Source: Klebsormidium nitens
Lineage: Eukaryota; Plantae; Klebsormidiophyceae
Direction of reading: 5' to 3'
DNA: 64,000 nt
Assembly: GCA_000708835.1 (NCBI GenBank)
Contig: DF237293.1
Location: forward strand, 34,551-98,550
The notes beneath the pieces were generated by a model. That model searched no databases. It saw nothing but the letters and a program-made list of their open reading frames with translations, and was not told the origin of the DNA. Shown piece after piece: positions 1 through 64,000 of the stretch (position 1 is its first letter; each line of letters begins with the position of its first letter). The position numbers and the translations under genes were made by a program.

Positions 1-472
1 AAACAGCAGTTGGCAGATGACACCATTGTTTGGAGCTGCCGCGGTTGATCACCTTGGGGTTGAATAGTGTTGGAGCTGACAACATCAGGAGAGAAGGCAG
101 AAAGCTGACAGCTCATTCAAAAACATGACAGCTTATCTGAAAATAGGGCACTGTGTTTGTTCAGGAGCTAGTGTTTGCGATCAGCGAGACCCACAAGCGT
201 TTGTGCAACTCTTCCGTGCGTTCGCTTCAGACAAGGCATCCCCTCTTTGAGGGGAAGCAAGTTTAGAGAGTGGGCAACGAGCTGTGACGTGTTTCATCAC
301 ACGCCGCCTCCTCCAGTTGAACAAACACAGGGGCTGTTTGAGCGGAAAAGAGATCCAGCGACAGCGGAAGGAGGGGGGTGGATCATCACCGAGTATCAGG
401 GAGGGGCCAGAGTAGTGAAAGTGGGAAACAATCTGCACTGCGAAAAGAGGGAGGGGGGAATTTGGTGCAAGC

Positions 473-3154
473 ATGGCGGTACAGCTGCATCAGCTGGGGG
501 CGGTTATGCAGTACGTCGTGTTTGGGATCTCCGTTGCGCTCGCCCTCTTCTTCATTGTGCAGACACGCCGGAAAAATGTCAACTGGGAAAGTGAGTCGGT
601 ACTACTTGAGTCAACCTTTGCTGTTTTCCTTCTCTCATTCTGATTCTCTGTAAGTGAGCTCTAGTTTTGTAGTTGGTGCACTTTTTAACTAGCTTGAATG
701 GGGCAGACTTTCAGTAGGTTAGCAAGGGACACTGCCCGAAATTTGATGAGTGATTCGAGGTAGTTTACTTCAAACAACTAGCTAGAGCTGGCATAGCAGT
801 GCTTTGGTTCCGCCATCTGAAGTAAAGTGAACCTCTCACTCACCTTGGAGGCAAAAAACTCCCTCTTGCTACAGGGAACTTGGGTAATCCTCATTCCACA
901 GAGGCTTTCATTATACTTTTATGCTTGTCTAGAGAGCACGCCTCTTTTGCATCATCTTACGAGAAGGCAGACTGGCCATTGACTGAAGAGCTAGTACGTC
1001 TGGAGTCTCAATCTCCCAATTCTACTGGAGGAAACTGGAGGAATTCGTCTGATTGTTCGACCAGGTTTTCAAGGTCATCGTTGTCAGACTGCATCCTGGC
1101 TCGTTGGGTGTCTACTTCTGCAGAGCACTTCCGGAAACATTGAAGTCGGATATCAGAAAAGCACTGGCTCGTTCAAGATTTGCTGCATAAGATATCAAAA
1201 GCACAGATGTTGTGGTTTCTCCTCACATACCCGGGTAGTTGGGCTAGCGTTTCATAGCGTCCAGTTATGCACGTTGGGCGAACTTTGCTGCTGAATCTGT
1301 TCATGACGACTTCTGTGCCCAACTTTGGGTGCATAAGCTGGCCTCAAAACAAGATACCGTCTTTCAGATGGCGAGATACAGACAATTGGCAGTTTAATGT
1401 CGCTTGCAAACATTCCTGCTCCTTCTAAACTTTGCTGGCACTTGCTGTTCGGGATTTTTCAATCAAAGCGGCCCCTTCAAGCCCCTCCCAAGTTCTCTTT
1501 GGTTTCCCTGGCCCTCGATATCAACACAAATACTGTTATGGTACTACGAGCAGTGGCCTGATGGGCTTCCGTTTGCAACTCCCTTGACGCTACCCCAGAT
1601 CGTCAAAAGACTGTCCACTCATGAGTTCCTGCACTCGTTTTTTCAGTCCACGATTTCATCTAGGTCGTTGTTAAGCCTTCATCTACCTATTCAGTCGTCT
1701 GTGAACACCGTCTTAGCCTCTGCTAACCTTCTCAGCTCTCCGTTAACCCTGCAGTCATCTTTGCCACCGCCGCCCTCGCGACCCTCTACATGCTGGAGCG
1801 TCAATGGGGCCCCGCCGGCCCCGCTGACATCAGCATGACGAGTTCGGGGCGACGGTTGCCGTGGTTCCGCTATGGGGAGTGGCTCCTGACGTTTCCTCCG
1901 TTATTGGCGGCGGTCGCAAATCTGACGGGGCTTGGGAGGCGGAAATGGGGCCAAGGAATGGCTCTGTTGGGCGCGCTCCAAGTTGCGCTTCTGGGGGGGG
2001 TCACGGCGGCATACAGCACGGGCCTTGCGGCGAAGATTGTTTTTGTAAGTGGGCCCTTGAGCCTTGACGTCGAGCTGACGTTATGCTGCGGCCTGCAATA
2101 ACTGACATTGATATTTGTCTGACTGTGGCGCTCTGTCAAAATGGAACAGCGAGCAAAGCGCCTCAGCTCGAAGGTGGCTAATGGTGGCGACCGATGAACC
2201 GATTGCAGTATTTGTTTTGGTGGCCGACGCCGCCGCCTGTTTGATCATGTCCTGATTAGTGTCGTCAATCTGAGAGATTGCGTCCGGACATCAAGTTTTC
2301 TAGCCGAGACTCATAATCGAAGGATCCAACGCACCAGACTTAAGGCCTGGGTACGGATCGAGCGTAGATTCACTGAGCTCATTTCTCCAATCGAAGCTCT
2401 GCAATGATCTGATTTGCTGACGTTGCTCATTCTTTTCCTCCAGGCGTGCATTGCGGCAGCTGCATATGCTGTTGTCCTTGTGCTGACGTCACTCACCTTC
2501 GGGCTGACGTATCGTGAGGTGCCCCTCTCCCTGCGGGGCTTCGTGTCGCTCCTGCGCGCCCTGCTGCTGCTGACGTGGCTTGTCTACCCCGTCACCTGGG
2601 CGCTCGGTCCAGCAGGTGAGGAAAGCATGATGTCAGCGCCACGTCACCAAAGCCGTGAAAGCTTTGAAACAACAAGCCGTCTTGCGGGTACATGATGAGA
2701 ACAATCCGTATGTTACGACGACTGGATCGGCTAGCCTGGGCGTCACGAAGTTGGTCGGCCGTAAATTTGCACTGGACGAGCGTTCTTATGCACAGGAAGC
2801 CTGATGCGCCAACAATGTGTCGTTTCTATCTGAAAACCAGTCCAGTGTGCTAGCCTTACCACTCCACTGTGCTAGCCTTACGAGTTCGCAACAGTCTTCT
2901 TTCTGCTGAGAAAGCGTCCTGCTTCTTCATCAGAAGCCTTAACACCAATGTCCTCAAAGCAGATTGCTGAACGCTCCTTGTCGAACGGCCTCTCCGCAGG
3001 TTTCCGCCGGATCTCCTTCGACGGCGAAACGGTCGCGTTCGCTTTTGCGGACATCTTCGCCAAGTGCGCCTGGAGCGTTCTACTGTGGTACTTCCGCCGG
3101 ACAGTCCAAGTGTCCGTTCCGGCGCAGTTCTGGGCGACGCAGGCCGACGCGCAG
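473..3154 (+). CDS. Channelrhodopsin-family microbial rhodopsin, 7-TM core (exons ~473-590, 1755-2044, 2444-2615, 3000-3154)
   Basis: Exons join in phase (a|tc, phase 0, g|gt) with GT-AG ends. The product aligns almost gaplessly with CrChR2 as recalled: QYVVFGISVALALFFIVQTRRKNVNWE (TM1), PWFRYGEWLLTFPPLLAAVANLTGL (cf. WLRYAEWLLTCPVILIHLSNLTGL), TWLVYPVTWALGPAGF (cf. SWGMFPILFILGPEGF), ADIFAKCAW (retinal Lys, codon 3062-3064). The start is uncertain: ATG 473 or an upstream frame-1 extension. Confidence 0.9.
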
Positions 3155-3771
3155 GTGGGCGGGGTTCGAAAGGTTCTCGTTCTAGTTAACCAATAAGCTC
3201 AGGGTCTCACCGAAGCTGACTCGAAGGATCACGCGCTTTGCACTCGTACTCATCCTTACCCCCGCACTCATCCCAGCCGTCTTTATGGGTGTTCGGTGGG
3301 CTTATGATTCACCCATCTGAATCTGATTGGCATTCGGCATGTGGGGACCAGGATTTAAGTTTGGAGTTCGGGCGTTTGTCCGGAAACATTGTGATCGCCA
3401 CGCGCGACCAATTTAAGCACCATCCAATAACACGTGTTTCAATTTAGAAGCTAGCTAGAAGCACGCTGTTGCCCGCCAGAAAATCTACACGTCACCCTGC
3501 TCTGAGTGGATGAGCAGACTCTTCGTGTAAGTTCGACATGGCGAATCTATCTTTCACAACGTCGAAAACGAGTATGGTGTTTCTGCGTCAGCCAAGCCGA
3601 ACCCAGCTGACGTACGCTGTTTTTCTTGTTTTTGGTCTCCGCAGGCCGCCCGGGCCGCCTCTTGGTAAGCTGCCATCGCCCAGCCGACGTTTCAATAAAA
3701 GGTCGCTGTAGAGAATTTGTCAAAGCAGAGACTTGAAATTCTGAGTCGTATGCTTCTTTTCCTCTTGGCAG

Positions 3772-6700
3772 GCTGCGCCGGGCGCCGTCGGGGATACCGG
3801 AGTTGCCCAGCAGCTCCTTGGCAAGGGAGATCCGGTGCTTGTCTCCGGGCGCCGTTTTCAGCCGGCGGTCGCGGAAGTTGGAGAGGGATCCCCCTCGGGC
3901 AAAGAGCCGCTCCTATTGGAGGAACCAGAGGTCAGGACTTTTTCTTCTGGCATGAAGAGACCTTCGATTTGCGCGTTATCTTTTTGCATCTCTGCTTCCA
4001 CAGCGTTTAGTGGAAAATGTGTTGTGGACTGGATGCAGACTGGCGAAGCCGTGGATTTGGACACCTTCGAGCTCTCGAACACATTGCGCTTTTGGAAAAG
4101 CCCAGCGCCTGCGTCCTTTGCAGTCCGCGCAGCAAAATTACGGACGAATATAATCCGGAGAGACGTTTTGTATCCCATTCGCTCGCAAGCGTGTACTTTG
4201 AATGTCTTGAAGGAGTCTCAAGTCCTGCCTTATCCTTGATTTCTGCGCAGGAGGTGCCGCTGACTGGCTGGCCGCTCGGGCTCGCACGTACGCGTGTGCA
4301 CGTGGCCCCCCGTGACGTCACCCGCCCCCGCGCTTCTCCCCGGTTCTGGTTTCCCGGTCTCTCCGATCAGATCCGCACAGAACAGGCGGCCTACAGCCCG
4401 ACCGGAACGCCCTTTCCGGTCACTCGGCCCTCGTCCCTTCTTCCGAGCCCCAGACAAGAGCTAGAAACGGCGGAAGGGGTGACGGTCTACCGGAATCCGC
4501 TGGCTCTGACGGAATCCGGAGAGCAGGAGGTAGGCGACGCGGCCGTCGCGCGCGCGCGCGGGCGCGAGCTCGCGATCGATATTCCGGGGGAGGGTTCAGG
4601 CCAGCGGACGCCGGAGTGGGGCGGAGCGGAATCCTCTGAGGACCGGAAACGGACTTGGGCGGCGTTTATCCGCTCTTTCGGTGCGCAAAAGTCGCCTCCT
4701 GAGACCAAGTCCGAGGAAGGCGAAGCCGGGTACAAAACGCTCGCCCGGCCGGAATGGCCGGGCTCTATTTCGGCGCGCAAAGAGCGCCCGGGGGAGAGTC
4801 AGTCTCGGTTCTGCCTGCGGCGACGGCCGAGGAAACCACACTCGCTTCGGAAGTTCCGACACCGACCAGCCGGCTCGAGAGAATTGTAAAAGGGCCGGAG
4901 GGATCCGGGGTGGACTCGTCCACCATGACGTCAGCGTCGAGAGCCTCCCCTTCCATGCTGACGTCAGCGGTCAGCCCGCCCGTTCCGCTGGTCGAGAGGG
5001 GAACCCCGCGCGCGACGCCCCGGCGGCGTCCGCTGCCGTTCTTCGATCCGGAGACCGGGGAAGTTAACCGGGGAGTGTTGGTGGATCCCATTGACGAGGA
5101 GTCTCCAGTGCCTGACGTCACGGAAACGTCACCGGTGACCTCATCCAGGAGGCGCCGGATGAGACGATCGGGAGTGACGGCGGAAGGCGATAGCGACGTC
5201 GACAGTTTTGATTCCGTTGGTTCCGGCATGGAAGAGTCCGACTCCGGGGAGTCAGGGGGCGGAATCTACATCGAAGAAGCAAAACCCAAGTTTAGAGTAT
5301 TCTCAGGGCGCCCCTTAAAACCCGATGCGGGCAGCCCTCCGGTTACCGTAATCCGGTCCCCGGATACCGGCGCGGCGGAAGCCGTTTCTCGGCGATTGAC
5401 GTACGAGCCCTCGGGGCCTTCCCCCGCCCCCGCGCTCGTAGGACAGCTTTTTCCGGCGTCGAAGAACTCGCCCCCGGGCGCAGAGGCCGAACTTTTCGAC
5501 GAGGAACGGCGGCGAGGGGACGGCCTGATCCTGGCCCGCCCCGCGCGCCGGCGGTTCGGGGACGCGGACCCGATGAGCCCGCGCGCTCGTAGGGTTTTGG
5601 GGCGCGAGGGTTCGGAGGGTTCGGGCGCGTCTTCGTCGCCGCGCGGGTCGCGGGGCGACATCGTAAGCCCTCGAAGCAGGAGCGGTTTGTCGCGCAGCCA
5701 GTCGGCGGAAGACCTGAACAGGGGGGGCATCTCCGTGAGTTTTGCACCCCCCCAGAGGCGGGCCGGCGGCTCGTTCGCGTACTACAGCGGGGGAAAGTTG
5801 GCGGACGTCCGGAGCAGCAGTTCCGAGAAGGACTTGTGAGCATATCTTTCTGTGACACGCAAACGAAAAAAGAGGATCATGCAGGGAGACGCAAAAGAAT
5901 GAAGAGAATCATGCAGGGCAGTTGTCGATTGTTGATCAAACCCTCAACAAACCCGCATATCTATTCGCGAGGTTTCTTAACACTGAAGCCAACGTCTCAT
6001 TTCCAAAAGCTTTGCTAGAAGCTCTTGAGTGTGGCAGAGGGCTCTTGATGGTCGATACGCACTGTTTTGGCAAGCAGATTTGCTCTTCATCTTTTTGTTG
6101 GACGCTTTTTTGAAATCGCTAGAGCCGTTGGCAGGCTACGTGCCACGTGTTCCATCAAAAGTAATTTTTAGATTGTGGAAGCACATTCAAAAGGTCTTCT
6201 ACAATCCTGAAAAGAATCTTGATGTGGACAACCCCTAGCACAGGTTCAGGGGCTCGACTTGGTCTGGGATTGAAAAGGTCTTCGGGACACTGTCAGTTGA
6301 ATTTGAAAGTTAGGTTTGAAGTCTATTTAACCTTTATGTCCAGAGATGAACGTGATACGTACGACCGCTCCAGATTGCAGGATCTCGAGCTTTCCAATCC
6401 TACTCTTTTTGGCCACTACGTATGGAAAGTTACGGACAACTTTGAGGTCCCCTTTCCAAGAACGAATGCTTCCTTTTGTCGATCACCTTTACACACGCGC
6501 GAAGCGTCCTGTTGAACGTTGACGTCCCTCTTGTCGCATCCACCGCTAAGGAGCTCTCTTGAAAACAAAACAAACAAACAGCTTTCATCCATTCTATCCG
6601 CAGTTCCGACTATTGGGGCAGAGTCACCGGAACTCCGGCGTCCATTCGGTCACCGGAGGCCGAAGCGGGCCCAGCTTTGGACGTTCCGTTCGTTCCGGCG

Positions 6701-7600
6701 CGCAATGAGGGGCCGGAATCATCCGCCACGGTGGGGCCTCAGGGTGACGTCGGCTTTGGGCAGCGTGAAATCAGCTTTGAGGAGCGTGCCGTCGGCTTCG
6801 CGGGGGCTGACGATAGGTTGCAGCGGTACGGCTCGAGTGGTGTTAGTTTTGAGAGTGACATCAGCGCGGTGCGGAGTGATCCGGGGCTGCTCCGGCGGCG
6901 ACCGCCGGAAGCGGAATTCCGCCCGGATCTCGGCCGGAGGTCGCTTGGGAGCGCGGAGTTCACCTGGCAGCTCGGTGACGCATCCGGGGGGGACTCGGAC
7001 TTCCGGCGGCGGTCCTTTCCGGTTCCGCAGTCCCGCGACCAGCGGAACGCAACGGAAGACATGCGCGAGTTTTTCCCCGCTGCGCCGGCGCGGCTGCTCG
7101 GAACGGGTGAAAGAGTGTCAATTTCGCGGCCGGACATTTCCGTTGAGCTCGAACCGCGGATTCCGGGCCCGGCACCGGAAGCGTGGGAGGAGGGCGCCGC
7201 TCAAGAAGTCTCCTTCCAGCCAGAAGCCGAAAGGGATCTCAGCGGAATGACAATGACAGTACAAGCGGGTTCTGACAGCGGGGCGTTCCGGTCCGGAGAG
7301 AGCGGCATCGAGGCATCGAGCGGAAACGGAACACTGTCGAGTCTCGAGAGCGGAGCGATCGAGCAGCGGATCTCAGGGCTTGGGGAGGAGTCGGCGCAAT
7401 TCGCCGGGCGCAATACGAGGCGGCCGTCCCCTTACTATTATTATTCCGGGGACGCGGTTACTCTTCCACCGGTCGCTTCTCTGGGAAGATTGGAGCCCAT
7501 TGTCGAAGTCGGGTCGACCCCGGAAATGTCCCCCGAGTCGGCGGAGATGCGGCCGCGGACCGCGATCCGGTTCTATTCGCCGCAGTTCCGCCGGCGGTGA
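3772..7600 (+). CDS. Probable long low-complexity C-terminal tail of the opsin (exons 3772-3930, 4251-5835 with a frame break near 4790, 6604-7600)
   Basis: Acceptors at 3771, 4250 and 6603; donors at 3931 and 5836 (tt|GTGAGC, phase 2, matching acceptor cag|t at 6604). Long S/P/E/R/G-rich ORFs at 4251-4889, 4754-5839 and 6604-7600. Linkage to the opsin is inferred from phase only. Confidence 0.55.
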
Positions 7601-9079
7601 GCGGAATATACTGCACGGAAACTGACGGCCTGTTGGATATCAGTACGACCAAACGGACAACTAACTTATAATCGACAGACATCCGGAGGGCGATCAAACT
7701 AGCATCAGGGGGTGACCGGAAAAGATCTGACCGTTTTTGTCAAAGGCTTTGTACAATGCTTCTGTTGAGCACCGTTATGTCTATCGCATCCACTTGAGAC
7801 TTGCAAGATTTCTGCTGAAATCGGACCGCGCTTGCGTTAAATCAAGAAGGATAAGAGAGAACGATACCTGATTTTGCTTGCATAGGGTTCTGAACCGTCC
7901 GCAACCATTTGTAGGGTTGCGTAGGACTCTGAGAGGGTCACTCTTGCTCACCGTTAGAATGCTTACGCAGGAAGCGAGATTGGTTACATCCAGACCCATT
8001 ATCTGCCTTGTGCCATGCGCCCGGCCTGCCCCAGCTCGTCACCGTACTGTTTTCACTGAAATTGAGTTGAGAAATCAAAGCACTCAGTTATTGCATCAGT
8101 GACCTGTTCTTCATACTCAAGATACCGTGGCATGGTGCGGTTGAATCCATTTCAAAACAGACCAGAGTGCCACTTGCATGCGTTACTTGCACATATTTCA
8201 GGCAGTTGCAATATCTAATGCGGCACATCACTGGCTGCTTACACAATCTGTTTCGACCATTGTTTGAATACGTGTTTGTCACGTACGGTAGCTCATGAGT
8301 ATTGGCCGCGCGGTACGTGTCCGATGATACAACATCCATATCGCGGCCTATCCTCAGATCTTCTCGGGCTCGACTCGCTAGCTCGGGGACTGGTCACTTC
8401 ACGCCTACCGGCCCACTTTAGGGGCTGCGCCCACTGTAGAGTCTGCATAGAAGTTGCAATTAACGGTATTATCCTGATTGCAACTAAAGGCAGCGTTCCA
8501 TCTAACGTAAGTAACTGTAATCTCTTGCTCTGTGTGCAGAGAGACGTATAGGCACGGATCGAAATCCCGTTGTGCTTGAATCAAGTCTGACGACGCCTGT
8601 CTCATGAAAGTCGAAACATGATCAAAATTCCGCGCGTCAGAAACAAGCATGTTTGCGTCGGCCGTGCTGCAGTCCATATCACTTCCTGCTGTGGACACAT
8701 TGGAGCCGACCCTCTCGTCTGCGCCGTTGTAGCGCCCGCCCTCAACGCACCGGCACAACCGGCGGTCGATGTCGGGGTTTGATCTCTGGTTCTCAACAAG
8801 GTGGCGAGATTCCATGCTGTCGGTAACATTTGACTGAGACGTCGCACGCGGCGCTGGCGGACCGAAGCAGCTTAGAACAGCGGCATCGGTCACAACAACT
8901 ACCAATCTATCTCGGAGAATTGAAAAGGGGCGTTCAGGTAGAGAAGAGTAGAGTGAATTTATTTGTCACGTGATGGCCACACTGAGAAGTACGGTTCCTC
9001 CTGGTTTAGAGCTATGTCAAGGACGCTTTTGTGCCACGTGCAGGAATCCCTTGTGGCAACATGCAACTAGCGAGACTGA

Positions 9080-10473
9080 TCAGAAGATCCCAACGGAGAA
9101 CGCGTTATCCGCTGCTAACGCCTCTAGTCGCTCGCGTGTTTCCGCCGGTTCCGCTCTTGAGTAACGGATCTCTTTCATGTCGCACCAGAACTCAATGGGT
9201 CCATGTATCTGGGCCTCTACCAGGAAGGAAGCTTCGTCCGTTGCGTCCGAAAACTTCCGGTTGACGAGTCTGCGGATGTCCGCACTGGAGAAACCGCTCA
9301 GAATGTGGGCAAAGTGCTCACACGTGGCGGGAGTGTCGAAAGAGGACATCGAATCGCCGAGAGTGAAGGTAGCCCGTTTCCGGACGTCCGGGAGGAGCTC
9401 AAAGAGGCAGTGTCCGTACGAGAAAGCGCATCCCTGGGGGTGTTGGTACAGGTTAAGCGCGCCGTATTTTGGGCGTTCCGAGGGGATGGCTCCCTTCCCT
9501 CTGTGATACATCCCGGCAAAGAGTCGCCTTTCCCCTTCGTCGCGACTTTCTCCAAGACTGCCCGCTGAAATGTGCATTTCAAACTGGTTGCGGTAATGGG
9601 TATCGTTGAGAAACCCCTCGAGGACCGTTGATTGCATGCGGTCGGTACGATTTTGCAGGATCGAAGTGGATAACGATGGGCGCACTTTCCCGGACGTACT
9701 GCAAAACCTGCGCGAGCGCGTCGCGCGCAAAACCCAGGTCCTTAAAACGCTGTGCCAATTTCGGGAGGGCTTTGTCGGACGCTTCCTTCGCTCTCCGACG
9801 CGCGTCCCGCAGAAACTCTTTTTGCGTGACCGATAGTCCTAGCCGGCCCCCAAACTCCTCGTCCGCAAGCCCACAGTTTAGGCCCCGGAACAAGAATATT
9901 CGAATAGGAATATTCGGAATTTTGCCGCCAGGAATTGGAATATTGGGCTAAAATTTTTCAGATATCTGGAATATGGGGTTTGGATTTTTTTGAGGATTGG
10001 AATATCAAGTTTGGACCAAACAGGCCAAAGAATTGGGCATTTCGTTCTGAGATTGAGCATTTTGTAAGAATATTGTATGAATATGGAATATTTCAAGCCC
10101 CAGGCATTGGAATACCGCCCAATTTGGAGCTAGGAGTATGGAATATCCAGATTCCAAACCCATATATTCTTGTTCTAGGGCCGACACAGTTTCTAGCCTG
10201 ACTTGCGCTGTCCGTTTAAGTTGCCTTCTCTTCCAAAGACGTTTCCTTCTCACGGCTTTTCGCTGAAGCGTTCGTTTTCGAACTGGCCAACTCGCTCTTG
10301 TTCGAAGGCCCTACCTCTCTTTCAAAATCCAAAGCTTCCAAAGACGGAACGGTCTCAAGCCTCTTCTTTATCTCCTTGGCAGGCGCACCCCTCACCCTGG
10401 ACTCTCCAGTATTCCGTCGAGCAACGGAATCCGGCGCGGCACGCCGGCGAGGGCGGAAATTGTAGCAGCCCAT
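9080..10473 (-). pseudogene. DUF3626-like gene copy 1, disrupted
   Basis: Motifs IVIHFDP, YRNQFE, RPKYGALN, YGHCLF and LVEAQIHGPI are shared with the intact paralog. Disruptions: in-frame TAA at 10216-10218, an insertion at 9880-10184 whose removal restores the frame, and a 1-nt frameshift near 9640. Confidence 0.8.
9880..10184. mobile_element. MITE (~305 bp) inserted in DUF3626 copy 1
   Basis: Inverted repeat GGCCCCGGAACAAGAATAT (9881-9899) / ATATTCTTGTTCTAGGGCC (10164-10182), 17/19 match; flanking 8-bp direct repeat CACAGTTT (9872-9879, 10185-10192); AT-rich interior with repeated GGAATA. Confidence 0.8.
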
Positions 10474-13228
10474 CCTCGACCCAGCGCGAGCGGCGGCGCG
10501 CTTTCACAACTCCGCGAGCTCTGCACGCATGTCTGCAGGAAAAAGAGAGTGCCTAATGTCAATGACTTCAACAGATTGCCAGTCTTATCTGCTTGTCCAA
10601 ATTTCATGAAGCTACCGTTTGCTATATGGGCGCGCGTTTCCAGGGGTCGTCACTTACGAAAGGGCAAGTGCTTAGACAAGATTTCTCATCGGTGTGAATT
10701 GTCTGAACACTACTTCTTGGCCAGAGTACCCAAAATACCCTCTTCCAAAAACGCCTGCGTCGGTTCTGAGCGTGAATCGTACCAATCTATTCACAAGTCA
10801 GGCAAAGTCTGCGAAATCCGGGGGATATAAATATGCAGACATTGTTTGCTTTGCATTGTATGATGGACACAACGTTGCTTCCACCGATCATAATCTAACG
10901 TAAGAGGCTACGGTCAAAAACTTTGCCGGGCAAAACGATGGATCGCAGCTGATGAATGGATAATAGCAGGAAGGCAGGACTGAATGAGAACCTTGAACAA
11001 ATTCAACGTGCACTCCAGGGGTAAGAGGGACCACATTGCTGGCAAACGAGGGCCCCCTTTCGATCGTGTATATACTTTGAGAAGCATGCTTCGTAGCATA
11101 AAATTAATAACCCTGATGACAATCAGTTCGAAAAGCAAGAGCTTGCTGTCCAGGTCCCCAACAGCCAGCATTGAAAAACCTCCGAAGCTGCAAGTCATTT
11201 GATTGCATGTAAGGGCTTGTTCTAAATACTCACTCTTCTACATCCGCTTTGCGCTTGCGGGTTTTCCCCATGCTCCACACCGGAAATGGGGTCTCACTTG
11301 GCCCCGCTGGTCAAACGCCAAAGCAGGTGACAGCTGGCACCTCCCCAGGATCGCCATAGGAGGCGCAGGCATAACGACGAAATGCGACAATGCACACCCG
11401 CATCTCAATGTAGTCTACGCAGTTGAACAAGTGTCCCGCGACTCATGGTGTTCGTGACACTCGGGCTGTTCGTCAAACGGCGATTTAAAGCACGCTGCGC
11501 TTGCCTGGGGCGCGCTCGCGGCCGCGGCCACCGGACGACGAGAGCGCCCTGCCACCCGAAATCATACAGAATTCCCGCTCTTCAATACTGCGCGTCTCTG
11601 TGTCCAATAGGACCGCAACGGATGATCCACATCCGTATCTCTAAGGTGAACGTCTCCGTCCTCCTAAACCAAACGGCAGATTCATTGAAAGTGACCCATT
11701 ATGCATTGGCCTACCTAAACTGTAGATTGCAGAAAGTGCGCGCGCGGCAGCCGTGCTCAATTGCGGGCGGCCGCGCTGCCCCCTTAGCTACCTGGTTTTC
11801 GGTTGAACTCATGCCTGGGTTACCGTCCAGGCGGCCACGGAGTTAACTTGGACGAGGTCCTCTCTTCGTTATTTCTTCTCAGAAACTGGGATCTTTTTGA
11901 AACAAGAAGGTCCATTTGCACAGGCACCAGGCCAGCTCCGCAGATAGAAAGAGACGTGTGCCTGCGAGTTGGGGATACACTGCACAAGGCGGAGGCAAAA
12001 TCAGCGGTGAGCGGAATTCACCAAAACTTCTTTGACTCATTACTGCGCAGCATTCTGTTCTGCGTGCTTTGTCTCCTGGAGTGACTGAGATTCTCGTGCA
12101 AGTTTGAACAAACGCTACGAACGAACTTTGTGAATCCTTGAAGAAGGGTTGATATTTTTGCTCGCTCCCTCCAAGTTAGACAAAAAACCCGGCGAAATCG
12201 GAACATAGCACTGGCACCAAAAGCTGTATCAATTGAGGTGCATTTTGTTCAGAGTCGAGCCTGAGATGTCATGGAAGTTGCTTTCAGCTTATAAAGATTC
12301 GATTCTGAGGTCGAAATATCATTGCCCTTTGAGATTCTGAATCCTCCCTCGTGCCGAACTTGTTTCTCCCTCTTTTTCTTCAGAGAAATTTGGAAGCAAT
12401 ATTCAGACCCTTTTTTTGTGGCAATTGAAGGGCCTACAACCTTTCTCAATTCTGTAGAGAGTAGTAGCGTGCCGTCTTCAAGCTGTTGCAGCACCATGAA
12501 CGGGCGCAGCGTGTATGTGATGAGAAGGGCGTAGATGCAGACTTGCCTTTCAAAGCATGCCTTTCAAACGCGATCCTCGGAGTCCTTGCTTAGTGAAATT
12601 GTAGGATTGAAGAAGAAACTTACGTCCTGTCAGAAGGCCCCCTTCTATCACAGGGAGACTTGGCAGTCGATCAAGCTTGGATTTCGCTGATTACACGGTC
12701 TTCTACCAATATTTCTCAACAGCTGTTCCAAGGGCAGTCTTCTACAGATGGTAACTGTAGGAGCGAGGATTCCTCGTGAGATAGGGAACGCCCCTTCTGC
12801 TCATAGGCGAGACTGGTTGCAGGTCCAGAAATGCAACGACTTTAGGGCGACTCGAGAGACCCGACAGCAAAAGCCCTGGTGGATTCCAGGAATCAGGCGG
12901 CTCTTGAGAAGGGTCTGTACATGTTATGCACTCCAACGCTAGCCGCTTGTTCTCTAGAGTCACATTTAGAAACGGTTACATGCTCGTGCAACTCGACTGA
13001 GACTATTTCATTTCTGTATGCAGGTACTCGTCGGCTTCGAATCGCTAGGGGAAGTCAGAAAGACTCAGAAATCATTGGTTTGTGAAAGTTTGTAGTTTTT
13101 CGGATAGCTTCTGATTAGAAGTTTTGTGAAGCACTTGACTTTTGCAGTAGCAGATTCTCCAGACCCTCTCCTACTCTTTTCATAGCCCTCTCCTAGCCCT
13201 CTGCCAGCAAAAGACCGGGCTACCAAGA

Positions 13229-14227
13229 ATGGGGTGCTGCTTCGGCGTTTCCTGGAAGGAGGCAATGGGTTGGAGACTGAAATTGCCTGCTCTTAGGCTC
13301 GCTCTTCCGGGGCAGCTTCTAACGGGGTTTACGCTTAGCACGCAACCACCCGCTTCCGCATTCAAGGCGCATGACTGGTCGAACTCTGCTATCGAGGAAG
13401 AAAGCGGAAACAGACGACTTGCCGGGTTTGTGCAATCTTTGGAAGCGCTGAAGCGTCAGCCAAAGCGGCGTCTTTGTGTTAGACAGGAAGCCGTTCTGCA
13501 CGACGCGCGCGGTCGCGCGCGCGAGGCGTCGGAGGCGGCGCTCCCGGGTTTGCGAAAGCGGTTTGCGAGACTAGGATTGGGGGGAAATGCGCTCGCGCGG
13601 GTGTTGGAGTACGTCCAAGAAAGTGCGCCGATCGTCATTCACTTTGACCCGCGGCAGCCGTTTAGAAACTTTTCCACAGTCCTAGAAGTGTTCCTTTCGG
13701 ACACAGAGTACCGGAACCAATTCGAAACGAACATATCGAAGGGCCATCTCGGGCCTTCTCGTGACACGTGGGAGCGAACCCTCTTCAGGGGAGTGTACCA
13801 TCGGGGGGATCCCCCGAGCCCCGAAGTGCGCACAAAGTATGGCGCGCTCAACCTGTTCCAGCAGCCCGAGGGATGCGCCCCAGCAGGCTACGGGTCCTGT
13901 TACTTTACGCTCTGTTCGGGAGTCCGTAAACGGGTCACGTTCACGTGGGGAGACTCGTCTACCGACGCTGCACAGACGCCTGCCACGTGTCAGCATTTCG
14001 CCCACGTGCTGCAGAAGTTTTCTGATGCGGACGTCCGCAGCCTGGTCAAGCGGGGGCCGCGGACAAACGGGGAAGCGTTTCTCGTGGAAGCGCAGATACA
14101 CGGACCCATCGACTTCCGCTGCGACGTCAAGGGAGTCCGGTACGCGAGCGCGGAATCCGCGGACGTCCGGAAGCAGTTGGAGGAGTGGGCGGACAAGAAT
14201 TGGTTTGCCGCCTGTGTCTACGATTGA
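13229..14227 (+). CDS. DUF3626-like protein, 332 aa, single ORF
   Basis: Uninterrupted ORF carrying IHFDP...YRNQFETNISKG...WERTLF...KYGALN...YGSCYF...EAQIHG, the recalled pattern of the mainly bacterial DUF3626 family. An optional in-frame intron at 13234-13338 cannot be excluded. Confidence 0.75.
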   Translation: MGCCFGVSWKEAMGWRLKLPALRLALPGQLLTGFTLSTQPPASAFKAHDWSNSAIEEESGNRRLAGFVQSLEALKRQPKRRLCVRQEAVLHDARGRAREASEAALPGLRKRFARLGLGGNALARVLEYVQESAPIVIHFDPRQPFRNFSTVLEVFLSDTEYRNQFETNISKGHLGPSRDTWERTLFRGVYHRGDPPSPEVRTKYGALNLFQQPEGCAPAGYGSCYFTLCSGVRKRVTFTWGDSSTDAAQTPATCQHFAHVLQKFSDADVRSLVKRGPRTNGEAFLVEAQIHGPIDFRCDVKGVRYASAESADVRKQLEEWADKNWFAACVYD

Positions 14228-16750
14228 GTCGACGTTGGTCAAAGGGCTGCCTAGCAGTCTCATCTTGAAAAGAGTGATTATTTGAACCGCAAATGTGCAG
14301 GATGTGGTTTGGTATAGCTGTCCAGAGGACGAGGCCGACTAGAAACGCGGAGTCATTTTGCACTTCGAGTTTTTGAGCCTTTCCTATCTTCTCTTTGCTT
14401 GTGCTCCTTGTTCAAATCTCTCTGAGAACTCTCGCAAGAGGTGCAGAGCAAGGAGCGTGATCGTGATGTTACATGTTGACATAAAATCCCCTACGGGGCA
14501 ATCATTTACAAGTTTACCGACACAACAGATGCGAGTATCAACATCGAGCAGAGGGCTAGTCTTGCACGTGTACACGTGACGTGAGCAAGTTGCGGCATCT
14601 AGACGCAACGCGTGTTGGTTGCAACAAGGCGTCCGTAGCATATTGCACAACTGGTGTATCATGCAGCAACCGAACGATGATCTCGTCAACGTCTGCAGTT
14701 TACCGACCAAAAGAACTATTAATCCTTCGCTCCTGTGGTAAGGACTTTAGTACGTCCCCATGGCTGGTTAATAATGTGGCATCGGATGAGCGAGCTGACC
14801 ATGCACTAACGAAGGACGGAGTTCTGATCTTCTGTCGCCGCAAGGGGCGCTCTAGCTAAGAAAGCCCTCTGGGCTCTGATTGTGTCGCTTGATTTATCAT
14901 TCGCGAATCTATTGTACCCGCATTCTAAAACAGAGTTGAATGTTGCAATTGTCTCGAGCCTGAGATGTATCGACCTCCGTTCCTGCAGACTCGGAAATGA
15001 TGGTCGATCGATAAGATGATGTCACTCCGTCGGAGCGCGCGATGCCCATGACATCCATGATCCGGCCGCCTGTCTGATGCATAAGGTCTTCACAAGGCAG
15101 GCTTTAGCGCTAGGCCAATTGGTCGTGCCAGAGCTCAATGATATTCCAATTGATATCATGGTAAACTTACGATCCAATTCTAGCTAGTGAATTGGAGATT
15201 GAGCTATAGCTCAGCCCAGCCTGTCACGAAAATGCGGCCCGCGCATGCAGAGTCGACGTTGAGCTAACATGCATCGCGTTCAAACAAGTACACGATCATG
15301 TGCGCGGCTATAATTGTTTTAGCACATGTGCGGTCACTGCCGCCCAATTTGACGGATGCAAGCTGCGCGCGGCTGGCCGGCCGCGCCCTAGCGCAGGCCG
15401 CCTGCAGTGCGGCATGATGCCAACTCAAGCAGCCGTGCTATGAACAGCTGGCATCGCAAGTGACAATCGACATCCAACGAAACAAATCATTAGCTAGCTT
15501 AGTTTCGCACCATTGAACCTGAGACGGTAGCCGGCCACATGCATGCCATGTAACAATTCATTCACAGACCCAGCGCCGGGAACAAACATACGACAAGGAA
15601 GTTCCATTAAGTGATTTTCAATCATGATGATGAAGTGGGGGGCAACTCTCTTTAAGACGCGCTGCGAATATGAGCTGAGCCTCGAATTAATAAACACTTT
15701 CGGCCGTCCAACCTGGCTCTCTTGCGCCATCTTTGGAAAGGCAGAAACCAAAATGCAGGTTGAATCTAGAAACTCGATCCTCTTGACTCGTTCAAAGATA
15801 TGGGAGCACCACTGCGCTGCTGACACGGAGTGTGCTGGTTTTGCAGCGACCCTAGGCAGCTCGAGCTCCCAACAGCCCACGTACACAGAATTCGTGACTT
15901 GATGAAGTGGCCGCCCATCGAAGTAACAGGTCGAGAAGATAACTTGCAAAACCTGCAAGTGGGAAACATGATTTGCACTAGCACTAAAGTCCACTTATCA
16001 GGCGTCGTGTCGAGAGAAAAATGCAAGGTTTGGACAGTGCACATCTTTCTCGGATTTCGAAGAAACGGACTGTTCACGGCTTATTAGGAAAACCACCAGA
16101 AACTTCCCAAAGGCCATCCAATAGCGCGCTTGATGGGCAACGCCTCGAAACGTCATCCGACGGAATGACTTCAACAATTGAACTAATGTCAAAAGCATAG
16201 CAGTCAACCCTGACTCAAGAGAGCCTCACGTTGACTTGGTCCCGATAAGAACGGGCCCAGATTATGTGTAGAGCGTCCTTTGAAAAGATCAAGAAGCTCA
16301 CTTGGTAAATGCGTCCGTCACAATCAACATGCGATATGAATCAAAGAGGTTCGAAGTGCAACCCAGATAAAAAGGAGGGAGAAGTGTTCAGAGTCCTTAC
16401 AACAAAACGGCCCTTTCTTCGATCCCGCTTTCGGAACATTGAAGCACACCGTTCTTACACAGCGGGCTAAGCACAAGAAATTTTGCTAGCAACGGAAAGT
16501 TTCTGACGACCTTTGAACGTGAACGGAAAGCCTGTCCTATCTTCCCTGTTCCTTTTCTGAAGCTATCACTGACAAAAGCCTGATCAATCGCGTCGCCTGT
16601 GCGTGTGAGCACAGATCCTAACACGTCGATTAAGCGCACTAGAAAGAGTAACGCTGACCTTTCCCCCTGGTCAGATCGCACCGGAGTATTCACCGGATCC
16701 CAAAGGACCTTGCTGTGCGGAATACGGATGTCAATAAACGGGTGCGTACC

Positions 16751-18694
<1,944 letters not shown>

Positions 18695-20350
18695 TCAGCG
18701 ATACGTCCCACTCGAAGGCTGATAGTGGCACAACTGCAAAGAACCAGTTCTCCAAATCAGTGCCGTTAGCAAAGGAGCGCCCTGATACGAGCTAGAAAAT
18801 TGCAAACTTTGAAACTAGGGTTCAGGACTGATCACTGGAGCCTAGAAACTCTTCTTAAGAGCAGGCTCTCGCCTTTGTAAGGACTTGAGAGAAACCCTAA
18901 AAAGCTTCAGCGTCGCAAAGTTTGAATGCGACAGCGTAATAAAAGTTCTCGTCTTCTAGTCTCCAAATCTTCATCAAAAATGTCAATCACCTCGAAAGTT
19001 CCCAGATATCCTGTCAACTCCACTGGAAAAGACAATATGCTCGTCCGTCACGTGGAGAGGCAATCCAAGTCCAACCACCATTAGTACGGAGGCAGCTGGA
19101 AACAAGTCAATCCACGAACTTCACAAAGCAACTGCGCGAAGCAGCAATAAGGTGGCGGAGCTGCTGGCAAGTACACCTCAGCTATCCATGCTGCCGCAGA
19201 TTGCAGATTTCAGAGAAGACTATTAATTACGACTCCCGACCCGCCTCCAATGAATGACTCACCTGAAAATGAGCAGCCGTCTTCACGTTGTCAGAGATTC
19301 AAACTTGAGAGCACCCTTCTCTTTGCTTCACGCCCTTCTTCACGAGTTTGCGCAACAATGACATTGATGGTTCCTTTTGCTTGTCTACTGCCTGGCAGCT
19401 TGCCAACGGTGACTCCCAACCATTGGCATCATTGCTGTCCCCGCTCACGGCAAGATTGGAAAAAACCAAAGAGAATTCTTTGACACCAACACAAGGCAAC
19501 TCGGAAAACATTTTGTATAGAAGGTCCCTGACGTCACACCTCATGCCAGGCTCAAGGGTCCAATAAATAAAAAATGGTCTTCAAGAAATGACTGGAAGCC
19601 TCCATACGGGGAGGATTTGCCTATAACTCCTAAAAGAGTAGTAGGCTTAGAAGTTAGAACTGAACCTTCGTCCTGGGTTCCTCGCGGGATAGTAGGACAC
19701 CGAGTCACGATACCGCTGTCACTTTAGGGTATAAAAGCGGACATCTCCAGGCTCCGACCTTATTTCTTCTTCCCAACTTTCCGCGCTCCAGGGTTGACGG
19801 GCAGGGTCGATGAGGTGACGTCAGAAACTTGCTGACGTAGTATTAACAGGGTATTTTAATATTGGGCAGTGTGTTCCATCAGCTAGGATTTATCATTTGG
19901 GTCTTACGAAATCCGTATTTCGATCTGCTGCGTGCAAAAAATCCACCGGGCTCTCTTTCGTTATGGAACAAACCTCAACTTCCGGATCAACGTTAACCTA
20001 GCCTCTGGCCCCGGAGATCGGCCAGAAGGATGACCCAGTTGATGACCCAGTTGATGACCCCGTGTCGCAAAACGGGCAAAGAAGACATTTGTAAAAGTGT
20101 TCACATGCACTGTTCCACCAAGAGCTTGCGTCACTGCGGTGTACGCGCACGATATCGCTGGAGTATGATCAGTCCGGTACAGCCTCAGAGTAGCCTCCCG
20201 GTGGAAGCTTGACACAGGTGGTTTCAACAGCACAGTCCAGGTTTTGCAGGGTTACGCTGTCAAACCAGTGAGGTTTATGGCGGGCCTTGGCCCCTTTAAC
20301 CACCCTGAGACTCAAGGGCTTGTTGTATGAGGTACCCGTACTACGGTTAA

Positions 20351-20803
20351 GGTAGAAGTATGGCAATCAACCGCCTGCAGAACCCTAGGTCACATTTCAG
20401 GTCACGAAGGGCCCGAGACTTAACCAAATTGAGTCGAGTTTTTTGCATTGGGTTCGAGGCCCCCAGGGGGGTCCTAGGACCCGGTTCTCGAGGTGTTTCG
20501 ACCCCTCGAGCCACCCCTACCAACCGGGGACTCTTGGCTCTCTCAGAACTGGGGGGGGTCATCTTTAATTTTTCGTAGATCTCAAATGGCTGTATAAATG
20601 ATGGCGGAAAGGCGCTTGGACGACCTCGGCCCATGCAGGGATATCGCACATTTTCGGGGGGGACGAACTGTAGAAGACAATTGGGGTTTCCAGTCACCCG
20701 TCTGAACAAAACCCACAAAAAACAAAAAACAGGGGTCTGAGGCCTTTCGTGACCCGAAACGTGACCTAGGGTTCTGCAGGCGGTTGAATGCCATACTTCT
20801 ACC
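20351..20803. mobile_element. Non-autonomous Kolobok-like DNA transposon (453 bp)
   Basis: ~69-bp TIRs beginning GGTAGAAGTATGGC with ~6 mismatches; TTAA on both flanks (20347-20350, 20804-20807); 5'-GG...CC-3' termini. Confidence 0.8.
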
Positions 20804-22833
20804 TTAATGCATATTGTTTTGAGGGTTTCATTTGCCGGTTGGATTCCCCGGGACACTGTGTAGTACCCGGTCGGTCAAGCTGTGCGGTAGTATGTGATAA
20901 GGCCGCAAATCAGGCTGACGTTGTAGTGTCCGGGGTGTCACCAGATTCTACGCGCGTCGCGCATCAACAATATCGTACGGCGTGCGATGCCGGCCTTGGT
21001 AACACTTCTGCGTTAACACTTTTACAACTGTCTACTATGGACTACTTGCGACTACTTGCGTCCCCAGTGTCAAGCTGCCCAGTGCCCGGTGATTGTAACG
21101 GTCCCCGGCCCCGCCCGGGCTTGGATTCCCCATAATTGAAATTTGGAAATCTGCAAAAGATCCGTGCTTGCAAAGAAGGATCCGCGCTATCCCTGTGCAG
21201 TCTGCTCGCGACTTGTGCTCGTCACAGCACAGCCTCAGGATCAGGGCCCAGGGGGCAATTCGAATGACATCATGTGGGCGATCAAAAGGGGCCATAAGGA
21301 AGCGGAGGTCCACCTGGAGGGCTGGCGTGATTGAGCAGGGCGGCAGGCCGCAGTCTGCCAACCCCCTGCCAACCCAGGGTCAGTGAAAGGAGTGGGGAGT
21401 TCACACTACCGCGGAGCATTGGTGAAGAGGGGTTTTTGAAAGTGATCGGATCAGGGGTCAAGAGTAGTCGAAGGCGGGGTCAAGAAGTTGCATGCTGATC
21501 CTCAGAGGGTTTCTTCAAAAAGTCTGCCACAGTTGTTTCTAGCAACACTACAAACAGGTATGTTAAAAACCCTAGCCCAACATTCTGGCATGACTGTTCT
21601 AGGCCCACAGGCCCTTTCGTGCATTTGAAGTAAAACTCACCGTGAGAATTGTTATGAGTTGGTCGATTTGTTAAGACATCTGAATTTAGTCTCTGTGCCT
21701 CAAGAAACACCCAGAGATATGGCAGGGCTGGCCAATAATCAGAAGGAGGGTCTTTTGCATGCAGATAGAGATCAGGCTTTGTTCTCTGAAGTAAGATGTT
21801 TGGCACAGTCCATGTGCGCCTACGATTGAGAGTTTGTCAGAGCATTTCAAGGATCTGTGTGAAAGTTGCAGGCGTGCACTTTACTTCTGCACTTGCACAA
21901 GCTGTTAGGACATCTTCTGTGGTTCGACTCTGGTTGTCTGTGCCTTGGTCAATCAGCTCTTAGACTATCCTTTTTGACCTTTGTTCAGGCCAAGGGATTG
22001 CTTGGGGAAGTGTGTTTACTTTGATCAGCCTGTATGAGGGGCCCCAATGTAACAATGTTGTCACATTCTTATCTTCGTTGGATCAGAGTCTCAACCATTT
22101 TTGCACCCTTTTGACAGCAGATCGCACAATGGAAGCATTAGAATGGTAGTTGTGATGTTGTTTGTTAGCGAAGAGCTCAGAAATGTTGGTATTCCGATGC
22201 GCATTGTGGCAGATTGTTTTTGCAGCGCAGCAAGTTTGTAGGCGTCTTTGCAGCAAACGGGTCATGTATTCCAATCTAGGAGCACTCCCCTTGCGCCTTC
22301 TTTTATCGCTGATTTGTCTCTGGAGGTGTTCTGAACATCAAATCAAAAGGGCAGGAGCATGAAAAAGTTTCATGGAACAAGTATCACTTTGACGTGTAGT
22401 CGTAGGCAAGTGGGTTGGCTTCAATCAGCTGAAGAAAGCCATTTGTCTGGATGTTGACTACCAACGATGCATTGTGTTCACAAGACATCAGCCATCGGTA
22501 GCATCCTCACGAGTCAGCTTCGGGCATTCTTTTGAAATGGCCGCAAAAAGGATCTGCTCGCTGGATGAAGACATTTCTTGACTCCAGAGTGGACACACCA
22601 ACAGCTGCCTAAGGCTGAAGGCCTATTCTGGTGTAGCCCCAGCAGTCAGTTGTATGGGCAAGCTTCAACCAAAGATCCTCATCTTGTGTGGGACCAATTG
22701 CGGCAGCTTGTTGTGATCAATGCCTAAAAGCGGGCAGCACTATGAGCTGCAACAGCAAAGTGATGCCCCGGAGTTACAGACGGATGGCGTTGATTGGCTG
22801 CTCTAAATTAGTTCTGTTGCTCCGCGCAGATCA

Positions 22834-25800
22834 ATGATGGGGCGGGACCGGGCCTCCAAGGATGAGGCGCGGCTTACGCGTGAAGATTCCAAGGCCACTA
22901 AAGATGAGGCGCGTGTATCGAAGGCAGCGTCAAAGCGCGAGGGCGAGCGGCTGCGGCGGCAGAGCAGTGACTTTGACAAGACGGATGACGAGGGGGGGCT
23001 GAAGAAGCACCGGTTCAAAAAGGCGATCGCGGCGACGGTAGGGGCGGCGCGAAAGCTGGGGAAGAAGAAGAGCAGGCGGGAGCGGCACAATGTGATCCAC
23101 ATTGAGGAGCCGCCCCTGTCGGAGCATGAGAAGCAGGAGGTGGGACTTATGAAATTTTTTGAGATCCGTCTTGAGGAAGGCGTCTTTATATGCTGCCCTG
23201 CTTGAGAGATGGGCCGACCAGCTAGCTGAAGATTGCTTGCAATTGAAACAACGGCTGGATGCTACCAGGTCGCTTGTTCTTGGTTCTTTCCTCGCAACCC
23301 ACCTGTTAGTAGACTGCCCTGGGATCCAGCAATTAGCGATAGGTTCAGCAAGGGTGCCTGCAGTTTCTTAGCCATCTTTTGGTCAGGAGTTGGAGATGGA
23401 GTTGAAGGTTGTGCATTCCTGATTTCAAGCTACTTATTGTCGATCATGAGCCCACCACTGCGTTGCATATCATGCGTATCTGGGCAGAATCACGCCAGCA
23501 ACAACCATTGCAGCCAGAAACAAATGTCCTGTCACACCTCATGCTTTGGAGTTCATTCGATAGGAAGATGAGAAGCTGGAGTTTGGCATGGTTAAGTTGG
23601 TTCACTCGCTCAGTCTATCAGCCACACAAAGGGGCACTTTGCTTGGATGACGGTTTTGGTGGGTTCCAGAAAATTCTTTATATTCTGCAGAATCTCTGAC
23701 CACCATGTTTTGGTCCAGAAATCTCAACAAGAGAGTCCAAAAATTTTGTCAATCTTTGGATCTCAATTGTAGTCACCAGGATCAGAAGAGGATGTATTCA
23801 GACGAGCACTCAAATCGGAGATTTATGTTGTACGGTGGTTCAAATTCCTGAGAGGGCTCTTTGGATCTATCTACGGGCGCTCGCCGCGGTATTGTATACA
23901 TTCCAACCTACTGAGCCGCAAACAGACCCTTGTAGCTTGGTTTGATTTTGAGCATCCTTGTCCCGTTTCCATGCAGAATTGTGTCAATATTGAAATTCTG
24001 CCTCTCGCTACAGGTTAACCAGTTTCGCACCATGCTTCAAGAAGCAGAGCTGCTACCTGCTCGCCACGACGACTATCATACGCTCCTTAGGTGGGCATTT
24101 GCTACTCCAATGGAGTATCCAGATGTGGACCCCTTGGGGCCAAATGACTACTTCGATCCATAAGCTTGCCCGTTTTCTAGGACGGTAACCAGCTCAGGTA
24201 GAAGCATTCTATTTCTGCTAAGGCTGCAGACTTGCTTTTTCTGATATAGCGGGTATCTCCCAATCCAAAAGTTTTTCCCCACTTGCATCTTGTAGAATAA
24301 CGTCATCTCTGACTTGAACACTCTTCGAAACTTTGGTTCAGACTGTTCTTGAGCCCTCTCATGTCCAATTATTGGGTCCTGGCATTTGCTGTTGAGGCAG
24401 GCACATGCGTCAACAGATGTAGTTGTCTGTGAAAGAGGTAGGTTATTGATCACTTACGTTGCTTTTCAGATTCATCCGCGCCCGGAAGCACGACCTAGCA
24501 GCTGCTAAAGAGATGTGGACCAAGTACATTGAGTGGAGGCGGGACTTTGGAACGGACACCATCGAGAAGGTCAGAATCCGATTTCGTTAGAAGATAGGTC
24601 CCTCTTTTAGTGGCGTCTTGCAGGATTGTTGCATAAAAAGCGAAAATACAGTGGCAGAGCGTTCAGGCGTAGTGACCAACTTTCGAAGCTCCAAGGCTCA
24701 GTGATTCGGAGCTCTTGAAGCTGAGAATTCAGGACTGATTTGCAGGCTCTGTACTTCAAGGCAGGTGACAAGAGGTCAAGAGCACCTAAGACCCAGAGGT
24801 TTTGTTTTGTGGAGGGGTGCTCGTCTCAAGCCTGAACCCAAGAGACGTGAGGCTTATCACTTAGTTCACTTATCACTTAAATCTGCAAAGCTTCGAATCA
24901 AGAGAGGAGCAGGTGATGCAATATGACTTGAAGGCCACCCACTAGATCTGGAAAACCGGTGCGCCTTGGTCAGACCTCCAAGATCCTTAGTTCACAGATC
25001 CCATGCTTTGTCGAGCTTTTCGAGCTTAAAATTCTGATACCATTTGCAGGACTTCACGTTTGAAGAGGTGGAGCAGGTGAAGGAGCACTACCCGCAGGGA
25101 CATCATGGCGTGGACCGCGAGGGGTGTCCCATCTACATCGAGCGGATTGGCAAGGTGGACGCACACAGGGTGGGTGCTCCCGCAGCAGAGCTTCAGCCAC
25201 TTTTATTTCATCCGTTTTGAAGAGCGTCCCACCTCGGCGGAAGCTGATATCAGGCCGTCCGAATGGATCCTTGCACTTGTAGGCTGCAGGTCGTAACCTA
25301 CTGATGTGACACTTTTCAGAAGCGAAGAGTCTGTCGGCAACATCTCAGGGATGCTGAGCCAGAATGATTGACAGAACAACTAATGATTAGCTACCGGCCA
25401 CCTATCGACCAGCCATCCAAGATACGATCTGGTACGATTGTATGCAAGAATCGTCCTGTGGCAGCAATCGGTGACACCAGTGGGAGTCCTCACACTGAAT
25501 TTCTACTTGGCTAAGCGAGCTCTTGACAATGGTTCATCGCTGTCGTCGCAGGTGCTCAAGTACACGACCATCGAGCGCTACCTGAAGTACCACGTGAAGG
25601 AGTTCGAGCTCATGTTCAGCGTCAAGTTCCCCGCAGCGTCCATTGCGTGCGGGCGCCACGTCGAGACGAGCACGAGCATCATGGACGCCGAGGGAGTGGT
25701 GAGTTTCTCCCCAGTCCTAGTTTTTTGCTAGCCCCGTTGCAAAGACGCCAGGCAAGTCGCGCAAGTGGATCTCTGGACAAATAGCGAGCTCCATGTTCCC

Positions 25801-28800
25801 AAGTTCAAAAGCTTTTGCCTCCCACGGTGTTCCAACAACGAAGAGCCACTCTGAACACGTCAACAAAAGTCCAAGCGTTTTGCGCTACTCAGGTCGTCGC
25901 CTCTGCCTGACCGTCAGCAAGATGCACGACGAAAACAGCAGATTGACGGACATCCTCGCTCTTTTGCAGGGCTTTAAGTCCCTGAACAAGCCGGCACGCA
26001 CTTTGATCCAGGCGATTGCTGCGATCGATGGGAGCTACTACCCAGAGGTACGTTTCGTAGCGAGTCTAGGGGTGCTTTTGCATGTTCTTCGACACTGCCC
26101 CTCCATCGTTTACCGGGCTGAACTCAGGTCAATATACAATCAGACGAATATGTTCCGAGCTCCCGAGCAGCCCTCACGCTTGTGTGAGCACCCGACTCCT
26201 CGGGTGGACTCTGAACGGAACTCTGAATCGTCAGCAATCAACTTTACACACCTCGAGTGGGCTGTTCTGAGCACTTCTTGATGAACGTGCATGAAGTCGA
26301 GTTGACGGACTGGTCGTCTTTTGAAACTGGAGTATCACGATGAGTCACCTTGGAGCGCTCAGAAATAAGGAGCAATGCAAGAATTTGGTGGAAGGAACGG
26401 CAGGCGGACCGCAGAAGATTGGGATGGCTGGGGGACAGGACAAAACCGCGTTGCTATCGGCAATTCTTTGACGTCAAAAGATGGACGCTTCTGATTCGTT
26501 GTTTCCAAGCGGTTTTGCAAAGTTTGACCCCAAACCCGGTCCGGTAACCTGTCCTCACGCTGTTGAACTCCTTGAGGCTAAATGTTGCAGACTGGGCTTG
26601 TTATGTTAGGATCGGACGGCTGCGACGCGATTTCGGCCATCTTGAGCTTCTGCGGTCCGCCTGGCGGTGTGAGTCTGAAGCCCGTTTACTTGCCTCCTTC
26701 TGCAGACCATGAAGCGAATGCTGATCATCAACGCCGGCCCGGCCCTGCGGAGCATCTGGTCCATTGTCAAGGGCTGGATCGACCCTGTCACCGTCAAGAA
26801 GATTACGGTGAGCGCCAGAAGGATCAATGTTTTGTCAGTCTTTCATTTGACGCTGCCTGATAGCAAGTTCGAGTTGGTAAGAGCGGAGAGACGAGGCAGA
26901 CGTCGGGATTTTAATGCATCAATTTTTGCTCGCTTTGTGAAGCGGTCCTGTGGGAACGAAGTCTGGTTGCAGAAGGAAGCCAGTGAGATTTTAGTGACTG
27001 CATCTGGATGAGAGATTTTGCAGTTGCCTGTCTGGCCGCTCGTTCTATCACGGAGTTATCTGGGTCCAGCTTCCGGACTCTGCCCACTTCAGCAACATTG
27101 GATATATCTTGCGCCAGGTGCTGTGGCCGAAGTAAGTGCAAACCCACCACGAAAGTCTGCATACCAACTTTTCGGCTGGGGCAAGAAAGCGGTCATTGGG
27201 CGCCCTCTTTAGTACGATAATTTAACACTTCTCTCTCGCGGCAGGTCCTGGGCACCAAGTACCACAAAGAGCTGTTCGAGTACATTGACCCGAGCCAGCT
27301 GCCCGACTTTCTGGGTGGCACGTGTCACTGCGAGGGCCGCGGAGGGTGCCTCTCCTCCGACAAAGGCCCGTGGACCGACCCCACCATTCTGCAACAGCTG
27401 GCGCTCCGGCAGGCGGCGCATGGGCGGCTGAGCAATGGTTATGGGCACCGTCTGTTGGGAAGTCAAGGGAGCGAAGGGTTCGGCCACTCCACTGACGAGG
27501 AAGGTGAGGGCGTTTGCTTTGGGTCGGCGGGATGTGGGGTTCTGAGGCGCAACTTACCTCTTGCCCTACTCGAGCGAATTCGAACACACCCCAGCTTCGT
27601 CAAGAGGCTCAAGAGGCAGCAATCACTGACGATCAGACTGAATTTGTTTCCTACACTAGCAGCTTCTAACTATGAACAGCCGTAGCTCAGTGGTTAGAGT
27701 GTTAGGTACGATTCTCCCTGGCCTGCACCCCAAACAGAGTGACCACGTGACATTCCGCTTCATTGAATTGAGAGATCTGCTACACATCTGCGGTGTTGTT
27801 GGTTGTCACCATGGATTCTGCGTTTGCGAACAGCAAATAAGCAATGCGTAATTTGAAAGGACTGGTCCGCTGCCGACAGCTGTGGGCCAATCTGTTGCGA
27901 ATACTCTTTTGCTTTGGCCTCACCTTTGCCACAGACCGTCCTTCAAGCAATCGAAACCCCAGGTATGGAACACGTCATATTTCAAAATTATCAGGTCTGC
28001 TTCATGTAGGACCCAAAGTGTATACCCCCGCCCAGAAGAAACATTCTCCCATGAGATTCAACATCTCACAGGCATGTCAGATTCACAAAGAAGCTGATCC
28101 GGCGCCTTCGTTGTTTCTTGCAGAGACGGAGGACGAGCGGTCGCCGCAGTTTTCGAAAGATCCGTCCTTCTTCCGGCAGCTGTCAGGCATGAGCCGGAAT
28201 GACTCCAACATTCCGGAGAGTGGCGATGAGGCGCAGAGCGAGCTGCCGGCGGGGCGCCAGCTGGCGACCATCAAGAGCGCCAACGCGAACTCGGGCGAGA
28301 GCACTCCGGGTGAGCGGCGTTTCCAAACTCTTTTTTGCTGATCAGAGTTTTGTTCACTGGTCTTTTTAACGGTATTGGAAGAACGATCGTAGGGAGGCCG
28401 CCCCGGCTTTTGACCAAGGAACCTTTGCAAAGGTTTGGGATGCAAATTTACGCTTGCAAAGGTCCGAGAAAAGAGCACACACCAGGGCCTCAAGTCAGTG
28501 ACCAGTTCTGCTTGAACTTACGCTGTGGACGTCAGACGATTGGCAGCCAGTCTCGCATCTCTATGCGCAGCCATCCCAGGGCAGTTGCAAGTGCTAAGTC
28601 AATGCAGATGGCACTCACTGCTCAAGCGAGCAACAATACACGTGCCTACCTCTCACCGCGCTCCCGTCGGTATTGGTGCAGGCGCCAGCCCCTCTGGGTC
28701 CCTGATTGAGGCGGTCGCCGCCCAAGAGTATCAAAAAATGGTCCGTCCGTCAAACCTCAAACCCGTGAGCCCAAAGCCAGCCCCCCTGGAACTGCCCGAC

Positions 28801-30556
28801 GACCGCCCAGAGCCCACCGGCGGCATCGGACACACAATCGTTGACGACCGGGGCGAGAACCTTAGAGATTCCGAGATCCCGGGCCCGTCGGACAGCGGCA
28901 CCGTGAAGCTCAAGGCTTCCCCGTGGACCGTGCGGAGGTCGCTGTCGGCGGGACGGGGGGCAACGAAGGCGCGTCGATTGTCGGAGCAGTGGACGGCAGA
29001 CGCGCCGAAAGAGAAGCTGGTCACCAAGGAGGAGGAGCCCATGGCGGGTGGGGAGACGAAGCCGGGTTATGCTAACCCCGTGTGGAGGGTCTTCCTAACC
29101 CAACTCCTCCCCGCCCTGGCGTCTCTCTGGTCGTTCTGCTTGCGACACGTGGCCGGGGTGGGAGAAGGCAGTAAAAAGCAGATGCAGGAAAGGGGGGGTG
29201 GTGTTAGGGCGACGGAGAATGGAGAGGTGGACGAGAGGAGAGCGCGGGCTGCTGAAAGCAGGCGTGCAGAGGTAAGGGTTGACACCGTTCACGACGATTC
29301 AGCGATGTTAGTGTTGGGGGCACGATGGGGTGGCGGTTTGCCGACAAGTTCTGACGATGTCAGAACATTCAAACAGAACTTTGATGGAGGAAGACAAACG
29401 GGAGCAAGAGCAAACAGCCAGGTCAACATTTGTGCTGGTGCAAATCTACTTGGATGACCTTGGAGCTCGTACGAATATATTCACATGACCATTTTGTTGA
29501 TGTTGGGAGCATGCCGGTGCCTCCGCTGTTTTTCGCTGCCCTCCTGATTATATGGCTTGCGTGCTTGATTCCTTTTTTGACAGAAGGATCGTTTTGACGC
29601 CATCTTTTTCAGCACGTTGCGCCCTTTATAATCCGCCCGTTTTCCCAGCCATCTACGGCTTGTGGTAATCTCTTCGGCTTCGCATTTGGTCTGACTGACC
29701 CTAACGCCAGCGTTCCGTTGTTCCGCTCAGGCGAGCGACTCCGCCCTGGCGGAGCGGATAGAGTCCCTGGAGGCCCAGGTACGGACCCTGGCCGTGTCCC
29801 TGACGCGCCCCAACAGCCCCGAGCGCCCGCCGTCGCTGACGGGGGACGGGGAGACGCACAAGAAAGTGGAGACACTGGAACTCGAGCTAGAGACCACGAA
29901 AAAGGTGGGAATGCGCTCTCGTTCGAGCTCCACTGGGCGTGCTATTTACGTGTCTTCTTGGTTTGCGCTAAACGTACTGTACAGGTTTACGCCCACAATT
30001 GCCTGCTCCGGTAAGCCTATGGCCGCACCTGCTCTCAAAACTTCACACAGATTGTGATGTCATTGGACCGTTCTTAACAGACGCCAGGAATACTGTCGCA
30101 GTAAGAACCATGCCCACAGAATCACTGGCTAAATCTGAGCTCGGGATTCTAGTGGACGATGCACACACGGGCGCTCCAGCTTTTGGAGCAAGATGGCCGT
30201 AGTTCGAATCATTTCCCCGCATGTCAGGAAGCATCACTCTTTGAGGTCCAGGAATCGTAGCGTGAACGGAGGTCATTTGGTCGAAAACATCCCATGAAAC
30301 GGCATGGCAAGCCGCACCCGCGCCGCTATGCTGACCCATGTTGATCTCTGGCGCTGCGCAGGAGGTCCGGCGATTATTGAGCAAGCAGAACGAGCTCGAG
30401 AGCTTGATCAAAGAGCTGCCGGCGAACGTGAGTGTTTCTTGTTTCTTCTTTTTGAGTCTTCTTCTTCTTGCCGAACGCCGCTCCGTTTTCTTGGTCAGGT
30501 TGACGCTGGTCCGTTTTCTTGTTCAGGTTGACGCCGGTCCTTTTTTTCCACTTTAG
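22834..30556 (+). CDS. SEC14: SEC14/SFH-type phosphatidylinositol transfer protein (CRAL-TRIO domain, long linker, C-terminal coiled coil)
   Basis: Phase-consistent exons 22834-23139, 24014-24090, 24470-24569, 25050-25169, 25552-25698, 25970-26047, 26706-26807, 27245-27503, 28124-28309, 28682-29271, 29731-29904, 30362-30427, then 30499-30531 or 30527-30556. Motifs [58 protein letters not shown]. Confidence 0.93.
27678..27730 (+). other. tRNA-derived fragment (SINE-head-like) in a SEC14 intron
   Basis: AGCCGTAGCTCAGTGGTTAGAG is A-box/D-arm-like and is followed directly by the B-box-like GGTACGATTC; no anticodon arm is present. Confidence 0.35.
30482..30537 (+). repeat. 28-bp tandem duplication containing a 3' splice site
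   Basis: TCCGTTTTCTTGGTCAG|GTTGACGCTGG followed by TCCGTTTTCTTGTTCAG|GTTGACGCCGG. Confidence 0.9.
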
Positions 30557-31997
30557 GGGAGTCGTGCTTTTGCAGGTTGTTCGACAAGTTCAAGTTCAGT
30601 CCTTTTGTCTGCTTCTAGCTTATCTTTTGTGCGAACAACTGTTGCATTGCGCGCTGCCGTGATTTGCAATGTCAGGTCGAGGAGCGCAGAGCTACTGTTA
30701 TCCAAGTTAGAGCATTGTGTGCAATACATGACGGTGTATCCTGATGGACAATCTTTTTCTGCGTTATGCAGCGCAAGTTCGCGTGCTTCTGACCACGTCG
30801 CTAGTCCCGCTGGCGGCACACTATGCCACGGGACACACAAAGTCGTCAAAGGTGGGGTAAGGTCGAGCCGAGTCCCTGCAGTCAGGTGTCGTCTGGGAAG
30901 CAGTTAATGTCGGGAGTGAGGGTCCGTCCTGTAAATACGCCCTGGAGGCGATAGGAAAAATTGCGAAGGCTATAAAAATCGTTCACAAACACCTAAGTCT
31001 GCGGCGGTAGAGTCGAGCGACAGGAGCATAGTTTTTGAGTCGAGAATGACGTGTACCATAGCGCATGCCTAACACTGATAAATGCGTGCGATGGCAAGGT
31101 CGAGTCTGTACCAAACCGACAATTACGAACCGGCTGGCACTCCATTTTTCTCAGAGCTATTCCTTACTTACTGGCACTTGAGCCTGCAGGACGTTCTTGT
31201 GCATGCAGCCAGAAATGCGTCTGCTGGAATGCACTAGCTAGGTCTTGATCAGCAGATGGAATGTACGCTTGTGATTAAATGTTCTAGATTTGAATGGCAT
31301 GTCATGCCATGGAGCTAGTAGATAGATGTTGTGCAAAGACGGAAATGTCGCAGTTTAAGAACGAGTTGGGAACAGGTCGAGGCTAGAATTAGATTCAAAT
31401 GATGTACGGTCACGCAGGGGCGCATATGTATAGCTAGAGCTATGTGCACTCCAAATGAGATGTTCGACGAAACTGGGGCCCGGCGCCCCCAATGCATATA
31501 GCTGATGCGGGCAGCACAGCTAGCTTGACATGATCGCAGCAACGTCCGGCTGGCTATAAAATGAATGCAATGATCATGTCCAATCACATCATGCGCCACC
31601 ATGAAGTGACCAGCTAGTGCATACTGCCGGCCGGTATCAGCATGCAAGATGCATATTCTGATGTCTGCTAGGTTATGCATGATCGAACCAGCTGGCGGAA
31701 CTTCGTCGGTCGCAAGCATGCCTTGAGATGATGCCTCCATGGTATCAACGTGAAACCGCTGGTCTCTGAGTCCTAGGCATTCTTGGAGAACCTTGAGAAG
31801 TCACCTATCATGTTGCTAATTGATGCATGTGACCAGAGGTTCGTGCAAGCAGAAGGACGACCCTGGCTGGCTCAAATGATGACCCTTATGACTCCCCGAA
31901 CAACTGTATTCCCATGCACTGCTCCCAAACAAAAGTCTCGTCAAAATCGTGCGGAATCCGCAAAAAGCTCGTGGTGCCTTGGTGGATTGTACCACAT

Positions 31998-33019
31998 TCA
32001 ACCTGTGCGCTGAATGATGTGCACCCCGCTATCCGTATCAACAATATTGCTGATTTCGCCAACTTGCAAAGCGTATGTTGCGTCCTCAAAGGGCTTCTGC
32101 ATTTGGCCCCGCTCAAACCAGCCTGCACGAGAATTTCAGATTCTGGGACTTTCATGAACAGCAGATTCCATTGTGATGGTCGCTGCGTGTTGTTTAGTTC
32201 TTAAACCTGATAGCAACAAGGAGCTAAGTCTAAGGACACACAATGCTTCCAAAGCATCTTTCCCTCCGCAAAGTAACCGTACAAGCTAGTCCTCGACTAG
32301 TATCATTGTGAATTCAAGCTGCCTGCCTTTTGAGCGAGAAAAAGACCTGCCATCGAGCTTCCCCGTTCACAATTACAATCAGTTGTGGTTGTTGGAAGAG
32401 GTACACAAGACTAGGAGGAAAGTTGGAGAAGGGTGAGGAAGCTAGGAAACGAAAGACTGCCTGCAATCAGAGCAGCTCTGAGGGGGCTTTGCCTTTCGAC
32501 TGAAGATTTTGCCACCACATAAGATTCTCAGCTCCTTAAGTCCCTCTAGTCACAGGTTTTCTTGATCAACGCAAGGACAACAAAATGCGCGAGCAACTCA
32601 AATGAAGAGTGCCAGCGCTTTTCTGAAGCAGATTCATGTTCGAAGTGAATGATCGCGCGCTCTTACCCATGTCTCCTCCCCTCTTGGCTGAGCTGCAGTG
32701 CGACTCGCGCTCCGCTAGCTGTCCAAAGTCCGCTCTCCCCTCCACGATAGCCTTCCGATACTCCGTCAGTTGCGCGATTGCGTCCTCCTTTGTTGTCTGC
32801 CTGATGTTCACACCTGGATGCAATCGGCCATCGATGTTAAGAGTAGCAAACCATTCCAGGCCAACCGCAAGACATTCGACGGAGAGGCCATGGCAGCGTT
32901 TCGAAAGAGGTGCATTGGGGCGGGTGGCGTGACTCACCGTCCGGGTCCTTCCAGGAGGCAGGCCGCCTCGAGCCCTGGTGCTTGATCAGCAGATGGCTGG
33001 CGCGCACTTTGTCCGCCAT
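31998..33019 (-). CDS. PIN1: Plant-type Pin1 parvulin peptidyl-prolyl isomerase (no WW domain), ~117 aa
   Basis: Exons 33019-32938, 32813-32667, 32122-31998: [20 protein letters not shown]...[53 protein letters not shown]. Confidence 0.96.
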
Positions 33020-33512
33020 CACTTAACCCCGTTCAGCCAGCTATATGCGTGCGCTCTTTGAGCTGCAAAATGGACTTTTCGCGCGTTGTGTGCAAGCTGC
33101 CTCCTGTCTTTTCCCCTGCTTTGATTGATTCTGAGCTTGCTGATCAGCAATCCTGCTCTGAAGACTGAACAGTGAACCTTCGATGAAACGGGTGCAATTC
33201 ATTGTCAATTGATTCCGAAAAAGGTATTTCACGGCGACTGCAGACAGACAACGGCATCCCCCGGGCATGCCGTCCAATCGGCTTCCAGGCCCCAGAGCCT
33301 GGGGCAAAATCGATAGCGGCCGGGCACAGTTTCTCCGTGCCGGTTTTCGGAATCCCGGATGCGCGCGTCGCTCTTCTCCTTGGGACGCTTTTCACATACC
33401 TGATTTTATTTTCAGCCCCTCCCCTCATTTCAGGAGTACGCAGGCGTCTTGCACTGCAGGGCGATAGCAGCAGTAGCGATCAGAGAGCTGCGTTGCAGGG
33501 AAAGCGCCATCA

Positions 33513-36500
33513 ATGGCGATCAGCAGCCCCCGAGCAAGGCTATCCCAACGCCGGTTGCCCACACAGGGTTGCAGTCAGGGGCAACCAGCTGTAGACTCTG
33601 CATTCACCAGACTCCTCCTTCTTTGTGCATTTTCCCCCAGCATTGCAATCCGTTGCAAACCACTTTCGAATGCGAACTTGCGTCATCCTACAGCTGCCAA
33701 GTCGTCAAGACAAGCCGACGTTGTTCAATCTGGGAACACCGCTTATGCCAGGGGCCGAGACTGTAGCTCTGTTTCGAGATTCCTATTGCCCAAATGTAGG
33801 ACGGGGCAACATAGATTGCTGCCAAACTCCAGCTTCAAAAACAGGGGCAGCGGCGGATCTAGAGGACCATGCGCCGCCACCGCCGACGTCAGTGCTGACG
33901 TCAGCACAGCCACTGAGCTGCCGCCGTTCCTGCCAAAGGAGGCGGAGCTTCTCGAGGACCCGGACGCGAAAAAGTTGGCGAGGCGAATAAGGAGGCTGCC
34001 AGTCATGGTGAGACTGCGAACGCTCTTATTATAATGCTGATGGTGGCAAGCCCTTAGGAAAGAATTAATGGATTGTCTGAGAAAGACTGCGGTTTGGGGT
34101 GTGGCCTCAGCTGCTTGGACTGTACTGCTTTCGATGAAAGTGGGCAATGCTCTGACATCTGTGGTTTCACTGTGAGGCTGCCGAGCTTGAGGATGCATCT
34201 CAACCGGACTTATAACCAATTTCTATATGATCCTCATTCCAGTGCTCCAGTGCAATAATAATGTCAACAGAGTATTATCCACAACGCACTTTCTCTCCCT
34301 TGAAAATTCCTTGGGGGCAAAGTACACTGTGCAGCCTGCTTTCACAAATCTCGCCATGATGTTGCGATGGTCGTTTCAAATCCAGAGGCGCCACTTGCAA
34401 GACCAAATTTTTCGACATCAGTAGGAGTCGGTTGTAAGCACCACAGCCCTGATATCTACCAGCCTTCTGCTTTCAATGTCTTCTGCTCTCGTGATGCTGA
34501 TTGAAATCGTGGGATCTGTGGGTTTCCTGGAATTTGTGTGGGATTGTGACATTCGTCAAACTTTGTGGCGATTGTGGGGGTTTGTAGCAATTGCCGGGTT
34601 TGCGGCGGTTACTGGAATGTCTGAGCTTCTGGGTTGCCCCTCACCACTTGGAGACTCAAGAATCTGAACAGTGAAGCCTCCCCTTACGTGCTTACGTACA
34701 TGAAAGCGGAATTCCACTCAAAACATGTGAGAACTTTCCACAGGCGTCCTTGAAGGGCAGAGCCCGTCGACTCCAGCTTCGAGAAGATTTCGGAGTCTCG
34801 GACAGAGGAGACCCCTCACATGTGCTGATATGATCGAAGACTTAAGCAAAAGTTGCGACCACGCTCAGAAGATCTGCCAACGTTTCTTCTTGTTTGCAGA
34901 CGTCCCTGGCGGCAGAGCCCATCGACTCCAGTTTCGTCGGCCCCGATTGGGCCGGACGATCCGACGGTCCCAAGGTTGGCTCGAGCGACCCGCCCGTTGT
35001 TCTCCTTGCGGGATTTGACAGGTGAAGCACCCCCCTTATGACGATTACCAACAATGAAAGTCAAGGTAGCCAGAAGAAATGAGTGCGTTATGATTATATT
35101 ACTCAAAGAACGGAATGGGCAATCTGAAGCCTGGCCTACGTCCTGTGGCTTCGCAGGTTCCAGCAAGAATGTTGGATCATAAGCTTTAGAAGTGTATTCC
35201 GGAAGCTGAGTGGGACCCCTTTTGGTGACCACATTCGCTCAGCTTAGCTCTCTGCCCTCATTGGTGATTACCTTCCGAAACAGAAGTCTACTTTCCCTTT
35301 TAGAAAAGCGTCAAGTGACTTCTGAGTCCTGAAGTAGAGTCTCTTTGGCCGGGTTATATCGCACCTTAAAAAACATGCCTCAGCGGCGAATCTGTCCTTT
35401 ATTGAGGTATTTGGTTGCCGAGGGGTTTTGGATTACAGGACGCCATCTTTAGAATTACGTATCCTTTCGTAACAGTTCACACTTTTGGGTTTTGGCGGAA
35501 CACATGCGAACTCCTGAGCCTGCGAGCTTTTTCAACCCATTTATGCCAATCGGTTTCTTGCACAACCGACAGGATCTCCCCAGAACTGGCTGAACAACTT
35601 TCTATGCTTTTCTTCGTCTGTAAGATGTGTCCTGACCTTCATCACAGTTGAAGACACCTAAATTCGCAAGACAACCCCACAATGACGCATTCGTCCGAAG
35701 TTATAGTTCTTGCGTTCAGAATCCTCCTCCATTGGTCTCCCGTTTTGGATGAGCACTCCCCTCTTGGTGAGCTCGGCTCTCCTTGACCTGTCGACTCTTC
35801 GACCTTCCAATCTGTTTCCTGCCTTTCTGTAATCTACATTCTAGCGCCCTCAACCTCCAGCACAGAAGGTTTCGAGAAAGTCACAATGGCAATCTTTCAA
35901 CCAAGTCTATTGGGCCTGAACATACCTGAATCCACTCGCAGCTCGTGCTTGGAGTATCGGCGGCTTCTCCCTCAGCTCGAGCGCGGCGGAAGCGAGGTGT
36001 GGGCGGTCGACCTGATCGGGTGGGGCTTCTCCAGCGCAACGGAAGGGAAAGGTGCGGCTCAGGCGAGCGCCACGTGTCCCTCAAGATGCGTCGTGACGTC
36101 ACACCAGAACTACCTGTTGCATAATGATCGCGTCAGCCAACGCCGCCGACGAGGTGTTGGAAAGCGCTGACGTTTTGGCGTGTCGACTTTCTGTTGTTGT
36201 CCGTTCAAGCCCCTGCATCGACTTTCGACTAGGAGACGCTGTCGTATCGAAAAACTACATGTCGCATGGACGGTTCAACTTTTCGGCCACGCGCGCAGGC
36301 CCTGCGGTGTCGTCTTTCGGCCCAGCGGCCAAGCGCGAGCACCTCTATAGCTTCTGGAAGACGTATATGAAACGGCCCATGGTGCTGGTGAGTTTTTACC
36401 TTTCCCCGTTTGTAAACTCTGCTGTCCGACCCAATCAAAGTTGCGAATCGCAGAACGATGTCACCAGCATATCCGAGGCAGCTTCTCAACAGTCGGCCAC

Positions 36501-39500
36501 CGGTCAGAGTTTGGTTTACGTTGGGAACGGAACCAACGAAAGCCATTCAATACGAAAGGCTTCGCCAGTTTTGCATTTCAAGGGCACTGCTGTAGATAGC
36601 GCGTTGAAAGCTCGACCCTGACTCGAGTCCCCCCGTTGGTACTTCCAAGATGCCCTGTGTTTGTTTCGAGATGGACGCGGATCGTATGTGGAAGATTGGG
36701 ATCGGGCGCAAGTTCTGATTCCTTAACCGTCTCAGGTAGAAGGACTAGCAGCCCAAATCGGAAAGGGCAGTGAGAAAAGATGTTCCATGTTTCTTCAACT
36801 CATTTTTGAGTCGTTAATGCGGGAACAGACAGAGAAGAGTAGCGGAGAAGGGATGTGAACCCCTGCATGCGGATTATTGATTCTGCGGTTCTTCCCGTGA
36901 AAGGCCGGACTTGATCCAGAACAGCAGATGTTATAATTGCCGGCTTAAACAGCACTTTGAGATCGTCCAGAACCCATCAAACGTCCTTTGTAAGGATTCA
37001 CGCATACGGATGCTTGTCTGCATTCAGGTGGGGTCCAGCCTGGGGGGAGCGGTGGCCGTCGATTTGGCCTTGGAGCATCCCGATGCGGTGAGTTGGTCAA
37101 CCTCTTGCGATGTCAAAAGTATCGCACACCATTTCAGCAGCACTAGATGTCCCGGCGTGCGTTTCAGAGTTTTGCGTCTCCAGCGGGCTTTTGAAAGTGG
37201 AAAAGAAACTCGTATTCTGAAAAAAACTTACTTGGCGAATGAGAAGTCTCGATGTGATGGTAACTGAGTGCCAAACAATCCGCCGCCATAGAGGCGGAGC
37301 AGTTTCCAGTCCAGTCTCCCGATTTGAAGCATGAGTTGTCCTTCTCCGGTCCGTACGACTGACCCCCTTTGCACTTCAATTGTGTTCCGGCTCTTCGCTT
37401 CCGCCACGAGTGCTTCAAGATTTGTACGAGCCGCCATGCAGCGTACTATGACGTCCGCCCGCTCAGAACTCCATCGTCTTCAACGTTCCTGCTGACGTGT
37501 GACTGACGCGTCGTTTGATGCGTTTGCAGGTGGACCGCCTGGTGTTGTTAGACGCACAAGTAAGCTCGCCGCTCGTGCTTTGCGGTTTTTAAGGAGCACG
37601 ATTGTCTATCGTCCTTCGATTTCTTCTTGTCTCGGCCACGTTGTATCCCGCTTGTCAAAAGCGAGAATGACCGGTCTGCCAGAAGCAAGTAAGCAACTTT
37701 CGTGGTCACTTCTTCGCAGACGCTAATACTAACGTTTGAGAGCACCCTCTTGAAAGGCAAGGGTTGTCTGGGACTCTAGCTGGCTCCAGTCTTTGTTCAC
37801 GGCTTTATCGTACATTTGTCTTGTGTGGAGACAGACAATCAAGAAAACGATCCGAGGGGGCCGCCTTTAGAGCTCGAACCAGCAGCAAAGTTTCCAGCTT
37901 TCCTACGATTTACCACTTCCCTATTTACTTTCGCCCGCATTGATCTGTTCATAGCGTCGAGCACTTGTGTGCGTTCTGGCACCTCTTCCAAGCAGCTCTT
38001 GTGACAACGAAACGGGACCCTTGCAGTCCATCTGAATTAGCACTCACAGGAACCCCGTCAAGCGATCTATGAAATGAAACCCTAGAACTTCAATAGAGGT
38101 ACCAGGACACGCTCTTTCTCGGACTTACCTCTGGGCTTTTGGTGCGCAGGTGTTCATCGACGGGGTTGGAAATAGGGCCAATCTGCCGCGATGGCTAGCA
38201 AATGCGGGGGTGAGGCTTGGACACATTCTTGCGAACCCTGTGTCTCCTCTTTCGTATCCCTCCTGCGGTTCCTTCCTAGTTTGATACCGCCCTTCTGCTT
38301 GCGGGGTCTTTGCCGCTTACGTCAACGGCTCTTTTACAACATCCGGTAGCGATACACGAAAGTCATTTGTGCTCACTGGAATGATCCACTTTTGAAAATC
38401 GCATGAAGCGGCGGCGTTTTGCTGAACCGGTTTCACGTCGTTGCGGGAGCATATGCTCCTGTCAGGCCTGCGAACTCTGATTCCTTTCCTTTAGAACTCT
38501 CTCGGGGCATTCTGATTAAGAGAAAGGCCCACAGTCGCGTCAAGTGCACGCTACGACGAACCTGCTAAAGTGGCCTGGAATACCCTTGGCAGCAGGACTT
38601 ATCCCATCGCCTCTCATCTTGAACGTGTTAGAATATCAGAACTACGGAAGCGCACATCTTTACTTGTACGTGAGTGTTAAGGACCGGAACGTTCTCTCTT
38701 CCGTCATCAGACTGTTCACTTTGGTAGTCTCAAAGGGTCGGACAAGATCAGAGAGCACGAGCATCGCCAACGTTGCCCGGCTGACCTTCCGCTTCGAGCA
38801 GCCCTCTTCCGGAGAAAAGGCTACCACTCTCGTTTCGCTGTTTTTGGAGTGTGAAGAGCGATCCCTTTTCCAGGTGCTTTCTTTTCCAGTCGCTCAAATC
38901 CCTGGACTTTCAATCTTTTTCCAGGTACAGTTCCTGCGAAGTTGGCCGTTACGTGCTTACGCCGGAGGTTTAGCCTTTTACAATCGAGCGGAAGCGACTA
39001 AGGGAGCCACCCAGGTACAGTTTCTAGACTTCGGGCTGCGGCTTCTCGTTTGACAAGGCCGTGCAACAGCGTTGGGAACTTTGATTTGATGAGCCCATGC
39101 TGAATGCTTAAGAGCTTCAAATAAGCTTTCTAGACGGGGTTTTGTTGAAGACTTACGGGCTCTTGTTTTGATGAAGCCATGCAGTTTCGGGTGTTAAACG
39201 TCAGCTCTGAACACGTCATCTGGAGAGGTTGGAAAACCGCCAGAAGTTTCGCACTAATCAGATTCTGTGCTCTTTCACAAGGGCCTTGCCTGAGCTGTAC
39301 GCTCTAGGCAAGGTTACCGGAAAGTGAGCTCTCAAGAGATGGGTTGAAAACGGATGGGATCTGGAATTTCCGTGTCCCGGTCGCCCTTGTTGAGTCGCTT
39401 CACAAAATGTACCTAGTCCCCTTCCCGTGCGCATGCAATGCACAGGCCAGGCAGTTGCAAATAGATCTTGTAGAAACAGTTGGGCCGGAGCACAAACTGG

Positions 39501-41667
39501 CTAATTAACGACCAAGAAATGCAGCGCTGTCGTCCATATTCTGAAGTCGAAGCTGAACGCTTAGATGCCCCGTTGTGCTAGGTTTGTTATACTCTTGATG
39601 GAAAGCAGGAAACAGGACCCGTCCTCTCACTCCGCGGCCCCCAGGCTACAAGTGGGCAATGCGGTGTTCATTTTCTAAGGTCCGGTAGCGCTGCGAGTTT
39701 GCGCGTTGCAAAGTTTTGGGAAGTGTCGGGGAAGAGATCAGCTGAGAACTGGAGTGAAAATCACGGTCGCTCACTGGCGTGCAGGCGGGGCGGCTGCACT
39801 GTTTGATGCCGGGCTGGCCCGAGGCGATGATGAGCTTCATGAGCAGCGGCGGGTACAGCCTCACAGCCAGGTTGCCACAGGTGGGCGCACCGCGCTTTGC
39901 AACCCGAACTTTACTTGGTGTCTTTCTCGTGCTCTTAATGTTGGGTCCCGTTTTTTGCATCATTGGATATCACTTCTGGACCAAGGCTTGTATAGGAATG
40001 TTTACTGAAGTGGCAGAAAAGCGGGATCCGGAAGGTATCTGGTACCTCCTAAATAAGCTGCTTAATACAGTCCTCAGGGGCGCTTTTACCGACTTCACCG
40101 GGCGTACTTTCCACGTCGAACAAGTCGAATGGTCAGAATAGAGTATGAGAGGGGTGCGGATCTGCAGTCTGTGCGTCCTCACTCGATAAGAATGAAGTAT
40201 AAGTAGCACGAGTTTCTTTTTGACGGCGCCTCTGTCTGTCATCTTTGGTAGCTTCAGCATTTGCCTAATCGGTTACCTCGGACTGGCTTGGCCCTCTCAT
40301 CGGCATGAAGAAATCCTAGGAACGATGCAAAGCTGTTTGTGAAAGTGCTTGGATTGCCTTGGGGCATATGGGATGGCTTAGGAAGCCACGAATACGTGCG
40401 TAAGACAAATGCTTTCTTTCCTCACTTAAAAATGAGTCCACACCACTGCACCGTTGGCATTGGATGTCGTATAGACAAGCTCTCGGCGCTCTGCGCTGGG
40501 AGACGTGTGTCTGTAATAATGGACTTCTCTTTGGCGTCACAAAGGTGATTATTGGAAGTTTGTCAGGGGATCCCTTTCAGACGATGCGCGCGCCTGTGAG
40601 GCGGACCTTTGTGCGCTTCTCTAGAGAAGCTCCGTTGTTTTTTTGCTACGTCAACCTATCGTATGACTTTTCGGGAAGCCGTTCAAACCCCGTTGTCGTC
40701 TCTTGGTGAAGTCGCTTTTCAGCCAGGGGAATATTGCGGCCAGCAAGCTCTTTGTGCGCTTCGCAACAAACCGGGGTCCCGGCATTGGTAACGACCACTT
40801 TGACGGATTATGGTTCTAAATGATGCATCGCCATCCTAGATGAAGGTGGAAACGCAAAGTTTCTTGGTGAGCGATTTCGGGCCTTCTTATCGCCGTTTCT
40901 GGTCGACCGTTCCCCTTTCACCCCGTCACTGAAAGCGTCTGGTGTATCCTTTCAATATAGCCCCTAGAATCATCTTGCTATTCCGTGACAGTGCTGACGT
41001 CAGTGCTTACGTGTCGCAGTTGGATAGGCCCAGCCTCGTATTGTGGGGCCGCCAGGACCGTATCTTGGAGCCATCGTATGCTTTGGTGAGTTAGCCGCGT
41101 TTTATGCCTTGTGATCCGTGGGAGCTTCTGCTCTTCTTAGGCCGCTTTTAATGCTTGTATCTCCGACGCGACAACAGATGACGATGACCTGGCAGTTGGT
41201 CATTCTAGATGCTGTGGATAGTCGGACTGCCCGATGTCCGCTGCAGTACCTGCTGCCGCCTTTGGAATGTCCGAGCGTCTGCAAAGCCGAGCATGATAAA
41301 TTCATTCAGAAAAGTTTCGGTTGCCAGACAATGTGCACTCTTCAAGTCGGAGGGATCGACCCTGTCGATGGTAGCAAGGACCCGTGCGTTCGCAACCCCA
41401 GGCCGAAACTCCAGTACATGTATCTTAATCCATTCTGGACTTGGGAACCACCGCGCGCAATGTTTCGAGGGTCCAGAACTTGTTTGTTTGAGGGCCGCAG
41501 AAAGGGCGTTTTCTTGAGCGCGCTTTCTCTTTGTCGTGCAGCGCTTTGAAAAGGAGTTGGCACGCTCGAGGTTGGAGTGGGTTGAAGAGAGTGGCCACCT
41601 CCCTCATATAGAACAGCCCGAATTGGTCGCCGAGAAGATTCGGCAATATGCCGCAGAGTCGCTATGA
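33513..41667 (+). CDS. Alpha/beta hydrolase with transit-peptide-like N-terminus (GFDSS family, as in cyanobacteria and plastids)
   Basis: Eleven phase-consistent exons (33513-34007, 34900-35021, 35942-36051, 36299-36387, 37028-37087, 37530-37559, 38150-38209, 38925-39014, 39785-39880, 41020-41085, 41542-41667). Motifs VLLAGFDSSCLEYRRL, AVDLIGWGFS, GSSLGG (nucleophile elbow), LWGRQDRIL, SGHLPHIEQP. Confidence 0.92.
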
Positions 41668-43451
41668 GGGACGCTGTTCACCGCAAGCTCAATGCTTGGG
41701 GTGAGCAAGGTGCAGGACCCTCCGCGTTACAAGCATGCAATGCAACCTTGTATCCTATCGCCGTTCTGTGAAGTTGCTTTTCCTTGGGGTACGTTCTCAT
41801 GTCGGACTCAAATTCAGATAATGTCTATCTAAAAGTACCCATATGAACTTAAACCGCACGTTGCTGCAGCAATGGTGATGTGTGGTTGTGATCTTGAAGG
41901 AATTAATAGGTAGTGATGTAGGCCTCCATTGCAAGACTCAACACCATCTGTATGCACACTACCATGCAGTGCGGCGTAGTTCATTTCAATGATGCGACAT
42001 ATCACGCGGCGGCTGCAGCGGCGCGGCGCGTATTGCGAGTACGACGGTCATGTCATGCCATGTGCACGCGCTGCGTCTTTGTCAGTACCAAAGGAGCAGG
42101 TTATAAGTAACGGATATCACGTATACTGCAATTAAGTGGGGCAAATTAATGATTTGTAAAAGAAACCGTAGCCTCTTGCTATAGTCCGCGACTTCCGACA
42201 CACTAGGAACGCGTGACCAGCTTGGCAGTTGAATGTTTCGTTGAACTGCTTTCTAGCATATACTGCTGCAATTGCATGAGCTGTGCCAGAGACTCACATG
42301 GTGATATTTACAGAAAGTTGAACAGGAGATGACAATCAAAGCCATCAGTGCATGTGCATGTCATACTCATGGTGTAGGCATACTCAGCTAGCATGGCATC
42401 ATTACTCAAATAATCAAACATGGTGTAGGCCGTTACGATGCACTCGCGTATACTAGCTGCCCTATACCACGTTCGCACATGGCCAAGATTGTGAGCTCTA
42501 AGTAGTGGTTACCCGGCTGGGCTTGGCGAAAACATTGTTAGTACCACCGATGTGTCATCACCACCTGGATGGCACTCGTTGAAGGCCGGACAGAACTTAC
42601 ATTTAAGTCCGTCAGCTAGATCATTGGTTCAAGATCAGTGAGGATGAGACATACTGCTCAAAGCACGTACCGCTCCTGATACTCAAGCACACTCAATCCG
42701 CATCGCAACTTAATGGTTTTTGAGTCATTATTAAGTGACCATCCCCTTTCCAGCCAAACACAATTGTTTCTAAAACTCTTGTGTTATTCGACTTGACCCT
42801 GACTTTACATCTGTGCTTAAATTAATCACAACTAAGCTGCATATGCGCCTTCCAAGTTTTTTCAAAGAGGCTGGCTTTGAAGAGTTTGAATACCGGCCAA
42901 CTGTAACTTTATTTCAATGTGTTTCATGATCTGAGTATACAAAGCAATTGAGAAGCTGTAATATACATATCACCTAGCTCAATTCTGCGGCGTTGTGCAC
43001 CTGATGGATATAGCTTATGCAGCCCGCTCGGCTTTCAACTCTGTTCCTTTGATGCTCGTTCCAGCGAGGCTGCGTGCACGTGATAGACGGTCCTGCACTA
43101 GTTTACCACACGACGAACTGACGGACCAAAAACCCGAAAAACACTAGTTTTTGAGAAACAGAAGCCGCTCGCTAATCTTGCGCATCTGCAGCCGCAGATA
43201 CGGGCTCATATGAGGCTCGGTACATGCAAGGTGTGCCCATTGGGGACCTGCGAAATCACCGTGACCCCCTGCTGGTTTCCTTTCATATCGCGTCGTGGGT
43301 TAGCTGGGACGGGGCTAACATGATGCTCGAACTGCAGTAGGTGCTCTACTTGGTACAGCAGTCACTAAAAATATGTACGTCCACCAGCACTCGATCTCGT
43401 TTGGAAGCCACATCTCCTGTCACGCCCCGAAGAAACGGCCTTCCCAGCGCG

Positions 43452-46400
43452 CTAGGGCTTTGCGCGCGCTGCCGCTAGGTTGCGCAGTTTGTATTTGGCC
43501 TTGAAGCAGGCCTGCCGGAACTTGCGCGTTTCATGCGTCAGTTTCACCGACGGCGCCGCCTCGATGCTGTTCCGCTCCGCCTCCAGCCGTTGGATCGCAC
43601 TGCCAATCTGGAGCGGACGGAAAAGGATCGCTTTAGACGGGGCTTTGCTTGGTCAAGTGTCCGAAAGTGGATTCAATCAACCAGTTAATCGTCCACGAGA
43701 AGCTTCATTAGAACAAGCTCATAGATGAAGCGATACACGGGCTCGGCTCGGTTTCTTCTAAGCCCCAAGCGCCGAAATCAAAATCAGATTTGTAGTGCGC
43801 TTTATGCGTCTATTCCCTGGAACGCGGCTGGTCCTAGAAAGACGGAAAAACTAAAGGCGCGTGCGCGTCATCTACGCACTGCCAACGGGAACGAGCAGCT
43901 CACTCAATTACGTTGAGATGCTTGCCCTCACGTCAAGAGCTGTTGTAGGATGGGTATTTTTCAAGACATGGTCGTCGAAGGCAAGCAGATGGGAACAGGA
44001 TGGGAACCGGTAACCTTGAGAAAGATCAAGAGTGACAGATCACAGCTCAAAACGGGGAGAGTCCAGGGCAAAGGAGGCAATCCGAAGGCAATACGATGAT
44101 TCGCCTCAAGGAAAACAGCAGAGGGCTGCCTTACCTGCTGCTCCGGCCCGCCGTTGTCCTTGGCCCCCAGTTGTTGTACGGTCTGGATGAGCGCGTTCAT
44201 GCTCTTGAGCTTGCGGTGCGGCCACCGGTGGATGCCCATGTCACGGCACCGCTTCTTCAGCACCTGCGCAACGGCCGGAGCCACGTGTCAGACGGCGAGG
44301 CCCACAACGAAGTACGCCGCGTTCAAGCACTTCAAGCAAGTGCTGGATCGAAAGCAAATCTGCTGCCACGGAAAACGTCAATTTCTCTTGGTCTAACCAA
44401 ACGCATTAGGACTGAACTTTCTCTAAGTTTGCGGCGGCTCACCGTGAGGCCGACGCCCAGCCGTTTGCTGGCCTCCGAGATGGGCATGTCGAAATGCCTG
44501 GCGATCTCGTCGCGGCTCAGCTGCCGGATGCGCTCGCTCTTGCTGGACCCGTTCTCCGAACCAAACCCGGTTCCGGGCGATAACCCCGCGCTCACGGACG
44601 GTCCTAACGACAAGGCAGCCCGTAGCTCGTCCATGCTGCTAGTGGAGGATGACGTCGGGCTACCGTCAGCCAAACCTCGGCTGACGTCTCCCGCGCTGCG
44701 CCGCACGAGGCCCTGCTCGAGTGCGGCAAATGCGGTGCCGATGGGGTCAGGCAAACCGAACGGGGTTGGTGTGGCGGGTATGGCTAACCCGGGCAGGGTT
44801 TGGGGGAAGGAAGCGGGAAGAGTAGGCAGGGGCTCCCCGGTTCGGACACTGTTTGTGGCAAGCGGGTTAGATACCTGGTTGATGGGGCTTGCCAGAGAGT
44901 TGACGAGTTGACTAAGCGCTCCCCAGGTTAGGGGGCCAGAACTGGGGAGATTTTGGACTGAAGTTGGGAGGGCTGCTTTTATGTCATATGGAGAATTGAC
45001 CGCGGCAAATGCTTGACTGCGCTCAAGCGACGGGTATCCCTCCGAAGTGGCGAACTTCGTGTCAGGGTCAACGTCGATCTGCCCCGGGTTATGGTTGACC
45101 CTCTCCAGGTGTGTGCTCTCCAAAGGGCTCGTGGCAGCCGACCATTTTGACACCAACGACGCAAACTCGCGCGTCGGCCAGCGCGCGGGCTGCGGCGTGC
45201 AAGCCCCTGACGTCAGCATGGCCGTATTCTCGGACGAGGTCGCGCCACGTGACGACCAGGCAGAGAGTTGCTCGGCGGCGGAAACTCCAGGTGGGGGGTA
45301 CGAGAGGGACAGCTTCGCAGCCCCCTGGAACAGGGAATGAGATAAGGGGGCTGGCGGCAGGGACAGCGCAGGGGGATCCCTCGAAGCTTGGCCGTGGGGC
45401 TCGGACTGGTAAGAAGCGGGGACAGCGATTCCGGCGGAGTTTCTTAGGCTTCGTGCAACGGAAGGTTTTGGGGGTTTAGGGCAGGTCTCGCCAAGAGACA
45501 GGGCAGAGGGGGGGTGGGGTATGGAAAACCCTTGAGAGGGGGAAGGAAGGTTGACTGTGCTGTGAGGCAAGCCGCTGGTGAACAGACCCCCCGTGTTGTG
45601 GGGCATCTCAAACTGCGGGGATGGGGTTTCCAGTGAAAGGGCGGGGCTAGGGTTTGGAGGGGAGCTAACGCAAGAGGCTGCAAGGACAGCGAACGGAGGG
45701 CTCGGTCAGTTAGACCCCTGTGGCCGGAATGGCGAGGATATCTTGAGTAGAGAAGCAGGTTGGAAGTTCAAGGCAGCCATCAACAAGTATGTTAACGGTT
45801 CAGGAAAGACACCAACGAGAGCGATCTCGAAGCTCTGAACACATCTCTCGCTCTGTATCCCATGACAACCAGCGAAACGTGCAAGAGCAGGAGTTCGAGA
45901 ATAATACAAGGTGCATTGCAGATCGGCAAATTTGTGTAGGGCTCGTTAAGTTGTGCAGATTGCAGGGACTTGCTTGCCAATGCTACAGGAGTCTCGTAGC
46001 ACGAGACGCCCAACACATTGCCAGCGAGTTTGCACAATATGAATGCCGAGAGGCACTTTGCAGAGCAGAAATTGACTTTGAAGGTCGGGAAACAATTGAC
46101 AAGCAAGTTCTTCAATCCAGTGTCGCAGTACAGAAGACAGTCCCACCTGCTGCTTGGGTGAGCGCGGACAAGATGGACTGCTCCCATCCACTGCTTTCCC
46201 CCCCACCACTCCTTGATATCTCTGGCAAGAAAGCGCCAGACAGCAAGCTTCTTTTCGGGGGGGGAGCATCGCCCCATGTGTTCTTAGAGAGTTGGAAGGC
46301 ATGTCCGCCCCGTAGAGAGAACGCTTCAGGCTCAGTGATGGGAATGTCAAGAGGTGGGACTTTGAAGCCGCGGCACGTGGGGAAGCTTTGAGAGGCCGGG

Positions 46401-46453
46401 GTGGCGGGGGGGTGGCCGGAGTTCCTTCCGGAGGTAGAGGCAGCCTCAGACAT
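43452..46453 (-). CDS. RKD: RKD-type RWP-RK transcription factor (core exons 46453-46147, 45677-44443, 44263-44135, 43607-43452; probably extends upstream)
   Basis: RWP-RK domain LSRDEIARHFDMPISEASKRLGVGLT|VLKKRCRDMGIHRWPHRKL and RKD C-terminal motif LEAERNSIEAAPSVKLTHETRKFRQACFKAKYK; no PB1 domain, so not an NLP. Confidence 0.9.
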
Positions 46454-46910
46454 GCTGCAAACAAGGATCAGATGGTTGGAACGCTGCAGAGAGACGATGC
46501 TAGGGAGAAGCCTCCTCTCAACAGAAGGTTGCCTTGTTCCAAATTGGTGTCCATCAGGTGTTGGCAACACGTATGAGCACGCATCTTGACATGGGAGGAA
46601 GAACGTCGAAGTGCCTGGATTGCCTGGATTGCCTGATTGTTATTGCCCCCAACTTTGAAATTTCAATCCTCGTGAATTATTGGCTACAGAATTCTGCCAG
46701 ATGATACCCATTCATTTCTGCCTCCATCAGTCTGAAACTGCTCCACGTAGCCTTCAGTGCATGAGCCTTGCGCGTGAGTATAAATCCCGTCTGAATGAAA
46801 ATTTGACTGCGTGCAAGTGAGAGACCTGTTCTGAACCTGAAATTTTCTTAAGCCAACTTCACAGATTCTGTTAGCATCGTCTGAGCGGCAAGGGTTTGTT
46901 GCAGCCTTAC

Positions 46911-48089
46911 CCTGGCGCGATGCTCACCAGCCCCTCCTGCTGGGCCTTTGCTATTACTGCCTCCACAAAGCACAGGTCAGGATACAGGGTAGCAAGCGCT
47001 GGCAAGAGGGGGTTTCTGCAAGAAGGACAGAGGCAATAAGAGGATTGGACTGAGCAGTCTGATGCCCATACAATTGCAGGGCGTGGAGTTGCTTGAGATC
47101 GTAGGGTGTGTTGATTCAGCTTTGTGATGTTAGGATTCTTGGGTCTCCAAATTGTACATCAGAAGGATACAGACAACTGCTTTGCTTAAATAAGCTATTT
47201 GCCCCTTCTGATGCAACTCATCTTGACCTGAGAACAACTCTTCCTTCATAATTGAGTCGACTCTGACTACTCCATTAGCCTGAAGATGGGGAATTGCTGT
47301 GTCACAGTACAGAGCCTGGAAAGCTGAAGGGATTACTCACTTGGTTGGGGATAGCAAGGGGCACAAAGGTGGAGGCAGTTGCAGGTTAACTGAGAAATCC
47401 AGGAGGGACCGCCAGCCCTGGCAGAGAAAAGTCCTGCTTTGCAGCGTCACGTACAGAGTAGCCTCACTCTGACTTGCTAGAAACCTGAAGAGGGTGAAAA
47501 GGTAGCAACCAGGTTGGCGCATGTCCTTCTTACAGGTCTAGACATGATGACACCATAAGCCGGCTGTGCAGTGTGATGGCGGCATATGTTGTGCCCATAG
47601 GGATCGCTTAGGTGGCTTGGAGGAGTGTCCTGCTCAGCTGGGCGGAGAGAAAGGAGAAAAAAAGTGTGCTCGGACTCCTGGCCCCCTCAAAGATGAGAGA
47701 AGGCACAGCTCAAGAAGTTGAGGATGCCATGCAGGGGGGACTCGACATGGAGACTTCATCAAGAGGCTCAATTCTCACTTTTTTTCTGGCCCACGCAGAA
47801 GGCAGTAGCCCCCAGGAGACAGCAAAAGGTCTTGAAGAAGTGCTTGCAGTGCACCATCTACAAAGTGTATGTGCAGGCTCCGGAGCCTCTCTGCAGGATA
47901 AAAGTAGCAGTCAATGTTTGTCAGCTTGAAACGTGCAAAAACTTGGCTGTAAGTTGCTGTGAAGGGGCAGACTTCCTTGTCAAAAGAAATGCCCCTTTTG
48001 AAAGAAGAGTTGAACCACTGATTACAGACACCAGCCAGTCAATCCACATGGAAGTTCAAAGTACTCGTCTTGATGAATCATGATACCTC
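46911..48089 (-). CDS. Candidate upstream coding exons of the RKD gene (48022-47779, 47484-47341, 47015-46911, and one ending at 48087)
   Basis: GT-AG boundaries with matching phases (0,2,2,2) that read openly into the ATG exon at 46454; no recognisable domain. Confidence 0.45.
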
Positions 48090-49651
48090 ATCCTTCAATA
48101 AAGTTGTACAAGCACGGCAGCAGCTTGACCTGTTGCTGTAGTCAACCTGTCTCCTCTTGGGACAACAACTCTTGCTCAACAGATTACGTGCTTGTTCCAA
48201 TATTGACTGCCAAGAGCCTTCCTGAAGCTGGAAATTGAGCCGATCAACCCTCATGAGAAGTACTTTCTAGTTCTTCCTCCAGTAACTGCAAATGGACTCT
48301 TTGGCAGATTCGGCATGGACAATCCCGTCTCTTTTTTGACAAATCTACTCAATGCTTGACACAGTATTGCCCCTCAGTCTCCCTAAGTAAGGGTGATTCA
48401 TCGGCGATGACCCTGCATCACCACCTCTGATTGCCACCAGCTGATGCTGTCATATACCCAGATTATGAAAACAGAAACTTTGGAAGCCTTCTTTTCCTTT
48501 ATACACTTTGTCGTAGACATGGCCCTCGCCCCTCCTCTGAAGAAGCCAGCAGACTACTGATCTGTCCCTCCAGCCCTAAGTCTACACACCCAGGCCGATC
48601 CCTCATTGTTCAGAATCTATGGTGAGCTATTCAGGAGTGCCTCTTGAGTGTGCAATTTCACAGGATCTGTATTGTGCACAGCAACTTCTTGCATACAGCA
48701 GCTAATGAGTTCCCCAAGCAAAACTCCCTGGTCTTGCACAGACTGCCCCACCAGGTTCTTGATCAGCAATGTAGATCCATCAACCAACGTACCTGTGTTA
48801 GCGGTGTGCTGGTAAATGAACAGCGACTCCAGGGAGTGTTGACTGGCTACAGCCCCATCATCCAGCTCCCCTAAGGATGTTTGATGAAGAACATTGAAAG
48901 CTGAACATTCCTCATTGGAAACAACCACCTGGCCCCCTTGCATTACTCACTCGAAGGCTTTTGCAGCTGTTGGCTGTGCTCGATTGCAGCTCAACATGTG
49001 TTGGCTTGATGCTTGACTTCCATGTGATGCACGCAATGCTTTTAGCGACAGGCTGTCCAGCAACAGGCTCTCCCAGAAAAGAAATTGTTTCTCGAAATCG
49101 ACATTCCGCACCGATCAGAGCACACCGCAACTGTTTTGGCAATCAAATATCCACCTGAGGCAGTTGTTCAAGGGGGTGTAGAGGGATTGGAAACATTCCG
49201 CACAGGCCTGATTTAGCACCAGTATAAGTCAATCGTGATTTGCTGCCTTCTTCGCGTCTATTTCACCCATCCGTGTCAGAGATCTGTGTTGATCGGAAGC
49301 TATCACCGTCTCATTGGGGGATAATGGCGCCATGCTTTGAGTGCACCATTTGCTGCTTGCCGATCAGGACGCTGCTGCTTGCTGATCCCGATCAGTCGGA
49401 TCACTTTGGGGGCTGACATCTGGTCCTATAAATGGTTACAAGGCGTCGGTAGTTGGCAGCCGACCCGACAGCTAATCCTACGCAGCATCTACTATCTAGC
49501 TAGGCGCAATTGTGAATGTCGAGGTTTGGAGGGGGAGCTGAAACAGTGCGGCCGTGCATACAGGACTACCCACCTAAACCATTAATTTGGCAACTTTGAC
49601 GGGGGAGCTTCGAGCTTCTCACCTGTTGTTGCTCACCCGATCACATACGCA

Positions 49652-50417
49652 AACCCAGTCTCACGCCCGTTTTGAGAAAACCTCTCAAAACACCTGCCGT
49701 GTCGATTTGGACAAAATGCTCAAAAGTGCCGGCCGGTTTTTGAACAAATTGCTCGAAATAGACGGTCGAGTTTTGATCAAATCGCTCGTATTCTAGCTGC
49801 GCCATTCGAAGAAAAGGTTCGAATTTGTGGAAGCCCCGGGCACACACTAAAACCAAAAGGACTTGCTCGGTTGTCACTCGCAGTGGTGTAACCCTAAAGC
49901 GGGAAGGCCCGGTTGCCCCAGGGAAGTGCCCGGCTGTCCCAGGGTTGCCCGCGAGACCCTAATGTCACAGGCAGGGCCCGGTTGCTTCTCGGGTGCCACG
50001 GTCCCTAAACTACTAGTCTAGAGGGAAGTGTCCGTTGTCCCCGGGAAGTTGCGGCCGCCCGAAGTTGCGGCCGCCCGCTGCCCCGACCAACCACCCATAA
50101 GGGTACCGTCCTTTATGTACCGCGATCCCGGCGGTCTTCGCGATCGATGTTGTGGGTCGCGATGGTCCACCTGCATCGACGGTGGAGATTTCCCGAAAAC
50201 TACCCGCACGTCGCAACGGCAGACCCGGACGGACCCGGTCGCAAATTTGAACAATTTGTTCGTATCGCCCGACGCAGTTTTGAGCATTTTCTCCAAAAAG
50301 ACCCGACCGGATACGAACGATTTGTCCAAAATCGATCGCCGTATTTTGAGAGATTTACTCAAACTTTCAAATTGGTGTTTTGAGAGGTTTTCTCAAAACG
50401 GGCCGTGAGTCTGGGTT
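49652..50417. mobile_element. Unclassified inverted-repeat element (~770 bp)
   Basis: ~43-bp IR AACCCAG(T/A)CTCACG(G)CCCGTTTTGAGAAAACCTCTCAAAACACC at both ends; inverted subterminal motifs (TTTGGACAAA, AAATGCTCAAAA); GC-rich core; no TSD seen. Confidence 0.7.
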
Positions 50418-51309
50418 GAAACCGCGTACTACGTCTACGTTGGACGGTTAGTGCCTACGCGGCACGTTGCCCAGCTGGCAGCGGCCCTGAATGCTGCCTG
50501 CGCATGCTGATGGACATGAATCACATGATGCTCTACCTGCCAGTACCTGGGGCCTGCCTGGGCGACAGAGTAGGTACAAGCAGTTGTCAGAATCTATTCG
50601 CACCAAATGACCATGCCCATCATGGAACCGAGCTTGCGTCCATTGGCATTTTGTTTCCTGCAGTGGCTCTGCCAATCACAGCGCGTTTACGACTCAAACG
50701 GGATCCTGAGAAAAGCCTTTGCCACAAACAGGGGAGAATTTTTCGGAGTGATGACGCCGGCAGTGACGACAGTCTCTAGCGTGCCAGTTTATAAGTACAC
50801 GTCTACGGTCTCGCCGCCGCCGTCGGACATTGAGTCACTCTAGGCTCTTGACCGGTCCCCAGCCCTGTCTCCGGGGCTTGAAGTTTCGACTCCCGGTATG
50901 TGGATGCCGGCATTGCCGGGCAACGAAACGGTCGGCCGATGATCGATCGTCAAATTCAACTTACCTGGCTCAACAAGACACTGCCATCTGTCCTTGAAAG
51001 CGCTCGGCAAATGCTTTTAGGAGTCGGCGTCATGATCGAGTTCGACGCTTCGCGACAGGGGCCTGACATTTCAAGATTCCGTGTACTTCGGAGGAGTAGC
51101 GCTGAGGTTTGAGCTTCAATGTTTGGGCACTTAAACATGGGACCTAGGCTCTGATATTTAACCTACCTAGGTTTGTTGATACCGTATACGGTATGATGTG
51201 TGATCCGTGAAGCATGTAAAATTGGGTTAGCAGGGGGTTCAAGTTAGCGGTAGGAGGTCACTGGTCAGGTCAAGTGTGGCTTTACCCTTTAGCCTGTTAC
51301 CCTTCATCT

Positions 51310-51680
51310 ACCGGTACCGGTAGTTGCTCGAATCCCGTAAAGATATGAATTTCGCCCGATACCTATTACGGCTTGGTACACTACCACAGTACCTAATAGG
51401 TACATTGAACAGGCGTACGCGGAAGCTCGGGTTGCGAACCGGTCAAAATGACAACCGGTTAACGTAATACCGGTACCTGGAAATGACACGGTAGGTACCT
51501 AGTAGGCTCGTGAGTATCGTACGACGGTACCTAGTACGGTACCTACTACTCGTAGGTACCCGTGAAAAATAGTAATACGGATACTGTACTCCGCCGGTAG
51601 CGGGTACCGGTACTGTATTCACGCTACGGTACTAAACCGGCCGCCACACTGGCAGCATCGGTACCGGGTACCCAGTACGT
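51310..51680. repeat. GTAC/GGTACC-dense palindromic segment
   Basis: 19 GTAC tetramers counted by eye in ~370 bp, against ~1.4 expected at uniform composition; many CCGG. Confidence 0.8.
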
Positions 51681-52077
51681 CGTGCCGTGTGGATATTACT
51701 AAATTTGGGTTATCATCAATTTCAATTATTGTAGACCGTGGAACATTCTCTAATATAGGGGTCTGAAATCTGAATCCCCGGGTAGCTAATCCACACCATG
51801 ATGGCCATTGATGGGGCCAACTATGGACCTGCCGACCAGTTGTTATGGCCGGGGGATAGGCCGCATGCGCATTACGATAGTTGCAAAAGCGCGTACGTGC
51901 AATCAAGGTACCTTAATTCCGAAATTCTCTTCGTGTAATCGGCCGGCGTCCTCAGATCTCTCCGACTCGACTCTCAAACGTTCTCTGGCAAATTCTGCGA
52001 GCTAGGACAGGTAGCTACTACCGGTAAGTTCAATGCCTACCTGGCCTAGCAATTCCCGGGCCCTCCTTGATCGTAAC

Positions 52078-52750
52078 CAGTGTTAAGATTAACTTTTTGG
52101 GATGGGAGCCCTGGGTCACCCTGCCGGTCATTTTCGGGTGCCCGGTGGGCACCCCAGGGGCCCGGATTGGGTGCCCAGTGTACCCTTGCGGCTGGCCCCC
52201 TGGGGCGCGCCATTGGGTGCCCCAAGCGGGCGCGGCCACCCCGGGCCCAGTGGAGCGTCGTTTCTTACATGGTTGGTGCATAACCGTGTGCAAGCTTTTG
52301 ATGCGCACTGAGTGCGTTTGAGATTCTCTTGCAGTGTCATGTTTTAGAAGCCGGTACAGCTGTACAGTTTACAATAGTAGCACTTGCAACACTGGCCCCG
52401 TGTGAGTTGGATGTCAAACTGGGAACCCAGTGTTCCACAAGGACTGCTGGTTGGGGGCCCTGCTGACTGCAATCAGCCCCCGAGTACACAGAAAACCGAG
52501 GACTTGTGGAGTAGTGTGAATTATAGAGTCTCAGATTATAATACTGGCCTGAGTAATCTGCAAGAAGGGTTTCACACTTTTGTTCAAGGTACTCCCGAGG
52601 GCACCTTGGAACCCAACTTTGGGTGCCCGCCCGGGCACCCTGGCACTGTTCGTTGGGTGCCTGTTGGGCACCCTGAGGACCCCCTTCGGGGGTCCCGGGC
52701 GGCCATTGGGTGCCATTTTACCAGGCGCCGGGCACCTAATCTTAAAACTG
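52078..52750. mobile_element. Non-autonomous hAT-like element (673 bp)
   Basis: 14-bp TIR CAGTGTTAAGATTA / TAATCTTAAAACTG; perfect 8-bp TSD ATCGTAAC (52070-52077, 52751-52758); subterminal GGGTGCCC/GGGCACCC arrays at both ends. Confidence 0.9.
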
Positions 52751-54106
52751 ATCGTAACCGTTGAACCTGAAATGCATGCAAGATCGTGATCTCGATTGTG
52801 GACATCCAGGACAAACCGTTGAACGACATCCTACTCAAGCCCGGCAGAGGAATCTCGATGTACAGATTGCATGGAAGCTCGAGCTCCTCTACAACAAAGT
52901 GTTTGACTTATTGAATCTCAAAGAATTGCGAATATAGGAGGTTGGAACCGCGTGAAGTGTACTAGCGTTTTTCGCAGGATTCGATGCCGATGAGTCTTTT
53001 TAGTCGTTTCCGGCCCGCTTTCGGCAGCCCCAAGTCGACCTGCGGTTCTAGATCCATATGAGGAATTTCGGCTGGTTAAAAACATTTCTGCAGGTCGTAT
53101 GTCTATTCATCAACGCAATTGAACTTTGACTAGTGGCACAACCGCATTAGCTGATAGCCTATGCAAAATGCGCACTTGTTCCTACATACGTCACACGTGC
53201 TAACATTAATAAACATGTGTGACCATGATGACGCGTACACACTGGGCCGCGTCACTCTCTAATGACTAATTTGTAATGTGCATCGTCAGCATCACAATGA
53301 TGCCCGCACGTAGCAAGCATCAAGAAAGGAAGAAGGGAATGCAAGTGGTCGAAGGAATTATTACGCCCCACCAAAGTCATCATGGCTCTGACATGTTGAA
53401 GTTAAATACAAGCCGATACCAATTGATTCCGAATCTCATTGAGACGTACGTGAGGATGAACAATCTGAGGACACCACGCTCATCAGGTGGAGACGTGGGA
53501 CTCCTATACCTGGCGATGGTCGCCGGAGCGCGGGTGCCAAACCGCACGGCGGCCCCTGGGAGGCGGCGACGACCTCGACTTACGAGGAATTATACACCCT
53601 TTTAACCCCTCACGCGGCATGACCCGTAGTGCGTTTGCGAGGGATCGAACCCAGGTCCCTCGCAGGCATTGACGTCATCATTTCATCACCCAGTGAAGGG
53701 GAAATCCCTACGCCTGAGCCGCTAGACCAAGCGTAGGATGACGTACGTACCGTAGTACGTACCCACTTAACGGCGTGAAACTGAGAGCAGATCTTTGATA
53801 CCGTATGATACTTCCTACTCCTGAGAGAGATGCGGTGTCGCAGAAGTTCGATCGAGCACTGAAAACACCAGAACACTGATCCACTCCACTGCTGAACAAC
53901 ACACGCTCCAAACGCTCATTGATCATGAACACGGAACTGATGAGACTGAAGTGGATTTCTATGCAGAATCGATCGATCAGTGCATGGACGGGTTCGGCCG
54001 ACATGCAACCTACTGCACAAAGCTCTCTTTTTGATTCAACTACCAAAATTCTACGTGCTATCGTACTACTAGGCGGGCAGGCGGGCACTTGGTTCGGGGC
54101 TTGGGC

Positions 54107-54310
54107 GCATCGTCAGAACACATGTGCAAGGGCGTCCGGAACTCCGAAAATGGGCCCTCGATGGGGGGGGGCTGGTGGCTGGTGGGGCCAACATCTAGAG
54201 GGGAAATTACCCCTAGGTAAACTCGTGCATCCAAAGGGGAGGGGGGGGCTGGTGGCCGGTTTTATTTTCGGAGTTCCGGACGCCCCTGCACACATGTCTT
54301 GACACGATGC
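54107..54310. mobile_element. Small foldback/MITE-like element (~205 bp)
   Basis: ~45-bp imperfect IR with perfect core GGGCGTCCGGAACTCCGAAAAT; no clear TSD. Confidence 0.6.
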
Positions 54311-55570
54311 CTTGGTTGTAAACTGGTATTAACAGAGGTATTGGTTATAATGTCCCGGCCACAATGAGTTAGTCAATAGTTAAAATAGGTCAATGGTGAC
54401 AGAGCCTTAATGCAATCTTTGTGGTCCTCTAGTCGATCTTCAGCTCAAACTTCTTCCCCACTTCTTCACTCGTCTATAAAGATGATTCCAATGACATGGA
54501 CCACGTTGAGTGCACAACTTGAACTTTGGCAACTGAGTGACTCGTATGGACAGCTCGCCTTAGACGGTTGGTGTCGGGCGTGGAATTCCGGAGTCACTGT
54601 GTACATTCGACGGTTGTCGACATACTTACCTCATAAGTTGGATCGTAAGGCCTGTACTAGCCACGTGCATCCATGCATTTTCTACTGGAATCCGAGTCTG
54701 ACTCGGAATCTTGCATGGTGGAGCATGCGGCAGTATAGATGCACGCACTGCAACATGTCGGATATCGAGCAGTGAGCTGCTCACTGAGGACCGTCAAGTC
54801 GGACTCCCCACGTGCCGCCTATAGCTTTAACAGCTGGACGGGGCCTCATGCATGGGACGTTTAGCTACGATTATACATTGGGGTTTTCAAGTCCCAAGCA
54901 CAAAGCCCGGTTATATATGGATGCATGTGGAATTAGAACATGTGCAAGCGAGTATAAAGGCATGCGTAGACTCGCTAAATTGCATGATAAAGCAACGCGC
55001 CGGGTTTGGAAAGGCCAACTTATCGCTCATGCAATCCGACAACCGTTGAACGTACATCATTGGCAATGCATGTCATGCAAGAGACTAAGTCGTTCTGCGT
55101 CAACATCTGAAAGCTCAGCACTGCATGCGCCATGCCAAACTAGAAGTAGACCATCAATATACCAATATATGATGTTAAAACCGCGTGTCGATATTCACGA
55201 CCGGTCCAATGCACGCAATAATGTGACCATCCAAGCCCCGCTTCGAATGCAACAATGCACGCCTTCATATACTTACACGAATTCCAGACCCCGATCCTAG
55301 TGTTAAGTTCTGTCTTGCCTAATGATGTACAATTGCTTTCTCTTGTGCGATTGAACGCCACTCTTGCGAGCATTGGTTTGAGGTTGAGACTCAAGACACC
55401 AAACAACTCGATAACACCTAGCAACAATAGTACAGCAATCTGTGACACGCGGCACGTCGCAGGGCAGGCAGGCCGGGTCGCAAAACAGACGCCGAGTCAT
55501 CTTCCGTATGTGGCAACTAAGAGCATGCCGCAATGTTATGCGGAAGGCGAAGAGCAACTGCTCTCTCGCG

Positions 55571-58500
55571 TCACAGTAAAATGCACGCGCAACACCCCGC
55601 CGTTTCCGCGTCCTTAAGATCAGACACGCCGCTGTCCAGTACGTCCTCGAGCCACTTAACAACCGTGTTGAAGTCCGGCCGCCGCTCGGGCACGGGGTCC
55701 CAACACCGCTCCAGAATGTCCGCTAGGGGCTTCGGGATGCCCGCGAGGGGGGGGCGAGCGTTCTGGAATCGGAGGCGAGAGGCGTTTACGATTTAAAGAA
55801 GGAGACCAAATGAAAGGGGGGTGAATGTTCCGGGAGAGGAATGACAAACACCTTCTCAGGTTCAATGCAACAGTTTCTCGAATAGAATGATGTGCCGTCC
55901 TAAGCTTCCACGGGGGTTGCGCAAGAAGGCGTTACACTGTGATGATAAGACAGGGAAGGCAAACGTAATCATGCATTTCACTGTCGCTTCATTCCCTATC
56001 TAGGATTAGACTGCATTTCAACACGACCTACTTCCGTTTCTGCGAGGGGATTAGAAGTTGGGCCGAAGATGACAAGATCATAGACAGGGCCCCGGTCCAC
56101 GAATCGAAGCGTTCTGAAACATTGCCGACCCAAACGACAGCCGTAACTACCACTTTCTCTAATCGTTTTTGAAGTGAAGTTGGCTGGGCGGCGCAGGCGA
56201 GAAGAGCCCAACCCAACCCGTCTCTAAAGGTGTTACTTGGCACTTGTCAACAACGACGTGAGGGTAGTATTTAATAAGACGGCAGACTTCACAGCGTTGA
56301 CAAGTCCACAATGCAGAGGCGGGCATTGATTCCAGGAGGTTGAATGCCAGATTCGAAACACGAGCGGGCAACATTCGAGAGGTTCTGTTAGAGTTACGCT
56401 CCCATCCTCATCCAAGCTGCCCGGCTTGGCAAAACCATACATGGATACAAATTAGCAACCGAGAAAGGGGGAAAGGCGACCGGCCGGAATCATACACATC
56501 AGAAGAGGGGCATTCCTCGGTTGTCGAAAATTGAGCATATGAAGTCAAACCTTACCCCATCCTCGCATTGAGAAACGCCGAGCTTACGTCAGACTCAGAA
56601 GAACGACTATGGAACAGCCCTGAGACCCATGCATCAGCGCCAGAGTCTGAATCAAGTTTAGGCTCACATTCGGCTCGCCTGGCTGCTTTTGAGCGCCTCG
56701 CTTCGGCGCAAAACGTCCAAAGTAGGGGAAGCGAGTTTTTCGTATTCTAAGAGAACCTGCTCTAGCGGCAGAAGAACACGTCAAAACAAACCTTCGCAAT
56801 TGAGTCCCGATACTAACGTCTCAAAACCCGTGAAATTGCGCCTGTAGCGAGGTAGCCTACTGGTGTAAAGCTAGATGCCCAAAACACCACGTATTGCACA
56901 ACCCCACAATCCGAAACCTTCAAAGATCAGAAGAAGAGTTTGCGGCAGCTCACACTTGCAACGACGGCGTGCGCGAGCTGCACGAAGGAGAAGCCCTCGA
57001 AGGGCAGCTTCATGGAGAAGATCTCCCACGCCACGATGCTGAACGAATACACGTCCACCTTGCGCGTGTACGGCCGGTGGTCAATCACCTGCGCACGACA
57101 TCAGGCTTGAGATACAGTACCCAATGTCCGGTTGGGCAACAATTAAATATTCTTTGACTCGCCCAAAAATTTGAATAAAAAATAAATCCCAAATCAAAAT
57201 CTACAATCATTTTGCCCCGTACGAAAACGAAATAAAATAGTAGAATGAAGCTGCCCAAATTCCGTAGCATGCGAAATTAAGCACTAGGCAAAAATTTGCC
57301 CCACCGGACAATCGGTACGGGTATGTTCAGGCCTGATCTAGGGTTCTGAAACTTTTGTCATGTTCTACAAACCCAGGTGAGTTCGTAGTGAGACGGCTTG
57401 ACGTGCTGAGGTGACGCGTCCAAGGCCCCGTACTCTTGACTGCGTAGCTTCGTGGTGACGGCACCTCCTTTTTTGAGTTGCCCGGGAGTTGAGAGTGCCA
57501 TGCCGCTCTTGACCAGGGCGACCAGACCGGTGGGACAAAGGGCATAAAGTCGCCGTGGATGCCAGTAGATGGCGCAACTTAAGAACCAAAACCGTCTGCC
57601 AATCCTTCTGATTTTAAGAAGCAACCAGTAGTCACCACTGAGCAGGAAGAAGTGAAAAACTCGTCACCGTCTCGCTGCACCGGCCTGGCCCAGGCCCGTT
57701 CGAATGTTCCATTAGTCCAGGGTACAACTGAGGAAGCTCGCACGCAGACAAGAGGAGATCAGCAGTTTAAATGACTGAAAGAGTGAAATTGGGGAGAGGC
57801 GCTGGAGCTTGTGTGCGCATGGAGGATGTATAGGGCGATCGCTGGAAGAAGAAAAAGTACGGGGAAAATGATAGGAGAGGAAAGGATAGTGTCAGCAGAT
57901 TTCGATATAGCCGCAGAAGGACTCTGGTAAATCGAAATAAGGAGTGAGGCCTTCTTCTTTAATGGCCGTAACCTTCTTTGCTGGTGTCAGTTCCGCACCG
58001 CACCTCGACACAAAAACCCCGAAACCTGAGCCACGACACTCAAACACTCCTCATTTTTTGGAGAAACGTTGCAGCGCGGCGCGGCGCAGCTCAGGTGTCA
58101 CCCAATGAATGTTGCCTGTTCACAGCGCACCTCGATCCAACAACTTCAAAGGTTCCCAAACCTCGAAACTCCCAAAATAATTGAGTTGAGTCGGTGTGTG
58201 CAGCGCACCTCGGGGGCCATTTCCTCAGTTTATGCCTGCCTTGCGGCGCACCTCGCGCCAACACCCCTGACATTCGACCCTCGAAACTGGACATCCCTAG
58301 GACCATTAAGGTGTTGGGGCCGCGCACCTCAGGGGCCATTTTTCGGACGTGCCTGTCTCGCGACGCATCTCAAAACGAAGTCTATGCTGCCTGTTTCACG
58401 GCTCGACCCAAGAACCCAAAACCCCAAAACTAGAAGGCGAGCATCGCAGATGAAAACCGTTGCTGTAGCGGCGCACCTCGGGGGCCATCCAGCGGATGGT

Positions 58501-61500
58501 GCCTGTTTCGCACGTCATGTCCCCCGGGTCTGCTGCCTCCTGGCGCGCCAGCCCAAAGTCGGCGACCTTGACGCGGTACGAGGGGTCGATCAGCAGATTG
58601 GCGGACTTGAGGTCGCGGTGCAAAATGTCCTTATTATGCAAGTACCTAGGCAGGAGACAACGACGCACGTCAGCCAGGGGTCTATCGGGGGAAAAAAGGT
58701 GCGATGAGGGATTTGCGTAGCTTGGAAGATTCAAGGTGGAGGTTTTGCTAGGGAGCCTACTGCCAGGACTCCATTCAAAGGTGGCTGAGATGGTGTAGGA
58801 AAAGGGGAGTTGCGGACGCTCGCAAATCTCTGTTATTCAGAGGCCTAGAGGCTGACAGGTAAATGCTGAAAGTCCTATGTGCGTAAGCGTGGGCAGGCTG
58901 GAAAAGAAATGGCAGAGAAGTCAGGTTTTCGCCTAGAACGAGATATGGGCTCCAAAGCTCCAGTAGCAAAGGCGGCAGAGGAAGCTAGCGTTGCAGTTCA
59001 TGTAGGTACGCGGATCTACGCGCACATTCTGCGCTGATAGCACGGCTGTAGAATGAAGAGTCGATGGTATTTCACATAGCCTCAACCTTGAAATGACGCC
59101 AGCCTCAACGCGCCAAGACAAGCATTCCCCTAGCGCATGACAGATTTTGTTTCTTTAAAAGCGGGTAAAGTCCGAAAACGGACAAAGCTCGAGCAGCGTA
59201 GGCACCAAAGCTGCCGCCCAACTAGCTAGTGCCCAACGGACGTCACAAGCTATCTCCACCGGAAAACTTCCGACGTGGAAAAAGATCACCGACATTTTCG
59301 TTCATGGGGAATTCCGTTCGACGTCCTTCCGACCGACACCAGGGCGAGAAGAAGGCATCGCCCTCGGAGGCAGTTTCAGCTCGTCTACCGTCAAAAATTC
59401 GTTCGAGAACTGAGGACACAACCGGCGGGCAGAAGATAGGAAGGAACACGTTGCCAAGATGCAGTTGCGACTCACGCCATGCCGCGCGCCACGTCGAGCG
59501 CCATGTTGACAGCCTGCTGCAGCGGCAGCTTCTTGCCCTGCCGCTGCGCGGTGAACGACTTGAGGGATCCCCCAGCGATGTACTCCGTCACAATCGCCCA
59601 CTGCTTCGCCTCCATGGAAGCGCCAATAAACTGCGGTATGGAAGCAAGATTTTAAGGCTTCCGACATCCGCTGGTTCGGAGTATTTGGGATTCAAATAAA
59701 CTTGTCTAAACCGAGAGTGCCATCCACAGTAATAAGTGCACTCCCCCACAGTAATAAGTTAGAAGGAAAAAAGGAGGACCATGTAAAGCGAGATTTGAAC
59801 TGTCATTTCGACGACCAAGCAGGTTCGGATGATGATGATCATGATGGTGTTCACTATAACGTAACCGGCTAAGGTAACGCCTGACCTCGAGAACGGTTGC
59901 AGGGGGGAGGCCACTCTGATATTCCGCATGCTTTTGGATGTCGGAGGAAAAACTGTCCACTACATACACAAAGCATGCACTCGAGAATTACATGCCGAGA
60001 GGTTCAAAGATGATCCAAGAGCGGGGGCCCGACCTCGACGATGTTGGGGTGGTGCAGCGCGTGCCAGACGGAGACCTCCTGCTTGAAGGCGTGCAGCGCG
60101 GCGCGCTTCTCCTTGTCGCTGCTGCTCTCCGGGATGTGCAGCAGCTTGATGGCCACCTCGCGCCCGCCGTAGTGCCCCCTGTGTACGCTCCCAAACGACC
60201 CCGACGCAATCTGCACAGGAAACAACTCAAATCATTTTCATTCCAATCTCAACCCTTGCGGAAGAGCAAACCGGATGAATACAACTTGACTTAGAAGGGA
60301 ATTTAACGTCGTGCATTCTCAAAGCGAGGATGCCGAGCTGGCGTCAGCCAATCTTACGCCAAGCTTTCAATCATGTCCGTAAATAGCGACATGTGAAAGG
60401 GCAAAGACCATGACCAAACCCCGGCTAAGATGCAAAGTGGATAAGTACGGGAGGTAAGCGTCTGAATGAAAGAGCGTCCGGCAAGTCAAACTGAGGTCGA
60501 ACTTGTTGTCTGGGCTGGTCGACGGAAGGGCAAGTGATTGCGCAGTAGGGGCAGCGTCATCAATGCCCACGTCACTTTGTGAGGGGTGTTTCAAGAATGT
60601 GACAAAGAGCAATGACCGGCAAATTGAAAGCAGCTTGCACCGGACCCCTTTGTCAATCATTCAAAAGGAAGACTGCTCTCTTTCAGTGTTACGTCGAGTT
60701 ACAACCAAAGTGCAAAATTGCTCATGAATCGATGTAGACCGATAGCTGATACCCAACTTAGAGAGTCGACCCAAATTTTTCGAATCCACTTTTAACTTCA
60801 AACGAGGTTCATAGTTCCTTCACTCGCCTCTCATCCATGTCACTGCTTTCTATGCAGAAAGATTTTCAGCGGTTTCAAAGACGAAAGGGCTGCACTCGGT
60901 ACCACAGCACCGAGGCCAAACACCCCAGTCTTCCGATGATGCTTGCCGGAATGCCGGAAACTTCCTGACCTCTACCAAGAAAATGATCTACTACTCAATC
61001 AGTGGAAGGTAAGGCGGCATGGGGATCACAATCTTATTCGTCCCTATTAAGCTTCTCAAGTCGACTTTCCAAGTCGATTTGCTTCCCACATAACACAGAA
61101 TACGACAAGAGTTCTTTACGAAGCAGTGCATGCTCTTGTAGTCATTGCTCTGAGAAGCAACAAACGACGGCTCATGGCAGCGGTATCCCTTCTTGCCACG
61201 ATTTCACAGAGTACTTAATAAGAGAAACCGGACGGTCAGGTGACGACTCCAACGCTCAGCCACTTTAATTGTGGGGCTGATCAGAGCGGATTGTCGGGTC
61301 CGCTGCCGTAAGATGCACCAGTAACAGGTAGACGCTTGAGAGAGCCTCAACTCACAAGAGACTGGGATCCGGCGGAAGTGTACAGTCAATGTTTTCAGGT
61401 AAGATTGAAGCATTGACAAGAATCTGGAACTTGAAAAAAAACAACCGGAGAAAGTCTGCACTGACTGTACGAGACCTGCCGAACTTGATAGGAACGGGCC

Positions 61501-62766
61501 AACCTCGAGGCAATCTCCGCTTGAGTATTAGTGGGTGGTGCCAAAAGAAGTAGAAGACTGAGCCGCAAAGCAGAAGCACTAGCACAAAACGGCCCTTGCC
61601 TACTGGCGTCACTCGTCAAGCCCAGCGCTGACTACTGTAGATTAGGTTCAAAATAAGATGAAAGCTTACGAGGCTGGAGTTTGACGGAGCGCACACGACA
61701 GGTCGTCTGCTAAGAGTAACTCAAATTCACCCCCCCACTCTTTTCCTCTTGCACAATTTACAAAGCAATCAAACAGCGCAAGGTCCTCCTACAGAAGGAT
61801 CCCAAACCCATTTTCAAGCTCTCCAAAACATTTCTGTTAAAGAAACACTTTTTCGCCTTTGCTCCTTCAAACTGTTCAAAGCACATAAGGCTATTGCACC
61901 TCTGCCCCTGCTCTTCTCTCAACATGGTAAGGAACCGCTCAAAACCTGTATTGTGAAGCGCTCCACCTTAGGAAGCACGCCCACCAAATGGGACCTGTTT
62001 AAAGCAGCATACCTTTCTTGTTGCAGCGAAGGGGTCGCCATCTTAAGAAGCAAGCCGTTCTCTAGACCAGGCGACAGAAAGATCTGGAGGGAAGTGCGAC
62101 CTGGAAAACGTTTTCGCAGCCCTCAATCAAGTTGACCTCAGAACAAAAATATGAATCTGTTCAACCGTCGTTCCGCTCTTTTCACAGGCGAATGGCCCAC
62201 AAGCCTTAGGCGCAGCCACTCACCAACTCTCCCAGGTCCACCTCACTCAGGTCTATTTGCCAGAGCGCCCGCTTCTTTCCCGACACACTGTGCTGTAACC
62301 CCAACGCCCGAGAGCTGCTCCGGAACGTCCCGCTCCCACTACTGCTGTTGTCCAGGCCCCCCGCCGGCACTTCCCGCCTCTCTGTCGAACCGCCCACTGG
62401 CGCACACCCCCCAGATTCTCGCGGAGCACTCCCTTGGTCACCCCCGTTTGCAGTAGCATCCGCACTTCTGCTCAGAGGCTCAGCGCTGTCCGCGGTGATC
62501 GTGCGCATGCTCTCTGAGAGGGCCGTATCAGCTAGCCCCTTTTCTCGCAACCTCGACGGCCCCATATTCTCTGTCAACAAATTTGCCGATTGCGCTTCTT
62601 CAGCAAGAACGGAGTCCTGGTTGAACAAGGACGTGCGCAACCGAGGGCGCGAATGTCCATCTTGCAACTCTCCAGGCCTGCCCGAAAGACCCGCTTCAGC
62701 AACGCCCCCGCGTTGGCCCGTGTCAAAGTCCTCAACACCATTTTTACTTTGAGAGACAGACGACAT
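55571..62766 (-). CDS. Raf-like group C (STY/ATMRK1-type) protein kinase, ~456 aa
   Basis: Exons 62766-62224, 60210-60034, 59630-59476, 58645-58477, 57088-56954, 55762-55571. Motifs [46 protein letters not shown]; ends GCCACILL*. Confidence 0.95.
57120..57315. mobile_element. Tc1/mariner-like MITE (196 bp) in a kinase intron
   Basis: TA flanks (57118-57119, 57316-57317); ~20-bp TIR CCCAATGTCCGGTTGGGCAA vs CCGATTGTCCGGTGGGGCAA (reverse complement), 3 mismatches; AT-rich interior. Confidence 0.7.
57999..58488 (-). repeat. Degenerate intronic repeat built from the exon-end/5' splice-site sequence ATGGCCCCCGAG|GTGCGC
   Basis: True junction 58471-58488; exact 18-bp copy at 58203-58220; 17/18 copy at 58322-58339; partial copies at 57999, 58125 and 58246. 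Confidence 0.8.
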
Positions 62767-64000
62767 CTTGAAACCACCACAGCCCCTCTTTTGGGCACAC
62801 GTAAACCTGCCGGGCTACTCGTGAACGAAACGTTCAAACTCTCTGCAGATAGCCAATGAATCTGCAACGAAACGTGCCGCCTTGGGCCCCCTTGAGAACG
62901 ACGTAAGAAAGACCTTATGACCTGACGATGCCTGCTGAGCCAAGCTGGCCTAGCACTGTGGGACACAGTAAGGGGCGAGCGCCGGGACTCCTACTGCGAG
63001 CAACTCCCCTCAGTCACAGAACGCCCACTTCCAATGTTGGCAATATGATGACCTCGATGCTTTGACCAACACTGGCAACAGCAGCTAGCTCGTACTGCAT
63101 GAGCTCTCGTATGCAGCAGCTGCCGCCTGCGCCTTACTAAGCCTGCCACTGCCAGCTGGAGCTTTCGTCTGGTTCCCCATCTAGTTCTCAAAAGACCGAG
63201 TAACAATACCCGCTCAGAAGTCAGTATCCAATCATTGAGTGGCAGGCTCTATATCGACGTCAGAGATTCTGACACATGTCCGCCTGCCAGGCTCCAGTCA
63301 CGTGCAGGGGTGCTATATGAATTAACTAGGAGTTCTGGCATTCGAATTTTTCAATTGCCCGAGGCTTCATTGGACAGCCTGGTTTACATGGGGCAGAAAG
63401 TTGGAACTCGAATGAAACACGGCTAGACTTCGCCGCGCGTCCTAATATATAATGGTCAGGCCCTCTATTGTTTTCCTATATCTGCTGGCATGCAGCTGGT
63501 GAGTCGAGGATCGGGCTGGCAGGCTGCAATGCCCAAGGGCCATATGCCGCAGATGTGAATTGTGTACCTAAGAATCCAACATGATCTGGCCCGTTGTAAA
63601 TAGCATTCTGCATCCCGATAAGGTCACTTTCCTCACGTCCACTTGACACATGATGACACAACTTTTTAGTCGGTCTTCTGTCCATCAATAAATACGTACT
63701 ACAGCTGATCAGGACCTCCAAATCTCGCATTGACGATGCAGACTTGGAGGCCAATTGTTATTGGACTCAAGTCCATCCGAGGAACCAGCATTGAGGCTCA
63801 AATACAAAAGAGAAAGTAACAAGCATACCGACTCCTCGAACTGCTGAATGTATCCATTGTTTGGTATAAGTGTCAGATTGGGCTGTGGAATGTGTGAATG
63901 TGGATGATAACCTAGTTTGTGTGCTACCGCGTCTGCCGTAGATGTCGGTGCTTTCAGGAATGTCCGTGGAATGTGTCGTGCCGTAATGAGTCGAGGCTGT

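Follow-up and report, generated by a model that had tools for sequence, protein, structure and literature searches.

A second channelrhodopsin-family gene of Klebsormidium nitens with a predicted retinal pocket and unusual residues at the canonical gate positions

Described channelrhodopsins and their relation to the Klebsormidium opsin

Engineered mutants of the channelrhodopsin CrChR2 (PDB 6EID) at C128 and D156, the step-function opsins, conduct and close very slowly. The pair formed by these two residues, the DC gate, sets the closing kinetics (PMC13739731). In KnChR (PDB 9J7W; GAQ79757.1) the equivalents of CrChR2 E90 and N258 form the central constriction of the pore, and the mutation E87Q results in slower closure (PMC12177036). 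The catalogues of channelrhodopsins also hold several homologs that give no current on expression and are usually dismissed as non-functional. Among them PsChR4, TaChR, TchChR and the streptophyte CiChR have depleted TM2 glutamates and gave zero channel currents in HEK293 cells (PMC8406140). The opsin considered here is among the least studied of the catalogued homologs. It is encoded in the window (the whole 64-kb stretch of DNA that was analysed), and its host is a terrestrial streptophyte alga used as a model, with non-swimming vegetative filaments.

The window opsin comes from the same organism as KnChR and shares with it a short N-terminus, a proline at the Q117 position, a long C-terminal tail, the E82 and E97 equivalents and both counterions. 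However, KnChR has E87 (E90), N255 (N258), C126 and D154 where the window opsin has L, C, F and L. The tail of KnChR, a proven cation channel, contains a FimV-like region, whereas that of the window opsin has no recognisable domain. With CrChR2 (P0013) the opsin domain shares the motifs RY-x-EWLLT-x-P, NLTGL, LGP-x-G and D-x-x-x-K and 30% identity over 224 columns for 223 residues, which bears out the nearly gapless alignment of the preliminary description. Unlike CrChR2, it lacks the DC pair, the central gate, three of the five TM2 glutamates and the N-terminal extracellular domain, and its TM6 and TM7 are bacteriorhodopsin-like (Y184, W188, A214). The lost C128-D156 interaction is a feature in common with the step-function opsins; those mutants, however, retain E90, N258 and all TM2 glutamates and conduct, whereas the replacements in the window opsin are bulky, hydrophobic and combined with the loss of the central gate.

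In the published tree the window opsin is adjoined by CiChR (Coleochaete) and by PsChR4, TaChR and TchChR (Chlorodendrophyceae), with support of 68 and 91 (PMC8406140). CiChR shares L at the E90 position and A at the S256 position, but it retains D156 and N258. PsChR4 is likewise without C128 and D156. The Chlorodendrophyceae proteins differ from the window opsin in lacking E123 and T127 and in carrying an Asp three residues before the Lys. None of these four proteins was returned by a search with exon 2 at E <= 0.001, while canonical cation channelrhodopsins were; therefore, the losses of gate residues may be independent.

Gene structure, transcripts and the catalogue entry

The gene consists of seven exons and encodes 1158 amino acids, of which the first 245 form the 7-TM opsin domain and the remaining 913 a tail. 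Transcript support comes from Logan RNA contigs of four runs in two studies. The features are as follows (residue numbers of CrChR2 in brackets).

300-472, + strand: transcribed 5' leader; RNA contigs span 300-590 without a joint, and the translation of 302-592 has two stops before Met1
473-590, + strand: coding part of exon 1, Met1 to E39 and the first base of I40, ending at an RNA joint; very short N-terminus, TM1, Q13 (Q56), S20 (S63), E39 (E82)
1755-2044, + strand: exon 2, from RNA joints, Pfam and alignment; TM2, TM3 and TM4 with L47 (E90), E54 (E97), R78 (R120), E81 (E123), W82, T85 (T127), F86 (C128), A92 (H134), N95 (N137), L114 (D156), A117 (T159)
1775-1777, + strand: codon of L47 at the central-gate glutamate position (E90), by alignment
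1892-1894, + strand: codon of F86 at the DC-gate cysteine position (C128), by alignment
1976-1978, + strand: codon of L114 at the D156 position, partner of F86, by alignment
2444-2615, + strand: exon 3, TM5 and TM6 with the bacteriorhodopsin-like pocket motif W181-x-x-Y184-P185-x-x-W188
3000-3154, + strand: exon 4, TM7 with D211 (D253), A214 (S256), K215 (K257), C216 (N258), W223 (H265), R226 (R268)
3062-3064, + strand: codon of the Schiff-base lysine K215 (K257), by alignment; kept in the ortholog L002
3065-3067, + strand: codon of C216 at the N258 position, partner of L47, by alignment
3772-3930, + strand: exon 5, start of the cytoplasmic tail, from RNA joints 3154/3772 and 3930/4251
4251-5835, + strand: exon 6, main tail exon, from RNA contigs
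6604-7600, + strand: exon 7, end of the tail with the stop TGA at 7598-7600; a loose RNA-contig end at 5835 matches 6604-6633 exactly

The preliminary description had predicted the four opsin exons, and the RNA joints match them exactly: the junctions 590/1755, 2044/2444, 2615/3000 and 3154/3772 all correspond to GT..AG introns. The gene is thus expressed and its introns are spliced out as predicted. It does not end at 3154, as had been supposed, since exons 5 to 7 follow and add the tail. A candidate micro-exon at about 3643-3665, suggested by splice-like sites, was dropped because the RNA joins 3154 straight to 3772. Translation starts at the ATG at 473: two in-frame stops lie upstream, where RNA and genome are collinear, and the beginning Met-Ala-Val is the same in three orthologous loci. 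This shows that the N-terminus is complete.

The assembled coding sequence has no internal stop. Within exon 6 the frame of the genome assembly breaks at 4750/4751; one additional G at this point in the RNA contigs gives a single open frame, and the corrected frame of this exon is conserved in the ortholog L002. At the site of the extra G, 4750-4752, every DNA contig of the same sample breaks. No Pfam family was found at E <= 1 in any of four pieces of the tail, so that the fused, recognisable effector domain of enzyme- or kinase-linked rhodopsins is not seen. More than 10 short motifs of the tail are nevertheless conserved in comparison with L002, and motifs of the C-terminal exon 7 are conserved there as well.

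The sequence is already known, and at this level it is not a discovery. Its first 350 amino acids are identical to an unnamed entry "Klebsormidium nitens NIES2285" in Data Set S1 of Govorunova et al. 2021 (PMC8406140), which agrees with the spliced translation of exons 1-6 across all five exon junctions. The entry carries the mark "Tested? N", gives Rozenberg et al. 2020 as its source, stands separately from KnChR and bears the tree label Klebsormidium_nitens_DF236986; it ends at residue 350 with the remark "can be N-truncated" and is given no name, accession or discussion (PMC8406140). The novelty implied by the preliminary description was therefore overstated. What is new beyond the entry is the full 1158-aa model, the complete N-terminus, the RNA support, the orthologs and the selection estimates.

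Family assignment and the pattern of kept and lost residues

The family assignment made in the preliminary description is upheld by structure matches, motifs and the Pfam domain. Exons 2, 3 and 4 hit successive stretches of the Bac_rhodopsin profile (PF01036); together with K215 in TM7 and D211 four residues earlier this agrees with a type 1 rhodopsin, the hydropathy having been checked only roughly. The best solved-structure matches of the opsin are KnChR (E 1.4e-10) and CrChR2. For exon 2 the bit scores are 44 for KnChR, 39 for CrChR2, 21 for GtACR1 and 20 for bacteriorhodopsin; exon 4 is matched best by KnChR and exon 3 by bacteriorhodopsin-I. The opsin carries the NLTGL, GWE-type and LGP-x-G motifs, and every full-length match among 1.8 billion library proteins is a channelrhodopsin. 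By these sequence features the window opsin can be placed in the green-lineage (chlorophyte-type) channelrhodopsin family, with exon 3 nearest to bacteriorhodopsin-I. In an unrooted tree, calculated without non-channelrhodopsin rhodopsins, CiChR, PsChR4 and KnChR, the window opsin and its orthologs form a clade whose stem measures 3.5 substitutions per site. A search of 1.8 billion cluster representatives yielded no full-length protein that includes exon 2, and a word-indexed protein search with exon 2, whose length window excludes full-length proteins, retrieved just two fragment clusters, P0001 and P0002. In a metagenome scan exon 2 produced 598 pattern matches, none of them a relative, and the exon 2/3 junction of L002, searched for as an exact string, was not found.

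Residues were assigned from MAFFT alignments with CrChR2 and 70 green-lineage channelrhodopsin representatives. Both residue lists of the preliminary description are reproduced: Q56, S63, E82, E97, R120, E123, W124, T127, N137, D253, K257 and R268 are retained, and the replacements are E83I, E90L, K93L, E101G, C128F, H134A, D156L, N258C and H265W. The retinal pocket, described earlier as kept, is intact with respect to the lysine, both counterion carboxylates and the aromatic residues. The lost residues cannot be restored by realignment, because TM3 contains no Cys, TM4 contains no acidic residue and the only TM2 glutamates occupy the E82 and E97 positions; candidates for C128, D156 or E90 are thus absent from TM2-TM4.

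The losses differ greatly in their weight. The family has E90 in 61/61 sequences, C128 in 66/68, D156 in 67/68, N258 in 66/70, G185 in 65/67 and F230 in 70/70, and only the clade of the window opsin carries L, F, L or F, C, Y or F, and W, respectively, at these positions. Judged from the alignments, E90L, C128F, D156L/F, N258C, G185Y/F and F230W are truly unusual, and the claimed loss of the DC pair and of the E90/N258 central gate concerns positions that are invariant or nearly so. The DC pair is replaced by F86/L114 in the window opsin and by F/F in the orthologs. Among the central-gate residues S63, E90 and N258 and the TM2 glutamates E82, E83, E90, E97 and E101, only S20, E39 and E54 remain, that is, two of the five pore glutamates. 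On the other hand, the changes E83I, H134A and H265W, which had been singled out as an altered inner gate, are ordinary by family counts: V occupies position 83 in 41/60 sequences, A position 134 in 34/68 and W position 265 in 34/70, working channels included. By sequence comparison E101G is an ordinary family variant as well.

The TM3 motif had been given as E-T-F, in a wrong register. The bacteriorhodopsin motif D-T-D corresponds to ChR2 positions 123/127/134, so that the motif of the window opsin is E-T-A, and F86 sits at the DC-gate position, which is bacteriorhodopsin T90. Outward proton pumps have carboxylates at D85 and D96 (motif positions as defined in PMC13739731); here A92 occupies the D96/H134 position. 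Anion channelrhodopsins are recognised by a non-carboxylate at bacteriorhodopsin D85/ChR2 E123 (PMC8406140), whereas the window opsin and all orthologs have a glutamate there (E81 in the window).

Selection and possible functions

The unusual pattern is not confined to the window. Three orthologous loci (L001-L003) share the intron positions and phases and keep the odd residues, with F instead of L at D156, so that they have F at both DC-pair positions; orthologs occur in at least two other lineages. Between species the exons are 87% identical, while the introns are unalignable. The dN/dS of the opsin domain is 0.07-0.11 against L001 (dS about 0.5) and 0.15-0.18 against L002; a maximum likelihood estimate for the concatenated window-L002 pair is unstable (0.63 with dS 0.27) and disagrees with the NG86, YN00 and per-exon values. 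The gene is under purifying selection and is not decaying, and the pseudogene named in the preliminary description as a possible refutation, with no transcript and dN/dS near 1, does not agree with these data. The orthologs conserve the lysine, the two counterions and the complete aromatic cage. However, one ortholog contig, L002, carries Q in place of R120, and Q also replaces E97 in L002 as well as in L003; therefore, parts of the counterion network are not strictly conserved. Transcription, splicing and purifying selection, the tail included, imply that the gene does something.

We tentatively favour, at somewhat under an even chance, the reading that the window opsin is a retinal-binding, slow-cycling and probably non-electrogenic photoreceptor. 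Retinal would most likely be bound as a protonated Schiff base, since K215, the counterions E81 and D211 with R78 and the bacteriorhodopsin-like cage of W82, W181, Y184, P185 and W188 are kept. The hydrogen-bond switch of C128 and D156 appears to be absent, as does the cytoplasmic proton-donor carboxylate (A92), and the central gate seems to have been given up together with most of the TM2 glutamates. With these elements lost, the photocycle should be slow and the canonical cation pore largely hydrophobic. The output might then pass through partner proteins or through the conserved short motifs of the long tail, instead of a light-gated cation current. The missing currents of the published homologs with depleted TM2 glutamates (PMC8406140) argue for this reading. 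Against it, the missing HEK293 current of these relatives may be due to weak expression or faulty trafficking, their published grouping with the window opsin has only 68% support and joins long branches, and TM3-TM4 of the window opsin look, on our reading of the sequences, closer to canonical cation channelrhodopsins than to PsChR4. Additionally, F86, which is bulky and lies beside the retinal, might together with Y144 (G185) interfere with binding of the chromophore. If light is sensed without ion conduction, the protein would illustrate the conversion of a channel into a sensor. A bolder and less probable reading is that this clade, observed to date only in K. nitens and a few close relatives, represents a channelrhodopsin converted to a non-electrogenic, slow-cycling sensor that signals via conserved tail motifs; if so, this would be the first defined biological role for the "non-functional" green-lineage homologs, and in a terrestrial streptophyte.

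One could argue that the opsin is a working light-gated channel with unusual gating, in which the central gate is hydrophobic, the DC pair is absent and the conductance is consequently very slow and highly light-sensitive; it would then be a natural "step-function" channel, suiting a non-motile terrestrial alga. The retention of E82, E97, E123, D253, R120 and R268 makes such an altered gate possible, H134A, H265W and E83V/I are found in about half of the family, functional channels included, and the slow but conducting C128 and D156 mutants of ChR2 agree with it. However, E90 and N258 are lost along with K93, E83 and E101, TM2 is largely apolar, and the other glutamate-depleted homologs gave no channel currents (PMC8406140). 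We consider a channel the less likely reading; were it to conduct, a very slow natural channel would be of interest for optogenetics.

The bulky F86 and Y144 in the retinal pocket, R120Q in one ortholog contig and the frame break in the tail of the genome assembly might also suggest a relic that is no longer a photoreceptor and either serves a light-independent structural or scaffolding role or slowly decays. This is improbable in view of the low dN/dS across the opsin domain, the conservation of the lysine, the counterions and the full aromatic cage in the orthologs, and the frame, which is intact in the transcripts and conserved in L002 once corrected. Still less probable is outward proton transfer on light, as a weak pump or an intramolecular charge displacement without a channel. 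TM6 (W-x-x-Y-P-x-x-W) and TM7 (A-K) do resemble bacteriorhodopsin, in line with the best matches of exon 3, and chlorophycean homologs that keep only Glu82 showed small, non-reversing hyperpolarising currents (PMC8406140). However, the E-T-A motif leaves the cytoplasmic donor without a carboxylate, the equivalents of the release-group glutamates differ (GPAG/DGET in the window, GPEG/DGAT in L002), and a 913-aa tail is atypical for pumps.

Identity of the gene with KnChR, or allelism between the two, is rejected: KnChR is the best solved-structure match and is cited to the same scaffold accession (DF236986.1/GAQ79757.1), but the match is distant (44 bits over 84 residues of exon 2), KnChR has TCP, D154 and E87 unlike the window opsin, the two are separate entries in the published data set (PMC8406140), and the 64-kb window holds no second opsin. 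The earlier question about KnChR is thus answered: the window opsin, placed on scaffold DF236986, is a second channelrhodopsin-family gene of K. nitens NIES-2285 and a separate paralog. A proton-pump function is described for KnR, the rhodopsin on which the 2Photron voltage sensor is based; KnR is probably encoded by another gene.

Gene model and transcript

The opsin gene, a channelrhodopsin-family gene, lies on the forward strand and has the following exons (window positions):

473-590, + strand, exon 1 (39 residues in frame)
1755-2044, + strand, exon 2 (96 residues)
2444-2615, + strand, exon 3 (57 residues)
3000-3154, + strand, exon 4 (51 residues)
3772-3930, + strand, exon 5
4251-5835, + strand, exon 6
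6604-7600, + strand, exon 7

Four opsin exons had been described from the genomic sequence alone and the RNA has the same joints: 590|1755, 2044|2444, 2615|3000 and 3154|3772 are exact in Logan RNA contigs (4 runs, 2 studies). The same contigs contain a further joint, 3930|4251, and their letters beyond 5835 match 6604-6633 exactly; therefore, the gene has seven exons. The RNA contigs give GT..AG borders at all introns, and two codons, Ile40 (a|tc) and Gly194 (g|gt), are split by introns. Hits to Pfam Bac_rhodopsin fall in exons 2, 3 and 4, at the consecutive profile positions 61-129, 132-187 and 194-223 of 224. The assembled CDS has 1158 codons and zero internal stops, given one G inserted behind 4750. 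This G is carried by RNA contigs of 3 runs (GG to GGG at 4750-4752) and fuses the genomic ORFs 4017-4889 and 4754-5839, which overlap, into a single frame. The tail alignment with L002, an orthologous locus, is unbroken across this site, therefore the transcript frame is the functional one. DNA contigs from the same sample end at 4750-4752 without exception, and the G missing from the genome record may be an assembly error or a real variant.

ATG 473 is the true start of the gene: RNA and genome are collinear over 300-590, two in-frame stops lie upstream, and the Met-Ala-Val start is common to all three orthologous loci (L001, L002 and L003). Therefore, the published comment that the protein "can be N-truncated" (PMC8406140) can be set aside. 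This analysis adds the full seven-exon, 1158-residue model with a complete N-terminus and transcript support. One RNA contig (run X1, record 1, 3193 nt) reaches about 806 nt beyond position 300, past the window start, and represents either a 5' leader close to 1 kb or an unstranded contig merged with a neighbouring transcript. Across the leader segment 126-406, identity to L001 is 71%.

S, G, R, P, A and E are abundant in the tail, and a search with four tail pieces returned no Pfam family at E <= 1. We add here the conserved motifs of the tail: more than 10 short islands are shared with L002, including a 30-residue block from PRFWFPGL, RELAIDIP, GPEGSGVDSST, TPRRRPLPF, DSFDSVGS, RRRSFP, RRPSPYYYYSG and the C-terminal AIRFYSP-x-FRR.

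Orthologs and selection

With exon 2 as query, 1.8 billion cluster representatives yielded only two close relatives, the exon-sized ORF fragments P0001 (93% identity) and P0002 (72%), with canonical channelrhodopsins next in the list; a word-indexed search with exon 2 returned the same two fragments. Three orthologous loci were drawn from the contigs of these fragments and of one cluster member:

L001, exons 1-2 and part of exon 3
L002, complete gene, within a 194-kb contig
L003, exons 1-3

All three share the splice sites of the gene as well as its intron positions and phases. They also retain E82, L at E90, E123, T127 and F128, with either L or F at D156 (CrChR2 numbering); D253, K257 and C258 are kept in L002, the sole locus with exon 4. 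L002 and L003 are 98% identical and differ by a single base at the codon of R120, an almost universal arginine; this codon is CAA (Q) in L002 (10034-10321, JGI metagenome contig) and CGA (R) in L003 (3884-4171, Logan contig). Two residues before T127 L002 has F and L003 has L, and the E97 position is Q in both.

The exons of the window share 87% identity with those of L001, while the introns give no alignment at all; for this pair dN/dS is 0.07-0.11 at dS 0.45-0.63. Against L002 it is 0.15-0.18, with a dS (about 1.1) that approaches saturation. One estimate by maximum likelihood for the concatenated pair of window and L002 (0.63 with dS 0.27) is unstable and at odds with the per-exon and counting methods. 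Judged by these estimates, which are added here together with the three loci, the gene is under purifying selection and not in decay. The preliminary description had considered a decayed pseudogene, with dN/dS near 1 and no transcript; the values found are 0.07-0.18, the unstable 0.63 aside, and transcripts are present. Its observation was accurate, and the gene is a real and living one.

In L001 (4826-5332) and L002 (3944-4252) alike, the opsin is preceded about 5 kb upstream by a Peptidase_M48 gene on the opposite strand, so the neighbourhood is syntenic; the counterpart region falls outside the window. X29, a DNA run that bears another organism's label (organism B), matches window 4400-4576 in the tail exon and differs there at 5 of 177 bases, therefore a further close relative has the gene.

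Exceptional and ordinary substitutions

The opsin domain aligns to CrChR2 (P0013) by BLASTP with 30% identity in 224 columns for 223 residues, nearly gaplessly as had been described. All residue assignments made earlier were reproduced in MAFFT alignments with 17 and then 70 family representatives, from which residues were counted at each position. This family-wide count, which is new here, separates the exceptional substitutions from the ordinary ones.

Residues at selected positions (CrChR2 numbering; family count; opsin gene or its clade)
E90: E 61/61; clade L
C128: C 66/68; clade F
D156: D 67/68; L in window, F in orthologs
N258: N 66/70; clade C
G185: G 65/67; clade Y or F
F230: F 70/70; clade W
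83: V 41/60; change ordinary
134: A 34/68; change ordinary
265: W 34/70; change ordinary
101: G in 8 members; change ordinary

By these counts, the changes at E90, C128, D156, N258, G185 and F230 are truly exceptional. The family itself varies at positions 83, 134, 265 and 101, so a lost inner gate does not set this protein apart; of the gate-residue losses proposed earlier, those of the DC pair (C128 and D156) and of the central gate (E90 and N258) stand as distinctive. The contrast of E-T-F with D-T-D mixed two different positions. The DC-gate cysteine is the residue next after T127 (PMC13739731). The three-letter motif comprises bacteriorhodopsin 85/89/96, that is ChR2 123/127/134, and reads E-T-A here, as in about half of the family. 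The TM6 motif W-x-x-Y-P-x-x-W (exon 3, 2444-2615) and the A-K of TM7 are like those of bacteriorhodopsin; the last TM6 position, W here, is F in 70/70 representatives, the Y position is F in 63 of the 70, and among solved structures exon 3 is matched best by haloarchaeal bacteriorhodopsin-I rather than by channelrhodopsins.

Published record and predicted activity

A TM3-motif search of the supplements of Govorunova et al. 2021 (PMC8406140) located the opsin protein in the "Known ChRs" sheet of Data Set S1, so the gene is already catalogued and its sequence is not new. The entry (Klebsormidiophyceae, Klebsormidium nitens NIES2285, Tested? = N) carries neither name nor accession and refers to Rozenberg et al. 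2020 for the sequence (PMC8406140); by eye, its 350 printed residues equal the spliced translation across all five junctions. KnChR, the proven cation channelrhodopsin of this alga, occupies a separate row of the same sheet (PMC8406140), which settles the earlier question of a distinct paralog. KnChR is cited as GenBank DF236986.1/GAQ79757.1 and the opsin is labelled "Klebsormidium_nitens_DF236986" in the published tree (branch length 1.50; PMC8406140), therefore the two paralogs share one scaffold, yet they are not adjacent, since the 64-kb window holds no second opsin. Other papers on K. nitens rhodopsins name KnRh1, KnRh2 and KnRh3 only, KnRh3 being KnChR (PMC7693036, PMC7902849), and in this literature we found no publication naming or testing the opsin gene. 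A proton-pump rhodopsin "KnR" of K. nitens was used in a preprint (10.1101/2024.11.15.623698). This alga has more rhodopsins than the three that papers usually name.

The opsin is intact, expressed and conserved, and it has retained the lysine, R120, the two counterion carboxylates and the full aromatic cage. The DC gate sets closing kinetics (PMC13739731). Given the established residue roles, loss of C128/D156 and of a donor at H134 or D156 would make reprotonation and recovery slow. The solved structure of ChR2 has C128 and D156 opposite one another across TM3/TM4, where F86 and L114 of the opsin gene (L114 being F in orthologs) would pack as a hydrophobic pair. In KnChR the central constriction is made by the equivalents of E90 and N258, and closure is slower in the E87Q mutant (PMC12177036). 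Both positions are apolar in the opsin gene and only two of the five TM2 glutamates are left, so the usual pore would be largely hydrophobic. In the published tree the opsin groups with PsChR4, TchChR, TsChR2 and TaChR of Chlorodendrophyceae (support 68), then with Coleochaete CiChR (support 91); PsChR4, TaChR, TchChR and CiChR are marked as tested and non-functional, and the main text reports no channel currents from any of them (PMC8406140). Weighing residue roles together with these non-electrogenic relatives, we tentatively favour a slow, non-conducting predicted photoreceptor whose output would involve the conserved tail, at somewhat under even chances. Ranked next, and clearly less probable, is a very slow channel with a hydrophobic gate. 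A light-independent relic is improbable, and proton-transfer or pump-like activity slightly more so.

In our own unrooted tree of 19 domains, the window opsin and L002 pair with support 100/100 on a stem of 3.5 substitutions per site, which joins a polytomy with prasinophyte-type cation ChRs (the A134 and W265 type), outside the well-supported CrChR1/2 group. A long stem followed by low dN/dS within the clade is consistent with an earlier shift in function, conserved thereafter.
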